Shown one piece after another: positions 1 to 64,000 of a stretch of DNA of 64,000 nucleotides. The notes below the pieces were generated by a model, which was not told where the DNA came from, did no database searches, and saw only the letters and a list, made by a program, of their open reading frames with translations. Position 1 is the first letter of the stretch; every line of letters starts with the position of its first letter. The stretch is from Escherichia phage vB-Eco-KMB38: the sequence record OR525701.1; one strand, given 5' to 3'. A program made the position numbers and the translations under genes.

Positions 1-898
1 AGAATTAAAGGACGTAATATTACGTCGTTTAGGCGCTCCTATTGTAAATGTTGAATTAACTACAGACCAAATTTATGATTGTATTTCACGAGCGTTAGAA
101 CTTTATGGTGAATACCATTTTGATGGGTTGAATAAAGGTTTCCATGTATTTTTTGTTGATGATGAAGAAAAATACCGTCACGGCGTATTTGATATGCGTG
201 GTTCTAACGTATTTGCCGTAACAAGAATTATAAGAACAAATGTTGGCTCTATTACTTCAATGGATGGTAATGCAACTTATCCATGGTTCACTGATTTCCT
301 TTTAGGAATGGCAGGTGTTTCAGGTGGTATGGGTAGTAATTGTGGTAAATTCTATGGACCGAACGCTTTTGGCGCTGACCTTGGGTATTATTCTCAATTA
401 GTATCTTATATGGGTATGCTTCAAGATATGATTGCTCCTCTTCCAGATTTTTGGTTTAACTCTGCAAATGAGCAATTAAAAGTAATGGGTAACTTTAGAC
501 AGAAAGATGTCATTATCGTTGAATCATATGTTCGCTCTTATATCGAGACCCATAAGATGGTAGGAAATACAGTAGGGTATGGACAGGTCGGTCCTCGTGA
601 TTCATGGTCTATTTCTGAGCGGTATGATAATCCAGATCATAATTTGGTCGGACGTCGAGTCGGTGAAGATCCTGCAACTAAACAAGGCGCATATAACAAC
701 CGCTGGGTTAAAGATTACGCGACTGCATTAGCTAAAGAGCTTAATGGACAAATTCTTGCTAAACATCAAGGTATGATGTTACCGGGTGGCGTCACTGTTG
801 ATGGTGTTCGATTAATCGAAGAAGCTCGATTAGAGAAAGAAGCTTTACGAGAAGAGTTATATTTACTAGACCCTCCTGCAGGTATTTTGGTAGGTTAA
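1..898 (+). CDS. 13: neck protein gp13 (5' end lies outside window)
   Basis: Open frame runs from the window edge (codon phase from nt 2) to the stop at 898; translation [20 protein letters not shown]... resembles T4 gp13 as recalled; sits directly upstream of gp14/gp15/terminase. Confidence 0.85.
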
Positions 899-899
899 T

Positions 900-1664
900 A
901 TGGCAACTTATGATAAAAATCTTTTCGCCAAGCTAGAAAATCGTGGTGGGTATTCTCAGACAAATGAGACCGAAATCCTAAATCCATTTGTCAATTTTAA
1001 TAACTATGAGAATAGTCAGACATTAGCCGATGTTCTAGTGGCAGAAAGCATACAGATGCGCGGTATTGAATGTTTTTATGTTCCACGTGAATATGTTGCT
1101 GTGGACCTTATCTTTGGTGAGGACCTTAAAAATAAATTTACTAAAGCATGGAAATTTGCTGCATATCTTAACTCTTTTGAAGGTTATGAAGGAGCGAAAT
1201 CGTTCTTCAGCAACTTCGGAATGCAAGTTCAAGACGAAGTTACATTATCTATTAACCCAGGTCTTTTCAAACACCAGGTCAACAATCAGGAGCCTAAGGA
1301 AGGTGATTTAATATACTTCCCAATGGATAACAGTTTGTTTGAGATTAACTGGGTTGAACCGTATGACCCATTCTATCAAGTAGGTAAAAATGCGATTCGT
1401 AAAATTACTGCAGGCAAGTTTATTTACTCTGGCGAAGAAATCAATCCGGTGCTTCAGAAAAATGAAGGTATCAATATACCTGAATTTAGTGACTTGGAAC
1501 TTAACCCTGTTAGAAATCTTGACGGTATCCATGACATTAATATCGATGAATATTCTGAAGTTGAGCAAATCAATTCAGAGGCAAGTGAATACGTTGAGCC
1601 GTATGTAGTAGTTAACAACCGTGGTAGACAAAATTCACCCTTTGATGACGGATTTATGAATTAA
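900..1664 (+). CDS. 14: neck protein gp14
   Basis: 254-aa ORF, T4 gp14-like length and position between 13 and 15. Confidence 0.85.
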
Positions 1665-1687
1665 TAAATAGATAAGATAAAGCAAAC

Positions 1688-1705
1688 ACCGGTCGAAAGG
1701 CCGGT
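1688..1705 (+). other. GNRA-tetraloop hairpin between genes 14 and 15
   Basis: accggtcGAAAggccggt immediately before the gene 15 RBS; no T-run. Confidence 0.5.
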
Positions 1706-1713
1706 TAGGAGAA

Positions 1714-2538
1714 ATGATGTTTGGCTATTTTTACAACTCGTCGTTCAGGCGATATATCACAATGATGGGCGATTTGTTTTCAAATATCCAAGTTAACCGT
1801 CAATTGTCTACAGGCAATAAATTAATTAGGGTTCCTATTACGTATGCATCTAAAGAGCACTTTATGATGAAACTTAATAAATGGACCTCTATAAACTCAC
1901 AAGAAGATGTGGCTAAAGTCGAAACTATTCTACCACGTATAAATCTCCAAATGGTAGATTTCGTTTATAACCCAACGTTTAAAACGAATATATTGAATAA
2001 CTCTCTTTTGAGTAAATCGACTAAGGATATTGTAGACCAATACAACCCATCACCAATTAAAATGATTTTTGAACTGAGCATCTTTACTCGTTATGAAGAT
2101 GATATGTTCCAAATCGTTGAGCAAATTATTCCATATTTTCAGCCGCATTTTAATACGACTATGATTGAGCAATATGGGCAGGATATTCCATTTGAAAGGG
2201 ATATTAAAGTCGTATGGATGGCAGCAGCAATGGATGAACAAATAGACGGTGATAATTTATCTCGTCGACGTTTAGAGTGGTCATTAACATTTGAAGTAAA
2301 TGGATGGATGTATCCTCCGGTAGGCGCAGCTGAAGGCCTTATTAAAACGACTTATCTTGATTTTCATGCTAATGAACGAGACCTTCAAACAGCCGCCAGT
2401 GTTTTTGAATCAGTTGATACAGAAATTAAACCGAGAGACGTTGAAGCACAAGATTGGAATGGCGAAGTTGAACAAACTTATACTCATGATATTCCAATCC
2501 CGACTCCACCAACCCCTCCTGGTCCTAGAAAACAATAA
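1714..2538 (+). CDS. 15: tail sheath stabilizer / tail completion protein gp15
   Basis: 274-aa ORF with AGGAG RBS; synteny and size as T4 gp15. Confidence 0.85.
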   Translation: MMFGYFYNSSFRRYITMMGDLFSNIQVNRQLSTGNKLIRVPITYASKEHFMMKLNKWTSINSQEDVAKVETILPRINLQMVDFVYNPTFKTNILNNSLLSKSTKDIVDQYNPSPIKMIFELSIFTRYEDDMFQIVEQIIPYFQPHFNTTMIEQYGQDIPFERDIKVVWMAAAMDEQIDGDNLSRRRLEWSLTFEVNGWMYPPVGAAEGLIKTTYLDFHANERDLQTAASVFESVDTEIKPRDVEAQDWNGEVEQTYTHDIPIPTPPTPPGPRKQ

Positions 2539-4864
<2,326 letters not shown>

Positions 4865-4891
4865 AAATAAAGCAAATTAAGAGGAATTAAA

Positions 4892-6874
4892 ATGGCACTT
4901 CTCTCTCCGGGCGTTGAGCTCAAAGAAACTACCGTACAGAGTACTGTAGTTAATAACTCCACTGGTACTGCTGCCCTGGCTGGAAAATTCCAATGGGGAC
5001 CTGCATTCCAGATTAAACAAATCACCGATGAAGTTGCGTTGGTTGATATGTTTGGTACTCCTAATACGGATACAGCAGATTATTTCATGTCTGCTATGAA
5101 CTTCCTTCAATATGGTAACGACCTTCGTGTTGTACGCGCAGTCGATCGTGATACTGCTAAGAACTCATCTCCTGTGGCAGGAAACATTAATTTTACTATT
5201 TCTTCGGCTGGCACCAACTATAGAGTCGGTGATAAAGTTGTAGTTAAATATTCTACAGATATTATCGAACCAGACGGTGAAGTTACTTCGGTTGATTCTG
5301 ACGGTAAAATTTTGAATATCTTTATTCCTTCAGGTAAAATTATCGCTAAAGCGAAAGAAATCGGCGAATATCCTGAATTAGGTTCAAACTGGACTGCCGA
5401 AATGTCTGGGTCTTCTTCTGGTCTGTCTGCAGTAATTACTATTGATTCTGTTGTAATGGATTCTGGTATTCTGTTGACTGAAGTTGAAACTTCAGAAGAA
5501 GCTATTACTTCTCTAACTTTCCAAGAATCTATTAAAAAATACGGTGTCCCGGGTGTAGTTGCTCTTTATCCTGGTGAACTTGGCGACCAGCTCGAAATTG
5601 AAATCGTATCTAAAGCAGACTATGACAAAGGTGCTTCGGCCCAGTTAAAAATTTATCCTGATGGTGGTACTCGTGCATCTACTGCTAAAGCAATCTTTGG
5701 GTATGGCCCGCAAACTGATGACCAATATGCAATTATCGTTCGTCGCAACGACGCGGTAGTCCAGAGCGTAGTTCTTTCTACTAAACGTGGTGAACGCGAT
5801 ATTTATGGTAGCAATATCTTCATTGATGATTTCTTTGCTAAAGGCGCAAGCAATTATATTTTCGCTACGGCACAAGGTTGGCCAAAAGGTTTCTCTGGCG
5901 TAATCAAACTGAATGGTGGCTTATCATCTAATGAAACGGTTGAAGCCGGTGATTTAATGGAAGCTTGGGATTTGTTTGCTGACCGTGAATCGGTTAATGC
6001 ACAGTTGTTTATTGCTGGTTCTTGTGCTGGTGAATCTTTAGAAGTTGCTTCTACAGTTCAGAAACATGTTGTAGCAATTGGTGATTCTCGTCAAGATTGC
6101 TTGGTTCTTTGCTCACCGCCACGTGCAACTATAGTCGGTATTCCTGTTAATCGTGCAGTTGATAATCTGGTTGATTGGCGTACAGCGTCAGGAACTTACA
6201 CTGATAATAACTTTAATATAAGTTCTACTTATGCTGCTATTGATGGTAACTATAAATATCAATATGACAAATATAACGATGTGAATCGTTGGGTTCCATT
6301 AGCTGCTGATATCGCCGGTCTTTGTGCTCGAACAGACAATATTTCTCAGCCTTGGATGTCTCCAGCCGGTTATAACCGTGGACAAATTCTTAACGTTATT
6401 AAGCTTGCAATTGAAACTCGTCAAGCACAGCGTGATCGTTTGTATCAAGAAGCTATTAACCCTGTTACTGGTACCGGTGGTGATGGATATGTTCTGTACG
6501 GTGATAAAACTGCCACTTCTGTTCCTTCGCCATTTGACCGTATTAACGTACGTCGTTTGTTTAACATGGTTAAAACGAACATTGGTTCAGCATCCAAATA
6601 TCGCCTATTTGAATTGAACAACGCATTTACCCGTTCGTCTTTCCGTACAGAGACTTCTCAATATCTACAGGGTATTAAAGCTCTCGGTGGTGTATATAAC
6701 TTTAAAGTTGTTTGTGATACTACCAATAACACCCCAGCAGTTATCGACCGTAATGAATTTGTAGCTACTTTCTACTTACAACCTGCCCGCTCGATAAATT
6801 ATATTACGTTGAACTTTGTAGCAACAGCAACTGGCGCTGATTTCGACGAACTGATTGGTGCTGTAGGTGGCTAA
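4892..6874 (+). CDS. 18: tail sheath protein gp18
   Basis: 660 aa, preceded by TATAAATA late promoter; size and synteny match T4 gp18. Confidence 0.93.
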   Translation: MALLSPGVELKETTVQSTVVNNSTGTAALAGKFQWGPAFQIKQITDEVALVDMFGTPNTDTADYFMSAMNFLQYGNDLRVVRAVDRDTAKNSSPVAGNINFTISSAGTNYRVGDKVVVKYSTDIIEPDGEVTSVDSDGKILNIFIPSGKIIAKAKEIGEYPELGSNWTAEMSGSSSGLSAVITIDSVVMDSGILLTEVETSEEAITSLTFQESIKKYGVPGVVALYPGELGDQLEIEIVSKADYDKGASAQLKIYPDGGTRASTAKAIFGYGPQTDDQYAIIVRRNDAVVQSVVLSTKRGERDIYGSNIFIDDFFAKGASNYIFATAQGWPKGFSGVIKLNGGLSSNETVEAGDLMEAWDLFADRESVNAQLFIAGSCAGESLEVASTVQKHVVAIGDSRQDCLVLCSPPRATIVGIPVNRAVDNLVDWRTASGTYTDNNFNISSTYAAIDGNYKYQYDKYNDVNRWVPLAADIAGLCARTDNISQPWMSPAGYNRGQILNVIKLAIETRQAQRDRLYQEAINPVTGTGGDGYVLYGDKTATSVPSPFDRINVRRLFNMVKTNIGSASKYRLFELNNAFTRSSFRTETSQYLQGIKALGGVYNFKVVCDTTNNTPAVIDRNEFVATFYLQPARSINYITLNFVATATGADFDELIGAVGG

Positions 6875-6887
6875 TAAGACGCCTGAT

Positions 6888-6905
6888 GGGCTATTTCGGT
6901 AGCCC
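6888..6905 (+). other. UUCG-tetraloop hairpin after gene 18
   Basis: gggctatTTCGgtagccc directly upstream of the gene 19 late promoter; no T-run. Confidence 0.5.
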
Positions 6906-6906
6906 A

Positions 6907-6914
6907 TATAAATA
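6907..6914 (+). promoter_or_regulatory. late promoter TATAAATA (gene 19)
   Basis: Exact TATAAATA in the 18-19 intergenic region, just after a UUCG hairpin. Confidence 0.7.
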
Positions 6915-6986
6915 TACTATATCGTTTAAAAATTAATTCTATGGGCATCCGGTTAATCCTAAGCCCATATTACTACAGAGGCTAAT

Positions 6987-7478
6987 ATGTTTGTAGATGA
7001 CGTAACTCGTGCCTTCGAATCTGGTGATTTCGCTCGCCCTAACCTGTTCGAAGTAGAAATCTCTTATCTTGGGCAAAACTTTAGCTTCCAGTGTCGTGCT
7101 ACTGCTCTTCCTGCTGCGATCGTTGAAAAGGTTCCTGTTTCTTATATGAACCGTAAAATTAACGTGGCCGGTGACCGTACATTCGATGATTGGACTATTA
7201 CAGTAATGAACGACGATGCTCATAGTATTCGTCAGAAATTCGTTGATTGGCAAGGTATTGCAGCAGGACAAGGTAATGAAATTACCGGTGGTAAACCTGC
7301 TGAATATAAAAAGTCTGCTATCGTTCGTCAATTTGCTCGTGATGCTAAAACGGTCACTAAAGAAGTTGAAATTGTTGGCTTGTGGCCTACTAACGTTGGT
7401 GAAGTATCTCTTGATTGGGATTCGAATAACGAGATTGAAACGTTCGAAGTAACTCTTGCTCTTGATTGGTGGGAATAA
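6987..7478 (+). CDS. 19: tail tube protein gp19
   Basis: 163 aa, late promoter upstream; synteny. Confidence 0.93.
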   Translation: MFVDDVTRAFESGDFARPNLFEVEISYLGQNFSFQCRATALPAAIVEKVPVSYMNRKINVAGDRTFDDWTITVMNDDAHSIRQKFVDWQGIAAGQGNEITGGKPAEYKKSAIVRQFARDAKTVTKEVEIVGLWPTNVGEVSLDWDSNNEIETFEVTLALDWWE

Positions 7479-7526
7479 TCTGGTTGGGGAGAAATCCCCA
7501 GCTTCCCGTGATGACGGAGAAGTCCA

Positions 7527-7534
7527 TATAAATA
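7527..7534 (+). promoter_or_regulatory. late promoter TATAAATA (gene 20)
   Basis: Exact TATAAATA 29 nt upstream of the gene 20 ATG. Confidence 0.75.
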
Positions 7535-7562
7535 TAACTATAATTCCCATTCGGAGAATACA

Positions 7563-9134
7563 ATGAAATTTAATATCTTAAGTTTGTTTGCTCCATGGGC
7601 AAAAATGGACGAACGTGATTACAAAGACCAAGAAAAAGAAAATTTAGAATCTATCACCACACCAAAATTAGACGACGGTGCTAAAGAATACGAAGTATCT
7701 GAAAATGAAGCACAGCAAACATATAATGCTATGTTTCAGAGAATGTTCGGTAGTCAAGAACCAGGGCTCAAATCAACACGTGAATTAATCGATACGTATC
7801 GAAATTTGATGACGAACTATGAAGTGGATAATGCAGTCTCTGAAATAGTTTCCGATGCTATCGTATATGAAGATGATACAGAAGTCGTTTCTATAAATTT
7901 AGACAACACAAAATTTAGTCCAAATATCAAATCAATGATGTTGGATGAATTTAACGAAGTGTTAAATCATTTATCTTTCCAACGTAAAGGTTCAGATCAT
8001 TTTAGACGTTGGTATGTGGATTCTCGAATTTTCTTCCATAAAATTATTGACCCTAAACGCCCTAAAGAAGGTATTAAAGAGCTTCGTCGTTTAGACCCAC
8101 GTCAAGTTCAATATGTCCGTGAAGTTATTACAACCACTGAAGCCGGTGTTAAAATAGTCAAGGGTTATAAAGAATATTTCATTTATGACACATCACACGA
8201 ATCTTATGCTTGTGATGGTCGCATATATGAAGCTGGCACAAAAATAAAAATCCCTAAAGCCGCGATTGTTTATGCCCATTCTGGTTTAGTTGATTGTTGT
8301 GGTAAAAATATCATTGGTTATTTGCATCGGGCTATTAAGCCGGCAAACCAATTAAAACTTCTTGAAGATGCCGTCGTAATTTATCGTATTACTCGTGCTC
8401 CTGATCGTCGTGTATGGTACGTTGATACAGGTAATATGCCTTCAAGAAAAGCAGCAGAACATATGCAACATGTTATGAATACGATGAAAAACCGTATTGC
8501 ATATGATGCTACTACAGGCAAGATTAAAAACCAGCAGCATATTATGTCGATGACCGAAGATTATTGGTTACAACGACGTGATGGTAAAGCAGTAACAGAA
8601 GTTGATACATTACCGGGTGCAGATAATACTGGAAATATGGAAGATGTACGTTGGTTCCGTAATGCGCTTTATATGGCTTTACGTATTCCTATTACCCGTA
8701 TTCCAAGCGACCAAGGTGGTATACAGTTTGATGCTGGTACTTCTATTACACGAGATGAATTGTCGTTTGGTAAATTTATTCGTGAGCTGCAACATAAATT
8801 TGAAGAGATATTCCTAGACCCGCTTAAAACTAATTTAATTCTTAAAGGAATTATTACAGAAGATGAGTGGAATGATGAAATAAATAATATTAAGATAAAA
8901 TTTCATCGGGATAGTTATTTCTCGGAATTAAAGGATGCTGAGATTCTGGAGCGTCGCATTAATATGCTTCAGATGGCCGAACCATTTATTGGTAAATATA
9001 TTTCTCACAGAACAGCTATGAAAGATATTCTTCAGATGTCTGACGAGGAAATTGAACAAGAGGCTAAGCAAATTGAAGAAGAGTCGAAAGAGGCTCGTTT
9101 CCAAGACCCCGACCAAGAACAAGAGGATTTTTAA
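7563..9134 (+). CDS. 20: portal vertex protein gp20
   Basis: 523 aa, late promoter upstream; synteny and size. Confidence 0.93.
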
Positions 9135-9364
9135 TGGACGATTTAATTCAAGCTATTAAATCAAACGACCTCGTTGCTACTCGAAAGTTTTTTGAAAGTG
9201 CAATGGCAGAAAAAACGGTTCGTTTGATTGAAGCGCGCAAAGCAGAAATCGCTTCTCAATTTTTGATTGAAGGCGAAGAACCTGAAGAAGAAAAGAAAGC
9301 TTCGGAAGACGACGCTGATGAAGGCGATGACGACGAAGACGAAGATGATGAGGACGATGAATAA
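9134..9364 (+). CDS. 67: prohead core protein gp67
   Basis: 76 aa with acidic C-terminal tail; ATG overlaps the gp20 stop. Confidence 0.8.
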
Positions 9365-9789
9365 TGTATCTTATCCCTGAATCTTATGAATTGGTACTCG
9401 AAAATGTCGAAGCACTTATTCCTGAAGCACAGGGCCGAATCGATGCATTGTCTTCTGCTCTCGATATTGACGATATAAATACTATTATCGAGAACATGCT
9501 TGAAACTGAAACGGATTTAGCTGTTGCAATGGCTTCCATTATTAATGAAGAACAGTTAAATGAGTTTATCGTTAAACATGTTTCTTCTCGTGGTGAAGTC
9601 ACCCGCACTAAAGACCGTAAAACTCGCGAACGTAACGCGTTCCAAACCACTGGTCTTTCTAAAGCAAAACGTAGACAAATCGCTCGTAAGGTCGTTAAAG
9701 CTAAAAAAGCTAACCCTTCAGGCCAAGTTAAAGGCTTGCGTAAGCGTAAAAAGGCTCTTAAACGTCGTAAAGCATTAGGATTAAGCTAA
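9364..9789 (+). CDS. 68: prohead core protein gp68
   Basis: 141 aa, translationally coupled between 67 and 21. Confidence 0.8.
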
Positions 9790-10430
9790 TGAATAAACCC
9801 GAGTTACTTATTGAAACTTGGGGTCAACCCGGTGAGATTATTGATGGCGTTCCAATGTTGGAATCTCATGATGGAAAAGATTCTGGCTTAAAACCAGGGC
9901 TTTATATAGAAGGTATTTTTCTTCAGGCAGAGGTTGTTAACCGAAATAAACGTTTATATCCTAAACGCGTTTTGGAAAAAGCAGTAAGTGACTATATTAA
10001 AGAACAAGTCGCAACCAAACAAGCCCTTGGAGAATTAAACCATCCACCTCGTGCAAATGTTGACCCTATGCAAGCCGCTATCATTATTGAAGATATGTGG
10101 TGGAAAGGAAACGATGTATATGGACGTGCTAGAATTATTGAAGGCGACCATGGTCCCGGCGATAAATTAGCTGCTAATATACGAGCTGGCTGGATTCCAG
10201 GTGTTTCCTCTCGTGGTCTTGGTTCTTTAACCGACACCAATAAAGGGTACCGTATCGTGAACGAAGGATTTAAATTAACCGTCGGCGTAGATGCCGTATG
10301 GGGACCTTCTGCTCCAGATGCTTGGGTTACTCCTAAACAAATATCAGAATCAGAAAATTCGGTGGAAACCACCAAAAACAGTGCTGATGAAGCATTTAAA
10401 GCTCTCGCAGAGAGTTTAAAAGCATTATAA
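9789..10430 (+). CDS. 21: prohead core protease gp21
   Basis: 213 aa; size and synteny match T4 gp21. Confidence 0.9.
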   Translation: MNKPELLIETWGQPGEIIDGVPMLESHDGKDSGLKPGLYIEGIFLQAEVVNRNKRLYPKRVLEKAVSDYIKEQVATKQALGELNHPPRANVDPMQAAIIIEDMWWKGNDVYGRARIIEGDHGPGDKLAANIRAGWIPGVSSRGLGSLTDTNKGYRIVNEGFKLTVGVDAVWGPSAPDAWVTPKQISESENSVETTKNSADEAFKALAESLKAL

Positions 10431-10433
10431 ATA
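10426..10433 (+). promoter_or_regulatory. late promoter TATAAATA (gene 22)
   Basis: Exact TATAAATA overlapping the gene 21 stop codon. Confidence 0.65.
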
Positions 10434-10463
10434 ATAATGTAATCTAAACCACAGGACACTAAA

Positions 10464-11276
10464 ATGATCAAAGAACAACTTTTGAAAGAAGCTCAGAATA
10501 TCGAGACTTCAGTTGCTCTTAATAGTGTTTTCGAATCAGTAGAACTGTCTCCGGACGTTAAAGCTAATTTCAGCACTGTATTCGAAGCCACCGTTAAGCA
10601 GGAAGCAGTCAAACTGGCTGAATCTCATATTAAAGCCATCGCCGAAAAAGCCGAAGAAGAAGTTGAAAAGGCTAAAGAAGATGCTGAAGAGAAAGCTGAT
10701 AAAAAATTGGCTGAACAAGCTTCTAAATTCCTAGACCATCTTGCAAAAGAATGGCTCGCAGAAAACCAAATCGCAGTTGATAAAGGCATTAAAGCTGATT
10801 TGTTCGAATCCATGCTTGGTGGTCTGAAAGAACTGTTTGTTGAACATAACGTTGTTGTTCCAGAAGAATCTGTAGATGTTGTAGCAGAAATGGAAGAAGA
10901 GCTGGCCGAACATAAAGAAGAAACCGCTCGTTTGTTCGAAGAAGTTGCCAAACGTGATGCATATATCAATTACGTTCAGCGTGAAACCGCTATTAATGAA
11001 AGCGTAAAAGACCTGACTGAATCTCAGAAAGAAAAAGTTATTGGCCTGGTTGAAGGTATGGATTATTCTGACGCATTTGGTACTAAGTTAACTGCTATTG
11101 TAGAAATGGTTAAAGGTTCTACTAAAGAAGAAGCCGCTATTACCGAAAGTATAAATACAGTTGACAATGACGCTGCCGGTCTTAATTTTGTTGCCGAAGC
11201 AGTTGACACTACCACAACTCAGGTAGAACAGAATTCTAATGTAAGTTTATATGCGAAAGTCGCATCTCGTTTCTAA
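10464..11276 (+). CDS. 22: prohead core scaffold protein gp22
   Basis: 270 aa, highly charged coiled-coil-like sequence; synteny. Confidence 0.9.
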   Translation: MIKEQLLKEAQNIETSVALNSVFESVELSPDVKANFSTVFEATVKQEAVKLAESHIKAIAEKAEEEVEKAKEDAEEKADKKLAEQASKFLDHLAKEWLAENQIAVDKGIKADLFESMLGGLKELFVEHNVVVPEESVDVVAEMEEELAEHKEETARLFEEVAKRDAYINYVQRETAINESVKDLTESQKEKVIGLVEGMDYSDAFGTKLTAIVEMVKGSTKEEAAITESINTVDNDAAGLNFVAEAVDTTTTQVEQNSNVSLYAKVASRF

Positions 11277-11293
11277 TTTAAAGGTTAACACAA

Positions 11294-12862
11294 ATGACTA
11301 CTATCAAAACTAAAGCTCAGCTCGTAGATAAATGGAAAGAACTGCTGGAAGGTGAAGGCCTGCCGGAAATCGCTAATAGCAAGCAGGCTATTATCGCTAA
11401 AATCTTCGAAAACCAGGAAAAAGATTTCGAAGTATCCCCTGAATATAAAGACGAGAAAATCGCTCAGGCATTTGGTTCTTTCTTGACCGAAGCTGAAATT
11501 GGTGGTGACCACGGTTATAATGCTCAGAACATCGCAGCAGGTCAAACCTCTGGTGCAGTAACCCAAATTGGGCCAGCAGTTATGGGTATGGTTCGTCGTG
11601 CTATTCCTAATCTGATCGCTTTTGATATTTGTGGTGTTCAGCCTATGAACAGCCCTACCGGTCAGGTATTTGCTCTCCGTGCAGTATATGGTAAAGACCC
11701 TATCGCTGCAGGCGCTAAAGAAGCTTTCCATCCGATGTATGCCCCAGACGCGATGTTCTCTGGTCAGGGTGCTGCTAAGAAATTCCCAGCTCTGGCTGCT
11801 GACACTACTACTGTTGTAGGTGATATCTATACTCACTTCTTCCAAGAAACTGGTACTGTATATCTGCAAGCTTCTGCTGTCGTAACACTTGATTCTAGTG
11901 CGACTGATGCAGCTAAATTAGATGCAGAAGTTAAGAAACAAATGGAAGCTGGTGCACTGGTAGAAATCGCTGAAGGTATGGCTACTTCTATCGCTGAACT
12001 TCAGGAAGGTTTCAACGGTTCTACCGATAACCCATGGAATGAAATGGGCTTCCGTATCGATAAACAAGTTATTGAAGCTAAATCTCGCCAGCTGAAAGCT
12101 GCTTACTCTATCGAATTAGCACAAGACCTCCGTGCAGTACACGGTATGGATGCTGATGCTGAACTGAGTGGTATTCTGGCTACAGAAATTATGCTAGAAA
12201 TCAACCGTGAAGTTGTTGATTGGATTAACTACTCTGCACAGGTTGGTAAATCTGGTATGACCCTGACTCCGGGTTCTAAAGCTGGTGTATTTGACTTCCA
12301 GGACCCGATTGATATCCGTGGTGCTCGTTGGGCCGGTGAAAGCTTTAAATCTCTGTTGTTCCAGATTGATAAAGAAGCAGTTGAAATTGCTCGTCAAACC
12401 GGTCGTGGTGAAGGTAACTTCATTATCGCTTCCCGTAACGTAGTTAACGTACTGGCTTCAGTTGATACTGGTATTTCTTACGCTGCACAGGGTCTGGCTT
12501 CTGGTTTTAATACCGACACTACTAAGTCTGTATTTGCCGGTGTACTTGGTGGTAAATACCGCGTATACATCGACCAGTATGCTAAACAGGATTACTTCAC
12601 CGTTGGTTACAAAGGCGCTAACGAAATGGATGCAGGTATTTACTATGCTCCTTACGTTGCACTTACCCCACTGCGTGGTTCCGATCCTAAGAACTTCCAG
12701 CCGGTAATGGGCTTTAAAACTCGTTACGGTATCGGTGTTAACCCGTTTGCTGAAAGTTCCCTGCAGGCTCCAGGTGCTCGCATCCAGTCCGGTATGCCGT
12801 CTATCCTGAACAGCCTTGGTAAGAACGCTTACTTCCGCCGTGTATATGTAAAAGGCATCTAA
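11294..12862 (+). CDS. 23: major capsid protein gp23
   Basis: 522 aa; size and synteny match T4 gp23; strong terminator follows. Confidence 0.95.
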   Translation: MTTIKTKAQLVDKWKELLEGEGLPEIANSKQAIIAKIFENQEKDFEVSPEYKDEKIAQAFGSFLTEAEIGGDHGYNAQNIAAGQTSGAVTQIGPAVMGMVRRAIPNLIAFDICGVQPMNSPTGQVFALRAVYGKDPIAAGAKEAFHPMYAPDAMFSGQGAAKKFPALAADTTTVVGDIYTHFFQETGTVYLQASAVVTLDSSATDAAKLDAEVKKQMEAGALVEIAEGMATSIAELQEGFNGSTDNPWNEMGFRIDKQVIEAKSRQLKAAYSIELAQDLRAVHGMDADAELSGILATEIMLEINREVVDWINYSAQVGKSGMTLTPGSKAGVFDFQDPIDIRGARWAGESFKSLLFQIDKEAVEIARQTGRGEGNFIIASRNVVNVLASVDTGISYAAQGLASGFNTDTTKSVFAGVLGGKYRVYIDQYAKQDYFTVGYKGANEMDAGIYYAPYVALTPLRGSDPKNFQPVMGFKTRYGIGVNPFAESSLQAPGARIQSGMPSILNSLGKNAYFRRVYVKGI

Positions 12863-12886
12863 TCTTAATTGATTAAATCTTATTTT

Positions 12887-12915
12887 GGGAGACTTCGGTC
12901 TCCCATTTTTGGTTT
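12887..12915 (+). terminator. rho-independent terminator after gene 23 (UUCG tetraloop)
   Basis: gggagacTTCGgtctccc followed by aTTTTTggTTTT. Confidence 0.8.
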
Positions 12916-13184
12916 TATTTCTGTGCAATTTCGATGTAAGTTTTCAAAATATTTTGCCAATTAGGCATACCTTCTTGGACATATGCTGGAGAACCGTCTT
13001 TGTTTTTGAATGATGCAAGTTTATCAGTGGCCCAATAACCTTTAGCTCGAGCTTCAGAATCAACTTTCATCCATACTTTGTTGAAGGCATTACCATTAAC
13101 TTTTGCACCATATTTTTCTACTAACTTAACGGCTTCAGTTTCCAGAACTTTTAAAGTATCTCGTAAGAAACGTGCTTTAGTCAT
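12915..13184 (-). CDS. hypothetical protein (89 aa), at the locus T4 uses for segD
   Basis: ATG with GAGGAG RBS 7 nt upstream; own early promoter at 13215-13244; no recognisable motif. Confidence 0.6.
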   Translation of the reverse strand: MTKARFLRDTLKVLETEAVKLVEKYGAKVNGNAFNKVWMKVDSEARAKGYWATDKLASFKNKDGSPAYVQEGMPNWQNILKTYIEIAQK

Positions 13185-13214
13185 TTTGTTTACTCCTCTG
13201 TAGTTGATAAGTCT

Positions 13215-13244
13215 ATAGTATCACATACCAAATACGTTGTAAAC
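13215..13244 (-). promoter_or_regulatory. early promoter (GTTTAC-N18-TACTAT) for the 89-aa ORF
   Basis: Minus strand GTTTACaacgtatttggtatgtgaTACTATagac upstream of the ATG at 13184. Confidence 0.65.
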
Positions 13245-13250
13245 AATCTT

Positions 13251-13258
13251 TATAAATA
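13251..13258 (+). promoter_or_regulatory. late promoter TATAAATA (gene 24)
   Basis: Exact TATAAATA 28 nt upstream of the gene 24 ATG. Confidence 0.75.
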
Positions 13259-13285
13259 ATCTATATCACATAAGGAAAAAATGCA

Positions 13286-14569
13286 ATGAGTAAAATCCAA
13301 AAATTATTGCGTGAATCTACAACGTCTACTAGCAACTCAATTGGTCGCCCAAATCTCGTTGCTTTGACTCGCGCTACGACTAAATTAATATATTCTGACA
13401 TTGTAGCAACACAAAGAACTAATCAACCTGTTGCTGCTTTTTATGGTATCAAATATCTTAACCCAGATAATGAATTCACATTTAAAACTGGTGCTACTTA
13501 TGCGGGTGAAGTTGGATATGTAGACCGAGAAAAAATTACTGAGCTCACAGAAGAATCAAAAGTCACACTAAATAAAGGTGATTTTTTCAAATATAATAAT
13601 ATCGTCTATAAAGTGTTAGAAGATACACCATTTGCAGATATTCAAGAAAGTGATCTAGAATTAGCTCTTCAGATTGCAGTCGTTCATTTAAAGGTACGGT
13701 TATTTTCAGATGCAGCGGTAACAAGCAAATTTGAAAGCTCCGATAGCGAAATTTCTGATGCAAGATTCCAGATTAATAAATGGCAAACTTCAGTCAAATC
13801 TCGTAAACTTAAAACCGGCCTCACGGTTGAATTAGCGCAAGATTTGGAAGCGAATGGATTTGATGCCCCTAACTTCTTAGAAGATTTGCTTGCTACTGAA
13901 ATGGCAGATGAAATTAATAAAGATATTCTTCAGTCTTTAATTACTGTATCGAAACGTTATAAAGTTACTGGAATTACTGACACTGGATTTATTGACTTGA
14001 GCTATGCATCCGCTCCAGAAGCAGGTCGTTCATTATATCGAATGGTGTGTGAAATGGTATCGCACATTCAAAAAGAGACAACTTATACTGCAACGTTTTG
14101 TGTAGCCTCAGCTCGTGCAGCTGCTATTCTTGCTGCTTCCGGTTGGTTAAAACATAAGCCAGAAGATGACAAGTATCTTTCACAAAATGCTTATGGATTC
14201 TTGGCAAATGGATTACCTCTTTACTGCGATACCAACAGCCCGTTAGATTATGTTATTGTGGGTGTTGTGGAAAATCTCGGTGAAAAAGAAATTGTAGGGT
14301 CCATCTTTTATGCTCCATACACTGAAGGAGTAGATTTAGATGACCCGGAACATGTTGGTGCATTTAAAGTTGTAGTTGATCCAGAAAGCTTGCAACCGTC
14401 TATCGGATTATTGGTTAGATATGCTTTATCAGCAAATCCTTACACAGTAGCAAAAGACGAAAAAGAAGCGAGAATAATTGATGGTGGGGACATGGATAAA
14501 ATGGCAGGACGTTCAGACTTGTCTGTTTTATTAGGTGTTAAACTACCAAAAATTATCATTGATGAATGA
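13286..14569 (+). CDS. 24: capsid vertex protein gp24
   Basis: 427 aa; late promoter at 13251-13258; synteny. Confidence 0.93.
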   Translation: MSKIQKLLRESTTSTSNSIGRPNLVALTRATTKLIYSDIVATQRTNQPVAAFYGIKYLNPDNEFTFKTGATYAGEVGYVDREKITELTEESKVTLNKGDFFKYNNIVYKVLEDTPFADIQESDLELALQIAVVHLKVRLFSDAAVTSKFESSDSEISDARFQINKWQTSVKSRKLKTGLTVELAQDLEANGFDAPNFLEDLLATEMADEINKDILQSLITVSKRYKVTGITDTGFIDLSYASAPEAGRSLYRMVCEMVSHIQKETTYTATFCVASARAAAILAASGWLKHKPEDDKYLSQNAYGFLANGLPLYCDTNSPLDYVIVGVVENLGEKEIVGSIFYAPYTEGVDLDDPEHVGAFKVVVDPESLQPSIGLLVRYALSANPYTVAKDEKEARIIDGGDMDKMAGRSDLSVLLGVKLPKIIIDE

Positions 14570-14600
14570 AAAAAAAAAGGGACCTTACGGTCCCTTTTTT
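14569..14600. terminator. bidirectional terminator between gene 24 and rnlB
   Basis: A9-gggaccttacggtccc-T6: hairpin flanked by an A-run and a T-run. Confidence 0.8.
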
Positions 14601-14602
14601 CG

Positions 14603-15601
14603 TTATGATACTAATTCAATCCATGCAGGACGCAGAACATCTTGCACCATTCGGACTAATTCTTTCTTAACAAGATTCGGATTATCAGATGATGCTAATA
14701 CAATACCTTCACGAGAAGTTTCTTCCAGAATATCTTGAACAGTCAGTCCCATCACTTTGCCAAAATCTTTTGGCGTTACAACCCCAATCTTAGAAATCAC
14801 ATTATTAACACGATTTAATGTAACATAACAAGCTAGAACATCAAGCAAGTTTTTGTCAATTTCGGTTAATGGAACCTGAGTTTTAACAGGTTTATCAGAC
14901 TTTTTCTTTTCACTGAATTTAGAGTTCTTGCACTTAATAGCTACACGAGTACCGTTTGGCAGCCATTTAGGGAAACAAGGCTTCAGAACATAACCTTCTG
15001 CAGTATTATTACCAATAACATTAGCATCAAATACACAATTATTTGCTTCGACAAGGTCTTCTGACGCAGTAGCATTATAAGCGGCTAAGACAGAATCAAG
15101 GTCGTTTGGAATCATGATAAGAGCATCAAATGTTCCGCGACCAAGCATCGGGGCCATTTTAAAACCGAATTCATTACAGAAATCTTGCATTTCATAATCG
15201 GTCAAATACGTATTATCACCACTTTCTGTATTGATAAGGATATCGAACACATAAAAATCTTTTTCACCGTAGTCAACACCTTTCTGGATTCCACCACCGG
15301 CGAATTCACCGAATACTTGATACGATACGGCTCGAGCTGTGTACATGAATTCCTGAACAGCTTTAATAGCTTTATCATACTTCTTGAGTACGATTTCATA
15401 ACCATAAAAATCTTCTGCTGGAAGAATAGGGCCTGTGCGCTTGGCGCATGTGACGTTGTCACGTTCAATTATTAACGAGAAGTTGGTCCCATGGATTTTC
15501 TCACGTGCTACCCAAACACCAGTAGTCAAACCATTAGTGTAGAGTTTTTCAATAAACTTAGAGTTGTAGTGGTTTTCAAGACTGCTGTATTTCTTAAACA
15601 T
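14603..15601 (-). CDS. rnlB: RNA ligase 2 (RnlB)
   Basis: 332 aa; N-terminus [13 protein letters not shown]... with ligase lysine motif EKIHGTN; matches T4 Rnl2 as recalled. Confidence 0.92.
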
Positions 15602-15692
15602 AAATCACCATTATAAATAATAATATCAAAATAATTAGCAGAGACTCTGTCTCCGACCGGATGTTTAATTTGAATGGATAGAACCTAGATTC

Positions 15693-15718
15693 ATTATACC
15701 ATCAAAAAATGTAAAGCA
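15693..15718 (-). promoter_or_regulatory. middle (MotA-box) promoter for rnlB
   Basis: Minus strand aTGCTTTAc-N12-TATAAT, between the 24.2 stop and the rnlB start. Confidence 0.6.
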
Positions 15719-15720
15719 TA

Positions 15721-15972
15721 TTAGAACTTGATTTCTATCCAATGACCATCACGCTGGTCGTGATTAATTTTATACTGAAAGCCATTATCACGTAACCACT
15801 GACCGACTTGCTCAGTGATAGTTAAATCATTCTTTGACGGGTAGTACGTGAATTGTGTCTGACCTTTGTCAGCAGCTTTCTCTGCCATCACAGAGAAGTT
15901 AGTAATAAAATCACTCAACAAATTAGCTTTAGTGGCCAGAGCCCTTTCTCTTAATTCCTGTGCAAAACTCAT
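15721..15972 (-). CDS. hypothetical protein (24.2-like)
   Basis: 83-aa ORF between rnlB and hoc, translationally coupled to the upstream ORF. Confidence 0.6.
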   Translation of the reverse strand: MSFAQELRERALATKANLLSDFITNFSVMAEKAADKGQTQFTYYPSKNDLTITEQVGQWLRDNGFQYKINHDQRDGHWIEIKF

Positions 15973-16175
15973 TTCTTCACCTTTTTGTTAATCAAACGTT
16001 TACGGTATACAACTTTTTCTTTTGCTTTAAACTTTGACCGAGCTGTCTCGGCTTTAGTCCATAGTAATCCAACTTCTTTAGGTTGTAAACCGATTTTTTG
16101 AGCAATTTCTACGAATGAAAATCCCGCCTCATGTAATGTATAAACTTCAACCTCAGTTCTCATAATCAATCTCAT
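15969..16175 (-). CDS. hypothetical protein with HTH-like segment (24.3-like)
   Basis: 68-aa basic protein; segment FSFVEIAQKIGLQPKEV resembles a helix-turn-helix. Confidence 0.55.
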   Translation of the reverse strand: MRLIMRTEVEVYTLHEAGFSFVEIAQKIGLQPKEVGLLWTKAETARSKFKAKEKVVYRKRLINKKVKK

Positions 16176-16224
16176 GTTATCGAGTTGGTGTCATTATATA
16201 CATCAATCTCAAGTCGTGTTTTTA

Positions 16225-16258
16225 TGCTTTAAAAACGAAGAAAGGGGCCGAAGCCCCT
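16225..16258 (-). terminator. terminator after hoc
   Basis: Minus strand aggggcTTCGgcccct followed by ttcttcgttttt. Confidence 0.65.
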
Positions 16259-16263
16259 TACGA

Positions 16264-17394
16264 TTATGGATATGTATAGATGATACCAGTTTCTAAAGCA
16301 GTTTTATGGATGATATATCCATTACGCGATTCTTGAACATCAACTTCTGGATAATCTTTCATCATCTTCTGGAGAGTGTAACGATGCAGGTAGTATTTAC
16401 TATCTGGGTCGTCAATTTTCCAATCTTTACCTTCTTCAGTCATTTTTTGGATTTCATCCATAACCCACCAACCGCACCAGATGTAAGCTGAAGTACGATG
16501 TGGAAGAGGATGAACATAAGGTAGTTCACCTTCTGGTTCCGGAGCAACTTTATCAGTTACCTGAACTTGACCCGTCGTTTTAACTGTTTTACTATCATAA
16601 TCGGTTGCAGTAACAACTGCAGTAACTTCAATAGTTTGACTTCCAACAGATGAGGTATCAACTGTATACACATTAGTCGATCCTTCTACAGGAGAAGAAT
16701 CTTTCTTCCATGAATAAGTAATTTGTGCCGATTCTGGTGCACCAGTCACATTAGCAGTAAATGTAGCCGAAGCATCTTGTTGAACACTAATAGAAGGAGG
16801 AGTCAATGTAACCTGTGGATTCATTGTCTTCTTATTAACAGTCAGTGATACTTCATTAGAAGTAACTTCTTTTGCATTATAATCATCAGCAGTTACTTGG
16901 GCTACGCATTTAATTCTTTTGACTCCATTTGTAGTTGGAGTATAGTTAAATGTAGAGTTAGTTTCTCCACTAATTTGAGAATCGTCAACATACCATTGAT
17001 ACGTAGCAGATGCACCTGATGGCTGCGAAGCCAAAGCAGCAGTAAATTTAACAGCTGTTCCAATTACTCCTGCTGGAGGACTATTGGGAGTTACGGCTAA
17101 TGTAGTCGTCTGGGTTTTGTTTTTGACTGTAATAGTTGTACTAATTTCAGCTGTTTCAGCTTCACTGTCAGGAACTGGATTTGTTGCAACTACTTTAATA
17201 GTTTTTTGTCCAGCAGGACCCTTTAATACATAACTAAAAGTTGCTGACGTTTCTTCCTGTGGAGCATCGTCTACAGTCCAAGCATATGTAATAGGTCCGT
17301 CTCCAGTTTGACCGCTGGGCGTAGCAGTAAACTGCTTAGTCTGATCTATAACTCCGGTAGGCGTTTTAGGAGTTATATCAACTGTAAAAGCCAT
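16264..17394 (-). CDS. hoc: highly immunogenic outer capsid protein Hoc (Ig-like domains)
   Basis: 376 aa; translation closely matches T4 Hoc as recalled, including C-terminal ...HKTALETGIIYTYP. Confidence 0.93.
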   Translation of the reverse strand: MAFTVDITPKTPTGVIDQTKQFTATPSGQTGDGPITYAWTVDDAPQEETSATFSYVLKGPAGQKTIKVVATNPVPDSEAETAEISTTITVKNKTQTTTLAVTPNSPPAGVIGTAVKFTAALASQPSGASATYQWYVDDSQISGETNSTFNYTPTTNGVKRIKCVAQVTADDYNAKEVTSNEVSLTVNKKTMNPQVTLTPPSISVQQDASATFTANVTGAPESAQITYSWKKDSSPVEGSTNVYTVDTSSVGSQTIEVTAVVTATDYDSKTVKTTGQVQVTDKVAPEPEGELPYVHPLPHRTSAYIWCGWWVMDEIQKMTEEGKDWKIDDPDSKYYLHRYTLQKMMKDYPEVDVQESRNGYIIHKTALETGIIYTYP

Positions 17395-17403
17395 AAGTTA
17401 TCC

Positions 17404-18072
17404 TTATTTTAATGTTACGAAAGAAGAATTACGAGTTTCGCGAATTAGAACTGATCCATCGCGATTAATATAATAAATTAAGCTAAATAATGTTTGGTGT
17501 GCCGACGCATGTTCAAAACTGGTTGGGCGAGATTTCCAATCAGGTGTTTCGGCTATCCATTGATAAATCCACCAAGGAACAGTAACATACCCTGGGCCTT
17601 TGCCTAATTTAATGAGTGTAGGACTAAAATTTTCAGGCAGAACAAATTTTACTTCTTTATTTACTTCTGGCTCAGGCTCTTTTTCAGATTCAACAACCTG
17701 AGTAATTGCTTCTTCAAATTTATCATGGTCGAATTCTATTTCTTGTTCGACAACTTCTAATACTTCAACTTGTTCTGCCGGAGAATCAAACAACAGAATA
17801 GCTTCTTCTTTAACTTCTTCGTTGGTGAAATTAACACCGTCCACATCATCTGCGGCAGTAATTAAATCGGTGATAGATAATCCATCAGTTTCAGGTAATG
17901 GTTCATTAGCCAGTGCGTTAAGAGCTTCTTCGATATCAATAACAATATTATCGAATGATTTTGTTTTCTTAACACTAATACCAAATTGTGCCGCATATTC
18001 AAACAGTTTAGCTTTGGCTTCCTTTTTATCAGAAAGAGCACGTAACTCTTCAATATAGTCTTTATCGATCAT
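17404..18072 (-). CDS. inh: prohead protease inhibitor Inh
   Basis: 222 aa ORF immediately downstream of hoc on the same strand; synteny with T4 inh. Confidence 0.8.
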   Translation of the reverse strand: MIDKDYIEELRALSDKKEAKAKLFEYAAQFGISVKKTKSFDNIVIDIEEALNALANEPLPETDGLSITDLITAADDVDGVNFTNEEVKEEAILLFDSPAEQVEVLEVVEQEIEFDHDKFEEAITQVVESEKEPEPEVNKEVKFVLPENFSPTLIKLGKGPGYVTVPWWIYQWIAETPDWKSRPTSFEHASAHQTLFSLIYYINRDGSVLIRETRNSSFVTLK

Positions 18073-18085
18073 GGTATTTCCTCAT

Positions 18086-18093
18086 TATAAATA
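18086..18093 (+). promoter_or_regulatory. late promoter TATAAATA upstream of the GIY-YIG HEG / uvsW
   Basis: Exact TATAAATA 29 nt upstream of the HEG ATG. Confidence 0.6.
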
Positions 18094-18121
18094 TAACTAT
18101 ATTTATTACATGGAAAAGAGT

Positions 18122-18853
18122 ATGTATCACTTTGTTTATGAGACCGTAAATTTAATTAATGGTAAAAAGTACATTGGCAAACATTCTACAGAAAATTTAA
18201 ATGATTCGTATCTAGGGTCAGGTGTTGCCTTAAATCGCGCTATCAAAAAATACGGAGAAGAATCATTTAAACGTTCAATAATTAAACAATTTGAAACTTC
18301 CGCTGAAGCTTTAGAATACGAAGCTCAGTTAGTAACAGAGGATTTGGTCAAATCTAACGAGTATTATAATATGCGCCAAGGCGGTGAAGGTGGAAGGTAT
18401 AAGTACACCGAAGCTGATAAGACTAAAATGTCTAATAGTGCTAAAGAACGAATAAAGAGGCTTGGTCATAATCTTTTAGGAAAACACAGATCGGAAGAAA
18501 CAAAAAGAAAACTATCTGAAACAAATAAACGTCGATACTCTGAAGACCCAACATGCCACGGGCGGTATGGTACAGGAAAGCCAAAGATTGATAAAATTAA
18601 AGGTCCTAAAAATCCTACAACTCTAAATAAAATTTGTGTTAACAACGGTAAAGAAAACAGATTTATATCAGCCGAGGACCCGATGCCTGAAGGATTTGTA
18701 AAAGGAATGGTCCAACTTAATAGAAAATCTAGAAAGGGCTGTGAAGTAAAACCTACGACCACCGGCAGAATATGGGTAAATAACGGGGCTATAAATAAAT
18801 TAGTAAATCCGTTATCCATCCCAGATGGATATGTTAAAGGCCGTTTAAGGTAA
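18122..18853 (+). mobile_element. free-standing GIY-YIG homing endonuclease (segE-like)
   Basis: N-terminal GIY-YIG-type motif YHFVYETVNLINGKKYIGKH...R...E; C-terminal repeated xNNGxxN DNA-binding motifs; located between inh and uvsW where T4 carries segE; start chosen at the ATG behind AAGAG (track ORF starts at 18071). Confidence 0.8.
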
Positions 18854-18858
18854 TTATT

Positions 18859-20373
18859 ATGACAGATATTAAAGTACATTTTCACGATTTTAGCCATGTA
18901 AGAATTGAATGCGACGAAAGCGTGTTCTATGAATTACGCGACTTTTTTAGCTTTGAAGCCGATGGGTACAAATTCAACCCGCGTTACAAATATGGGAACT
19001 GGGATGGTAGAATTCGACTTTTAGATTACAATCGTTTGTTACCATATGGGCTTGTAGGACAAATAAAAAAGTTCTGTAACAATATGAGTTATTCTGTATG
19101 GATTGACCCTAAAATCTTTGAGACCGAAGACCTTACCAGAGAAGATTTTGGCGCGTGGCTTTCTAAACAAGAAATTTATTCAGGCAACGCCAAAATCGAA
19201 CCACATTGGTATCAAAAAGATGCAGTATACGAAGGACTAGTTAATCGTCGTCGAATTTTAAACCTTCCAACATCGGCAGGTAAATCACTAATCCAAGCAC
19301 TTTTAGCTCGATATTATCTAGAGAACTATGAAGGTAAAATTCTCATTATCGTCCCTACAACAGCATTGACAACCCAGATGGCTAATGATTTTGTTGATTA
19401 TCGCTTGTTTAGTCATTCGATGATTAAGAAAATTGGCGGTGGTGCTGATAAAGCGGACAAATCTAAAAACGACGCTCCAATTATTGTTGGCACATGGCAA
19501 ACGGTAGTTAAGCAGCCTAAAGAATGGTTCTCTCAGTTCGGTATGATGATGAACGATGAATGCCACTTAGCTACAGGCAAAAGTATTTCTTCAATCATCT
19601 CAGGATTAAATAATTGCATGTTTAAATTCGGTTTATCTGGCTCATTAAGAGACGGAAAAGCCAATGTAATGCAGTACGTAGGTATGTTCGGCGAAATCTT
19701 CCGTCCTGTTAGCACATCTAAATTAATGGAAGACGGACAGGTAACTGAGCTTAAGATTAATAGTATTTTCCTTCGTTATCCGGACGAATTCGCCATTAAA
19801 TTAAAAGGTAAAACATACCAAGAAGAAGTTAAAATTATTACCGGACTAAAACGACGTACAAAGTGGATTGCTCAACTTTCAGTCAAATTAGCTAAGAAAG
19901 ACGAGAACGCATTTGTAATGTTTAAACATGTTACACATGGTAAAGAAATATTTGAAGCTATTAAAGAGCTTGGATACGAAAAAGTTTATTACGTATCAGG
20001 TGAAGTTGATACCGAAACACGTAACGCGCTTAAAGTCATGGCAGAAAATGGTAAAGGCATTATTATTGTCGCATCATATGGAGTATTCTCTACTGGTATT
20101 TCAGTCAAGAATCTTCATCATGTTATTTTTGCCCATGGTGTTAAATCAAAAATTATCGTACTTCAAACCGTAGGTCGCGTGCTTCGTAAGCATGGTTCTA
20201 AAGCTGTTGCTACAGTTTGGGATCTCATCGATGACGCAGGTGTAAAACCTAAATCATTAAATACTAAAAAGAAGTATACTCATCTTAATTACTTGTTAAA
20301 ACACGGTATTGATCGTATCCAACGTTACGCTGATGAGAAATTTAACTATGTAATGAAAACAATTAATTTATAA
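18859..20373 (+). CDS. uvsW: UvsW DNA/RNA helicase
   Basis: 504 aa; helicase motifs LPTSAGKS and DECH; synteny. Confidence 0.92.
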   Translation: MTDIKVHFHDFSHVRIECDESVFYELRDFFSFEADGYKFNPRYKYGNWDGRIRLLDYNRLLPYGLVGQIKKFCNNMSYSVWIDPKIFETEDLTREDFGAWLSKQEIYSGNAKIEPHWYQKDAVYEGLVNRRRILNLPTSAGKSLIQALLARYYLENYEGKILIIVPTTALTTQMANDFVDYRLFSHSMIKKIGGGADKADKSKNDAPIIVGTWQTVVKQPKEWFSQFGMMMNDECHLATGKSISSIISGLNNCMFKFGLSGSLRDGKANVMQYVGMFGEIFRPVSTSKLMEDGQVTELKINSIFLRYPDEFAIKLKGKTYQEEVKIITGLKRRTKWIAQLSVKLAKKDENAFVMFKHVTHGKEIFEAIKELGYEKVYYVSGEVDTETRNALKVMAENGKGIIIVASYGVFSTGISVKNLHHVIFAHGVKSKIIVLQTVGRVLRKHGSKAVATVWDLIDDAGVKPKSLNTKKKYTHLNYLLKHGIDRIQRYADEKFNYVMKTINL

Positions 20374-20387
20374 GGGCTTCGGCCCTT
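20372..20387 (+). other. UUCG-tetraloop hairpin between uvsW and uvsW.1
   Basis: aagggcTTCGgccctt immediately before the uvsW.1 RBS; no T-run. Confidence 0.5.
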
Positions 20388-20398
20388 AGGAGATAAAA

Positions 20399-20632
20399 AT
20401 GGTACTTGAATTTAAACAATTTTTATACGAAGCATCTATTGACGAATTCATGGGTAAAATTGCTAGTTGTCATACCTTAGAAGGGCTTGAAGAATTGGAA
20501 GCTTATTATAAGAAACGTATAAAAGAAACGGAATTAAAAGATACAGATGATATTTCTGTCAGGGATGCCTTAGCAGGTAAGCGTGCCGAACTTGAAGGCG
20601 ACGATGATGAGGATGAGGAAGAAGACTTTTAA
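20399..20632 (+). CDS. uvsW.1: UvsW.1 small acidic protein
   Basis: 77 aa with acidic tail, directly after uvsW. Confidence 0.75.
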   Translation: MVLEFKQFLYEASIDEFMGKIASCHTLEGLEELEAYYKKRIKETELKDTDDISVRDALAGKRAELEGDDDEDEEEDF

Positions 20633-20639
20633 TTAAAAA

Positions 20640-20670
20640 AGGCCCGACCTTTTTGGAAGGGCCAAAAACC
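20640..20670 (-). terminator. putative terminator after the uvsY.-2-like ORF
   Basis: Minus strand ggccc...gggcc hairpin followed by TTTTTT; stem is short and loop long. Confidence 0.4.
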
Positions 20671-20688
20671 ATAGGCAAAAAGGTAACA

Positions 20689-20856
20689 CTATAGTAAAAG
20701 TTGGGTTTCGTTCAATTGCTCTTCTGAACTTTCTGAAACCGGCAATTGTTGGACATAATTATAACAAGGGCCAGGATGTGCCGGACCTTTGTCTGTTTCA
20801 ACAACCAATGCAGAATCGATTGGAGTTTTACAGACAACACAAATCTTATCTGACAT
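20689..20856 (-). CDS. hypothetical small Cys-containing protein (uvsY.-2-like)
   Basis: 55-aa ORF below the track threshold; AGGAGG RBS; translation MSDKICVVCKTPIDS...; terminator-like hairpin downstream. Confidence 0.5.
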   Translation of the reverse strand: MSDKICVVCKTPIDSALVVETDKGPAHPGPCYNYVQQLPVSESSEEQLNETQLLL

Positions 20857-20888
20857 GATTGCCTCCTAAGTTGAAATTACATATCTAT

Positions 20889-21113
20889 TTATACCACTCG
20901 CATGCACATATCGATACCCATATCTTTTGTATAAAAATACTCGTCGATGTACCCGGCAAACTTCCCTTTAATATAAAGGACGTCTTCGCCACAAGGATGG
21001 TCTGCCAGGATACGAATATCCTGACGACGTAGACGATACTTTTCCATTAAGAATTTAATTTCAGTTTCAAATTCTTCATCATTATTAAAGGCATCTTCAA
21101 TTGAATAGCGCAT
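20889..21113 (-). CDS. hypothetical protein (uvsY.-1-like)
   Basis: 74 aa; ATG overlaps the uvsY stop. Confidence 0.65.
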   Translation of the reverse strand: MRYSIEDAFNNDEEFETEIKFLMEKYRLRRQDIRILADHPCGEDVLYIKGKFAGYIDEYFYTKDMGIDMCMRVV

Positions 21114-21526
21114 TATTGCCCCGCTTCAAATTCTCGCATATCCTGGATATGTTTAAGTGCAAAACTACGAGACTTAACTGCGTCAAGTGCACCACTACAG
21201 AACTCAAGTAAAATTCCCCAGTATTGTAAAGTAGTCTCTATTTTAAGCACATCTTTATCTGCGGCCAAGACAGTTTTCATTTCAGATTTCTCGTATCGGT
21301 CCATACTGAATTCATCACCATCACCTCGTCCCGAGTAGTAGTCTAATCTTGCTTTTAGAGCAGTTTTCTTCTGAGTCTCTATACGCAACATTTCTTTACG
21401 AATAAATGAGTGCTTACGTAGCCATTTGCTGTATAACTTAACATTATTCGCCGTCTCATATTGCAACTTTGTCGTATCAATAGCTAAGTCTGCGTCTAAC
21501 TCTTCCTGTAAATCTTCCAGCTTCAT
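21113..21526 (-). CDS. uvsY: recombination mediator UvsY
   Basis: 137 aa from internal ATG (MKLEDLQEEL...); matches T4 UvsY as recalled; the track ORF is extended 27 codons upstream through the promoter. Confidence 0.9.
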   Translation of the reverse strand: MKLEDLQEELDADLAIDTTKLQYETANNVKLYSKWLRKHSFIRKEMLRIETQKKTALKARLDYYSGRGDGDEFSMDRYEKSEMKTVLAADKDVLKIETTLQYWGILLEFCSGALDAVKSRSFALKHIQDMREFEAGQ

Positions 21527-21544
21527 AATATTCTCTCTTTTAAC

Positions 21545-21606
21545 TAATAATCTCCCGGCTGTATCGGAAGGACCTAAAACCATTATACATAGGTTGCCTT
21601 GAAGCA
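21545..21606 (-). promoter_or_regulatory. middle (MotA-box) promoter for uvsY
   Basis: Minus strand aaTGCTTCAaggcaacctatgTATAAT upstream of the uvsY ATG at 21526. Confidence 0.6.
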
Positions 21607-22005
21607 TTACACTCTATTGCTTGATGCTAACTGAAGTTTGATCTGTTCGATATCATCAGGGTTATCTACGACCGAAAATCTAATCTCTACTATAACCGTA
21701 TAGTCGTCATATACTGGCGTTACACTTACAGAAAGTTTGTCGATGCGTGGCTCATAGTTACGGACGGCTGCCTGGATATTACGCTCAATCGTATCAGCTG
21801 TAAGCGGTGTCATGTTCTCGAAAAGTTCGTCGACCAAATCGCATCCAAATTCAGGGTCGAAGGGGCGTGAGCCTTTTCTAGTTGTCACTATGCCAAGAAG
21901 ACTATTTTTAATAGAACGAAGTCCTACAGAACGAGCAACGTCCTTGTTCCAATCCATACGCATTTCTGGGTCGATATCTGAATAAAGTTTATTGATATTA
22001 GACAT
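21607..22005 (-). CDS. 25: baseplate wedge protein gp25
   Basis: 132 aa, same as T4 gp25; synteny. Confidence 0.9.
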   Translation of the reverse strand: MSNINKLYSDIDPEMRMDWNKDVARSVGLRSIKNSLLGIVTTRKGSRPFDPEFGCDLVDELFENMTPLTADTIERNIQAAVRNYEPRIDKLSVSVTPVYDDYTVIVEIRFSVVDNPDDIEQIKLQLASSNRV

Positions 22006-22631
22006 TATAATAACTCAAAGAATTCTTTGAGGCCTCGTATTGTGTGAACGTGTGACGCCCCACATTTGGGACATTTAATAGGGGTTGCCAGATAAATTGA
22101 TGGCGATACCAAAAGATTTTTAATATTGATCATGTCATCTTCTGTTATAAGGCCGTAAAGGTCGTTTATTTCTGCTTCAGTTAAATCTTCAACAGGGATG
22201 GACTCTCCATTAACAAAAACAGCCTCAATACATGAAGCAATCATTAATGCGATATTTTTATCATCAAATAATTTAGGTTGACGGAACTTAATTTTAATAC
22301 CGCTGAACGAATACCAGGGATCGGCCTGTTCATCTAATTGAGTGTGCAATAAATTCATATAGACTTGAAATGAATGCCCACAGGAACAATTCCAGGTGTG
22401 TTCTTGATTCACTTCACCTAACGAATGTGCCCACAGATTTACCAACAATAGCTCGGCTTCTTGTTTAGTCAAGTTTTTAGCATTAGAGCAATTAGTGATA
22501 ATATTGTTCACTGCTGATTCAATAGTACCGGTAGCCCGCGCACCTATGAGTCCTAAATATTCTTTTAAAGTAAAGGCTCTACAATTCACTTCTTTATCGC
22601 CTAAACGTACGGTAAACGTATATTTGTACAT
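22005..22631 (-). CDS. 26: baseplate hub protein gp26
   Basis: 208 aa; synteny; late promoter upstream. Confidence 0.88.
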   Translation of the reverse strand: MYKYTFTVRLGDKEVNCRAFTLKEYLGLIGARATGTIESAVNNIITNCSNAKNLTKQEAELLLVNLWAHSLGEVNQEHTWNCSCGHSFQVYMNLLHTQLDEQADPWYSFSGIKIKFRQPKLFDDKNIALMIASCIEAVFVNGESIPVEDLTEAEINDLYGLITEDDMINIKNLLVSPSIYLATPIKCPKCGASHVHTIRGLKEFFELL

Positions 22632-22649
22632 GTTAACTCCTTTATTGTG

Positions 22650-22661
22650 TATTTATAAATA
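22650..22661. promoter_or_regulatory. bidirectional late promoter palindrome TATTTATAAATA (genes 26/25 on minus, gene 51 on plus)
   Basis: The 12-mer contains TATAAATA on both strands, between divergent starts at 22631 and 22679. Confidence 0.7.
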
Positions 22662-22678
22662 ATAGAAAAGGAGTAATT

Positions 22679-23431
22679 ATGGCTAATATAATTCGTTGTA
22701 AATTACCGGATGGTGTTCATCGTTTTAAGCCGTTCACTGTGGCGGATTATAGAGACTTTTTACTAGTTAGAAATGATATCGAACATCGTTCGCCGCAAGA
22801 ACAAAAAGAAATAATTGCCGATTTGATTGATGATTATTTTGGCGAGTACCCTAAAACATGGCAACCATTTATATTCCTGCAAGTTTTTGCAGGCTCTATA
22901 GGCAAAACAAAAGTTCCCGTTATTTTCACTTGCCCTAAATGCTCTAAAGAAAAAACTGCACCATTTGAGATATATCAAAAAGAACTAGTCGAACCTGAAC
23001 TTGATGTTGCTGGTATAAAAATACGTTTTTCTTTCCCTGAAAAGTTTTATGACAATAAAGCATTAATGATAAGTGAAAACATAAAAGAAATATATTATAA
23101 TGATGAATGGTACCCATGGAATGATTTGACTGAAGAGAACCAAATCCAAGTAATAGAAGCAATAGACATTGACTCGCTCGAGAAGGTTATTGCTTCTATG
23201 AATCCTATTAATTTGACCCTTAGATTAGGTTGTTGTGAACGTCATGTTAAAACATATACTGATATCTTAGAGGTTTTTAAATTGTTAGTTAACCCTGATG
23301 AGATTTTTACATTCTATCAGATAAACCATTCACTAGTAAAGAGTCAATACACATTGGATTCTATTATGCAAATGATTCCTGTTGAACGTGGTATTGCTTT
23401 AACATTAGTAGAAAAGGACCATAAAAAATGA
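22679..23431 (+). CDS. 51: baseplate hub assembly catalyst gp51
   Basis: 250 aa; divergent from gene 26 across a shared late-promoter palindrome. Confidence 0.88.
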
Positions 23432-24600
23432 CAGTATTCCAACGTCCAGGATATCCTAACTTAAGCGTTAAATTATACCAAGATTATTCGGCTTGGCAAG
23501 AAAATAGATACGTTGAACTCGCAGCAACAATAACAACTTTAACCATGCGAGATTCGCTATATGGAAGAAATGAAGGGATTCTTCAATTTTATGACACTAA
23601 AAACATCCACACTAAAATGGATGGTAGACAGATAGTCCAAATCTCTGTTTCAAATTCAAACACACCTCTCCAAGTTAGAACTCGAATTTACGGATGTAGA
23701 CATTATTCTGTGTCTGTGGACTCAAAAGGTGACAATATTATTGCAATTGAGCTTGGAACAATACATTCTATAGAGAACCTTAAATTTGGGCGACCATTCT
23801 TCCCAGACGCAGGAGAATCTATACGCGAAATGTTAGGTGTCATATATAAAGACCGTACATTAATTACTCCGCCAATAAACACTATTAATGCTTATGTTCC
23901 TGATATTCCTTGGACAAGCACATTTGATGATTATTTGGCATATGTCAGAGAATTAGGACTTGCTACAGCGAGTGATAAGTTCGTATTCGTATGGCAAGAT
24001 ATTTTAGGCGTAAACATGATTGACTACGATACTCTTATTGGTCAGGAAGGCATTAAGATGATTGTAGGCGAGCCAAATACCGTAGGTCAGTATATTCAAG
24101 AGCTTGAGTATCCATTGGTATGGGATTTCACCTGGATGACTAAAGCTAACCAATTTACAAGAGACCCTATTAAAAACGCCACGATATTCGCCCATTCATT
24201 TTTAGATACATCTATTCCGGTTATTGTTACAGGCGATGGTGATAATGCTATTGTTGTGTCAAGATCTGGTGGATATTCCGAAATGACTTATCGTAATGGA
24301 TTTGAAGAAGCAAGTCGTCTTCAGACAATGGCTCAATATGACGGATATGCTAAATGCACTACTACAGGTAATTTTAACATAACGCCTGCTACTAAAATTA
24401 TATTTGTTGACCAAAAGAACCAATTCAAATCTGAATTTTACGTAGATGAAGTTATTCATGAGTTATCAAATAACAACTCACAAACTCATCTATACATGTT
24501 TACCAACTCAATGGTGTTAGAACCTGTTAACCCAGTTAAGGTTAAAAATGAACTTAAATCTGATTCTACCTCTAAAGAAAATAATTCTACCACAGTCTAA
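23428..24600 (+). CDS. 27: baseplate hub protein gp27
   Basis: 390 aa; synteny. Confidence 0.9.
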
Positions 24601-25081
24601 TAAAAAGATAATGATTCCCAAATTAGGGCTCAAACATTATAATCTTTTAAAGGACGTTAAAGGTCCTGACGAAAACATGAAAATCTTAGCCGATTCTATT
24701 TGTAAAAATATGAGTCCCGCAGATTTTGATTTTGCATGTCTACACATATTGGAATTTAATAACAAACTTAAGTCTGAAGTTGAAAAAGATGGATTCACTT
24801 ATAAACTAGATGACGTCTATGTATGCCAACGAACAGAATTCCAATTTCAAGGTAATACTTTTTATTTTAGACCCCCAGGCAAATTTGAACAATTCGCTAC
24901 AATCAGTGAAATGTTATCAAATTGCTTAATAAAAGTTAATGACGAAGAGAAAGAAATTTCTTTCCTTGAGATGCCTGCTTTTGTAATCAAATGGGCAGAA
25001 GACCTTTCGACAACCATTGCTATTCCGGGCCCCAATGGCCCTATTAAGGGTATAGCAGAAATTATTGGATTGCTTGAATGA
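24548..25081 (+). CDS. 28: baseplate hub distal protein gp28
   Basis: 177 aa; overlaps the gp27 3' end as in T4. Confidence 0.85.
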
Positions 25082-26850
25082 AACCTGAAGAAATGAAATC
25101 CATGCGTAGAAATAAGGTCATTGCCGATAATAAACCACAAAAAGTAGCTGCAACAGCAGCTACCGATTCATTAGAAGCATTGAATAACATTTCATCAAAA
25201 CTAGACGATGTCCAAGCCGCGTCTGAACTCACATCACAAAGTGTAGAAGATAAAGGCAATAGAATTATTGAATCAATTGGAGACTTAAAGAATTCGACAG
25301 ATAATACTGCTGAAGGCACAGAGCTTATCGCAGAAGTTATTGAAAAACAAACTGAAGTCACTAAAAGTATAAACGAAGTTTCTAGTGCAATAAGCTCTAA
25401 GTTAGACCGATTAGCTACATTGTTAGAGCAAAAATTACAAACATCTACCGCTATTCAAAATACAGGAGGCACCTCTCTTGAAGTAATTGAGAACGCTATA
25501 CCTGTTAAAGTGGTTGAGAATGAAACTTCTGATGAGTTGTTTAAAGCATTACCTACACCTGAAAAGATTGATAATAAGCCGGACGAAGATTTCTTCCCAG
25601 CCCCTGTTCAAGAAAGTGCTAATTCTACTTCTGATTCTAAAGGCGGAATTAGCTTTAAATTGAGCGATAAAATTGCAATGCTCACCAAAACAGTTCAAAC
25701 CGGGTTTAATAAATCAATATCAATTTCAGACAGAATTGCTGGAATGCTTTTCAAATACACTATAACAGCTGCTATTGAAGCCGCAAAAATGGCCGCACTT
25801 ATTCTTGGTATTGTTATCGGTATTGATTTATTGATAGTCCATTTCAAATATTGGACAGACAAGTTCACTTCTGCCTGGGATTTATTTGATGAAAACTTTA
25901 CTAAATTCTCCGATGAAGCTCAAGAGTGGGGTAAATTCTTAAGTGATATATTCACTTCTATTGACTCGATAAAACAATTGTGGGAAGCTGGAGACTGGGG
26001 TGGTTTAACCGTTGCTATTGTCAAAGGTGTAGGAACAGCATTAATGAACTTAGGTGAACTAATTCAATTAGGAATGGCTAAACTCTCCGCGTCTATATTG
26101 CGTGCTATAGGTTTTGGTGATACCGCGGACGAAATAGAAGGACGTGCTTTAGAAGGATTCCAAGAAACTACTGGGAACAAATTAAAGAAAGAAGACCAAG
26201 AGAAAGTCGCTAAATATCAAATGAAGCGTGACGACGGGGAATTAGGAACCGTTTCTAAAGGTCTTGATATGTTACAACGCGGCAAAACATTCGTTACTAA
26301 CTGGGTTCGTGGTAATGACAATAAAGAAGAGTTTAGTACAAGTGATGAGCGTGCTGCGGAATCAGCAAAATTAAAAGAGTTACCTGAAGAGGAACGTAAA
26401 GAGGCATATATAAAAGCTAATGAAACTCGTGCGGCACTGGTTAGATTTGAGGATTATATCGATAAAATCGATATGTCTAATCCGGAAAATGCTAAAAACG
26501 TCGAGAAGTCTTATGCTGATTTAAGTAAACTTATTAAAGACCCTGAACTTAATAAAACTCCTGTTGTTAAAAAGGAAATAGATGCTAGATTTGAAAAGCT
26601 AAATAATAAAATGGCTGAAGCCAAAAAGGCTCAGACAACAGTTAAGCCTGAATCTTCGTCTAAATCTCCGGAAGCAAAACAAGTTCAGTCAATAGAGAAA
26701 GGACGTGCTTCTGAATCTAAACAACAGCAACCGGTAGCGGCGATTAGTAACACAAATAATGTCGTCAAAAAGAATACCGTAGTCCAGAATATGACCCCTG
26801 TAACAAGTACAACGGCTCCTGGAATTTTCCATGCCACCGGTGTTAATTAA
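25078..26850 (+). CDS. 29: tail length determinator / baseplate hub protein gp29
   Basis: 590 aa, same as T4 gp29; synteny. Confidence 0.9.
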   Translation: MKPEEMKSMRRNKVIADNKPQKVAATAATDSLEALNNISSKLDDVQAASELTSQSVEDKGNRIIESIGDLKNSTDNTAEGTELIAEVIEKQTEVTKSINEVSSAISSKLDRLATLLEQKLQTSTAIQNTGGTSLEVIENAIPVKVVENETSDELFKALPTPEKIDNKPDEDFFPAPVQESANSTSDSKGGISFKLSDKIAMLTKTVQTGFNKSISISDRIAGMLFKYTITAAIEAAKMAALILGIVIGIDLLIVHFKYWTDKFTSAWDLFDENFTKFSDEAQEWGKFLSDIFTSIDSIKQLWEAGDWGGLTVAIVKGVGTALMNLGELIQLGMAKLSASILRAIGFGDTADEIEGRALEGFQETTGNKLKKEDQEKVAKYQMKRDDGELGTVSKGLDMLQRGKTFVTNWVRGNDNKEEFSTSDERAAESAKLKELPEEERKEAYIKANETRAALVRFEDYIDKIDMSNPENAKNVEKSYADLSKLIKDPELNKTPVVKKEIDARFEKLNNKMAEAKKAQTTVKPESSSKSPEAKQVQSIEKGRASESKQQQPVAAISNTNNVVKKNTVVQNMTPVTSTTAPGIFHATGVN

Positions 26851-26858
26851 GGATTATT

Positions 26859-27968
26859 ATGATTAGTGTAAAAGAAATAGTAGTAGATGCAAAGGATTTA
26901 AATAAAGCAATCCCAGTCTCAGAAAGTGCTGGGCAAAGCACTAAAACCGAAACAACTACTAAAACTTATGTTGCTCAATTTCCTACAGGAAGAGCAGCCG
27001 GAAATGACTCCACAGGAGACTTCCAGGTAACAGACCTTTATAAGAATGGATTATTATTTACCGCGTACAATATGTCTGCACGCGATTCAGGATCCCTCAG
27101 GAATTTACGTCCTGCATACGCCGGGACTTCATCCAATGGTATCATATCAGATTTAACTGATAATGTGAAAGATGCAGTGACTAAATTCTCAAATGGATTG
27201 CTTCCTGCTGGAGCTAATAAATCTACCATAAATAAAACTCCTGTTGCCAATATCCTGTTGCCACGTTCCAAATCTGACGTTGATACAACTTCACATCGTT
27301 TTAATGATATCGGTGATAGTCTTATTACTAAAGGTGGAGGTACTGCTACGGGTGTTTTAAGTAACATTGCTTCTACTGCAGTCTTTGGTGCATTAGATTC
27401 TATTACCCAGGGGCTTATGGCTGATAATAACGAACAGATTTATACGACTTCTCGTAGTATGTATGGTGGTGCCGAGAACCGTACTAAAGTCTTTACATGG
27501 GATTTAACTCCACGTTCAACTGAAGACCTTATGGCTATTATAAACATTTACCAGTATTTTAACTATTTCTCATATGGTGAGACCGGTAAATCACAGTACG
27601 CCCAAGAGATTAAAAGTTATTTAGACGAATGGTACCGTTCAACGTTTATTGAGCCTATGACCCCAGACGATGCTGTAAAAAATAAGACATTGTTTGAAAA
27701 GATTACTGCGTCATTAACAAACGTATTAGTTGTAAGCAACCCTACGATTTGGATGGTTAAAAACTTTGGACACACATCTAAATTTGACGGGTTAACTGAT
27801 GTATTTGGCCCATGTCAAATTCAAAGCGTACGTTTTGATAAAACTCCAAATGGACAATTTAATGGTCTTGCTGTTGCTCCTAACTTACCGTCAACATTTA
27901 CGTTAGAGGTAACAATGCGAGAAATTATTACATTAAACCGTTCTTCACTTTATGCGGGGACTTTCTAA
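26859..27968 (+). CDS. 48: baseplate tail-tube junction protein gp48
   Basis: 369 aa; synteny. Confidence 0.88.
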   Translation: MISVKEIVVDAKDLNKAIPVSESAGQSTKTETTTKTYVAQFPTGRAAGNDSTGDFQVTDLYKNGLLFTAYNMSARDSGSLRNLRPAYAGTSSNGIISDLTDNVKDAVTKFSNGLLPAGANKSTINKTPVANILLPRSKSDVDTTSHRFNDIGDSLITKGGGTATGVLSNIASTAVFGALDSITQGLMADNNEQIYTTSRSMYGGAENRTKVFTWDLTPRSTEDLMAIINIYQYFNYFSYGETGKSQYAQEIKSYLDEWYRSTFIEPMTPDDAVKNKTLFEKITASLTNVLVVSNPTIWMVKNFGHTSKFDGLTDVFGPCQIQSVRFDKTPNGQFNGLAVAPNLPSTFTLEVTMREIITLNRSSLYAGTF

Positions 27969-28930
27969 TGTACTCTTTAGAAGAATTTAATAACCAAGCT
28001 ATAAATGCAGATTTCCAACGAAACAATATGTTTAGTTGTGTATTTGCTACTACACCGTCGACTAAATCATCTTCACTAATTTCGTCAATTGGTAGTTTTG
28101 CTTATAATAACTTAGGGTTGGATTCAGATTGGCTAGGATTGACTCAAGGTGATATCAATCAGGGCGTTACAACCCTGATTACAGCAGGAACACAGAAATT
28201 AATTCGAAAATCAGGTGTAAGTAAATATCTGATTGGAGCAATGAGTCAACGTACGGTACAAAGCTTGTTAGGTGAGTTCACAGTAGGAGCTTATCTGATA
28301 GACTTCTTCAATATGGCATATAATAATACAGGTTTAATGATTTATTCTGTAAAAATGCCTGAGAACCGATTATCTTATGAAACGGATTTCAACTATAACT
28401 CACCGAACATCCGAATTACCGGTCGAGAAATGGACCCGTTAGTAATAAGCTTTAGAATGGATTCCGAAGCATCCAACTTTAGAGCAATGCAGGACTGGGT
28501 AAACTCAGTCCAAGACCCTGTAACAGGTCTTCGCGCTTTACCACAAGACGTCGAAGCAGATATTCAGGTTAATTTACATGCACGAAATGGTTTACCGCAT
28601 ACCGCTGTCATGTTCACCGGATGTATTCCTGTTAGTGTCTCTTCTCCTGAGTTAACGTATGATGGTGATAATCAGATAACAGTTTTTGACGTAACATTTG
28701 CTTATCGCGTTATGCAATCAGGTGCTGTAAATAGACAGGCTGCTTTAGAGTGGTTGGAATCAGGACTTATTAGTAGTGTTTCAGGAATGTTTGGAAATAA
28801 TCAGAATGATTCTGGTCTAGGAAGTGCAGTATCAAGACTTTCTAGATTAGGTGGGACCGCCGGAGGTGTGTCTAATATAAACACATTGACAGGTGTGGTG
28901 AATTCTACATCAAGAGTTTTAGGACTATAA
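27968..28930 (+). CDS. 54: baseplate tail-tube initiator gp54
   Basis: 320 aa; synteny; bidirectional terminator follows. Confidence 0.88.
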   Translation: MYSLEEFNNQAINADFQRNNMFSCVFATTPSTKSSSLISSIGSFAYNNLGLDSDWLGLTQGDINQGVTTLITAGTQKLIRKSGVSKYLIGAMSQRTVQSLLGEFTVGAYLIDFFNMAYNNTGLMIYSVKMPENRLSYETDFNYNSPNIRITGREMDPLVISFRMDSEASNFRAMQDWVNSVQDPVTGLRALPQDVEADIQVNLHARNGLPHTAVMFTGCIPVSVSSPELTYDGDNQITVFDVTFAYRVMQSGAVNRQAALEWLESGLISSVSGMFGNNQNDSGLGSAVSRLSRLGGTAGGVSNINTLTGVVNSTSRVLGL

Positions 28931-28962
28931 GAAAAAGGGAGACGTTGTCTCCCTTTAGGGGT
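28931..28962. terminator. bidirectional terminator between gene 54 and the alt-downstream ORF
   Basis: gggagacgttgtctccc flanked by AAAAA and TTT. Confidence 0.7.
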
Positions 28963-29256
28963 TTATTTACGGAATGAAAGGAATGCTGGTGCTCGGAATG
29001 GAGTATCATCTTTAGAGTATTTAACTAATACGACCATTGGTACCTCTGTTTCTAAATGTCCTGTCAATACACCGATAAAAATTTGATCAGTGTGCTCAGG
29101 GTCACGAAAGTTTTTAAGAGGTTCCATAGCAATATGGAATGCACCTGGGAATACTCGATTCAATTCGTCAATCACAGCTTCGTTAAAAACATCATCCGCT
29201 GGGATAACATCTTCAACTACTAGTTCTTGACCATTAAAGCGAAGCATAGATTTCAT
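28963..29256 (-). CDS. hypothetical protein (alt-downstream ORF)
   Basis: 97 aa from ATG behind GAGGAAAA; early promoter at 29286-29315; track ORF is extended through the promoter. Confidence 0.55.
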   Translation of the reverse strand: MKSMLRFNGQELVVEDVIPADDVFNEAVIDELNRVFPGAFHIAMEPLKNFRDPEHTDQIFIGVLTGHLETEVPMVVLVKYSKDDTPFRAPAFLSFRK

Positions 29257-29285
29257 AACGTTTTCCTCATGTTGTTGATAGGATG

Positions 29286-29315
29286 ATAGTATCACACATC
29301 CATGTGTTTGTAAAC
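29286..29315 (-). promoter_or_regulatory. early promoter
   Basis: Minus strand GTTTACaaacacatggatgtgtgaTACTAT followed by the conserved leader caacaacatgaggaaaa and ATG. Confidence 0.65.
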
Positions 29316-31402
29316 TATCCTTGGAAAAATTTAAACGGAACTGATTCTAAATCCATTAAAGATGCTAACAATTCCAAACCTTTAGGTGCACTAGTTTTTT
29401 CTACAAATGAGGAGAACGATACCAGCTCATCAGATTCGATTTCACCCGTCATAGCGACCACCTCGCCTGTTTCCATGAGAACATCACCATCGTAAATGAC
29501 AGCTTCATCTAACTGGTCTGAAGACATGACTTCAGCTTGAATAAATTTAAGGTTGGATTCTAAACCTGCACCAGTGTCAGATGACGCATCTGTAATTTTA
29601 TTTATCTGCAAGAGAATGCCTCTAGGCAAAATAATTTCTTGCTCATTAGGGTGATTACTCAACTGTCCTGGATAAATCACGTTAACTTTATGGGCGCCAT
29701 CAATAGCCCATCCAACGTTAACACGGATTTGTTCTGGCGCATGCATAGCTGTTCTTACTTGACTAGGAGAAATAGTAACACCTTCGTCATTATTGTCAAT
29801 GTTAAGCTCTTTGCGAACTTCTTCAGGAGCAAGTCCAAGGGCAACGTTCTCTTTAAACCCACCGAAAATAATAGGAGCTAGTGAAGTGGAAACATAGTTT
29901 CTGAAGTAGAATACCTTATTTTTAACCATTGCTTCGTAAATAGGCATTCTGATAGACTGAGCTCTATATAACGTTAGACCTTCAGGTAAACGATCTCCAT
30001 TTAAAAACGCCGAATCAAGACCATCAATAGCGCGTTTAACTTCATCTTCATCTGCAACATCGTAAAAATCTGGTTTATAACGACCTAACAACATATTATT
30101 GATATCTGTATATGCAGAAGAGGCATATTCACGAATAGCTCGTTTTTCAGCAACAGAGTATTGTTTAGGGTCACGATTCATTGTTATATTAAAGGTGCCT
30201 CTAGCTGATTCTCGTGCATAAGTATACATCACATTAGACAAGAACGCTGATTTACGTTGTTTCCAAGTTCTTTCAGATACTTCAGCTAAAACGTCGTCAG
30301 GCAGTTGGAAATTATCACGTCTAAAATCTTCAAACCATTCGTCTTTAATAGAGTCTGCAATTTCATTTGCAGCTTCAACAAAAGCAGCTAATGCTTTAAC
30401 AGATGTTGTTTTTTCGGTTTTAATTTTCTTAGCAAACTTTTCTAAAGTCGGCTTAATAACACTACCATAAGAAACTTCATCGGCAAATTTAAAGGATTCA
30501 TCAATACGATTATAAATCTTATTTTCGATATCAGCAACTAAAGTGCCTTTTGCTGTGGACGATGCTTGGGCTAGTACGATTTCATATGCTTCAGGAAGTA
30601 ATTCGGCTGTAGCCGGGCCACTAACTTCTTTAGCAGAATTTTCGTATTTCTGGAATAACTCACCTTCTTGACGGTCAGCTTCTAAAGATTGACTTGCTGC
30701 AATAGCACGACGAGAAATTTTAGTGCGAGCAATAACAGGCTTATCTTTACGTTTTTCTTCTACCGCGGCAATAGAACCAGCGATAGCCGTTTCTTTGGTG
30801 ACCTTTTCACCGGTCTTTTTACTCACATAAACTTCGCCAACATCAGAATCTACTTTCGTGTACAACTCTGTGTTAATGTTAGGGATGCCTTTAATATCTT
30901 CAATGTTGGCATTTTTACGAACCATCATCACATAGGTGTGTTTACCTGTGAATTGATACATTGCCGACAATACTTTAAAACGACCACCGGTTTTAGTAGA
31001 AACTAAACGAGCAAGAAGAGTTTGAAGCTGCTGTCCACGTCCTTTCAATTTCTTGGTAGGGAATCTGAACAGAACCGCATCCATACGAAGAGCTTTAACC
31101 TGTTCATATACTGTATTGAAAATGGTGTTGATTGCATCAATAGGAGCAGGACCAAGGCCGTTTTTCAATTCAGCGAGATTACCCTTTTCAGACAGACTCA
31201 TAATAACAACATGGGCATATTTGTCGCCAAGTTTAACTTGTTTTACAGCATCGCCTTCAGAAAGGTAAGAGAATAAGCGAACTACGATGTTTGTATCGAT
31301 ATCACCAATTTTCCAGACTTGTGGAACTTTAGCTTTAGGGTTCAAATTGACGACAGGAAGACTGCCTTCAGATTCAAACACTTCATTTAATTGTTCAGAC
31401 AT
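29315..31402 (-). CDS. alt: Alt ADP-ribosyltransferase (packaged, modifies host RNA polymerase)
   Basis: 695 aa; resembles T4 Alt as recalled (e.g. ...VFYFRNYVSTSL...); synteny next to gene 30. Confidence 0.88.
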   Translation of the reverse strand: MSEQLNEVFESEGSLPVVNLNPKAKVPQVWKIGDIDTNIVVRLFSYLSEGDAVKQVKLGDKYAHVVIMSLSEKGNLAELKNGLGPAPIDAINTIFNTVYEQVKALRMDAVLFRFPTKKLKGRGQQLQTLLARLVSTKTGGRFKVLSAMYQFTGKHTYVMMVRKNANIEDIKGIPNINTELYTKVDSDVGEVYVSKKTGEKVTKETAIAGSIAAVEEKRKDKPVIARTKISRRAIAASQSLEADRQEGELFQKYENSAKEVSGPATAELLPEAYEIVLAQASSTAKGTLVADIENKIYNRIDESFKFADEVSYGSVIKPTLEKFAKKIKTEKTTSVKALAAFVEAANEIADSIKDEWFEDFRRDNFQLPDDVLAEVSERTWKQRKSAFLSNVMYTYARESARGTFNITMNRDPKQYSVAEKRAIREYASSAYTDINNMLLGRYKPDFYDVADEDEVKRAIDGLDSAFLNGDRLPEGLTLYRAQSIRMPIYEAMVKNKVFYFRNYVSTSLAPIIFGGFKENVALGLAPEEVRKELNIDNNDEGVTISPSQVRTAMHAPEQIRVNVGWAIDGAHKVNVIYPGQLSNHPNEQEIILPRGILLQINKITDASSDTGAGLESNLKFIQAEVMSSDQLDEAVIYDGDVLMETGEVVAMTGEIESDELVSFSSFVEKTSAPKGLELLASLMDLESVPFKFFQG

Positions 31403-31422
31403 AGTGTTTTCCTTTTAGTAAT

Positions 31423-31440
31423 AATTTATATTTATGCCAA
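31423..31440 (-). promoter_or_regulatory. late-promoter-like element upstream of alt
   Basis: Minus strand reads cATAAATATAAATT, a 7/8 match to TATAAATA, ~20 nt upstream of the alt ATG and just after a UUCG terminator. Confidence 0.4.
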
Positions 31441-31441
31441 A

Positions 31442-31459
31442 AAGAGCCCGAAGGCTCTT
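31442..31459 (-). terminator. UUCG hairpin terminator upstream of the alt late promoter
   Basis: Minus strand aagagccTTCGggctctt followed by TTTT. Confidence 0.6.
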
Positions 31460-31646
31460 AATCCACAATCGGGAGCAAAGTACGATAAACTTCAAAATTA
31501 GGGCCTTTTTCATACCCATCAACGTTATCTACGAAAACCCGATACGAATTTTCATTAGGAAAATCTAATATAATCTGAGAGCAAGAGGTGGAAACATCTC
31601 CACCATCCTTCTTAGCTACAATAACTGTTTCTAAATAAGCTTTCAT
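31458..31646 (-). CDS. hypothetical protein (62 aa)
   Basis: ATG overlaps the ligase stop (TAATG); followed by a UUCG hairpin terminator. Confidence 0.5.
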   Translation of the reverse strand: MKAYLETVIVAKKDGGDVSTSCSQIILDFPNENSYRVFVDNVDGYEKGPNFEVYRTLLPIVD

Positions 31647-33139
31647 TATAAACCTGTCTGGGACCACGGTCCAAATACATCTTCAAACGAATCCGCTTCT
31701 GTTTTATCAAAACGGAACCCTTTAATAATTGGAAGGAAAATACCTACAGTACCTTCACGGCCTTTAGAATGAACCCAACCATTACATTCACAATCAGCGA
31801 TACGTCCAATTAATTTACCTTCACGAGCTTCGGCCATTAATCGTTCACGGTCTAAATCATGACGCTCGTCTAAAGGAATAAGAACCTTTACACCGTCAAC
31901 TGTTTTATGAGTTGTATCTTTAAAACCTGAACCACAATCGGTTGTAATACGACGACAACGTGATACGAGTTCGACACCACCTAATTTGTTAGGGACTTTA
32001 GAGTGTTCATAGTATCCTACAACTTCTAAAGCGATATCAATAACTTCTTTAAATTTAATTAAATTCTTAGAGCGTTTGTTTTCCCAATATGAATCACGGT
32101 TTTTAAGGATAATACCTTCAAGACCTTGGTCAACATATTTTTTATAAACCACTTTAGCTTCGTCAAGATTACGAACTAACTGATTTTCAATTGGCTCAAT
32201 TCGCTTAAAGCCTTCAGCCATATTTTCAAGAGCAGCAAAACGAACATCGTATTTCTGACCTTTAATTTTGCCGTCAGAATAGACTTCATCTAAAGGAACA
32301 TAGTCCCAGGCTTGAAGAACCATACCTTCCGCTTCTTTAGGAGAAATAGTCCCTTGAAGAGATTTATTTGCTAAACCGTTTGAAGTGCTACGGTCTGCAA
32401 CTTGTACTTCTTCGGATTCTTCATTATCACCAAATAAGAACGACAGGTCATTTCCTGAGCTCACAGCCTTTTTAATATCAAATGAATGATAAACTAATTC
32501 ACCGTCGATTAAAACCCCATTAGGGTGTCTTTCACGAGCTTCTTTAGTCATTTCCATTAGTTCATCCGCTAATAGAGTAAGACCGTGGTATTCGTTACCG
32601 GCACGAGAAAAGAATTGAACACCATCATCGCGAACTTCAGCGAAACAACGAGCACCATCGGCTTTTAATTGAGCAAATGCGGGCCATTTAATATTTTTAG
32701 TAATCAATTTCTCGTCATATGCAGATGCTAACATCTGTGGCTGCAATTGAATAAGTCCAGGCCACACCTTATTCGCGATAGACACTGAAGCACCTACTTC
32801 AAGGTCGCGCATCATTACACGACGAAGGACTTCTACATCATCAGGTTTACCATCAGCGATATAACCCATGAGCTCTTTAATTGCCGCATTACCGGTGAGT
32901 TTACGAGTGGCTAATGTGAACTCAATAAAATCCAACATGTCATCTAATTCAAGAAGACCATATGCTTGAGACCTTTCACCTGGTCCTGGCCATTTCTTAA
33001 TATAATACTGGATACCACGTGCATATGTTAAACGATACACACGTTCAAGTAATTTGTTGTCCTTATTTTTCTTAAGGATTTCTTGTTTTGTTTTAGTAGA
33101 ACCGATCGCAGCTATTTGGTTTAAAATATCTAAAATCAT
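31646..33139 (-). CDS. 30: ATP-dependent DNA ligase gp30
   Basis: 497 aa; MILDILNQIAAIGSTK..., motif KADGARC; closely matches T4 DNA ligase as recalled. Confidence 0.95.
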   Translation of the reverse strand: MILDILNQIAAIGSTKTKQEILKKNKDNKLLERVYRLTYARGIQYYIKKWPGPGERSQAYGLLELDDMLDFIEFTLATRKLTGNAAIKELMGYIADGKPDDVEVLRRVMMRDLEVGASVSIANKVWPGLIQLQPQMLASAYDEKLITKNIKWPAFAQLKADGARCFAEVRDDGVQFFSRAGNEYHGLTLLADELMEMTKEARERHPNGVLIDGELVYHSFDIKKAVSSGNDLSFLFGDNEESEEVQVADRSTSNGLANKSLQGTISPKEAEGMVLQAWDYVPLDEVYSDGKIKGQKYDVRFAALENMAEGFKRIEPIENQLVRNLDEAKVVYKKYVDQGLEGIILKNRDSYWENKRSKNLIKFKEVIDIALEVVGYYEHSKVPNKLGGVELVSRCRRITTDCGSGFKDTTHKTVDGVKVLIPLDERHDLDRERLMAEAREGKLIGRIADCECNGWVHSKGREGTVGIFLPIIKGFRFDKTEADSFEDVFGPWSQTGL

Positions 33140-33405
33140 TTGATGTCCTCGATTTTGGTTACGGTTCTATTATAAGCCACTTCATCTAGAAGCGATTTCA
33201 GCGTTTTCTGATAAGTGGTAATCCGTTTACCGAGTCCTTCAACGTAGTATTCTGAAATGTAGATGAACCCTTGTTCAACACACTCTTTAAATATTTCTGC
33301 GTCTTTTACTGAACGAAACAATGGCCAGTCTCGAAAGAACATGTTAACGTGACCGTAGTCACGCGTTGTGTTTTTACCATCTGTAATATCATGAACTACA
33401 AACAT
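33136..33405 (-). CDS. hypothetical protein (30.1-like)
   Basis: 89-aa ORF coupled to the ligase gene. Confidence 0.6.
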   Translation of the reverse strand: MFVVHDITDGKNTTRDYGHVNMFFRDWPLFRSVKDAEIFKECVEQGFIYISEYYVEGLGKRITTYQKTLKSLLDEVAYNRTVTKIEDIK

Positions 33406-33414
33406 AAGTATCCC

Positions 33415-34230
33415 TTAACAATTTATAGACCAAGTCCATTTAGACGAATCTAAAGGAAAGTTTTGAATCGTCCACCATGGCCGCATATCAGTTGGTCCTG
33501 GGGTTCGCCAGGTATACGGATTCGACGGACCACCAATTTGATTAGGCCATGCACCTGGACTTGTTGCACCAGATTCTTTAAGCAAATCCGCCAATCGTTT
33601 TAAAAGGTCTTCACGATCTGAATCTGAATTATGCTCGGGTGGAACCAAACGAGATTCAATATCATCCCACGTGTGTACACGTTGTGCAGTGCGAGGAATA
33701 TCATCACGTTCACCACGAGCCAACCAATAAATCGGTACATTAAGAATTTCTGCCGCATGGTCACAATGATGAGCTAAATCGTCAATGTAACAAATCACGT
33801 TATATTTTGTTTTAGCTAGTTCGAATAATTGTTCCTTTGAAGAATCATGACCACACATCATTACTTCAGAGAAAGCGCCAGGGAACAAAGCGTTCAAATT
33901 AAATTGTCTATTCAATCGAGCATCAATTGAATCACCTAGCGCCGTCACGGCTACAAAATTATAGTCTTCTTTTAGTTTATTGATAACTCGAAGAGCATCC
34001 GAATAAGGCGCTAAGTAACGAATAAAATCAGAGCGATTATATTTTTCTATTAATTGTTTACCGAGGTTATCATCGGTATTGAATAGTTTACCAGGAGAAA
34101 TAAATTTTTCGTCCTGAATCATTTTTAAAATATGTTCTAATGGAAGATTATATTTTTGGGCAAAATAAGGAAGTCCAGATTGCCAGCTTAAACATACACC
34201 ATCAATATCAGTCAAAATAGTAGGCTTCAT
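33415..34230 (-). CDS. HAD-superfamily phosphatase-like protein (30.2-like)
   Basis: 271 aa; N-terminal motif ILTDIDGV (HAD motif I, DxDG). Confidence 0.7.
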   Translation of the reverse strand: MKPTILTDIDGVCLSWQSGLPYFAQKYNLPLEHILKMIQDEKFISPGKLFNTDDNLGKQLIEKYNRSDFIRYLAPYSDALRVINKLKEDYNFVAVTALGDSIDARLNRQFNLNALFPGAFSEVMMCGHDSSKEQLFELAKTKYNVICYIDDLAHHCDHAAEILNVPIYWLARGERDDIPRTAQRVHTWDDIESRLVPPEHNSDSDREDLLKRLADLLKESGATSPGAWPNQIGGPSNPYTWRTPGPTDMRPWWTIQNFPLDSSKWTWSINC

Positions 34231-34694
34231 AAAGAGTCTCTTAATAGGTTTAACACATCAATAAATTCAGCTTCGGTTAATATTGTATCATCTTTTGTTA
34301 GGTGGCTGGCCATGCTGTGCTTCAAAATTTTTCCTTTCGAAGCCTGTAATGCATCACGAAACCCCTTGTTTTGGATCGCTGCTTCAAAATATGCATTTGT
34401 GTATAATTCTTTCCACGCTTCAGAGTATCTTGAAAATGGAACTCCTAACCAGAAGAGAGTCCCATGGTCCTGAGCTCTTGCATAAGACCTTCCTGCTTGC
34501 TGTGCAGCCAATCCAGACAACCCAAATATACGTCTTTGTTGTTCAACATTTTTCACCTTACATCCTTGGAGAAATCCTTCAAGACCTCCGAATTGAATAC
34601 CATCCATAACAAAAGGCCATTGAGCAAAGTTACTTAATGCACATGACGGCCATCTAAAATTGCTTCTAATCTCTAACTCAGACATCTTTAACAC
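34227..34694 (-). CDS. NADAR-family protein (YbiA/DUF1768-like; 30.3-like)
   Basis: 155 aa; motifs LSNFAQWPF...DG and EGFLQGCK parallel E. coli YbiA FSNFAAWPI and EHYFQAQK. Confidence 0.7.
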   Translation of the reverse strand: MLKMSELEIRSNFRWPSCALSNFAQWPFVMDGIQFGGLEGFLQGCKVKNVEQQRRIFGLSGLAAQQAGRSYARAQDHGTLFWLGVPFSRYSEAWKELYTNAYFEAAIQNKGFRDALQASKGKILKHSMASHLTKDDTILTEAEFIDVLNLLRDSL

Positions 34695-34890
34695 TTATAA
34701 TTTCAACATCAGCCCAATGTCCATAAGCCGGTAGACGGTCTTCAATAGATAAACCACCGTCATTTTTAAGCATTTTAATTGTCTTGATATATGGTTCATC
34801 TTGTGGATGAATAGGCGAGCAGTCAGTCACACGATAAGTAACTTCGACCATTTCTGTACCTAACAATTTCTGAATTAATTTCTTTAACAT
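34678..34890 (-). CDS. hypothetical protein
   Basis: 70-aa ORF with GAGGA RBS. Confidence 0.55.
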   Translation of the reverse strand: MLKKLIQKLLGTEMVEVTYRVTDCSPIHPQDEPYIKTIKMLKNDGGLSIEDRLPAYGHWADVEIISVKDV

Positions 34891-34891
34891 A

Positions 34892-35086
34892 TTATCCTCG
34901 CTTTAAAGATTTGATTACAGACAGTTCACCACCCATGCGAACGTCTTCAGTTCCATCGACCCATAGGACGGTGTAGGCTTCTTTAATAGTAGAATTACCT
35001 AATTTAAAAGCAGGTAAAACCTTTGAAATCATACCAGGAATACCTATACCTTTTAACTGAACGGTTTGTGATAAGAATAGTTGCAT
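34892..35086 (-). CDS. hypothetical protein
   Basis: 64-aa ORF with GAGG RBS. Confidence 0.5.
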   Translation of the reverse strand: MQLFLSQTVQLKGIGIPGMISKVLPAFKLGNSTIKEAYTVLWVDGTEDVRMGGELSVIKSLKRG

Positions 35087-35373
35087 TAGAACCTCATCTG
35101 AAAGCCGTGCGATTTAACATTACCGCCATAAATGTCAGAGGTATTGACTTCACGTGCGGCGCTAGGGTCGATGTTAATATCATGGCTGAGCTTAGTGATT
35201 GCTAAGGTATCACGACCGTTAACAGTACGGAATTCTACCGGGCACACGACATCAGCATAAGCCTTAATGGATTCACGAGTAGGTTGTTTGTCGACAGGAA
35301 CGTCTTTACCCGCTTTAGAGAAAACAACTTCACAGAAATTTTTACGAGTATCAAAATAAGTGGTCATAAACAT
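35086..35373 (-). CDS. hypothetical protein
   Basis: 96 aa from ATG (MFMTTYF...) behind GAGGAAAA; track ORF is extended through the upstream hairpin. Confidence 0.55.
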   Translation of the reverse strand: MFMTTYFDTRKNFCEVVFSKAGKDVPVDKQPTRESIKAYADVVCPVEFRTVNGRDTLAITKLSHDINIDPSAAREVNTSDIYGGNVKSHGFQMRF

Positions 35374-35414
35374 AATATTTTCCTCAAAGGAGGCCGAAGC
35401 CTCCATTTTTAAGA

Positions 35415-35780
35415 TTAGATATCAAATTCGTTAAGAACTACATCAAAGATTGCTTCGAGATGTTCAGGTTTAGCTCGGTTACTCAGGATATGACGAATCC
35501 AAGTTTTAACCAGAAGTTTACGATTAACACCATTCCAGCAAGGATGAGTACCTAAATCACGCTGACGGAAATCATCATCTAATGCAATTTTAAAATTTGA
35601 ACCTTCCATCGTGATTGAAACCGTGATACCATTTTCAAATCGCATATAAACGTAATTAGGAGTCATGCACTGTTCGATTTCACAAACTGTACCGTTTTCG
35701 TGTTTCCATAAGCAAATAACTTCAGAAGAACCAGCAATACCGTTAGAAACATATTTGCGTTCGAAGTTGATGTAGTTCAT
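35415..35780 (-). CDS. hypothetical protein
   Basis: 121 aa; GGAGA RBS; own early promoter. Confidence 0.6.
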   Translation of the reverse strand: MNYINFERKYVSNGIAGSSEVICLWKHENGTVCEIEQCMTPNYVYMRFENGITVSITMEGSNFKIALDDDFRQRDLGTHPCWNGVNRKLLVKTWIRHILSNRAKPEHLEAIFDVVLNEFDI

Positions 35781-35821
35781 TTTATTCTCCAGATGTTTAA
35801 GTTGTTTATTGGTACAGGTCT

Positions 35822-35850
35822 ATAATAACATAACCTGTACCAAAGTAAAC
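35822..35850 (-). promoter_or_regulatory. early promoter with inverted repeat around -10
   Basis: Minus strand GTTTACtttggtacaggttatgtTATTATagacctgtacca; ggtacaggt/acctgtacc palindrome flanks the -10. Confidence 0.6.
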
Positions 35851-35854
35851 TGTT

Positions 35855-36223
35855 TTATGCAACTTTAATCCAATTGTCTAAATTTAAAACACCTTTGGCT
35901 TTCATTTTTTCGATCAGGTTATCTGCTGTAATGCGTCCATTTTGATACCATGTAACATCTTCAGAGTAACCAGTTTCTTCGTCAACATATGTTTCTGAAC
36001 GAATTTTACCGGTAATAATAGTTTTTAATTCGTATGTGTCACCTGTGAAAAAGTTTGCTAACACAATTTTCCAAGAGAAATCATCAGAAGGACCTTCAGG
36101 GGTCATACAACTTACGATCTCAAATTGCTCTTTGTATAACATCCACTGGAATTCTTTAATTTCGATAGCTTTATAACCGTCGTGGTCTTTACATTTGATG
36201 TATGAGTTCAGATTGATTTTCAT
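35855..36223 (-). CDS. hypothetical protein
   Basis: 122 aa; GGAGAACAAA-ATG; own early promoter. Confidence 0.6.
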   Translation of the reverse strand: MKINLNSYIKCKDHDGYKAIEIKEFQWMLYKEQFEIVSCMTPEGPSDDFSWKIVLANFFTGDTYELKTIITGKIRSETYVDEETGYSEDVTWYQNGRITADNLIEKMKAKGVLNLDNWIKVA

Positions 36224-36265
36224 TTTGTTCTCCAGGTTGTTTTATTGATTAGGTGGTACAAGTCT

Positions 36266-36294
36266 ATAGTAACACATCCTACAGGAGAGTAAAC
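36266..36294 (-). promoter_or_regulatory. early promoter
   Basis: Minus strand GTTTACtctcctgtaggatgtgtTACTAT, upstream of the ORF starting at 36223. Confidence 0.65.
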
Positions 36295-36320
36295 ATCTTT
36301 TTAAACTTTTTCTGCCCTAA

Positions 36321-36348
36321 ACGCACAAAAGGGAGACCGAAGTCTCCC
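36321..36348 (-). terminator. terminator after the 59-aa basic ORF
   Basis: Minus strand gggagacTTCGgtctccc followed by TTTTGTGCGTTT. Confidence 0.7.
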
Positions 36349-36353
36349 TAAAA

Positions 36354-36533
36354 TTATGCAACAACCTTTCCAAAACGAGAAGCATCATCTCGAAGAACTG
36401 CACGTGCTCTGCGCATGATCTTCTCAACGGTTTGATTAATACGAGAGTTCGACCCACGCTTGTATCCAGCGCGTTTAGAGGTACCATCAACTTTCTTTTC
36501 AACTGCTTTCTTTGCTTTAGCTTGTTTTGCCAT
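36354..36533 (-). CDS. hypothetical small basic protein (59 aa)
   Basis: Translation MAKQAKAKKAVEKKVDGTSKRAGYKRGSNSRIN...; AAAGAG RBS; UUCG terminator directly downstream; preferred over the overlapping TTG-start track ORF 36317-36502. Confidence 0.55.
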   Translation of the reverse strand: MAKQAKAKKAVEKKVDGTSKRAGYKRGSNSRINQTVEKIMRRARAVLRDDASRFGKVVA

Positions 36534-36844
36534 TATAAATTCTCTTTAAATGAAAATGCAGGACTTATTGACATTGCCTGCGCAAGCCCTCAAGGGGAAC
36601 ATAGGTTTTGAATATTTACCGACAGGATAACCATAAACCCGTCATCATACTTATAACTCTTATCTGTTGCACACCGTTAGCTTAAAGGTTCCGGGTTCGA
36701 TTTCTCGAGGATAAGATATATACTGATGGATATATAGGCCTTGAGGCGTACTCCCGATCGGCCATCACCTCGGGGTAGCATGCACTTGCCGCTATAAGAA
36801 TAACATTCAAGAGGTACACCGTAAAAATTGCCGGGGCGATACTT

Positions 36845-36871
36845 CAAAAACATATCGATTCGTAAATCGAT
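36845..36871 (-). terminator. terminator after rIII
   Basis: Minus strand atcgatttacgaatcgat hairpin followed by atgTTTTT. Confidence 0.6.
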
Positions 36872-36900
36872 AATCAGACAATTTCGACGGCTCCTCGATT

Positions 36901-37149
36901 TTACTTCAGGGTAATAACAAAATGACGAACTGCTTTACGTGCGGCAGAAGCCAGAGGCTTAGCATATTTCAATTCATCTTTAGCTTCCAGTTCAGCAGCC
37001 AGAGTAGCCTGAGCAGGATTCAGATGTTTGAAATATCGCAGGATTTCCAGTGCTTCGGCTTCAACATCAATTGACGCACCGTAGTTTTCGTGACCGTTAT
37101 TCCATGCGTTGCGTTGCAGTTCAAGAGCGTGTTGTAATTGTTTAATCAT
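36901..37149 (-). CDS. rIII: rIII lysis-inhibition accessory protein
   Basis: 82 aa, same length as T4 rIII; position adjacent to gene 31. Confidence 0.8.
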   Translation of the reverse strand: MIKQLQHALELQRNAWNNGHENYGASIDVEAEALEILRYFKHLNPAQATLAAELEAKDELKYAKPLASAARKAVRHFVITLK

Positions 37150-37273
37150 TTTAAATTCTCAATTCGAGATAATATTTAGTAGCCACGTTCGTCTGAATTT
37201 CACCTTCTTTCGACAGGTCTCTCAGTTGTAGGCTACCGCTTAGAAGAGTGTTCTCTTCATATAGTTATTTATA

Positions 37274-37606
37274 TCACTTATAAAGACACGGAATAGCTTT
37301 ATAGTGGCATGTTACGAATTTCTGTTTAATTTCTTTAGGTTGCTTAAGACCTAAAGCCACAAATGGATGTGGAACATTTCGAATTTGTCCAACTGGTAGT
37401 GGAGTCAAATCACCGACTTCAACAAAACCTTCAGGAACATCAGGACCTACAGAATGAACTACACATAGTTCAGGAACTTCACCTTGAACACGTTTGCCAA
37501 TCACGAGTCCTGATTCGGTAACTTCTTCATCACCAGCTTGAGCGGGTTCAGAAACCAGAATGACATATTCACCAACAGCACGAATTGGGAGTTGTACTTC
37601 AGACAT
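37274..37606 (-). CDS. 31: co-chaperonin gp31 (GroES-like)
   Basis: 110 aa; MotA-box middle promoter upstream; size and synteny. Confidence 0.88.
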
Positions 37607-37627
37607 CTTATTTCCTTGTTGTTTGAC

Positions 37628-37660
37628 GATAGATTAATAATACCATACTATTCGTAAAGC
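37628..37660 (-). promoter_or_regulatory. middle (MotA-box) promoter for gene 31
   Basis: Minus strand aTGCTTTAcgaatagtatggTATTAT upstream of the gene 31 ATG at 37606. Confidence 0.55.
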
Positions 37661-37663
37661 ATA

Positions 37664-37960
37664 TTACATAAGAAGCAAACGTTCTACCGGAGTACCATCA
37701 ACCGAAATTACCTTATCAAGGCGGAAAGAACGCCACTGACCTAACTCGGTATCGAATGCTCGAACTGATTCACGAGGTTCATAACGAACTTCTGTTGCCG
37801 GATTGTTATTTTCATATTTGACTTCAAGTTCATCGCGGGAGGCAAACATCGTACGAACATCACCGTTAGCCTTTTCAAATACAACACAATGAACGCCTAC
37901 AGACAGAATAGTTTTAATACGTTCACGAAGAACCATAGTTTCTTGTTCAGTTAAAATCAT
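37664..37960 (-). CDS. hypothetical protein (31.1-like)
   Basis: 98 aa from ATG overlapping the cd stop (TAATATG); the track ORF starts at an upstream GTG. Confidence 0.6.
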   Translation of the reverse strand: MILTEQETMVLRERIKTILSVGVHCVVFEKANGDVRTMFASRDELEVKYENNNPATEVRYEPRESVRAFDTELGQWRSFRLDKVISVDGTPVERLLLM

Positions 37961-37961
37961 A

Positions 37962-38543
37962 TTATTCACCACAAAAGTTTCGGATTTGTTCCCAATTCAG
38001 AGAACGAAGATTATTACGAGAGTACTGAATTACTTCAATACCAGCTTGTTTTAGAATGTCGGCCCAATTTTCAGGAGATCTGTCATATAATTCTGCGTAT
38101 ACAACCTTTTTAATACCTGACTGCGTGATAGCTTTAGTGCAATCAGGGCATGGAGAAAGCGTAGTATATAACGTAGCACCTTCAATAGAATTACCTTTAC
38201 GAGCTGCAAACAAAATTGCATTCAGTTCCGCATGGATTTCGTTATTAGCAGACCATGCACTATGAGCGGCCCGATGTTCTTTAGCCAAAACAAAATTATC
38301 TGCCCGTCCAAATGCTGTAGTGCCTTCTTTATGTCCAGCAACGATGACTGGGATTGGTTTATTCTTCAACCAACCATTTTCAGATGCATGTTCACAACAG
38401 TTAACACCGCCTGAAGGAGAGCCATTATATCCAGTAGAGATAATGCGTCCATCTTTTTCAATGACGGCACCAACTTTCCATGAACAACATTTTGATTCTT
38501 GAGAAATCAAATAAGCAATTTGAAGATATGTGCTAGCTTTCAT
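37962..38543 (-). CDS. cd: dCMP deaminase
   Basis: 193 aa; zinc-binding motifs CCEHA and PCPDC; same length as T4 Cd. Confidence 0.92.
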   Translation of the reverse strand: MKASTYLQIAYLISQESKCCSWKVGAVIEKDGRIISTGYNGSPSGGVNCCEHASENGWLKNKPIPVIVAGHKEGTTAFGRADNFVLAKEHRAAHSAWSANNEIHAELNAILFAARKGNSIEGATLYTTLSPCPDCTKAITQSGIKKVVYAELYDRSPENWADILKQAGIEVIQYSRNNLRSLNWEQIRNFCGE

Positions 38544-39535
38544 TATTGAACCTTATTAATATAAGTTAACAGCTCTTTAGTTTGTTCCCAACTGATGCAC
38601 GCATCGGTAATGGAAACGCCATATGACATATTATCAGAAATTTTTTGATTTCCTTCATGTAGGAATGATTCTATCATAATTCCTTTGACCAAATCATTAG
38701 CTGCTAAATTTTTACCAATACCAATTTGATTACTATAATGCCCATCAGCGTTTGCATGGCTACAGTCAACCATTACATAATGATTCAGACCTACTGCCCT
38801 TGCTTTGTTAGAAGCTTCTTGAATATCAGAAGAATGATAGTTCGGGCCGTTGGTCCCGCCACGCAATACGATATGCGTATTCTGATTACCTTCAGCTTCA
38901 ACAATGCCTACAGTACCATCGACGTCCATACCCATATACCGATGAGGCCAGGAGGCACTATACATCGCGTCTGTAGCTACTTTAATAGAACCATTGGTTG
39001 CGTTCTTGAAGCCTACGCACATCGGTAGACCTGAAGCAATTTCACGATGTGTCTGACTTTCAGTCGTACGGGCGCCAATAGCAACCCATGAGAAAATACC
39101 AGAAAGATACTTAATCGTGAATGGGTCCAATACTTCAGTTGCTAATGGAAGTCCCATACGTAGAAGTTTACGACACAATGTTCGTGCAACTATAAGACCG
39201 TGGTTCATATCAAAACTTCCGTCAAGATATGGATCATTTACAAGACCTTTCCAACCTACGGTAGTTCGAGGCTTTTCAAAATAAACGCGCATCACTAACA
39301 GAACATTAGGAAGACGAGTTTGAAGTTCAGCCAGACGTTTGCCGTATTCAACAGCAGCAATAGGGTCATGAATTGAACAAGGACCTACAACAATAAGTTT
39401 GCGTGGGTCTTCACCGTTCATAATCGAATTAACTTGTTCGCGATGAGAAGCCACTTGTGATGCGTAAGCTTCCGACAAAGGAATAATCTCAGCCAGTTCT
39501 TTTGGAGAAATAAGTTTTCCGACGATAGGTAACAT
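38543..39535 (-). CDS. 3-deoxy-D-arabino-heptulosonate-7-phosphate (DAHP) synthase, AroG/AroF class I-like
   Basis: 330 aa; aligns along its length with E. coli AroG as recalled: GPCSIHD, KPRTTVGWKGL, GARTTESQ, DCSHAN, ESFLHEGNQ, SITDACISWE; TAAGGA RBS; stop overlaps the cd start. Confidence 0.85.
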   Translation of the reverse strand: MLPIVGKLISPKELAEIIPLSEAYASQVASHREQVNSIMNGEDPRKLIVVGPCSIHDPIAAVEYGKRLAELQTRLPNVLLVMRVYFEKPRTTVGWKGLVNDPYLDGSFDMNHGLIVARTLCRKLLRMGLPLATEVLDPFTIKYLSGIFSWVAIGARTTESQTHREIASGLPMCVGFKNATNGSIKVATDAMYSASWPHRYMGMDVDGTVGIVEAEGNQNTHIVLRGGTNGPNYHSSDIQEASNKARAVGLNHYVMVDCSHANADGHYSNQIGIGKNLAANDLVKGIMIESFLHEGNQKISDNMSYGVSITDACISWEQTKELLTYINKVQ

Positions 39536-39655
39536 AACAATCCTTAGGAGATATAAACAGATTCTGATTCAACAATACCTTTAACCGGATTAGACAGGCT
39601 AAGTTGGTAGTGCTCAGATTTATGACCATTCTCGATAGTAATGAGATAGCTCTCA

Positions 39656-39892
39656 TTATAGTGTTCCATATACTCGAGTTGCTTCAACAAGACCATCACT
39701 GCCTAATTTAAGATTAGTAATTTGGTCACCATCTTTAGGATTAACGATTATGAGAAAAGAACGTGGAGATTCTTGAATAACTCGTAATGTTGCATCCTGG
39801 AAACGTTCAGACACTTTATTGATGAGTGCTTGAGCAAATTCTTTTACTTTAATCTGAAATTCGTGTACTGTAATTGGGGTTTCACTTAGCAT
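39656..39892 (-). CDS. hypothetical protein
   Basis: 78 aa; GAGGAAA RBS; early promoter upstream. Confidence 0.6.
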   Translation of the reverse strand: MLSETPITVHEFQIKVKEFAQALINKVSERFQDATLRVIQESPRSFLIIVNPKDGDQITNLKLGSDGLVEATRVYGTL

Positions 39893-39921
39893 TTCGATTT
39901 CCTCATTGTGTTGGTAGAGTT

Positions 39922-39951
39922 ATAGTATCACAACTCCACCATGTTGTAAAC
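39922..39951 (-). promoter_or_regulatory. early promoter driving the cd-proximal operon including the DAHP synthase gene
   Basis: Minus strand GTTTACaacatggtggagttgtgaTACTAT followed by caacacaatgaggaaa and ATG at 39892. Confidence 0.65.
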
Positions 39952-40227
39952 TTAAATTGCAAAACATTTAATTTCTTGTGAATCGAAATCAACTTCGCAC
40001 TGAATTACTAGTTCAGCATCAAGTCCAAACACAACAATCACGTGAGCCGAGCTGGGCAACAGTGTAACAGACACAGAATCCACTTGGTCAGGCACCAGCG
40101 TATTCAAAACGTAGAGTAGTTCAGAGTGGATCTTAAGCTCGGTAGCCGTGTCCAGCTTATCAAAGAAATGATTTGCGATAATCTGACTAAAAACGACCTT
40201 TACAATTTCAGAATATTTAGGGAACAT
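39952..40227 (-). CDS. hypothetical protein
   Basis: 91 aa; GAGGT RBS. Confidence 0.55.
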   Translation of the reverse strand: MFPKYSEIVKVVFSQIIANHFFDKLDTATELKIHSELLYVLNTLVPDQVDSVSVTLLPSSAHVIVVFGLDAELVIQCEVDFDSQEIKCFAI

Positions 40228-40234
40228 AATTACC

Positions 40235-40459
40235 TCAGTGTACAGTATTTACTTTAACTCGAACAACAAATTGCTCGGTCGGTTCGCCTACAGGAACAAA
40301 CTCTACATGATATTCGCCTTTGTAACGAGTATTCAGGTCGTTACGAATTTCGGTAAGCTTGTTGATTAATGTAGAACTCATATTAAGTCCCACTAGTTTA
40401 CGAAGCATTTTGTATGCTTCATCTTCGATTTCACGATGTTTATCGTACATAGTTTTCAT
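40235..40459 (-). CDS. hypothetical protein
   Basis: 74-aa ORF; weak RBS; start uncertain (alternative ATG at 40450). Confidence 0.5.
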   Translation of the reverse strand: MKTMYDKHREIEDEAYKMLRKLVGLNMSSTLINKLTEIRNDLNTRYKGEYHVEFVPVGEPTEQFVVRVKVNTVH

Positions 40460-40630
40460 TTAACCATTCAATTGCCTGGTCGACGTTATCAAATATACCA
40501 CCGTCCAAACGTTCTTCATGCTCATAGTCCAGCACATCAATACCGAACTGTCCATTTACTAAAGGCCAGGCTACAAACAAATATTCTTTATGCTGTTCGA
40601 TGGCCTCAATCACTTCATATAATCGTTTCA

Positions 40631-40631
<1 letters not shown>
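40440..40631 (-). CDS. hypothetical protein
   Basis: 63 aa; GGTGA RBS; overlaps the pseT stop. Confidence 0.5.
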
Positions 40632-41717
<1,086 letters not shown>

Positions 41718-41718
<1 letters not shown>

Positions 41719-42017
41719 TATTTTATTCCTAAGAAAGTTTCAAGAATACGAATGTTATGCTCGCGGCGGTCTTTATTAATTTCAGCAACGTTTTTATTAA
41801 TTGACGTACTTCTAACGTTTGAAGAAATAAATTTAATCATATGACTTTTGAGTTGTTGCAAATCCAACCCCTTTTCTTTAGCAGCTTTACGAAGAGCTTT
41901 ACCTGCTTCATCTAGGGCCTTTGCTGCATCTTTATCATAGTTGCCAAGTGACATTCCACGGCAGATATCAATATACTCATCAGACCGTTTGATGTAATTC
42001 TCTAGTAATGTTTTCAT
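41718..42017 (-). CDS. hypothetical protein
   Basis: 99 aa; GAGGAAA RBS; own early promoter at 42046-42075. Confidence 0.6.
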
Positions 42018-42045
42018 TTAGATTTCCTCAATTATCCATAGGAGC

Positions 42046-42075
42046 ATTATACTCTGCTCCTGAGAGTTTGTAAAC
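42046..42075 (-). promoter_or_regulatory. early promoter with -10 inside an inverted repeat
   Basis: Minus strand GTTTACaaactctcaggagcagagTATAATgctcc; ggagca/tgctcc flank the -10. Confidence 0.6.
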
Positions 42076-42299
42076 TATTTTACTAAAGATTCAATATACT
42101 CATGAAGAGCTTTAGTCGCTACTGCCCACTTATTCTGATATTCATTTTTCAGATTAGCACGAGACTGAACTAACAAGCGGTCATTAGTCGGAGACAAAGA
42201 TTCTAATCGTTGAATCTGGCGCCCATAAATCATAGCTGCCATTTCAGATTCATAGATAAGCCCTTTAATGTATTCATGTTGTTCTTTAGTCATTGGCAT
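42075..42299 (-). CDS. hypothetical protein
   Basis: 74 aa; AGAGGA RBS. Confidence 0.55.
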   Translation of the reverse strand: MPMTKEQHEYIKGLIYESEMAAMIYGRQIQRLESLSPTNDRLLVQSRANLKNEYQNKWAVATKALHEYIESLVK

Positions 42300-42580
42300 T
42301 TTTCCTCTTTTAAACCACTACGATAATAACATATCATAGTCTTCTGGTCATGTACATATCTTTTTACGTCGTTTAACCAGATACGAAATTCTTGAGAGTC
42401 TTCAAATGGCATTCCAACCCATGGATTACCATCAATAACCTTTACTTGCCATTTCTGGTTATATTCAACAATAGATTCAGGCCATGACGGATGTAAAGTT
42501 TCTTTAGGGCTTAAGGGCACATCCTGGGCACATCCAGCCAAAATGCCAATAGATAATACAACTGCGGTTAATTTAATCAT
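42290..42580 (-). CDS. outer-membrane spanin lipoprotein (o-spanin, pseT.2-like)
   Basis: 96 aa; N-terminal signal with lipobox LAGC (MIKLTAVVLSIGILAGCAQD); directly downstream of the i-spanin with a 4-nt overlap. Confidence 0.75.
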   Translation of the reverse strand: MIKLTAVVLSIGILAGCAQDVPLSPKETLHPSWPESIVEYNQKWQVKVIDGNPWVGMPFEDSQEFRIWLNDVKRYVHDQKTMICYYRSGLKEEKCQ

Positions 42581-42933
42581 TCTGAGAGCTTCCTGAGGTC
42601 TTCTGCAAAGGAATCGAAGGACCTGTTGATTTGTTTTTCGACCAATCCCGGTTTACTTGCCACCACATTCTTCTTCTTCGAATCCTTACGGAGCTTTTCA
42701 TTTTCGGCCTTAAGTTGGTCAACTAAAACACGGTTCTTATAGGTCATTTCTTCGATTGACTGATATTGAGCTTTGAAGTCGTCTAATACTTTAGCATTGT
42801 TTTTAGCGGTCTTTTTAACAGAAGCTAATTCAGTATTCAACGAATCAACTTTGTTGTTTAAGACAACTATTGTTACCGTAGAAACTAGAGCAAAAGCTGC
42901 TACTATAGCATAAATCGGATTTACTTTAAGCAT
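42577..42933 (-). CDS. inner-membrane spanin (i-spanin, pseT.3-like)
   Basis: 118 aa; N-terminal TM helix (IYAIVAAFALVSTVTIVVL) followed by a charged coiled-coil-like region. Confidence 0.75.
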   Translation of the reverse strand: MLKVNPIYAIVAAFALVSTVTIVVLNNKVDSLNTELASVKKTAKNNAKVLDDFKAQYQSIEEMTYKNRVLVDQLKAENEKLRKDSKKKNVVASKPGLVEKQINRSFDSFAEDLRKLSE

Positions 42934-43421
42934 GTTTTAATAATCTCAATGATTTCATCTCGGGATAATCCATTGATAAGAACGATTTTCAAACCATCAC
43001 ACTGGATTTTGTACGATTCAAACAATACACACAACTCTTCTGCTGTATGATATGGACTTGAAATTCCGAGGCGGTTGAATTTGTCGGTAAGAGGGTCGCA
43101 AATAATGTAGAATTTTATACCTGCGATATGTACGTTTGGTTGACTAATATTAATGAACACATTAGCGTCGTATTTAGTCAAATTGTTTTGAAGAAATTCT
43201 ACCATGGCATTAACTGCTTCCGGCATTGCTTCACGTTTCTCTTCAGCGTATCGGGTGGAATACTCTTTTTGTTTTACTTTCTTTTTAAGATTTTTGGCCA
43301 GTGTAACACGTAGGTCAGTAAGATAACCAACTGGACGTCCTTTCTTAAAGACCCGGATTCCGTCAGTTGTATCTCCAAAAGCGGTTACGACCATATCGTT
43401 AGTAATCAATTGCATATTCAT
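42921..43421 (-). CDS. alc: Alc (blocks transcription of cytosine-containing DNA)
   Basis: 167 aa from ATG (MNMQLITND...) behind GAGGAGAAAA; early promoter upstream; same length as T4 Alc; track ORF is over-extended. Confidence 0.75.
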   Translation of the reverse strand: MNMQLITNDMVVTAFGDTTDGIRVFKKGRPVGYLTDLRVTLAKNLKKKVKQKEYSTRYAEEKREAMPEAVNAMVEFLQNNLTKYDANVFINISQPNVHIAGIKFYIICDPLTDKFNRLGISSPYHTAEELCVLFESYKIQCDGLKIVLINGLSRDEIIEIIKTCLK

Positions 43422-43451
43422 AATTTTCTCCTCGTGTTGTTGATAAAAGCC

Positions 43452-43481
43452 ATAGTAACACCTTCCTTGGTGTTTGTAAAC
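43452..43481 (-). promoter_or_regulatory. early promoter for alc
   Basis: Minus strand GTTTACaaacaccaaggaaggtgtTACTAT then caacaacacgaggagaaaatt-ATG. Confidence 0.65.
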
Positions 43482-43483
43482 CA

Positions 43484-44617
<1,134 letters not shown>

Positions 44618-44634
44618 TCAGTTAGTTTTTTTAA

Positions 44635-44664
44635 ATTGTACCACAATCCTTGTGGTGTGTAAAC
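44635..44664 (-). promoter_or_regulatory. early promoter for rnlA
   Basis: Minus strand GTTTACacaccacaaggattgtggTACAAT upstream of the rnlA ATG at 44608. Confidence 0.6.
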
Positions 44665-45074
44665 TACTTTTTCTTATGTTGGATATTCCAAGGCGGGTTG
44701 AACTTTTTGATAAAAAGTGGTTCTTCAAGGTCCATTGTTGCGATGGTCATTGAACCAAGTTCGTTGGTGACTGAAAGATCAAAACATTGGCGGGCCCAGA
44801 ATTCAACCTTTTTGCCTTGCATTAAGGCATCCAAAATCATAAGTGATTTTCTTGAATCTGAAGTCTGGTCTTTTCGATTTATGGCTGTTCGATAATAGTT
44901 AATGCGTTTCTTTAAATTCTTGGTTTTACCAATATACACAAGTTCGTCATCTATAGCAATAGCGTATATGACATTTTTCTTATTAGGGACATCAACTGTT
45001 TTAATTGTTGCATCTTCTAATAGCTCCAATTCTGTATATTTAATAAAGGAATATTCGGCGGCGATATCTTTCAT
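44664..45074 (-). CDS. denA: endonuclease II (GIY-YIG family)
   Basis: 136 aa; MKDIAAEYSFIKYTELEL...VIYAIAIDDELVYIGKTKNLKKRINYY matches T4 DenA as recalled. Confidence 0.92.
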   Translation of the reverse strand: MKDIAAEYSFIKYTELELLEDATIKTVDVPNKKNVIYAIAIDDELVYIGKTKNLKKRINYYRTAINRKDQTSDSRKSLMILDALMQGKKVEFWARQCFDLSVTNELGSMTIATMDLEEPLFIKKFNPPWNIQHKKK

Positions 45075-45100
45075 AATAAAGTGGGACCGAAGTCCCGTCC

Positions 45101-46279
45101 TTAGAAATATTTTTTGTATGAATTGATTACATTTTGGTCTACATCATTATCAATTTGTGCGACAAGATAAGAACTGATTTCAACTTCCTGAGGAGCTGCT
45201 TGAACTAAATCAGAGTTCAGATATTCACGAATCCAAGGATACGGATGTTTGGTCGGAGCATCAGTGATTGGGCATGGCAAACCACACTGTTTCATACGAG
45301 ACACAGTCAAGTAATCAACAAAAGCACACATACTCTGCGTATTGATACCTGGACATGTACCGTCTTTAAAGAGGTGTGCAGCCCATTCCTTCTCTTGTCT
45401 ATTTACTTCCATAAAAATGTCAACTGCTTCTTGTTCACATTCTTTAGCAATTTGAACCCACTCATCACCATCAGTACCAGATTGAAGTTGACGGATAATG
45501 TACTGAGTACCCTTGAGGTGGAGTTGTTCGTCACGAGCAATGAACTTCATAATCTTTGCATTACCTTCCATAATTTCCATATTTTTATGGAAGTTGAAAG
45601 TACATGCAAATGATACGTAAAAACGAATAGCTTCTAAGGCGTTGATAACATGCAAACAGAGATAAAGAGACTTCATTAAATCACGCTTAGCAGCGGCTTC
45701 TTGCTTAATAGCACGTTCTAATTGAAGGTCTGCACCAATTGACGCTTTGGCTAGTTCCGTGAATTCTTTCTGGTTTTCCCAATGACGAGTCTTGACTAGA
45801 ACATCATCGTAATATTTACCTATTGATTCAGCTCGTTTCATGATTGCTTCGTCTAATACAATCTCATCAAATACTTTGGATGGATCGGTATAAAGATTTC
45901 GCATGATATGAGTATATGAACGACTGTGAATAGTTTCACTGAAAGTCCATGTAGCAACCCATGTATCTAATGAAGGGTCTGAAAGCAATGACATAAGTAC
46001 CGCAGATGGTGCCCTGCCTTGGATAGAATCTAATAATGATTGATACTTAAGGTTGTTTGTAAAGATGTCCTGTTGGAACTGAGGAAGCTTATTGAACTGC
46101 GCAGAGTCCAACATCAAGTTTACCTCTTCAGGGCGCCAGAAAAATGACAATTGCTTTTCGGTCAAATCTTCAAAAACTTTATGGCGTTGAATATCATAAC
46201 GCGCAATACCAAGTCCAGAACCAAAGAACATCGGTTCGTTCAAAACATCGACTTGTTGTGTATTAAAAACTGTACTCAT
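45101..46279 (-). CDS. nrdB: ribonucleotide reductase small subunit NrdB (intronless)
   Basis: 392-aa continuous ORF; di-iron ligand motifs; no intron or HEG interruption. Confidence 0.92.
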   Translation of the reverse strand: MSTVFNTQQVDVLNEPMFFGSGLGIARYDIQRHKVFEDLTEKQLSFFWRPEEVNLMLDSAQFNKLPQFQQDIFTNNLKYQSLLDSIQGRAPSAVLMSLLSDPSLDTWVATWTFSETIHSRSYTHIMRNLYTDPSKVFDEIVLDEAIMKRAESIGKYYDDVLVKTRHWENQKEFTELAKASIGADLQLERAIKQEAAAKRDLMKSLYLCLHVINALEAIRFYVSFACTFNFHKNMEIMEGNAKIMKFIARDEQLHLKGTQYIIRQLQSGTDGDEWVQIAKECEQEAVDIFMEVNRQEKEWAAHLFKDGTCPGINTQSMCAFVDYLTVSRMKQCGLPCPITDAPTKHPYPWIREYLNSDLVQAAPQEVEISSYLVAQIDNDVDQNVINSYKKYF

Positions 46280-46333
46280 TATATTTTCTCACTTAGTTTT
46301 AACTCATCCATGAGTAAATTATAATCAAAAGTC

Positions 46334-48589
46334 TTAAAGCTTACAAGCAGAACAATCTTCAGCTTTAGGTGTTTCTAATTCATAGTCATCTGTACCTGAC
46401 CCATCACGAGTGTTATGATAGTAGAGGTTTTTTCCGCCAAAGTACCAGAAGTAAAGCAGATCGTCAAGCATTACTGACATTGGCACTTTACCTTTCTCAA
46501 ATACCGCAGGGTCATAGTAAGTATTAGCAGAAGCAGATTGGCACACCCATTTCAACATGATAGCAACTTGGGTCAAATAAGGTTTATTACCTTTCTTAGC
46601 AAGTTTCCACGCGTAGTCGTAAAGACTCATGTTATGTTCGATATTAGGAACAACCTGTCGGAAGTTGCCTTCTTTAGATTCTTTAATACTTACTGGACCG
46701 CGCGGGGGCTCAATCCCATTTGTAGAGTTCGATACTTGACTGCTTGACTCACAAGGCATGAGTGCAGACAACGTTGAGTTACGAATTCCATGTTCTTTGA
46801 GTTCAGCTCGAAGTTCTTCCCAGTTACAGACGTAGTTCGGGGCTGCGATTTGGTCAATCTTTTTATTGTACCAGTCGATAGGTAATTCGCCTCTAGACCA
46901 TTTAGTGTCTGAATAATACTCACAAGGTCCTTTTTCTTTGGCGAGTTTGATTGAAGCTTTGATAAGGCCATATTGCAATCTCTCAAACAATTCATGAGTC
47001 AAATCGTTAGCATCTTCATATGAAGCAAAGTTAGAAGCTAACCATGCAGCATAGTTCGTCACACCAACGCCGAGGTTTCGACGCTTTTTAGCTTTTAAAG
47101 CTTCTGGAACCGGATAATCTTGATAGTCTAACAGGTTATCAAGTGCACGTACTTGTACTTCAGCAAGTTCATTAATTTTATCTTGGTCTTGCCAATCAAA
47201 TTTATCTAATACAAAAGCAGATAACGTGCATAAACCAATTTCAGCATCAGGACCATTCACATCATTAGTTGGAATAGCGATTTCACAACATAAGTTACTC
47301 TGACGAATTGGAGCTTTTTCACGAATAAACGGAGTGTAGTTATTCGTGTTATCAACAAACTGTGGATAAATTCGAGCAGTACCAGAACGTTCAGTCATGA
47401 ACAATTCAAAGAGTTCTAGTGCTTTGATTCTTTTCTTTCTGATTGTTGGGTCTTTTTCAGCTTTCTCATAAAGCTCACGGAATTTATCTTGATCTTCAAA
47501 GAACGAGTAGTATAGTTCGCCTGACATTTCGTGAGGGCTAAATAAAGTAATATAATCATTTTTACCAAGGCGTTCCATCATAAGGTCATTAATCTGAATT
47601 CCGTAGTCCATATGTCGAATACGGTTTTCATCCACGCCTTTGTTATTTTTCAGAACTAATAGGTTCTCTACTTCTAAGTGCCACATCGGATAATACGCTG
47701 TAGCAGCACCGCCACGAATACCACCTTGAGAACAAGATTTTACTGCAGTTTGGAAATGTTTCCAGAATGGAATAACACCCGTATGTCGAACTTCACCCAT
47801 ACCGATCTTAGAACCTTCTGCACGAAGCATGCCAACGTTGATACCGATACCAGCTCGTTTAGAAATATATTCAATAATTGATGCTGAAGTTTTGTTAATA
47901 GATTTTAACGAATCACCGGCTTCAATAACTACACAACTAGAGAACTGGCGAGTCGGAGTACGAGCACCTGCCATAATTGGGGTTGGCAATGAAACTTGAT
48001 GAGTAGAAACAGCATCATAAAAACGAATAATATGTTTCAAACGGTCATGAGTTTCGTCTTGATGTAAGGCCATACCAATAGCCATGATAGCAAACTGGGG
48101 AGTTTCATAAATCTTACCAGTTGTTTTATCTTTAACCAGGTATTTTTCTTTAAGCTGCATAGCACCAGCATAAGTCAGGTCAAAATCTCGCTCATGTTTA
48201 ATCCGAGAATCAAGATAAATGATTTCTTCTGCAGAATATCTAGACAACAACTCAGGATCGTATTTGCCTTCATTAACACAGTAAGAAATATGGTCGATAA
48301 AAGCAGGTGGTTCAAACTGCCCATATACATCTTTACGAAGTGCAAACATTAATCCTTTAGCAGCAACATATTGATAATCAGGTTCTTCGACAGAAATCGA
48401 GTTAGCTGCAACTTTAATACAAATCTTCTGAATATCTTTGGTGCTCATCCCATCGACAAGATGGGTCTTAATTTCTTCATACAATTCATACGGGTCGATT
48501 TGTGTTCCTTCACATTGCCAAGTTAAGACTTGAATAATTTTCTGTGCATCAAAATTTTGGGATACACCACTGCTCTTAGTTACTTGCAT
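46334..48589 (-). CDS. nrdA: ribonucleotide reductase large subunit NrdA
   Basis: 751 aa; class Ia RNR; C-terminal CxxC redox pair (...DCSACKL). Confidence 0.93.
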   Translation of the reverse strand: MQVTKSSGVSQNFDAQKIIQVLTWQCEGTQIDPYELYEEIKTHLVDGMSTKDIQKICIKVAANSISVEEPDYQYVAAKGLMFALRKDVYGQFEPPAFIDHISYCVNEGKYDPELLSRYSAEEIIYLDSRIKHERDFDLTYAGAMQLKEKYLVKDKTTGKIYETPQFAIMAIGMALHQDETHDRLKHIIRFYDAVSTHQVSLPTPIMAGARTPTRQFSSCVVIEAGDSLKSINKTSASIIEYISKRAGIGINVGMLRAEGSKIGMGEVRHTGVIPFWKHFQTAVKSCSQGGIRGGAATAYYPMWHLEVENLLVLKNNKGVDENRIRHMDYGIQINDLMMERLGKNDYITLFSPHEMSGELYYSFFEDQDKFRELYEKAEKDPTIRKKRIKALELFELFMTERSGTARIYPQFVDNTNNYTPFIREKAPIRQSNLCCEIAIPTNDVNGPDAEIGLCTLSAFVLDKFDWQDQDKINELAEVQVRALDNLLDYQDYPVPEALKAKKRRNLGVGVTNYAAWLASNFASYEDANDLTHELFERLQYGLIKASIKLAKEKGPCEYYSDTKWSRGELPIDWYNKKIDQIAAPNYVCNWEELRAELKEHGIRNSTLSALMPCESSSQVSNSTNGIEPPRGPVSIKESKEGNFRQVVPNIEHNMSLYDYAWKLAKKGNKPYLTQVAIMLKWVCQSASANTYYDPAVFEKGKVPMSVMLDDLLYFWYFGGKNLYYHNTRDGSGTDDYELETPKAEDCSACKL

Positions 48590-48676
48590 ATATTCCTCAG
48601 TATAGGTTGATAGACATTACTCCAAACGGGATAGTATTTATCCCGTTAATTTATTATACACTTTTAAACTGAAGCG

Positions 48677-48931
48677 TTAATTATTCTTAGCAATAATTTC
48701 TTTGTATTCTTTAGGAGTCAAGACTGTGATATCAAAATAAACCAATGGTTCTTTTTCCATACCGTAACCACCACAAAATTCACGATATTCATAAATTCGT
48801 TCGTGTGAATGGCAAATGAATCGTTCACCTTTAACTGTGATTTCACTATTTGGTGAAGGGATATCTAGTTCGGTAGGATTTTTCATTTCAAAAATTGTGG
48901 TGCCATATGAATTAATAAAACGTAAAATCAT
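48677..48931 (-). CDS. hypothetical protein
   Basis: 84-aa ORF coupled to the td stop. Confidence 0.55.
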   Translation of the reverse strand: MILRFINSYGTTIFEMKNPTELDIPSPNSEITVKGERFICHSHERIYEYREFCGGYGMEKEPLVYFDITVLTPKEYKEIIAKNN

Positions 48932-48932
48932 T

Positions 48933-49793
48933 TTATACCGCCATTTTAGCTTTGATAGCTGGATGTGATTCGTAATTTTTAAGAACGAAATCAGAATGTG
49001 TCATTGTTCCAGTAACCCAGTCCATTTGGATTTTTGTAGGCCAATTCTCAAAATTACTAGGCCAATTAATTTCAAGAGAACATAACTCTTTAGGTTCACG
49101 ACGAAGAACTTCTTTGCATTGTTCTACATGATTGCTGTAGATATGCGTGTTGCCGCCTGAGAACACTAAATCACCTGGGATAAGATTACACATCTTCGCT
49201 ACAATATGCGTCAAGGCAGCGTACGAGGCAATGTTGAATGGCAGGCCCAAGAAAACATCTACACTGCGTTGATACCATTGTAAATCAAGGTGACCATTAC
49301 GCACATTAAATTGATAGAACATATGACAAGGAGGAAGAGCCATTTGGTCAATTTCTGCAGGGTTCCATGCAGAAACTATTTGTCGACGATCATTAGGAAG
49401 AGCTTTAATACGGTCAATAGTTTTGACCAATTGGTCTACACCACCAAAATCACGCCATTGCTTACCGTAAATAGGACCAAGTTCACCACTATGATAACCA
49501 AGGTCTTTTGCCTGATTTTCATAGTTGTCGTCCCAAATAGTTTTGCCTTCAATTAGACTACCATGAGTACGAATACGCAAATCATTAACATTGGTAGAAC
49601 CAGACATGAACCACAGTAGTTCGGCAATACAAGCTTTCCATGCTAATTTCTTAGTTGTTACTGCAGGGAATCCTTTAGTCAGGTCCCAACGTAATTTAGT
49701 TCCGAACAGGGCAATAGTGCCGATACCTGTACGGTCATCTGTTTCGTAGCCGTTTTCAAGGATATTTTTAATTAAATCTTGGTATTGTTTCAT
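48933..49793 (-). CDS. td: thymidylate synthase (intronless)
   Basis: 286 aa, same as T4 Td; continuous ORF with no intron; active-site region ...ALPPCHMFYQF... Confidence 0.93.
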   Translation of the reverse strand: MKQYQDLIKNILENGYETDDRTGIGTIALFGTKLRWDLTKGFPAVTTKKLAWKACIAELLWFMSGSTNVNDLRIRTHGSLIEGKTIWDDNYENQAKDLGYHSGELGPIYGKQWRDFGGVDQLVKTIDRIKALPNDRRQIVSAWNPAEIDQMALPPCHMFYQFNVRNGHLDLQWYQRSVDVFLGLPFNIASYAALTHIVAKMCNLIPGDLVFSGGNTHIYSNHVEQCKEVLRREPKELCSLEINWPSNFENWPTKIQMDWVTGTMTHSDFVLKNYESHPAIKAKMAV

Positions 49794-49806
49794 TTAGCAC
49801 CTATAA

Positions 49807-50764
<958 letters not shown>

Positions 50765-51007
50765 TCAAAACCCCTTTTCAATAAACCATTCAGTGGCTTT
50801 ATTAGCGTCAAAGAAAACTTCTTCATATGTCTTTTCTTTGTTTTCAAAAACTGTCACACAAACACGTTGACATTCTCCACAGTATTCTTCTGACATACTC
50901 AAAGCGTCAGAAAACATTTCATTAAATTCACTTAAATCGGGATTATGCAATGCGTTAAAAATTGCATAATCGAATTCGTCATTCATAAATTCAAATACAA
51001 AAATCAT
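50765..51007 (-). CDS. hypothetical protein (frd.1-like)
   Basis: 80 aa from ATG behind GAGGAAAAATAAT; track ORF is extended upstream. Confidence 0.55.
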   Translation of the reverse strand: MIFVFEFMNDEFDYAIFNALHNPDLSEFNEMFSDALSMSEEYCGECQRVCVTVFENKEKTYEEVFFDANKATEWFIEKGF

Positions 51008-51018
51008 ATTATTTTTCC

Positions 51019-51261
51019 TCAAACAGACTTTTTCACAATTTTCCAATCAGCTTTAAACGATTCAACATCAGAGTGGTGAATCCAGAATCCTGCACTTTCA
51101 CCATCTTCATAGAGTGGACATCCATCGCATTCATCTTCCCAACCCATATCGCGTAAAAGATGTTCAGCTTTTTCAACAAGTTCAGCGTCTTTACCGACGA
51201 TGTTGAAGTACCATTTACCTCTAACTTCAGAATCTTTGATGCTCTGACGTTGCAATCTCAT
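51019..51261 (-). CDS. hypothetical protein (frd.2-like)
   Basis: 80 aa from ATG behind AAGGAGA; the track ORF uses an upstream GTG. Confidence 0.55.
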   Translation of the reverse strand: MRLQRQSIKDSEVRGKWYFNIVGKDAELVEKAEHLLRDMGWEDECDGCPLYEDGESAGFWIHHSDVESFKADWKIVKKSV

Positions 51262-51322
51262 TTTATTCTCCTTCACTTTTATTTGATAGGGCTACTATAA
51301 CATAGCCCTATCTTATTATAAA

Positions 51323-51709
51323 CTACTTTTTAAAAGTTTTTTGCAAAAGTTCGATGATTTCGTCGACGTTGGTTTCATCTACGATACAATGGATTTTTGT
51401 TACACCTAAAGTTATACCTTCGTTAGTAGGTTGAGGCTTTTCTAAAGTTACCTCAGTAAAGTATTTGAATTCTTCAGAGTAAATCTCAAAATACGTCTCA
51501 AGTGGGCCACCAGCCGTGTATTCAGTGCCATCTTCCATAGTTACACGTACCACACAATCACCAGCACAATCATCACTTTCCATTTCATCTACAACAAAAC
51601 TAGGTCCGTGCTTCTCTATTAAATTTAGCATCATTACATTGCAACGGCACTCGTTAGCAAAGTCATTTTTAAATAAAGGGTTAATGATATAAGATTTTCC
51701 GATTTCCAT
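51323..51709 (-). CDS. hypothetical protein (frd.3-like)
   Basis: 128 aa; early promoter and GAGGAAA RBS upstream. Confidence 0.6.
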   Translation of the reverse strand: MEIGKSYIINPLFKNDFANECRCNVMMLNLIEKHGPSFVVDEMESDDCAGDCVVRVTMEDGTEYTAGGPLETYFEIYSEEFKYFTEVTLEKPQPTNEGITLGVTKIHCIVDETNVDEIIELLQKTFKK

Positions 51710-51738
51710 TTTGATTTCCTCATGTTGTTGATAGGTCT

Positions 51739-51767
51739 ATACTAACACATCTATGGAAGAAGTAAAC
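51739..51767 (-). promoter_or_regulatory. early promoter
   Basis: Minus strand GTTTACttcttccatagatgtgtTAGTAT then caacaacatgaggaaatcaaa-ATG at 51709. Confidence 0.65.
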
Positions 51768-51789
51768 AACTTTTTCGGTAATTTACAGA

Positions 51790-51816
51790 TACTCAAAAGG
51801 GAGACCGAAGTCTCCC
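51790..51816 (-). terminator. terminator after gene 32
   Basis: Minus strand gggagacTTCGgtctccc followed by TTTTGAG. Confidence 0.75.
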
Positions 51817-51822
51817 AATTTA

Positions 51823-52725
51823 TTATAGACCAGCTAACAGGTCATCGAGGTCGCCATCATCAGAGGATGAGGTAGAGCTCATGAAGTCATCTTCAGTTTT
51901 TGCAGAACTAAAGGCTTCCATGTCTTTATCAAAATCGTCAAGGTCAGAAGCAACTTTATCTGCAACAGAAGCTGCTGCGGCTGCTGCACCACCAAGAGCG
52001 GCGGTACCAAGAACCTTAGCGAAAGATTCATTTAATTTTTCAAAGGATTTGAACTGGTCTTTAGCCGTCAAAGTAGTAAGGTCTACCATCTGGTCATACA
52101 GTTCTTTCTGGAATGCTTCGTCATTAATACGAGGAATTTCAGATTGACCCAAGAATTTAGATTCGTCATAGTTGCTAAAACCTGAAACCTGCTTAGCTTT
52201 CAGAACAAAGTTAGCACCTTCAAACGGACAAGTAACGTCAACTGGAGTTTCACCCATTTCGGTATCAACAGCAATCATTGCATTGATTTTGTCCCAAATC
52301 TTTTTACCGAAACGATATTTAAATACTTTACCTTCGTTATCTGGAGCTTGAGGGTCTTTAACAACCAGAATATTAGCCCAATAAGAAGTTTTACGTTTCA
52401 GTTGAGAATATTCAGCTTTGTTGGTATTGTACAGGTCATTTTTACTAATGTACTGACATACAGGACAAGAGTCATAATCACCATGTGTAGAAGAGCAATT
52501 TTCAATATACCATTTACCATTTTTCTTGAAACCGTGGTTAACAAGAATTGCAAATGGTAGTGCATCATCAGTTTTTGCTGGCAAGAAACGAATTACCGCT
52601 TGACCATTACCGGATGCATCTAGCTTCAGCTTCCATTCGCCTTTATCTTCTGAAGAGAAACCTTTGTTACCGTTCAGTTTAGCCATTTGAGCAGCGAGGT
52701 CAGCAGTAGATTTACGTTTAAACAT
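51823..52725 (-). CDS. 32: single-stranded DNA-binding protein gp32
   Basis: 300 aa; [36 protein letters not shown]... closely matches T4 gp32 as recalled; acidic C-terminus. Confidence 0.96.
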
Positions 52726-52841
52726 TATATTTACCTTTATTTAGATTATTTAATTTATTTACAGTTGGTTGCTACGACACTTATACCTCGTAGCTGGTAT
52801 GATTTATTTATAAAGTAATTTTAACACACAAGAAATAAAGC
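52726..52841 (-). promoter_or_regulatory. gene 32 leader: hairpin plus AU-rich repeats (candidate translational operator), MotA-like box and TATAAATA
   Basis: Minus strand has aaGCTTTAT-N12-TAAAAT, TATAAATA (plus 52805-52812), hairpin gctacgag...tcgtagc, then a UAAAU-rich unstructured stretch before the ATG. Confidence 0.45.
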
Positions 52842-53495
52842 TTAATACTTACATGATTTTATTGTTTCTATGAACAATTTCTTAGCAGCATTTCCATCGA
52901 TTTGAAGTATTTTTCGATATGCCTTTAATTTGGTAGAATAATTTTGCCAGACTAAATTGTCAGTAAGTTCATCATGCTTATCTATAATATTCAAGAATGA
53001 ATCCAACAACAAGAAGGTTTCAAACGAAATTATATTGCTTTGTAGCAATTTAAATATGTAGCTCGACTGAACTTTATTATTATAATCAAATATCTCTTGA
53101 AGCGCACTAACTTCCACTTTCTTACTGAAATAGTAGATGTTACGTACATCTTCAGCAAACGTCTCCTTGGCTTGTTTGAGACGTCCAATATATTCCCTAT
53201 AGAAAACTAATGCATCAGCGTCTGAGATCTCACCAATCCATGCATCTTGGTTAGCAACTAAGTTACTTATGAATATCAAGGTGAGTTCCTTCAATTTATA
53301 TTTCTCTGCTAGTTTTTCAAAGAAATATTTATCTCGGCGTTTTTGATACGCATTATCCGAAACACGCATGCACCAGTTATATTTGATTACGTCATACCGA
53401 CCATTAAAATGTTGTTTGCACATCAAGTATAGTTTGTATACCGATTTTCCATTAATATAACGTTCTCCGTCAGGAGGCATGCGTATTTTAATCAT
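52842..53495 (-). CDS. 59: helicase loader gp59
   Basis: 217 aa, same as T4 gp59; close match as recalled. Confidence 0.93.
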   Translation of the reverse strand: MIKIRMPPDGERYINGKSVYKLYLMCKQHFNGRYDVIKYNWCMRVSDNAYQKRRDKYFFEKLAEKYKLKELTLIFISNLVANQDAWIGEISDADALVFYREYIGRLKQAKETFAEDVRNIYYFSKKVEVSALQEIFDYNNKVQSSYIFKLLQSNIISFETFLLLDSFLNIIDKHDELTDNLVWQNYSTKLKAYRKILQIDGNAAKKLFIETIKSCKY

Positions 53496-53830
53496 AATAA
53501 GAAATCTAACGTATTAGTTTTTTCACCACGAGCAACTGATGGGCGAAGCATGTTTTCGTCAATTGCTTCGCTTGTAATTTTTTCAACAATTCCTGTAGGA
53601 ATAAATTTAGCAAATTGTGTTTCTGGAATAGAATTTTCTTCCAAGAAAGCAGTTGTTGCTTCTAAATAAGTCATACCAAATTGCTCAACCATGGATTCGA
53701 TAATGAATCCGTTTTCTTGACGGTCAAGCAATTTAGCGATATCATCTTTATCATGTTTTACTGCTAATTCTTGTTCAGATAAACCGGTCTCATCAACCGG
53801 TTTAATATCACTTAGTGAAAACTGTGTCAT
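53492..53830 (-). CDS. 33: late transcription co-activator gp33
   Basis: 112 aa, same as T4 gp33. Confidence 0.9.
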   Translation of the reverse strand: MTQFSLSDIKPVDETGLSEQELAVKHDKDDIAKLLDRQENGFIIESMVEQFGMTYLEATTAFLEENSIPETQFAKFIPTGIVEKITSEAIDENMLRPSVARGEKTNTLDFLL

Positions 53831-54077
53831 AAAGCTCGACTACCTCTTCGTTTTCAGCTTCAAATTGGTCACGAGCATCTTTATGATAAAGAGCTAACAA
53901 ACGATTAAACATTTTTCCATCAACGCCAAGCTCTTCTTTAGCACGAGTACGAATGTCTTTAATCAGTTCATTATAACCAGAAATTTTAAGTTTGTTATCG
54001 GAAGCTTCCTTGACTAGTTTAGCCAGTTCTTCACCATGCACATCTTGATTAAATTCAACTGCTTCTTTCTTAGCCAT
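53808..54077 (-). CDS. dsbA: dsDNA-binding protein DsbA
   Basis: 89 aa from ATG (MAKKEAVEF...), matching T4 DsbA length; the track ORF starts 6 codons upstream. Confidence 0.85.
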   Translation of the reverse strand: MAKKEAVEFNQDVHGEELAKLVKEASDNKLKISGYNELIKDIRTRAKEELGVDGKMFNRLLALYHKDARDQFEAENEEVVELYDTVFTK

Positions 54078-54084
54078 GTTTACC

Positions 54085-55002
54085 TCAGAATTCATTAATT
54101 ACACTTGTTAATTTAGAAAGACCGGATTTTACAAAGTATGAATAAATCTTGCCTTTAGGTTGTGGTTTATATGAGTTATAATACTCTATAATGGTTGAAG
54201 CAATATTATCAGGGATATAATCAAAATCAATGAGAACCAAATTTTCTTGATACCGTTTATATTCTTCTGCACTTAATAATACTTCAGCTTGAGAACGGTC
54301 ATTGGCAATTGCTTCAATAATTGATGTTTTCATGCTTGGAGTTCGTTCACCATCAACTCTGGTAAACCAGAAGTCGCCACGAACTCGAACAGATGCAACG
54401 CCATCTTTACGGTCGCCTTTAAGAATTTTAGTCATGCAATCAATTTCAGCAGAACCGTTCTTAATTTTAACCCATTTTTTCTGTGGTGGTGACCACTGTT
54501 TAACGTTAGGATATTTGTGTAATTGTGTAAAGTCACCATCTGATGCAACAATACATACCTTATGACCAGCTAATGACAAATATTTAGTTAATACACCGAT
54601 ATGGTCATCCGCTTCATATTTGTCAATATCCATTACAACGTATGGCATGTATTTCTTAATCTCATCAACAACTTGACGGAGTGCAGTAAAATATCCTTCC
54701 CAATCCCACTTTGAAGCTTCACGATCAGTTTTACGATTTTTCTTGTAATAGTAAGCAAAGTCACGTCGCCAATAACCTGAAGTAGCATTATCCATACACA
54801 ATACAAATTTTGTATAGCCTTGCTTACGGAACATCACTACGTTTTTACGAATTGAATTCAAGATTACATGGCGAACCATCGGAACAGTAATTTTATCGCC
54901 GTCTTCAAAGTTGTTTAATGCGGCTGCCAATGCAATGTTACTAAAGTCGGCAAGTGCAATACCTTCTTTGTAATCTTCATCCAACATCATTTCTAAATCC
55001 AT
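54085..55002 (-). CDS. rnh: RNase H (5'-3' exonuclease / flap endonuclease)
   Basis: 305 aa; MDLEMMLDEDYKEG... matches T4 RNase H as recalled. Confidence 0.93.
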   Translation of the reverse strand: MDLEMMLDEDYKEGIALADFSNIALAAALNNFEDGDKITVPMVRHVILNSIRKNVVMFRKQGYTKFVLCMDNATSGYWRRDFAYYYKKNRKTDREASKWDWEGYFTALRQVVDEIKKYMPYVVMDIDKYEADDHIGVLTKYLSLAGHKVCIVASDGDFTQLHKYPNVKQWSPPQKKWVKIKNGSAEIDCMTKILKGDRKDGVASVRVRGDFWFTRVDGERTPSMKTSIIEAIANDRSQAEVLLSAEEYKRYQENLVLIDFDYIPDNIASTIIEYYNSYKPQPKGKIYSYFVKSGLSKLTSVINEF

Positions 55003-55035
55003 ATGAACCTCTTGTTCAGTTAGTCAACTTAGACC

Positions 55036-55065
55036 ATAGTAACATACTAGTTCGAAAGCGTAAAT
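55036..55065 (-). promoter_or_regulatory. early promoter for rnh
   Basis: Minus strand ATTTACgctttcgaactagtatgtTACTAT upstream of the rnh ATG at 55002. Confidence 0.55.
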
Positions 55066-55080
55066 AGTCTTTTACTCATT

Positions 55081-55088
55081 TATAAATA
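55081..55088 (+). promoter_or_regulatory. late promoter TATAAATA (gene 34)
   Basis: Exact TATAAATA 35 nt upstream of the gene 34 ATG. Confidence 0.75.
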
Positions 55089-55122
55089 GTAAAATAGAAC
55101 ACATAATGATAAGAGGACTACC

Positions 55123-58100
55123 ATGGTTGACATCAAACGTAAGTTCAGGGCCGAAGATGGTCTTGACGCAGGCGGTGATAAGATAGTTAACGTTGCGCTT
55201 GCTGACCGCACAGTTGGCACCGATGGCGTGAACGTTGACTTTTTGGTGCAAGAAAACACCGTACAGAATTATGACGATACGCGCGCGTATACAAAAGATT
55301 TTATTGTTCTTTATGATAATCGTTTTTATCAAGCTTTAAACGATATTCCAGCTCCGGCAGGCCCTTTCTCTTTGGCTAAATGGAAGGCAACTCGTACAGA
55401 TGCAGAATGGATTACAGTTCAAGGCGGAGATTTCCAATTATCAGTAGGTAACTCTATTGCGGTTGATACTTCAGCTGGCACTGATATTAATTTCACTTTG
55501 CCTCAAAATCCTTTAGATGGCGATACAGTTATTTTGTCTGATATTGGTGGTAGAGTAGGCTATGTAAAAGTTCAAATTACTGCAGAGGCTCAAAGTATTG
55601 TAAACTTTAGAGGACAACAGGTTCGTTCAGTTTTAATGACGCACCCAAAATCTAAAATGGTCTTCATTTTTAGCAACCGCCTATGGCAAATGTATGTTTC
55701 TGATTACGAACGTAATGCAGTCACAGTAACTCCTGCTAAGCCATATCAGGCGCAACCTAATGATTTTATCATTCGACGTTTTACATCAGCCGCTCCTATT
55801 AATATTACATTGCCTCGTAATGCTAATAATGGCGATATTATTAATTTAGTGGATTTAGACAAATTAAACCCATTATATCACACAATTGTCAAAACTTACG
55901 ATGAAACAACTTCTATACGAGAAGCTGGTGTTCATGTAGCAGAAGGACGTAATACTGCGGAAGCATTCTTTGTTTATGATTCTGCCAATAGTTTATGGCG
56001 TGTTTGGGAAGGTGACCAGAAATCTCGTTTACGTATAGTTCGTAATGATACTGATTTACGCCCTAATGAAGAAGTTCTTGTTTTTGGAACTAATAATGAT
56101 ACAATCTCGACGGTAAATCTTACTTTGCCTACAGATATTTTGTCTGGCGATACTGTTAAAATATCGTTGAATTATATGCGTAAAGGGCAAACTGTAAAAA
56201 TTAAAGCTGCTGAAGGCGATACAATTGCTAGCAGTATTTCTTTATTACAGTTCCCAAAACGTTCGGAGTATCCACCTGATGCACAATGGGTTTCTGTTAG
56301 TGAGTTGGAATTTAATGGTGATACTTCGTATGTACCTGTACTTGAGTTAGCTTATATAGAAGATTATTCATCTGAAACAAAATATTGGGTAGTTCAACAA
56401 AACACCGTAACCGTCGAACGAGTCGATGCATCGAGCAATACCACTCGAGCTCGTTTAGGTGTTATTGCTCTTGCTTCTCAAGCGCAAGCAAATGTCGATT
56501 TAGAAAATGCTCCTGGTAAAGAACTGGCTATTACTCCGGAAACATTAGCAAATCGTACAGCAACTGAAACTCGTCGTGGTATTGCTCGTATTGCAACAAC
56601 TGCACAAGTTAACCAGAATACCGATTTTGCATTCCAAGACGACTTGATTATTTCTCCTAAGAAATTGAACGAACGTACAGCAACTGAAACCCGTAGAGGT
56701 GTTGCTGAAGTTGCAACTCAGGCTGAAACTAATGCCGGAACAGATGATACCACTATTATTACTCCTAAGAAATTGGATGCCCGTCAAGGTTCTGAAGTTT
56801 TATCTGGTATTGTAAAATACACATCTACGACTGGTACTACAGCTGCTACTATTCGTGGTAATGCTGGGACTAACGTTTATAACAAAGCCGTAGATAATTT
56901 AACTATTTCTCCAAAGGCTCTTGACCAGTATAAAGCTACCCCTACTCAGCAGGGTGCAGTAATTCTTGCTATTGAAAGTGAAGTTATCGCTGGCGAATCA
57001 CAAGCCGGTTGGGCTAATGCTGTAGTGACCCCTGAAACTCTGCATAAGAAAACTTCTACTGATGGACGTATTGGTTTAATTGAAATTGCTACGCAAGCAG
57101 AAACTAACACTGGAACTGATTATACTAGAGCAGTAACGCCTAAGACGTTAAATGATAGGAAAGCTACGGAAGGATTATCTGGCATAGCCGAAATTGCTAC
57201 GCAAGTTGAATTTGATACTGGAACTGACGATACTCGTATCTCGACTCCACTGAAAATTAAAACTCATTTTGATTCTTCTGACCGTACCAGTGTTAATTCT
57301 GATTCCGGACTTATTGAAGAAGGAACCTTGTGGAACCATTATACTCTTGATATTTCTAAAGCAAATGAAACACAACGTGGTACACTTCGCGTAGCGACCC
57401 AGGCAGAATCTAATGCAGGAACTTTAGATGATGTTCTTATTACTCCTAAAAAGCTTTTAGGGACTAAGTCCACTGAAACGTCTGAAGGCGTAATTAAGGT
57501 TGCTACTCAGGCTGAAACTGTAACAGGAACTTCTGCTAATACTGCTGTATCACCTAAGAATTTAAAATGGATTGTTCAATCAGAACCATCATGGACTGCT
57601 ACTACGGCGATTCGTGGATTCGTTAAAACTTCATCCGGTTCTATTACATTCGTTGGTAATGATACGGTTGGTTCAACACAATCTTTAGAATCATATGAGA
57701 AAAATAGCTATGCGGTATCACCATATGAATTAAACCGTGTACTTGCTAACTACTTACCGTTGAAAGCTAAAGCAGCTGATAGTAATTTGTTAGATGGTCT
57801 AGATTCTCTTCAGTTCATCCGTAGAGACATCGACCAGACGGTTAATGGTTCTTTAAGTCTTACTAAACAGACCAACCTGAGTGCTCCTTTAGTATCTACA
57901 AGCACTGCTTCTTTTGGTTCCGAAGCATCTGTTACTCGTAGATTAACTCTTAACGATTCTAGCGGTTCCGAAATAGTTTTCACTAAAGGAACCCAATCTC
58001 TTAGTAATAAAGAGAATTTCGTTGTTAGAGCATGGGGTAATAGCGCTACAGATGGTGCCCGCGATACAGTATTTGAAGCGGGTGACGAAACAGGATACCA

Positions 58101-58956
58101 TTTCTATTCTCAGCGCGCTGCTGATAATAGAGTATCATTTAATATTAATGGAACACTTTATTCAACAGGTATTGTTTCTACAAATGGATTAAATGTTACA
58201 GGTGTTTCTACCTTTACAGGGCCTATTAGTGCTACAGGCGAAATTGTTTCTAGTTCTCCTATTGCATTCAGAGCTATTAATGGTAACTATGGTGTTATGC
58301 TTTATAATGCTGGTAACAGTTCTTATATTGCATTAACTAACTCAGGTGACCAGACCGGGACGTTTAATAACTTACGCCCTATCACGATTAACAACGCCAC
58401 AGGCTTAGTTCGTCTTGACAATGGTGTTCAAATCACGAGTGGTGCAACAATAACTACTGGTGGGTTAACTGTAAATAACAGAATTATTTCTAACGGCGTT
58501 AAAACTGCTACTGTTTATACCGATAAACCAACAGCTTCTACTGTAGGTTTTTGGTCTATTGACATTAACGATTCTGCTGTATATAGCCAATTCCCTGGAT
58601 ACTGGACGCGTGATAACAAAGGTAACCGTGACCAAGAAATTAAATATCCTGGTACTTTGACTCAATTCGGCAATAGCTTAGATTCGCTTTATCAGGATTG
58701 GATTTGTTATCCTACAGGTGCAAATGGCGGTAGCATTCGATATACTCGTACCTGGCAGAAAAATAAAGATGCTTGGACTTCATTTGCAATGGTATTTGAT
58801 AGTGGCAACCCACCTTCACCTAGCGATGTCGGTGCTATCCCATCTGATAATGCTGTTATTGGAAACCTTACTATTCGAGACTTCTTACAATTAGGAAATG
58901 TGAGAATTGTTCCAGACCCGGTTAACAAAACAGTTAAATTTATATGGGTTGAATAA
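55123..58956 (+). CDS. 34: long tail fiber proximal subunit gp34
   Basis: 1277 aa; late promoter at 55081-55088; internal ~40-aa repeats; synteny. Confidence 0.92.
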   Translation: MVDIKRKFRAEDGLDAGGDKIVNVALADRTVGTDGVNVDFLVQENTVQNYDDTRAYTKDFIVLYDNRFYQALNDIPAPAGPFSLAKWKATRTDAEWITVQGGDFQLSVGNSIAVDTSAGTDINFTLPQNPLDGDTVILSDIGGRVGYVKVQITAEAQSIVNFRGQQVRSVLMTHPKSKMVFIFSNRLWQMYVSDYERNAVTVTPAKPYQAQPNDFIIRRFTSAAPINITLPRNANNGDIINLVDLDKLNPLYHTIVKTYDETTSIREAGVHVAEGRNTAEAFFVYDSANSLWRVWEGDQKSRLRIVRNDTDLRPNEEVLVFGTNNDTISTVNLTLPTDILSGDTVKISLNYMRKGQTVKIKAAEGDTIASSISLLQFPKRSEYPPDAQWVSVSELEFNGDTSYVPVLELAYIEDYSSETKYWVVQQNTVTVERVDASSNTTRARLGVIALASQAQANVDLENAPGKELAITPETLANRTATETRRGIARIATTAQVNQNTDFAFQDDLIISPKKLNERTATETRRGVAEVATQAETNAGTDDTTIITPKKLDARQGSEVLSGIVKYTSTTGTTAATIRGNAGTNVYNKAVDNLTISPKALDQYKATPTQQGAVILAIESEVIAGESQAGWANAVVTPETLHKKTSTDGRIGLIEIATQAETNTGTDYTRAVTPKTLNDRKATEGLSGIAEIATQVEFDTGTDDTRISTPLKIKTHFDSSDRTSVNSDSGLIEEGTLWNHYTLDISKANETQRGTLRVATQAESNAGTLDDVLITPKKLLGTKSTETSEGVIKVATQAETVTGTSANTAVSPKNLKWIVQSEPSWTATTAIRGFVKTSSGSITFVGNDTVGSTQSLESYEKNSYAVSPYELNRVLANYLPLKAKAADSNLLDGLDSLQFIRRDIDQTVNGSLSLTKQTNLSAPLVSTSTASFGSEASVTRRLTLNDSSGSEIVFTKGTQSLSNKENFVVRAWGNSATDGARDTVFEAGDETGYHFYSQRAADNRVSFNINGTLYSTGIVSTNGLNVTGVSTFTGPISATGEIVSSSPIAFRAINGNYGVMLYNAGNSSYIALTNSGDQTGTFNNLRPITINNATGLVRLDNGVQITSGATITTGGLTVNNRIISNGVKTATVYTDKPTASTVGFWSIDINDSAVYSQFPGYWTRDNKGNRDQEIKYPGTLTQFGNSLDSLYQDWICYPTGANGGSIRYTRTWQKNKDAWTSFAMVFDSGNPPSPSDVGAIPSDNAVIGNLTIRDFLQLGNVRIVPDPVNKTVKFIWVE
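56530..57560 (+). repeat. internal in-frame repeats in gp34 (~40-aa tail-fiber repeat units)
   Basis: Recurrent peptide units TATETRRGIARIAT / TATETRRGVAEVATQAETNAGTDD / RGTLRVATQAESNAGT / EGVIKVATQAETVTGT; 17-mer CGTACAGCAACTGAAAC at 56554 and 56674. Confidence 0.6.
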
Positions 58957-58964
58957 GAGGTTAT

Positions 58965-60089
58965 ATGGAAAAATTTATGGCAAGGTTTGGACAGGGATAC
59001 GTCCAAACGCCGTTTTTATCGGAAAGCAATTCAGTTAGATTTAAGCTAAGTATAGCGGGTTCATGCCCGCTTTCAACAACTAATCCATATATTTTGTTCC
59101 AAAACGAGCCTTTAGGGTTGCAGTCTTTTGGTATTGGACTAAATGTTAGGGTGATAAATCCGGAAAATGGAACTATAGTTGATAGTAAATTATACAATTT
59201 TGCGCCTACAAATAATGCAACTTCAGCTGCATTTATTTCGTTTGTTAATACATACGCAGATAATTTCATTTTCGCATTTATTTCTAATAACAAATTTAAT
59301 TTGCCACCAGAAATAATTGAATGGTTTAAAGCTGCTGGGAGTTCAGTTATACCGTCAATTGAAGTTGCTAGTCTTGTTGATATTTCATATTCAGCGTTTT
59401 ATGTTTCAGGTAAAAATACTATTGCATTAGAACACATAAAATACAGTAATAAGAAAACAATTTCTGATTACGCAACTCCATTAGATATTGTATATGACTC
59501 TATTGCTGATATAGGTGCTACCGGCTATCCTAGACGTACATATGAAGCTCTAGAAACGTTTTTATCTCCTGTTGGAGGAACTAACAATGAAATAAAAAGG
59601 ATGCCTACATCATCCCTTGTTACTCCTATCGCAAACTATGGATTAAAGCCTACAGATTTTCTTTATTTGAAATTTCAATTAATGGCTGATGAAGAATTAT
59701 TAGAGGAAGGAACCACAAGACTTTCAATTCGTTTCTTTAAGTCTCCATCTAGCTCTCCTATATCATCTAAAGATATAAACTTTGATGGAACTGCCGGGGA
59801 GTGGAAGCTATATGAAGAATACGTTGAAATACCAGCTGAAGCTGATGGCTTTACAGTATATTGTTACCGTACGGCCTCAGTCGGTCAAGGTGGACTAAGA
59901 AATGTTATTTTCACTGAAGTATCATGTAACGGAAGTATAGCAAAACCCGCCGAGTTTGGTATAAACGGTATTCGTGCTAATTACATTGATGAATCATTAA
60001 CCGGTAATGATATAATGGACTTGCCTACTCAGTTATCTAACGACACAGGTAAGGTATTTGGGCAGGAATTTAAAGAGTACACAGAATAA
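58965..60089 (+). CDS. 35: long tail fiber hinge protein gp35
   Basis: 374 aa; synteny; terminator follows. Confidence 0.88.
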   Translation: MEKFMARFGQGYVQTPFLSESNSVRFKLSIAGSCPLSTTNPYILFQNEPLGLQSFGIGLNVRVINPENGTIVDSKLYNFAPTNNATSAAFISFVNTYADNFIFAFISNNKFNLPPEIIEWFKAAGSSVIPSIEVASLVDISYSAFYVSGKNTIALEHIKYSNKKTISDYATPLDIVYDSIADIGATGYPRRTYEALETFLSPVGGTNNEIKRMPTSSLVTPIANYGLKPTDFLYLKFQLMADEELLEEGTTRLSIRFFKSPSSSPISSKDINFDGTAGEWKLYEEYVEIPAEADGFTVYCYRTASVGQGGLRNVIFTEVSCNGSIAKPAEFGINGIRANYIDESLTGNDIMDLPTQLSNDTGKVFGQEFKEYTE

Positions 60090-60090
60090 A

Positions 60091-60110
60091 GGAGACTTCG
60101 GTCTCCTTTT
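60091..60110 (+). terminator. terminator after gene 35
   Basis: ggagacTTCGgtctcc followed by TTTT. Confidence 0.75.
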
Positions 60111-60114
60111 CGCG

Positions 60115-60122
60115 TATAAATA
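60115..60122 (+). promoter_or_regulatory. late promoter TATAAATA (gene 36)
   Basis: Exact TATAAATA after the gene 35 terminator, 27 nt upstream of the gene 36 ATG. Confidence 0.75.
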
Positions 60123-60148
60123 CTTTAATATTAATAAGGAGACACGAA

Positions 60149-60805
60149 ATGGCCGATTTAAAAGCCGGAAGTACAGTTGGTGGTTCCGTCATATGGCATC
60201 AAGGCAATTTTCCTTTAATGCCAGCTGGCGATGACATCCTATATAAAACATTTAAATTATACACCGAATATAACAAGCCAAAAGCGGCTGATAACGATTT
60301 CGTATCTAAAGCAAATGGCGGGACATATCTCAAAAAGGTAATCTTTAACGAAGGTATTGCAGTCAAAACAGCAGATGACCAAACGAATGGTATTTTTTCT
60401 GGTGGTGGTGACGCCGCGACATTCGACCAAACAAACATGGATATTGTTTCGTGGTATGGTGTTGGGTTTAAATCATCTCAAGGTACAGGTGAAAGAACTG
60501 TTGTAATTGATACTCGCACCGGTAATATAAGTTCTAAAGGCGTTATTGAAGCATCTCAATTCAGAGCCACAACGTTAGCACCTTTAAATAATTACGACCT
60601 TACTCGCAAAGATTATGTTGATAGTCAAATAAATACAGTTAATGCTAATGCAAACAGTCGTGTACTCCGTTCAGGAGATACGATGACCGGCGCGCTAACA
60701 GCCCCAAACTTTTTCTCACAGAATCCTGCATCTCAACCCTCGCATGTTCCACGATTTGACCAAATTGTTATTAAGGATTCTGTTCAAGATTTCGGCTATT
60801 ATTAA
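60149..60805 (+). CDS. 36: long tail fiber distal subunit connector gp36
   Basis: 218 aa; late promoter at 60115-60122; synteny. Confidence 0.88.
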
Positions 60806-60813
60806 GAGGACTT

Positions 60814-63800
60814 ATGGCTACTTTAAAACAAATACAATTTAAAAGAAGCAAAACTGCAGGAGCACGTCCTGCCGCTTCAGTATTAGCCGAAGGTGAATTG
60901 GCTATAAACTTAAAAGACCGTGTACTTTTTACTAAAGATGACCAAGGAAATATTATTGATCTGGGTTTTGCTAAAGGTGGTAGTATTGACGGGAATGTTA
61001 TTCATACAGGCAATTATAACCAAACTGGCGATTATACTTTAAATGGCGAATGTTATTCATACAGGCAATTATAACCAAACTGGCGATTATACTTTAAATG
61101 GCACCTTCACTCAAATTGGCGATTTCAATCTCAAGGGTATTGCTCGCGTAACTCGTGATATTATTGCTGCGGGTCAGATAATGACCCATGGTGGCGAACT
61201 TATTACAAAAAGTTCAGGTACAGCACATGTTCGTTTTCATGATTTAGCTGACCGTGAACGTGGAATCATTTTTTCTCCTGCTAATGATGGATTAACTACA
61301 CAAGTTCTTAATATTAGAGTTCAAGATTACAAAGCTGGTTCAGAAAGCACTTTCGCTTTTAATGGAAATGGTTTGTTTTCTTCACCAGAAGTTTTTGGGT
61401 GGAAATCTGTATCAACTCCGGTAATTTATACCAATAAAGTTATCACCAATAAAAAAGTTAAAGATGATTATGACATCTATTCGATGGCAGACAATGTCCC
61501 ATTGTCTGAAAGCACTACTGCTATTAATCATCTACGTGTCATGCGCAATGCAGTCGGTTCTGGTATTTTCCATGAAGTTAAAGATAATGATGGAATAACT
61601 TGGTATAGTGGAGATGGATTAGATGCTTATCTTTGGTCATTTACCTGGAGCGGCGGAATTAAATCAAGTCACTCAATTTCTATCGGTTTAACACCCGGTA
61701 ATAAAGATTATTCAATATTAGGACCATCTAGCATTGCTTTAGGAGATAATGACACCGGGTTTAAATGGCATCAGGATGGATATTTTTTTACGGTAAACAA
61801 CGGTACAAAAACTTTCCTTTCTGGTCCGGCGGAAACCACTAGCCTTAGAAAAATGGTTATGGGTTATTCTGTAAATGGTACTGATTTGACTACTCCTCCA
61901 ACTGAAAACTATGCTCTTGCTACTGTTGTGACATATCACGATAATAACGCGTTTGGAGATGGTCAGACTCTTTTGGGATATTATCAAGGCGGTAACTATC
62001 ATCATTATTTCCGCGGCAAGGGTACCACAAACATTAATACTCATGGCGGTTTGTTAGTTACTCCAGGTAATATTGATGTTGTTGGCGGTTCGGTTAATAT
62101 CGATGGTAGAAATAATGCTTCTACGCTGATGTTTAGAGGTAACACGACCGGAGCTAGTTCAGTTGATAATATGACAATTTCCGTGTGGGGTAACACGTTT
62201 ACTAATCCTAGTGTAGGTAATCGTAAAAACGTCATGGAAATTTCTGATGCAACTAGTTGGATGAGCTATATTCAAAGACTTACTACTGGTGAAGTAGAAA
62301 TGAACGTTAACGGTTCATTTGAATCATCTGGTGTTACTGCTGGAAATAGAGGAGTTCACACAACAGGCGAAATTTCATCTGGAGCAGTGAATGCTCTTCG
62401 TATTTGGAATGCAGATTATGGAGTCATTTTTAGACGTTCGGAAGGTAGTCTTCATATTATTCCAACTGCTTATGGCGAAGGCAAAGATGGCGATATCGGT
62501 CCACTTCGTCCGTTTAGTATGTCTTTAGATACAGGTAAGGTCGTTATTCCTGACCTAGATTTGAGTCATACAACTTTTGCTGAAAATGGTTTTATTAAAT
62601 TCGGTGGGCATGGTGCTGGTGCCGGTGGTTATGATATTCAATACGGCCAAGCAGCTCCTGTTTTCCAAGAAATTGATGATGACGCGGTAAGTAAATATTA
62701 TCCTATTGTTAAGCAGAAATTCTTACAAGGAAAAGCTGTTTGGTCTTTAGGTACTGAAATTAATTCCGGGACTTTTGTTTTACACCATCTTAAAGAAGAC
62801 GGGACCGGTGGTCATACCTCAAGATTTAATGCTGATGGTACAGTTAATTTCCCTGATAATGTCCTGGTTGGCGGTGGTGAAGCTGCTATTGCTCGAAATG
62901 GTAATATTTTCTCTGATATTTGGAAAGTATTTACATCTGCAGGCGACGTAACTAATATTCGCGATGCAATAGCTACTCGTGTTTCTAAAGAAGGCGACAA
63001 GATGACTGGCACTCTTTGGATTAATAAAGATGCTGCTGGAATAGTTCTTAATCCTCCTTTGGCCAGTGATTCATCATTTATTCGTTCTGATACGGCCGGG
63101 GCCAATAATTGGTATATTGGTAAAGGCGGTGCCGACAATGGTCTAGGTTTTTACAGTTATGTTACACAAGGCGGTGTATACATAACAACTAACGGTGAAA
63201 TATCGCTTTCTCCTCAAGGCCAAGGAACATTTAATTTTAATAGAGACCGCCTCCATATAAACGGTACACAATGGACCGCACACCAGGGTGGTGGTTGGGG
63301 AAATCAATGGAATCAAGAAGCACCGGTATTTGTAGATTTTGGTAATGTTGGTAATGATAGTTATTATCCTATTATTAAAGGAAAATCCGGTATTACTAAT
63401 GAAGGATACATATCTGGTGTAGATTTTGGTATGCGACGCATTACTAATACATGGGCACAAGGTATTATTCGTGTAGGTAATCAGGAAAACGGTTACGACC
63501 CACAAGCTGTATATGAATTCCATCATAACGGTACTTTTTATGCTCCAAGCTTACTTAAGAGCAGTAGAGTATCAGCTGGTGGTGGTGACCCTGCATGGGG
63601 CGGGCCGTGTATTGTACTTGGAGATAACGATACCGGTTTGCTTTGGGAAGCAGACGGTATTTTCAACGCATATGCAAACGGCCAAGGTGTGTTTAGTTTT
63701 AGACCTGGTTTAGCTCAGACATTCGGTGATGTTAACTTCCACTGTAATGCAGGTATGTATGTTCGTGATAACATTGATGTTAACGACGTTTATATTCGTT

Positions 63801-64000
63801 CTGATATTCGTTGTAAGTCGGAAATTAAGCTTATTAAGAACGCTCAAGAGAAATCTAAACTATTGGGCGGTTATACTTATCTGCTTAAAAACTCTGTTAC
63901 AGACGAAGTTAAACCGTCCGCAGGTTTAATTGCTCAGGAAGTTCAAGAAGTATTACCTGAACTTGTTTCTGAAGATAAAGAGACCGGACTGCTTCGTTTG
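60814..64000 (+). pseudogene. 37: long tail fiber distal subunit gp37, interrupted by a frameshifting 55-bp tandem duplication; 3' end lies outside window
   Basis: N-terminus [36 protein letters not shown]... matches T4 gp37 as recalled; frame stops at 61072-61074 after the duplicated copy; the +1 frame from 61103 is open to the window end and finishes with an S74-type chaperone-domain motif (SDIRCKSEIKLIKNAQEK...GLIAQEVQEVLPELVS). Confidence 0.7.
60993..61102 (+). repeat. perfect 55-bp tandem direct duplication (2 copies) inside gene 37
   Basis: 60993-61047 and 61048-61102 are both GAATGTTATTCATACAGGCAATTATAACCAAACTGGCGATTATACTTTAAATGGC. Confidence 0.95.

What the first reader, a model, noticed from the sequence alone, without database searches (positions are those of the whole stretch)
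38543..39535. Intact AroG-type DAHP synthase gene embedded in the early cd operon
The 330-aa product aligns end to end with E. coli AroG (first enzyme of the shikimate pathway) as I recall it. The KPRTTVGWKGL and GARTTESQ signatures and the four metal ligands (Cys in GPCSIHD, His in DCSHAN, Glu in ESFLHEGNQ, Asp in SITDACISWE) are all present. T4 has only small cd.x ORFs at this position, so this looks like an acquired host-type metabolic gene. It is translationally coupled to dCMP deaminase and driven by an early promoter, so it would be expressed immediately after infection. Both termini are shorter than AroG, and the AroG N-terminus contributes to Phe feedback inhibition, so the phage enzyme may be deregulated. 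A KDO8P-synthase-like activity feeding a sugar-nucleotide or DNA-modification pathway cannot be excluded from sequence alone.
Basis: partly seen in the sequence, partly recalled or inferred. Interest (0 to 1): 0.65.

Follow-up and report, generated by a model that had tools for sequence, protein, structure and literature searches.

The report
Phage DAHP synthase next to cd
A T4-like coliphage (genus Mosigvirus) carries an intact copy of the enzyme that opens the aromatic amino-acid (shikimate) pathway; public phage genomes already annotate this gene widely, but its feedback-control pocket is altered in a way that suggests the phage enzyme escapes the host's normal shut-off.

Summary
Window 38543..39535 (-) is an intact 330-aa class I-alpha DAHP synthase. 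It passes the curated aroFGH equivalog model, keeps all 12 catalytic, metal and substrate residues checked, and its predicted fold matches solved DAHP synthases (TM 0.96). No KDO8P synthase model matches it. It lies in an early-type operon: promoter-like site, cd.2, orf41, DAHPS, cd, with a TAATG stop/start overlap onto cd.

It is not new. The window is 100% identical to phages PTK and AlbertHofmann. 212 phage records carry a homologue, most of the listed ones already named as this enzyme, and PHROG 5045 holds the family.

It is not an AroG orthologue. It fails the AroG-specific model and sits in a phage-only clade (bootstrap 100/100) about 50% identical to any cellular enzyme.

Two things are added here.
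1. The feedback-inhibitor pocket is remodelled in all 25 clade members: AroG residues 1-8 are missing, with P150I, Q151K/R, S180P and F209Y. These are positions where E. coli mutations give feedback resistance, so the enzyme is probably deregulated (inferred, not tested).
2. Relative to RB69 the gene lies on a 1,094-bp cassette that carries a remnant of a foreign cd.2 and is flanked by 19-bp imperfect repeats. This points to phage-to-phage transfer.

No experimental work on it was found.

The parts
38543..39535 (-). DAHP synthase gene (3-deoxy-7-phosphoheptulonate synthase, class I-alpha), 330 aa, stop codon included
   Evidence: ORF. Pfam PF00793 at 1e-74. TIGR00034 and PRK12755 above their cut-offs. 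PHROG 5045 at 9.8e-182. PDB matches to AroF and AroG. AF2 model pLDDT 93.8. Foldseek TM 0.96 to solved DAHPS.
39541..39546 (-). Shine-Dalgarno-like TAAGGA 5 nt upstream of the DAHPS ATG; it overlaps the orf41 stop codon
   Evidence: Read directly from the sequence.
38541..38545 (-). TAATG: the DAHPS stop codon TAA overlaps the cd start codon ATG by one base
   Evidence: The same arrangement joins cd.2 and cd in RB69.
37962..38543 (-). cd, dCMP deaminase (193 aa), immediately downstream
   Evidence: Pfam dCMP_cyt_deam_1 at 3.2e-26. Annotated as dCMP deaminase in the identical record.
39544..39669 (-). orf41: remnant of the C-terminal half of a foreign Cd.2-family (DUF7320) gene that came in with the DAHPS
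   Evidence: Pfam DUF7320 positions 44-76 of 78, 28.8 bits against a cut-off of 27. 51% identical to the Cd.2-like protein of Enterobacter phage Entb_45 and 55% to that of a Klebsiella phage, but only 30% to the window's own Cd.2.
38547..39640 (.). 1,094-bp segment (orf41 remnant plus DAHPS) that is absent from RB69 at the otherwise collinear cd.2/cd junction
   Evidence: blastn of the window against RB69: the flanks match at 96.8% and 92.9% and abut in RB69. About 11 records show the empty site and about 140 the occupied site.
39641..39659 (.). Upstream copy of the 19-bp imperfect direct repeat (sense strand: ATAATGAGAGCTATCTCAT)
   Evidence: It matches 16 of 19 bases of the downstream copy.
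38528..38546 (.). Downstream copy of the 19-bp repeat (sense strand: ATAATGAAAGCTAGCACAT), which is the DAHPS stop plus the first 16 nt of cd
39656..39892 (-). cd.2 (78 aa, DUF7320), the first gene after the promoter-like site
   Evidence: Pfam DUF7320 at 1.4e-35. Homologous to Cd.2 of RB69 and RB32.
39922..39951 (-). T4 early-type promoter-like site GTTTACA-N17-TACTAT, lying exactly between the cd.3 stop and the cd.2 start
   Evidence: It belongs to a motif family with 12 matches in the window against 3.1 expected; 0 of 100 shuffles reach 12, and 11 of the 12 are on the minus strand. It was also found by the generic scan. No minus-strand terminator-like site lies between it and cd.

Best explanation
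The gene encodes a catalytically competent, metal-dependent class I-alpha DAHP synthase, which condenses PEP and erythrose-4-phosphate into DAHP, the first step of the shikimate pathway. It is a phage auxiliary metabolic gene. It is probably transcribed with cd.2, orf41 and cd from an early-type promoter at 39951..39922, and its stop codon overlaps the cd start (TAATG). The pocket where Phe or Tyr binds in the E. coli enzymes is remodelled, so the phage enzyme is most likely insensitive to aromatic amino-acid feedback. After the phage shuts off host gene expression, it would keep carbon flowing into chorismate and so into Phe, Tyr and Trp, and possibly into pABA/folate and quinones. Downstream steps would be carried out by surviving host enzymes. 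Shown here: gene identity, intact active site, fold, synteny, purifying selection, the derived allosteric residues and the insertion anatomy. Inferred: enzyme activity, loss of feedback inhibition, time of expression, and benefit to the phage. My confidence is about 0.95 that it is an active DAHPS and about 0.6 that it is feedback-insensitive.
For: Identity: Pfam, NCBIfam and PHROG profiles all match and every NCBIfam match is a DAHPS model. Active site: 12 catalytic, metal and substrate residues (AroG C61, R92, K97, P98, R99, T100, R165, K186, R234, H268, E302, D326) are invariant in 25 phage-clade sequences; 11 are also invariant in 98 cellular sequences, and T100 is T in 95 and S in 3. Fold: AF2 pLDDT 93.8 and TM 0.96 to solved DAHPS. 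Selection: dN/dS is 0.17-0.24 between genera, and the gene sits in the same pseT-cd interval in Klebsiella, Proteus, Serratia and Enterobacter phages. Deregulation: the equivalents of AroG residues 1-8, including D6 and D7, are absent in 25/25. Q151 is Q in 98/98 cellular sequences but K in 24 and R in 1 of the phage clade. P150 is I in 24/25, S180 is P in 25/25 and F209 is Y in 25/25. PMC9529685 reports that AroG P150L, S180F and F209A/S are feedback-resistant and that Q151 and S180 bind the inhibitor's main chain. An independently related DAHPS in Aeromonas phage HJ05 also has A150/H151/P180/V209 with an intact catalytic set. Expression: an early-type promoter family member lies at 39922-39951, the ORFs are tightly packed, the stop/start overlap is TAATG, and no terminator-like site intervenes.
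Against: No enzyme, expression or phenotype data exist for any phage copy in the literature I could search. The altered pocket residues are strictly conserved within the phage clade rather than drifting, which fits a re-tuned or structurally constrained site as well as a dead one. S211 is Gly, as in Tyr-sensitive AroF, so some Tyr binding cannot be excluded. About 11 related Mosigvirus records, including RB69, lack the gene, so it is dispensable. The single substitutions studied in homologues often cost activity or stability, for example Q159A and S188F in C. glutamicum AroF.
Confidence: 0.65

Rival explanations
1. It is an ordinary, still feedback-regulated DAHP synthase. It simply adds enzyme dosage, replacing host isozymes that can no longer be re-synthesised after host shut-off. 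The pocket changes would then be neutral lineage history, or would keep Tyr sensitivity.
For: The position equivalent to AroG S211 is Gly, as in Tyr-sensitive AroF and in 96 of 98 close cellular homologues. D146, L179 and V221 are retained. The regulatory beta6a/6b hairpin and most of the N-terminal extension are present in the model.
Against: Q151 is invariant in 98/98 cellular sequences and contacts the inhibitor, yet it is Lys or Arg in 25/25 phage sequences. P150, S180 and F209 are also replaced, at positions where single mutations give resistance, and the N-terminal cap with D6 and D7 is missing.
Confidence: 0.2
2. The allosteric pocket has been re-tuned rather than lost. The conserved I-K/P/Y pocket would bind a different effector, for example a nucleotide or a phage-specific metabolite, and so link entry into the shikimate pathway to the phage's own metabolism.
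For: The derived residues V144, F148, I150, K151, I175, P180 and Y209 are fixed in 24-25 of 25 sequences, although overall identity to the window falls to 56%. The gene is in one operon with cd, which is itself an allosteric enzyme (RB69 annotation note).
Against: No ligand evidence exists. The segment lies close to the active site (8.5 A according to PMC9529685), so its conservation could be catalytic or structural. Loss of the N-terminal cap opens the pocket.
Confidence: 0.1
3. It has a different activity: KDO8P synthase-like, or another PEP-aldol condensation that feeds a sugar or DNA-modification pathway.
For: KDO8P synthase shares Pfam PF00793 with DAHPS (general knowledge). The gene lies beside nucleotide-metabolism genes.
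Against: No KdsA model matches even at E<=10, and all seven NCBIfam matches are DAHPS models. The protein passes the aroFGH equivalog cut-off by 254 bits. The KPRT E4P-phosphate motif and all four metal ligands are intact. The top 50 structural matches are all DAHPS.
Confidence: 0.03
4. It is a passenger gene with no function for the phage, merely tolerated at a hot spot for insertions.
For: It is present in some Mosigvirus and absent in others. It lies in the hyperplastic cd.x region.
Against: It is full length with an intact active site in 25 clade representatives spanning at least five genera. dN/dS is about 0.2. Its GC content has been ameliorated to phage values. About 140 of about 150 close relatives keep it.
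Confidence: 0.02

Closest known systems
E. coli AroF / AroG / AroH (class I-alpha DAHP synthases, TIGR00034 aroFGH)
   Same: Same family, fold and active site. Identity is 50%, 47% and 43-44% respectively. All metal ligands and PEP/E4P-binding residues are conserved. TM is 0.95-0.96 to AroG structures.
   Different: It is not an orthologue of any of the three and forms a separate phage clade with 100/100 bootstrap support. It fails the AroG- and AroH-specific models. It lacks AroG residues 1-8. The inhibitor-pocket residues P150, Q151, S180 and F209 are replaced by I, K, P and Y. It has deletions of about 5 and 3 residues in two C-terminal loops and a shorter C-terminus.
PHROG 5045 and the 'phospho-2-dehydro-3-deoxyheptonate aldolase' genes annotated in Straboviridae phages (Mosigvirus, Kanagawavirus, Winklervirus, Bragavirus, Klebsiella T4-like phages)
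   Same: This is the same gene family. The window protein matches the PHROG end to end at E=9.8e-182 and is 100% identical to the copies in phages PTK and AlbertHofmann. The genomic position between pseT and cd is the same in the other genera. The Kanagawavirus KLB31 copy has been discussed as a hypothetical AMG (PMC11845039).
   Different: Nothing differs at the level of the gene. The remodelled feedback pocket and the cassette structure described here were not mentioned in anything I could find.
Engineered feedback-resistant DAHPS alleles (AroG P150L, S180F, F209A/S, L175D; AroF and AroFcg variants)
   Same: The phage clade carries substitutions at the same positions, P150I, S180P and F209Y, plus Q151K.
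   Different: The phage carries several changes together with an N-terminal truncation, all fixed by natural selection. Their effect has not been measured.
Cyanophage-type auxiliary metabolic genes (general knowledge: talC, zwf/gnd, CP12, psbA)
   Same: The concept is the same: a virus encodes a flux-controlling host-type enzyme to sustain metabolism during infection.
   Different: The pathway is different (entry to aromatic and chorismate synthesis) and the host is an enterobacterium. No functional data exist.

Membership tests
Class I-alpha DAHP synthase (aroFGH, TIGR00034 / PF00793) | Scores above the curated profile cut-offs | tested here: met
   TIGR00034 427.2 bits against a cut-off of 173.2. 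PRK12755 454.9 against 343. PF00793 251.3 against 25.5.
Class I-alpha DAHP synthase (aroFGH, TIGR00034 / PF00793) | Four metal ligands (AroG C61, H268, E302, D326) | tested here: met
   C53, H260, E289 and D311, invariant in 25/25 phage-clade sequences.
Class I-alpha DAHP synthase (aroFGH, TIGR00034 / PF00793) | KPRT(S/T) E4P-phosphate motif and PEP-binding residues R92, K97, R165, K186, R234 | tested here: met
   All are conserved in 25/25 sequences. KPRTTVGWKGL is at residues 88-98.
Class I-alpha DAHP synthase (aroFGH, TIGR00034 / PF00793) | (beta/alpha)8 barrel with the I-alpha N-terminal extension and the beta6a/6b hairpin | tested here: met
   AF2 pLDDT 93.8 and pTM 0.92. Foldseek TM 0.94-0.96 and rmsd about 1.5 A to N. 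meningitidis and E. coli DAHPS. The N-terminal extension is present but 8 residues shorter.
Class I-alpha DAHP synthase (aroFGH, TIGR00034 / PF00793) | Catalyses PEP + E4P -> DAHP | not testable with these tools
   This needs an enzyme assay or complementation of an aroF aroG aroH mutant.
AroG (Phe-sensitive isozyme) specifically | Scores above the AroG equivalog cut-off (NF006723) | tested here: not met
   364.1 bits against a cut-off of 568. In the NJ tree it falls outside the AroG/AroH branch.
AroG (Phe-sensitive isozyme) specifically | Inhibitor-pocket residues (D6, D7, P150, Q151, S180, F209, S211) | tested here: not met
   D6 and D7 are absent. The other positions read I150, K151, P180, Y209 and G211.
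KDO8P synthase (KdsA) | Match to a KdsA profile | tested here: not met
   No KdsA model is listed even at E<=10. The motif is KPRT. From memory, the KdsA counterpart is KANRS.
Phage auxiliary metabolic gene | Host-type metabolic enzyme carried in a bona fide phage genome, conserved and under purifying selection | tested here: met
   The window is 100% identical to complete Mosigvirus genomes. 212 records carry a homologue. dN/dS is 0.17-0.24. Synteny holds across genera.
Phage auxiliary metabolic gene | Demonstrated effect on host metabolism or phage fitness | not testable with these tools
   No experimental report was found.

The most novel reading that the evidence does not exclude
The strictly conserved, remodelled regulatory pocket (N-terminal cap removed; I150, K151, P180, Y209) may be a re-purposed allosteric site rather than a dead one. 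It would respond to a non-aromatic effector, so that a T4-like phage couples entry into the chorismate pathway (aromatic amino acids, and pABA/folate needed for dTMP and hydroxymethyl-dCMP synthesis) to its own nucleotide metabolism. That would fit the gene sitting in one early operon with dCMP deaminase.
Probability: 0.08. Interest if true: 0.7.

Novelty: already known. Interest (0 to 1): 0.3.

Why it matters
The gene itself is catalogued, so finding it is routine. Two open points have modest value. First, this is a large natural clade of DAHP synthases that appears to have lost or re-tuned feedback control, with several changes at exactly the positions that metabolic engineers mutate one at a time. 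If confirmed, it would be a stable, naturally optimised deregulated enzyme and a clear example of a coliphage rewiring amino-acid or chorismate flux. Second, the natural presence/absence polymorphism within Mosigvirus (RB69, moha and JK42 lack the gene; about 140 isolates have it) gives a ready near-isogenic comparison for testing what an aromatic-pathway AMG does for a virulent enterobacterial phage. The cassette with a truncated foreign cd.2 and 19-bp flanking repeats also records how T4-like phages exchange accessory genes in the cd.x region.

Tried and rejected
1. KDO8P synthase or another activity: rejected. No KdsA model matches at E<=10 and every match is a DAHPS model.
2. AroG orthology or recent capture from E. 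coli: rejected. The AroG-specific model fails, identity to AroF/G/H is only 43-50%, the phage clade is separate, and GC content is phage-like.
3. A link to defence or anti-defence: no PADLOC hit for the DAHPS, orf41 or Cd.2.
4. Generic sigma-70 and terminator scan: not above chance overall, 18 found against 15.1 expected. The T4 early-type pattern search replaced it.
Only PMC11845039 mentions a DAHPS in a T4-like phage, and only as a hypothesis. Two Mosigvirus genome papers do not mention it.
6. Other 'phage' DAHPS hits as independent replicates. The 'Acinetobacter phage MD-2021a' contig is bacterial, since it carries cob genes. The 6.9-kb faecal contig is unverified and from a different subfamily. 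Only Aeromonas phage HJ05 was usable.
7. The first Biopython tree run timed out. It was redone with numpy distances on 60 sequences. The tree includes only the cellular sequences most similar to the query, so the donor lineage remains unresolved.
8. dN/dS within Mosigvirus was not computed. The between-genus values have saturated dS, so the ratios are approximate.
Full report
**1. Observation**

The ORF is exactly as described: window 38543..39535, minus strand, ATG start, 330 aa. It matches Pfam DAHP_synth_1 at E=1e-74. It also matches NCBIfam TIGR00034 'aroFGH' (equivalog, 427 bits against a cut-off of 173) and PRK12755 (455 against 343). Against solved structures, phmmer aligns residues 8-327 with E. 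coli AroF (E=1.9e-104) and residues 6-325 with AroG (3e-91). The four metal ligands C53, H260, E289 and D311 align with AroG C61, H268, E302 and D326. An AlphaFold model built from 34 sequences is confident (pLDDT 93.8, pTM 0.92).

**2. Where the window comes from and whether the gene is known**

The 2-kb region is 100% identical to Escherichia phages PTK and AlbertHofmann (Bas47; Straboviridae, Tevenvirinae, Mosigvirus). It is 98% identical to HX01, JS09, ST0 and many other phages.
- tblastn finds a full-length homologue in 212 phage records, 139 of them at 95% identity or more.
- Most of the listed annotated records name it phospho-2-dehydro-3-deoxyheptonate aldolase, DAHP synthase, aroF or AroG.
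- PHROG 5045 ('moron, auxiliary metabolic gene and host takeover') matches end to end at E=9.8e-182.
- One paper discusses the Kanagawavirus KLB31 copy as a hypothetical aromatic amino-acid AMG (PMC11845039).
- I found no experimental work in ten literature searches or in two Mosigvirus genome papers.

The gene is therefore already known by annotation but functionally uncharacterised.

**3. What kind of DAHP synthase it is**

It is class I-alpha but is not an orthologue of AroG. It fails the AroG-specific model (364 < 568 bits) and the AroH-specific model (387 < 463). Identity is 50% to AroF, 47% to AroG and 43-44% to AroH.

A search of 5.8 billion proteins returns 24 phage-type representatives, 319-343 aa long and 56-98% identical. 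The next hits are cellular proteins of at most about 54% identity from unrelated lineages: Pontiella, Planctomycetota, Pseudomonadales and Pasteurella. In an NJ tree of 60 sequences the phage clade is monophyletic in 100 of 100 bootstraps and lies outside the E. coli AroF, AroG and AroH branches.

The gene's GC content (0.38-0.44) is like that of its flanks. This is an old, phage-adapted lineage, not a recent capture from the host.

No KdsA (KDO8P synthase) model matches even at E<=10, and all seven NCBIfam matches are DAHPS models.

**4. Active site versus regulatory site**

I aligned 123 sequences: 25 from the phage clade and 98 cellular, including E. coli AroF, AroG and AroH.

The 12 catalytic, metal and substrate residues (AroG C61, R92, K97, P98, R99, T100, R165, K186, R234, H268, E302, D326) are invariant in all 25 phage-clade sequences. 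Eleven are also invariant in the 98 cellular sequences; T100 is T in 95 and S in 3.

The feedback-inhibitor pocket separates the two groups cleanly:

| AroG position | 98 cellular sequences | 25 phage-clade sequences |
|---|---|---|
| Residues 1-8 (including D6, D7) | present in 98 | absent in 25 |
| Q151 | Q in 98 | K in 24, R in 1 |
| P150 | P in 89 | I in 24 |
| S180 | S in 96 | P in 25 |
| F209 | F in 98 | Y in 25 |

In window numbering these are I141, K142, P171 and Y200. The position of AroG S211 is Gly, as in AroF.

According to PMC9529685, AroG P150L, S180F, F209A/S, L175D, L179A and V221A are feedback-resistant. The same paper states that Q151/Q152 and S180/S181 contact the main chain of the bound Phe or Tyr.

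The inference is that the phage enzyme no longer binds Phe or Tyr in the classical way. It remains an inference. The new residues are fixed across the clade rather than drifting, which also fits a re-tuned or structurally constrained site.

A distantly related DAHPS (37% identity) in the unrelated 79-kb Aeromonas phage HJ05 also has A150, H151, P180 and V209 with an intact catalytic set. This hints at a recurring theme, but it is a single sequence.

**5. Genomic anatomy and expression signals**

On the minus strand the gene order is pseT (299 aa), cd.4, an RB69ORF227-like ORF, cd.3, cd.2, orf41, DAHPS, cd, 31.1.
- The DAHPS stop overlaps the cd start (TAATG, 38545..38541).
- A TAAGGA Shine-Dalgarno sequence lies 5 nt upstream of the DAHPS ATG and overlaps the orf41 stop.
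- A search for the T4 early-type pattern GTTTAC-N17-19-TANNNT finds 12 sites against 3.1 expected (0 of 100 shuffles reach 12). Eleven are on the minus strand, and several share GTTTACA...TGTGATACTAT.
- One of these sites, at 39951..39922, fills the gap between the cd.3 stop and the cd.2 start exactly.
- No minus-strand terminator-like site lies between it and cd.

Early co-transcription of cd.2, orf41, DAHPS and cd is therefore plausible from sequence. It has not been shown by expression data.

**6. Distribution and origin of the Mosigvirus copy**

The gene occupies the same pseT-cd interval in four other phages:
- a Klebsiella T4-like phage;
- Proteus Bragavirus phiP4-3;
- Serratia Winklervirus CHI14;
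- Enterobacter Kanagawavirus Entb_45.

It is absent from Tequatrovirus RB32, which has cd.1, cd.2 and cd.3 there. It is also absent from RB69, the type Mosigvirus, where cd.2 abuts cd with the same TAATG.

blastn of the window against RB69 shows collinear flanks (96.8% and 92.9% identity) interrupted by a 1,094-bp segment, 38547..39640. That segment is bounded by 19-bp imperfect direct repeats that match at 16 of 19 positions. The sense-strand copies are ATAATGAGAGCTATCTCAT upstream and ATAATGAAAGCTAGCACAT downstream, and the downstream copy includes the first 16 nt of cd.

The segment begins with orf41 (39544..39669). This ORF matches only the C-terminal half of the Cd.2 family: Pfam DUF7320 positions 44-76 of 78, at 28.8 bits against a cut-off of 27. 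It is 51-55% identical to the Cd.2-like proteins that sit directly upstream of the DAHPS in Entb_45 and the Klebsiella phage, but only 30% identical to the window's own Cd.2.

The simplest reading is as follows. A fragment ['cd.2-DAHPS-start of cd] from a Kanagawavirus-like T4-type phage (DAHPS 77% identical) was inserted into an RB69-like cd.2/cd junction. The right end joined through the conserved first bases of cd and the left end through microhomology.

Whether today's roughly 11 empty-site records (RB69, mar005P1, JK36, JK42, moha, ECO111 5-P) never had the gene or lost it by recombination between the repeats cannot be decided. About 140 records have the occupied site.

Between genera dN/dS is 0.17-0.24. 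dS is saturated, so these ratios are approximate. The value indicates purifying selection.

**7. Mechanism, rivals and verdict**

Most likely this is an early-expressed, catalytically normal and feedback-insensitive DAHP synthase. It would keep PEP and E4P flowing into the shikimate pathway after host shut-off, using the host's remaining pathway enzymes. My confidence is about 0.95 for the enzyme identity and about 0.6 for deregulation.

The rivals are:
- a still-regulated enzyme that only adds dosage (0.2);
- a pocket re-tuned to another effector (0.1);
- a different activity (0.03);
- a functionless passenger (0.02).

A link to folate supply through chorismate and pABA, suggested by the neighbouring nucleotide-metabolism genes, is pure speculation.

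Novelty is 'already known' and interest is modest (0.3). The residual value lies in the remodelled allosteric pocket and in the natural presence/absence polymorphism that would make it testable.

Noticed in passing
window 38528-38546 and 39641-39659; 39544-39669 (-): The DAHPS lies on a 1,094-bp segment absent from RB69. The segment is flanked by 19-bp imperfect direct repeats and begins with a 41-aa ORF that is a C-terminal fragment of a foreign Cd.2/DUF7320 gene. This is a footprint of phage-to-phage cassette transfer by short-homology recombination at the start of cd.
   Followed up: yes
window, 12 sites: 13215, 16061, 28476, 29286, 33225(+), 35822, 36266, 39922, 42046, 43452, 44635, 51739: The motif GTTTAC-N17-19-TANNNT occurs 12 times against 3.1 expected, 11 of them on the minus strand. 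Many share GTTTACA...TGTGATACTAT, which looks like the phage's early-promoter family.
   Followed up: partly
L008 3899-5062 (Aeromonas phage HJ05, OQ594355): An unrelated 79-kb phage carries a 387-aa DAHPS (37% identity) annotated as hypothetical. It has an intact catalytic set but altered inhibitor-pocket residues (A150, H151, P180, V209, A211, S221), plus His-rich N-terminal and acidic C-terminal extensions. This may be convergent deregulation.
   Followed up: partly
L013 (CAKLQH020000056.1, 'Acinetobacter phage MD-2021a'): This contig in the phage collection carries aroF next to cobS, cobT, cobU and phosphatase genes. It looks like bacterial chromosome mislabelled as phage.
   Followed up: partly
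window 37664-37972 (-), 102 aa, downstream of cd (gene 31.1 position): The protein matches Pfam WYL_2 (Sm-like SH3 barrel, 8.5e-10). Public records annotate it inconsistently as 'tail fibers protein', 'olfactory receptor-like protein', 'WYL domain protein' or hypothetical.
   Followed up: no
window 41718-42017 (-), 99 aa, upstream of pseT: AlbertHofmann annotates this ORF as a 'putative homing endonuclease'. Here it gives only a sub-threshold Pfam hit (TnsD, 17.9 bits against a cut-off of 32.4). RB69 has a different, shorter ORF (ORF231c, 237 bp) in this position.
   Followed up: no
L006 3957-4582 and L007 3998-4339: In the Proteus and Serratia phages, one or two small ORFs separate the DAHPS from cd. 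One of them looks Cd.1-like by eye: its C-terminus ends in ...TTYLVI or ...TTYLVY, compared with ...SAYLVIMK in RB32 Cd.1. In Mosigvirus, Kanagawavirus and the Klebsiella phage the DAHPS directly abuts cd.
   Followed up: no

Follow-up and report, generated by a model that had tools for sequence, protein, structure and literature searches.

The stretch of 64,000 nucleotides from Escherichia phage vB-Eco-KMB38 (sequence record OR525701.1), which was analysed over its whole length and is referred to as the window, carries a perfect tandem duplication of 55 bases within the long tail fibre gene 37. With a probability of roughly 0.87, the second copy does not belong to the genome of the phage but is a leftover overlap of a de Bruijn assembler operating at k = 55, which was not trimmed when sequence ends were joined. 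The duplication most likely does not represent a real biological feature, and as biology it is most likely without importance. Support for an artefact is provided by the exact anatomy of the duplication, the single-copy state of the relatives, the lack of any homology that could have driven the event and the otherwise clean assembly. The gp37 protein of the phage itself is almost certainly ordinary, intact and identical to that of the closely related Escherichia phage PTK.

In terms of data quality, the duplication is of modest weight, as 55 presumably spurious bases split an essential host-range gene into a stub of 86 amino acids and a remainder that cannot be annotated. A gene 37 split in this manner would mislead automated annotation, catalogues of receptor-binding proteins and the prediction of host range. 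Moreover, where a perfect tandem duplication of exactly 55, 77, 99 or 127 bases lies inside a sequence, it constitutes a simple sign of untrimmed-overlap errors, for which assemblies can be screened.

Anatomy of the duplication and the reading frame of gene 37

The initial annotation had described an exact repeat of positions 60993-61047 at 61048-61102, and this description agrees with direct reading as well as with a script and with Tandem Repeats Finder, both of which give 55 identical bases out of 55; the latter reports for 60993-61102 a period of 55, 2.0 copies, 100% matches and a score of 220. The unit, as read in copy 1, is GAATGTTATTCATACAGGCAATTATAACCAAACTGGCGATTATACTTTAAATGGC, and across the copy-copy junction at 61047/61048 the sequence runs from ...ATACTTTAAATGGC directly into GAATGTTATTCATACAGG... 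On the left flank, G at 60992 is opposed to C at 61047, and on the right flank A at 61103 is opposed to G at 61048; the periodic run determined by the script comprises exactly 110 bases with zero extension on either side. A duplication of this kind is far beyond chance, and the 32-mer spanning the junction is expected 0.00 times in shuffled sequences. In addition, the 64-kb window contains no further perfect tandem duplication whose unit measures 15-600 bases, and related phages, of which about 334 kb were covered, gave none at all; across about 398 kb of the phage group to which the window belongs, it is thus the sole example.

Since 55 equals 1 modulo 3, an artefactual duplication would mimic a frameshift. 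The truncation after 86 codons at a TAA (61072-61074) and the open frame from 61103 up to the window end, both of which had been pointed out before, were each recovered, the latter extending over 966 codons without a stop (Table 1). Translation of the first frame would start at the native initiation codon of gene 37, which is preceded by a strong Shine-Dalgarno sequence, AAGAGGA. The resulting product of 86 amino acids has no entry in a public gene index (exact-product look-up) and no match in Pfam. The remainder of the gene, on the other hand, encodes a Gp34_trimer-like domain and a C-terminal Peptidase_S74 domain, the latter being an intramolecular chaperone. As a further observation on this protein architecture, close relatives possess a separate gp38 adhesin gene immediately downstream of gene 37, at a place that lies beyond the end of the window.

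Table 1. Features surrounding the 55-base duplication, in positions of the window
Feature	Position	Strand	Remarks
Gene 36, distal hinge connector	60149..60805	+	Intact, immediately upstream of gene 37; used as query for independent assemblies
Apparent truncated gene 37 ORF	60814..61074	+	79 native codons, 7 out-of-frame codons and TAA 61072-61074
Copy 1 of the 55-base unit	60993..61047	+	Native part of gene 37 that begins at base 3 of codon 60 and ends with codon 78
ATG at the junction	61043..61045	+	In frame with the gene 37 remainder (M-A-N61-V62...)
Copy 2 of the 55-base unit	61048..61102	+	Identical to copy 1; extra sequence, probably an untrimmed k = 55 contig-end overlap
Gene 37 remainder	61103..64000	+	966 open codons, runs off the window end

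Gene 37 in PTK, AlbertHofmann and other relatives

The window derives from a T4-type phage of the genus Mosigvirus; over 24 kb, it shares 99.8% identity with Escherichia phage PTK (MW512264) and 99.0% with phage AlbertHofmann (MZ501047). Over its entire length the window is collinear with positions 95559-159743 of PTK. In PTK as well as in AlbertHofmann, the ORF following gene 36 encodes the long tail fibre distal subunit gp37 with 1083 amino acids, which confirms the identification of the interrupted gene as gene 37 in the initial annotation, an assignment that records matching at 99-100% identity make unambiguous; in AlbertHofmann, the gene for the gp38 adhesin comes next.

Between 60500 and 61700, both relatives match the window at 100% identity over 1146 instead of 1201 bases. 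These sequences are thus 55 bases shorter and contain a single copy of the unit. When one copy is deleted from the window by a script, the encoded gp37 becomes identical to PTK gp37 at all 1044 of the 1044 amino acids whose codons lie inside the window, and at the nucleotide level only one synonymous difference in 3132 bases sets the restored gene apart from that of PTK. Judged by this comparison, the duplication is thus the sole lesion of gene 37, with no sign of decay downstream.

Moreover, gene 37 alone is frameshifted out of the 82 genes of PTK that have a counterpart in the window. When the 82 proteins of PTK were compared with every open frame that the window offers, coverage reached 98% or more for all but those of hoc, of a mobile ORF confined to PTK and of gene 37. 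Small insertions and deletions relative to PTK are either intergenic or locally compensated, and neither homopolymer errors nor random frameshift errors were seen in the window in the comparison with PTK. A noisy assembly, or sequencing error in general, was dismissed as the cause, given that the other genes compared with PTK are all free of frameshifts. On these grounds the window resembles a clean assembly of short reads in which a single structural oddity stands alone, and the lack of errors of the homopolymer type fits assembly of short reads by a de Bruijn method.

The two-copy form was absent from all collections that were searched. A 41-mer or 32-mer spanning the junction yielded zero matches in 50,697 phage records, in the plasmids of PLSDB and in complete E. 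coli genomes, and likewise zero matches in IMG/VR viral contigs, JGI metagenome contigs and GTDB genome contigs. The 55-mer as such is present in 100 phage records and occurs once per record in each of them (100/100). A record or contig bearing the 55-mer at both of its termini was found neither among these 100 phage records, where it lies in one place each, nor among viral contigs, which gave no exact match. Distinct contigs that encode exactly the gp36 or the gp34 of the window numbered 11 and stemmed from NCBI, ENA and Logan assemblies of sequencing runs. All of them (11/11) possess an uninterrupted gene 37 encoding 1071-1087 amino acids and are devoid of the tandem duplication, the best identity of any of these contigs to the window being 99.3%. 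Hence, no copy-number polymorphism among relatives was seen across the six collections, the 100 records and the 11 contigs.

Origin of the second copy

A de Bruijn assembler, such as SPAdes or metaSPAdes, leaves an overlap of k-mer length (k = 55) at both contig ends when the genome being assembled is circular or, like those of T4-type phages, circularly permuted. In the case of the window, the circle would have been broken by chance inside gene 37 and the contig ends would have been joined without trimming one of the two overlaps, where both the type of assembler and the untrimmed join are what we infer. Two routes may have led to this outcome: either the contig was opened again so that it begins near rIIA in the manner of T4, or the record was treated as circular and the window was cut across its ends. 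By either route, the two terminal copies would be converted into an internal perfect tandem duplication, while the actual phage would harbour a single copy and an intact gp37.

In the CheckV study, which covered 751,567 contigs whose termini carry direct repeats, the repeats at contig ends pile up at 55, 77 and 99 bp and are ascribed to assembler k-mers and a circular template broken at a random place (PMC8116208). Assembly of the T4-like phage 132 with SPAdes from 150-bp reads yielded a contig with 55-bp overlapping ends, one of which was trimmed before the contig was opened anew to line up with T4 (PMC8483715). By analogy, the procedure applied to phage 132, minus the trim, would give the exact structure encountered in the window. 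In line with this, common assembly problems named in the Phage Annotation Guide include circularisation and terminal repeats located mid-sequence, and the guide states that circularly permuted phage genomes assemble as apparent circles (PMC8785237).

The window shares several properties with the k-mer terminal overlaps left by SPAdes or metaSPAdes at k = 55, 77, 99 or 127. The two copies are 100% identical; the unit of 55 bases, without any extension, has the length of an odd k in standard use by assemblers (55, 77, 99 and 127 being examples); the template is of the circularly permuted T4 type, the closure of the window's own assembly presumably having occurred; and the break point is arbitrary and requires no homology. 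In addition, relatives lack the extra copy, and an intact gene is recovered once it is removed. Such overlaps reside at two contig ends, whereas the copies in the window adjoin each other internally, which calls for an additional step of joining or reopening that presumably took place. The orientation of the window is that of T4 and PTK, the latter starting at rIIA; this is consistent with a genome reopened after assembly, though only circumstantially. An assembly artefact had already been offered as an alternative in the initial annotation, and it is this alternative that is favoured here on account of the length of 55, which is an assembler k, the single copy in relatives and the intact gp37 obtained upon removal.

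A genuine and very recent tandem duplication, which would knock out gp37 and be reversible by recombination or slippage so as to yield an unstable null allele or an on/off switch, appears unlikely. T4 is proficient in recombination, and tandem duplications in T4 are known to segregate. T4-type phages produce tandem duplications, and recombination between repeats of 55 bases could remove one of the copies; moreover, both copies are present in the sequence as given, and the absence of decay in the downstream ORF is what would be expected of a recent event. Yet the sequence around the duplication offers little to a mutational origin. Slippage or unequal recombination requires homology between the end points, whereas microhomology at the end points of the duplication is zero, with the first base beyond each end being different. 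The N-terminal part of gp37 encoded by 60993-61150 (residues about 61-90) does exhibit an imperfect periodicity of 18 bases or 6 residues of the form x-x-x-x-x-G, presumably a short fibrous repeat, from which a repeat-driven event would be expected to measure 18, 36 or 54 bases and to remain in frame. In the single-copy sequence, self-identity amounts to 0.43 at lag 18, 0.37 at lag 36 and 0.37 at lag 54 and falls to the background value of 0.23 at lag 55; the 55-base unit is thus out of register with the native 6-residue repeat. For these reasons, slippage on the native 18-base repeat was rejected. The length of 55 could be a coincidence, but it coincides exactly with an assembler k-mer. Furthermore, the two-copy allele occurs in none of the six collections and is carried by no relative, and the roughly 398 kb of the phage group contain no other perfect tandem duplication.

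A real duplication of this kind would also have to be compatible with propagation of the phage. The long tail fibres of T4 make the first contact with the receptor, infectivity requires at least three of them per particle, and the gp36 trimer attaches to the N-terminal region of gp37 (PMC3004832). The long tail fibre genes encode indispensable components of the virion, and truncation of the gp38 adhesin in T6 abolishes adsorption and plaque formation (PMC3157838). A gp37-null phenotype should therefore be lethal for plaque formation (PMC3004832, PMC3157838), and a consensus genome that is null for gp37, with merely 79 native residues left, is implausible for a propagated phage. Adsorption heterogeneity in T4 stocks, for its part, has been traced to point mutations in gene 37 and not to frameshifts (PMC4281060). 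It is very unlikely that the duplication is real in the stock and serves as a recombination-reversible OFF switch of the distal fibre, giving rise to one-copy revertants and to heritable ON/OFF heterogeneity of adsorption. The suggestion of the initial annotation that the genome encodes a truncated distal fibre, possibly under a reversible on/off switch, thus finds no support: the allele is unique with respect to the collections searched, homology that could drive slippage is lacking, the length equals an assembler k and a gp37-null phage would hardly have been propagated.

Two known types of variation resemble the duplication in part. Phase-variable loci consist of short repeats in many copies and display copy-number polymorphism among isolates. 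As in such contingency loci, where slipped-strand events cause phase variation, a change in copy number in the window shifts the frame of a surface or receptor-binding protein; in contrast to them, the window contains two copies of a unique 55-base sequence, without polymorphism in relatives and without microhomology, repeats or a matching register at the end points. Duplications in T4 gene 37 that alter the host range, which Tetart and colleagues are said to have described in 1996, reportedly preserve the frame, affect the adhesin region at the C-terminus, originate between conserved motifs and leave the phages viable, with a wider host range. Like these, the duplication of the window is tandem and affects the gene for the distal tail fibre in a phage of the T4 type. 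However, the duplication in the window is neither in frame nor located in the C-terminal adhesin region; it spans codons 60-78 out of about 1083 and would leave the phage without the protein.

Technical origins other than an untrimmed k-mer overlap, namely a contig merge that kept both overlapping ends, an untrimmed circularisation overlap of long reads or a chimeric library molecule, have a very slight chance of being correct. They would leave the same signature, that is, an extra identical copy unique to the sequence of the window; nevertheless, overlaps of long reads tend to be far longer and are seldom free of errors, chimeric reads do not make it into the consensus, and exactly 55 bases is a length that specifically indicates a de Bruijn k-mer.

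Finally, the chance that the locus is functional as written, either by +1 ribosomal frameshifting within 61048-61072, yielding gp37 with an insertion of 18 residues, or by reinitiation at the junction ATG 61043, yielding a split gp37 composed of the 86-residue N-terminal piece and residues 61 to the end, is next to nil, since this ATG, albeit in frame with the remainder of gene 37 and situated 30 bases upstream of the stop codon that ends the first ORF, has no Shine-Dalgarno sequence in the 20 bases preceding it (AACTGGCGATTATACTTTAA), unlike the native start, since the nine sense codons inspected ahead of the stop (GGC GAA TGT TAT TCA TAC AGG CAA TTA TAA) contain no recognisable +1 shift site, since no relative has such an arrangement, all of them exhibiting a single uninterrupted ORF, and since the reinitiated product would lack residues 1-60 of gp37 and with them part of the region that binds gp36 (PMC3004832). 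Reinitiation and +1 frameshifting were both rejected, as the respective signals and their conservation are absent.

Further differences between the window and PTK

Apart from gene 37, several loci distinguish the window from PTK. At about 16826-17122 on the minus strand, within the hoc gene, alignments with PTK overlap, and the PTK Hoc protein is covered to 79% at 83% identity. This variable gene for the outer capsid protein Hoc thus differs substantially between two otherwise near-identical phages.

At 18071-18853 on the plus strand, just upstream of uvsW, an ORF of 260 amino acids encodes a GIY-YIG/SegE-like homing endonuclease domain. The segment of roughly 745 bases with this ORF is wholly absent from PTK in spite of the identity of 99.8%, and it is an ordinary presence/absence polymorphism of mobile endonucleases in T4-type phages. 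Conversely, at about 53492-53496, between the genes for gp59 and gp33, the window is without an ORF of 227 amino acids that PTK carries at 148610-149293. This ORF probably encodes another homing endonuclease, because its equivalent at a further locus (L006) matches the I-TevI DNA-binding domain family.

In the gene for RNA ligase 2 (minus strand), five small deletions relative to PTK, amounting to 9 bases in total, are clustered within the 16 bases at 15329-15344; they are net in frame and hence reflect a locally divergent patch and not a frameshift. Moreover, a small ORF following the portal gene contains, at 9284-9360, an acidic array of a 21-base repeat (GACGACGATGACGAAGACGAT, 2.5 copies) and, relative to PTK, a GAA insertion or deletion of 3 bases.
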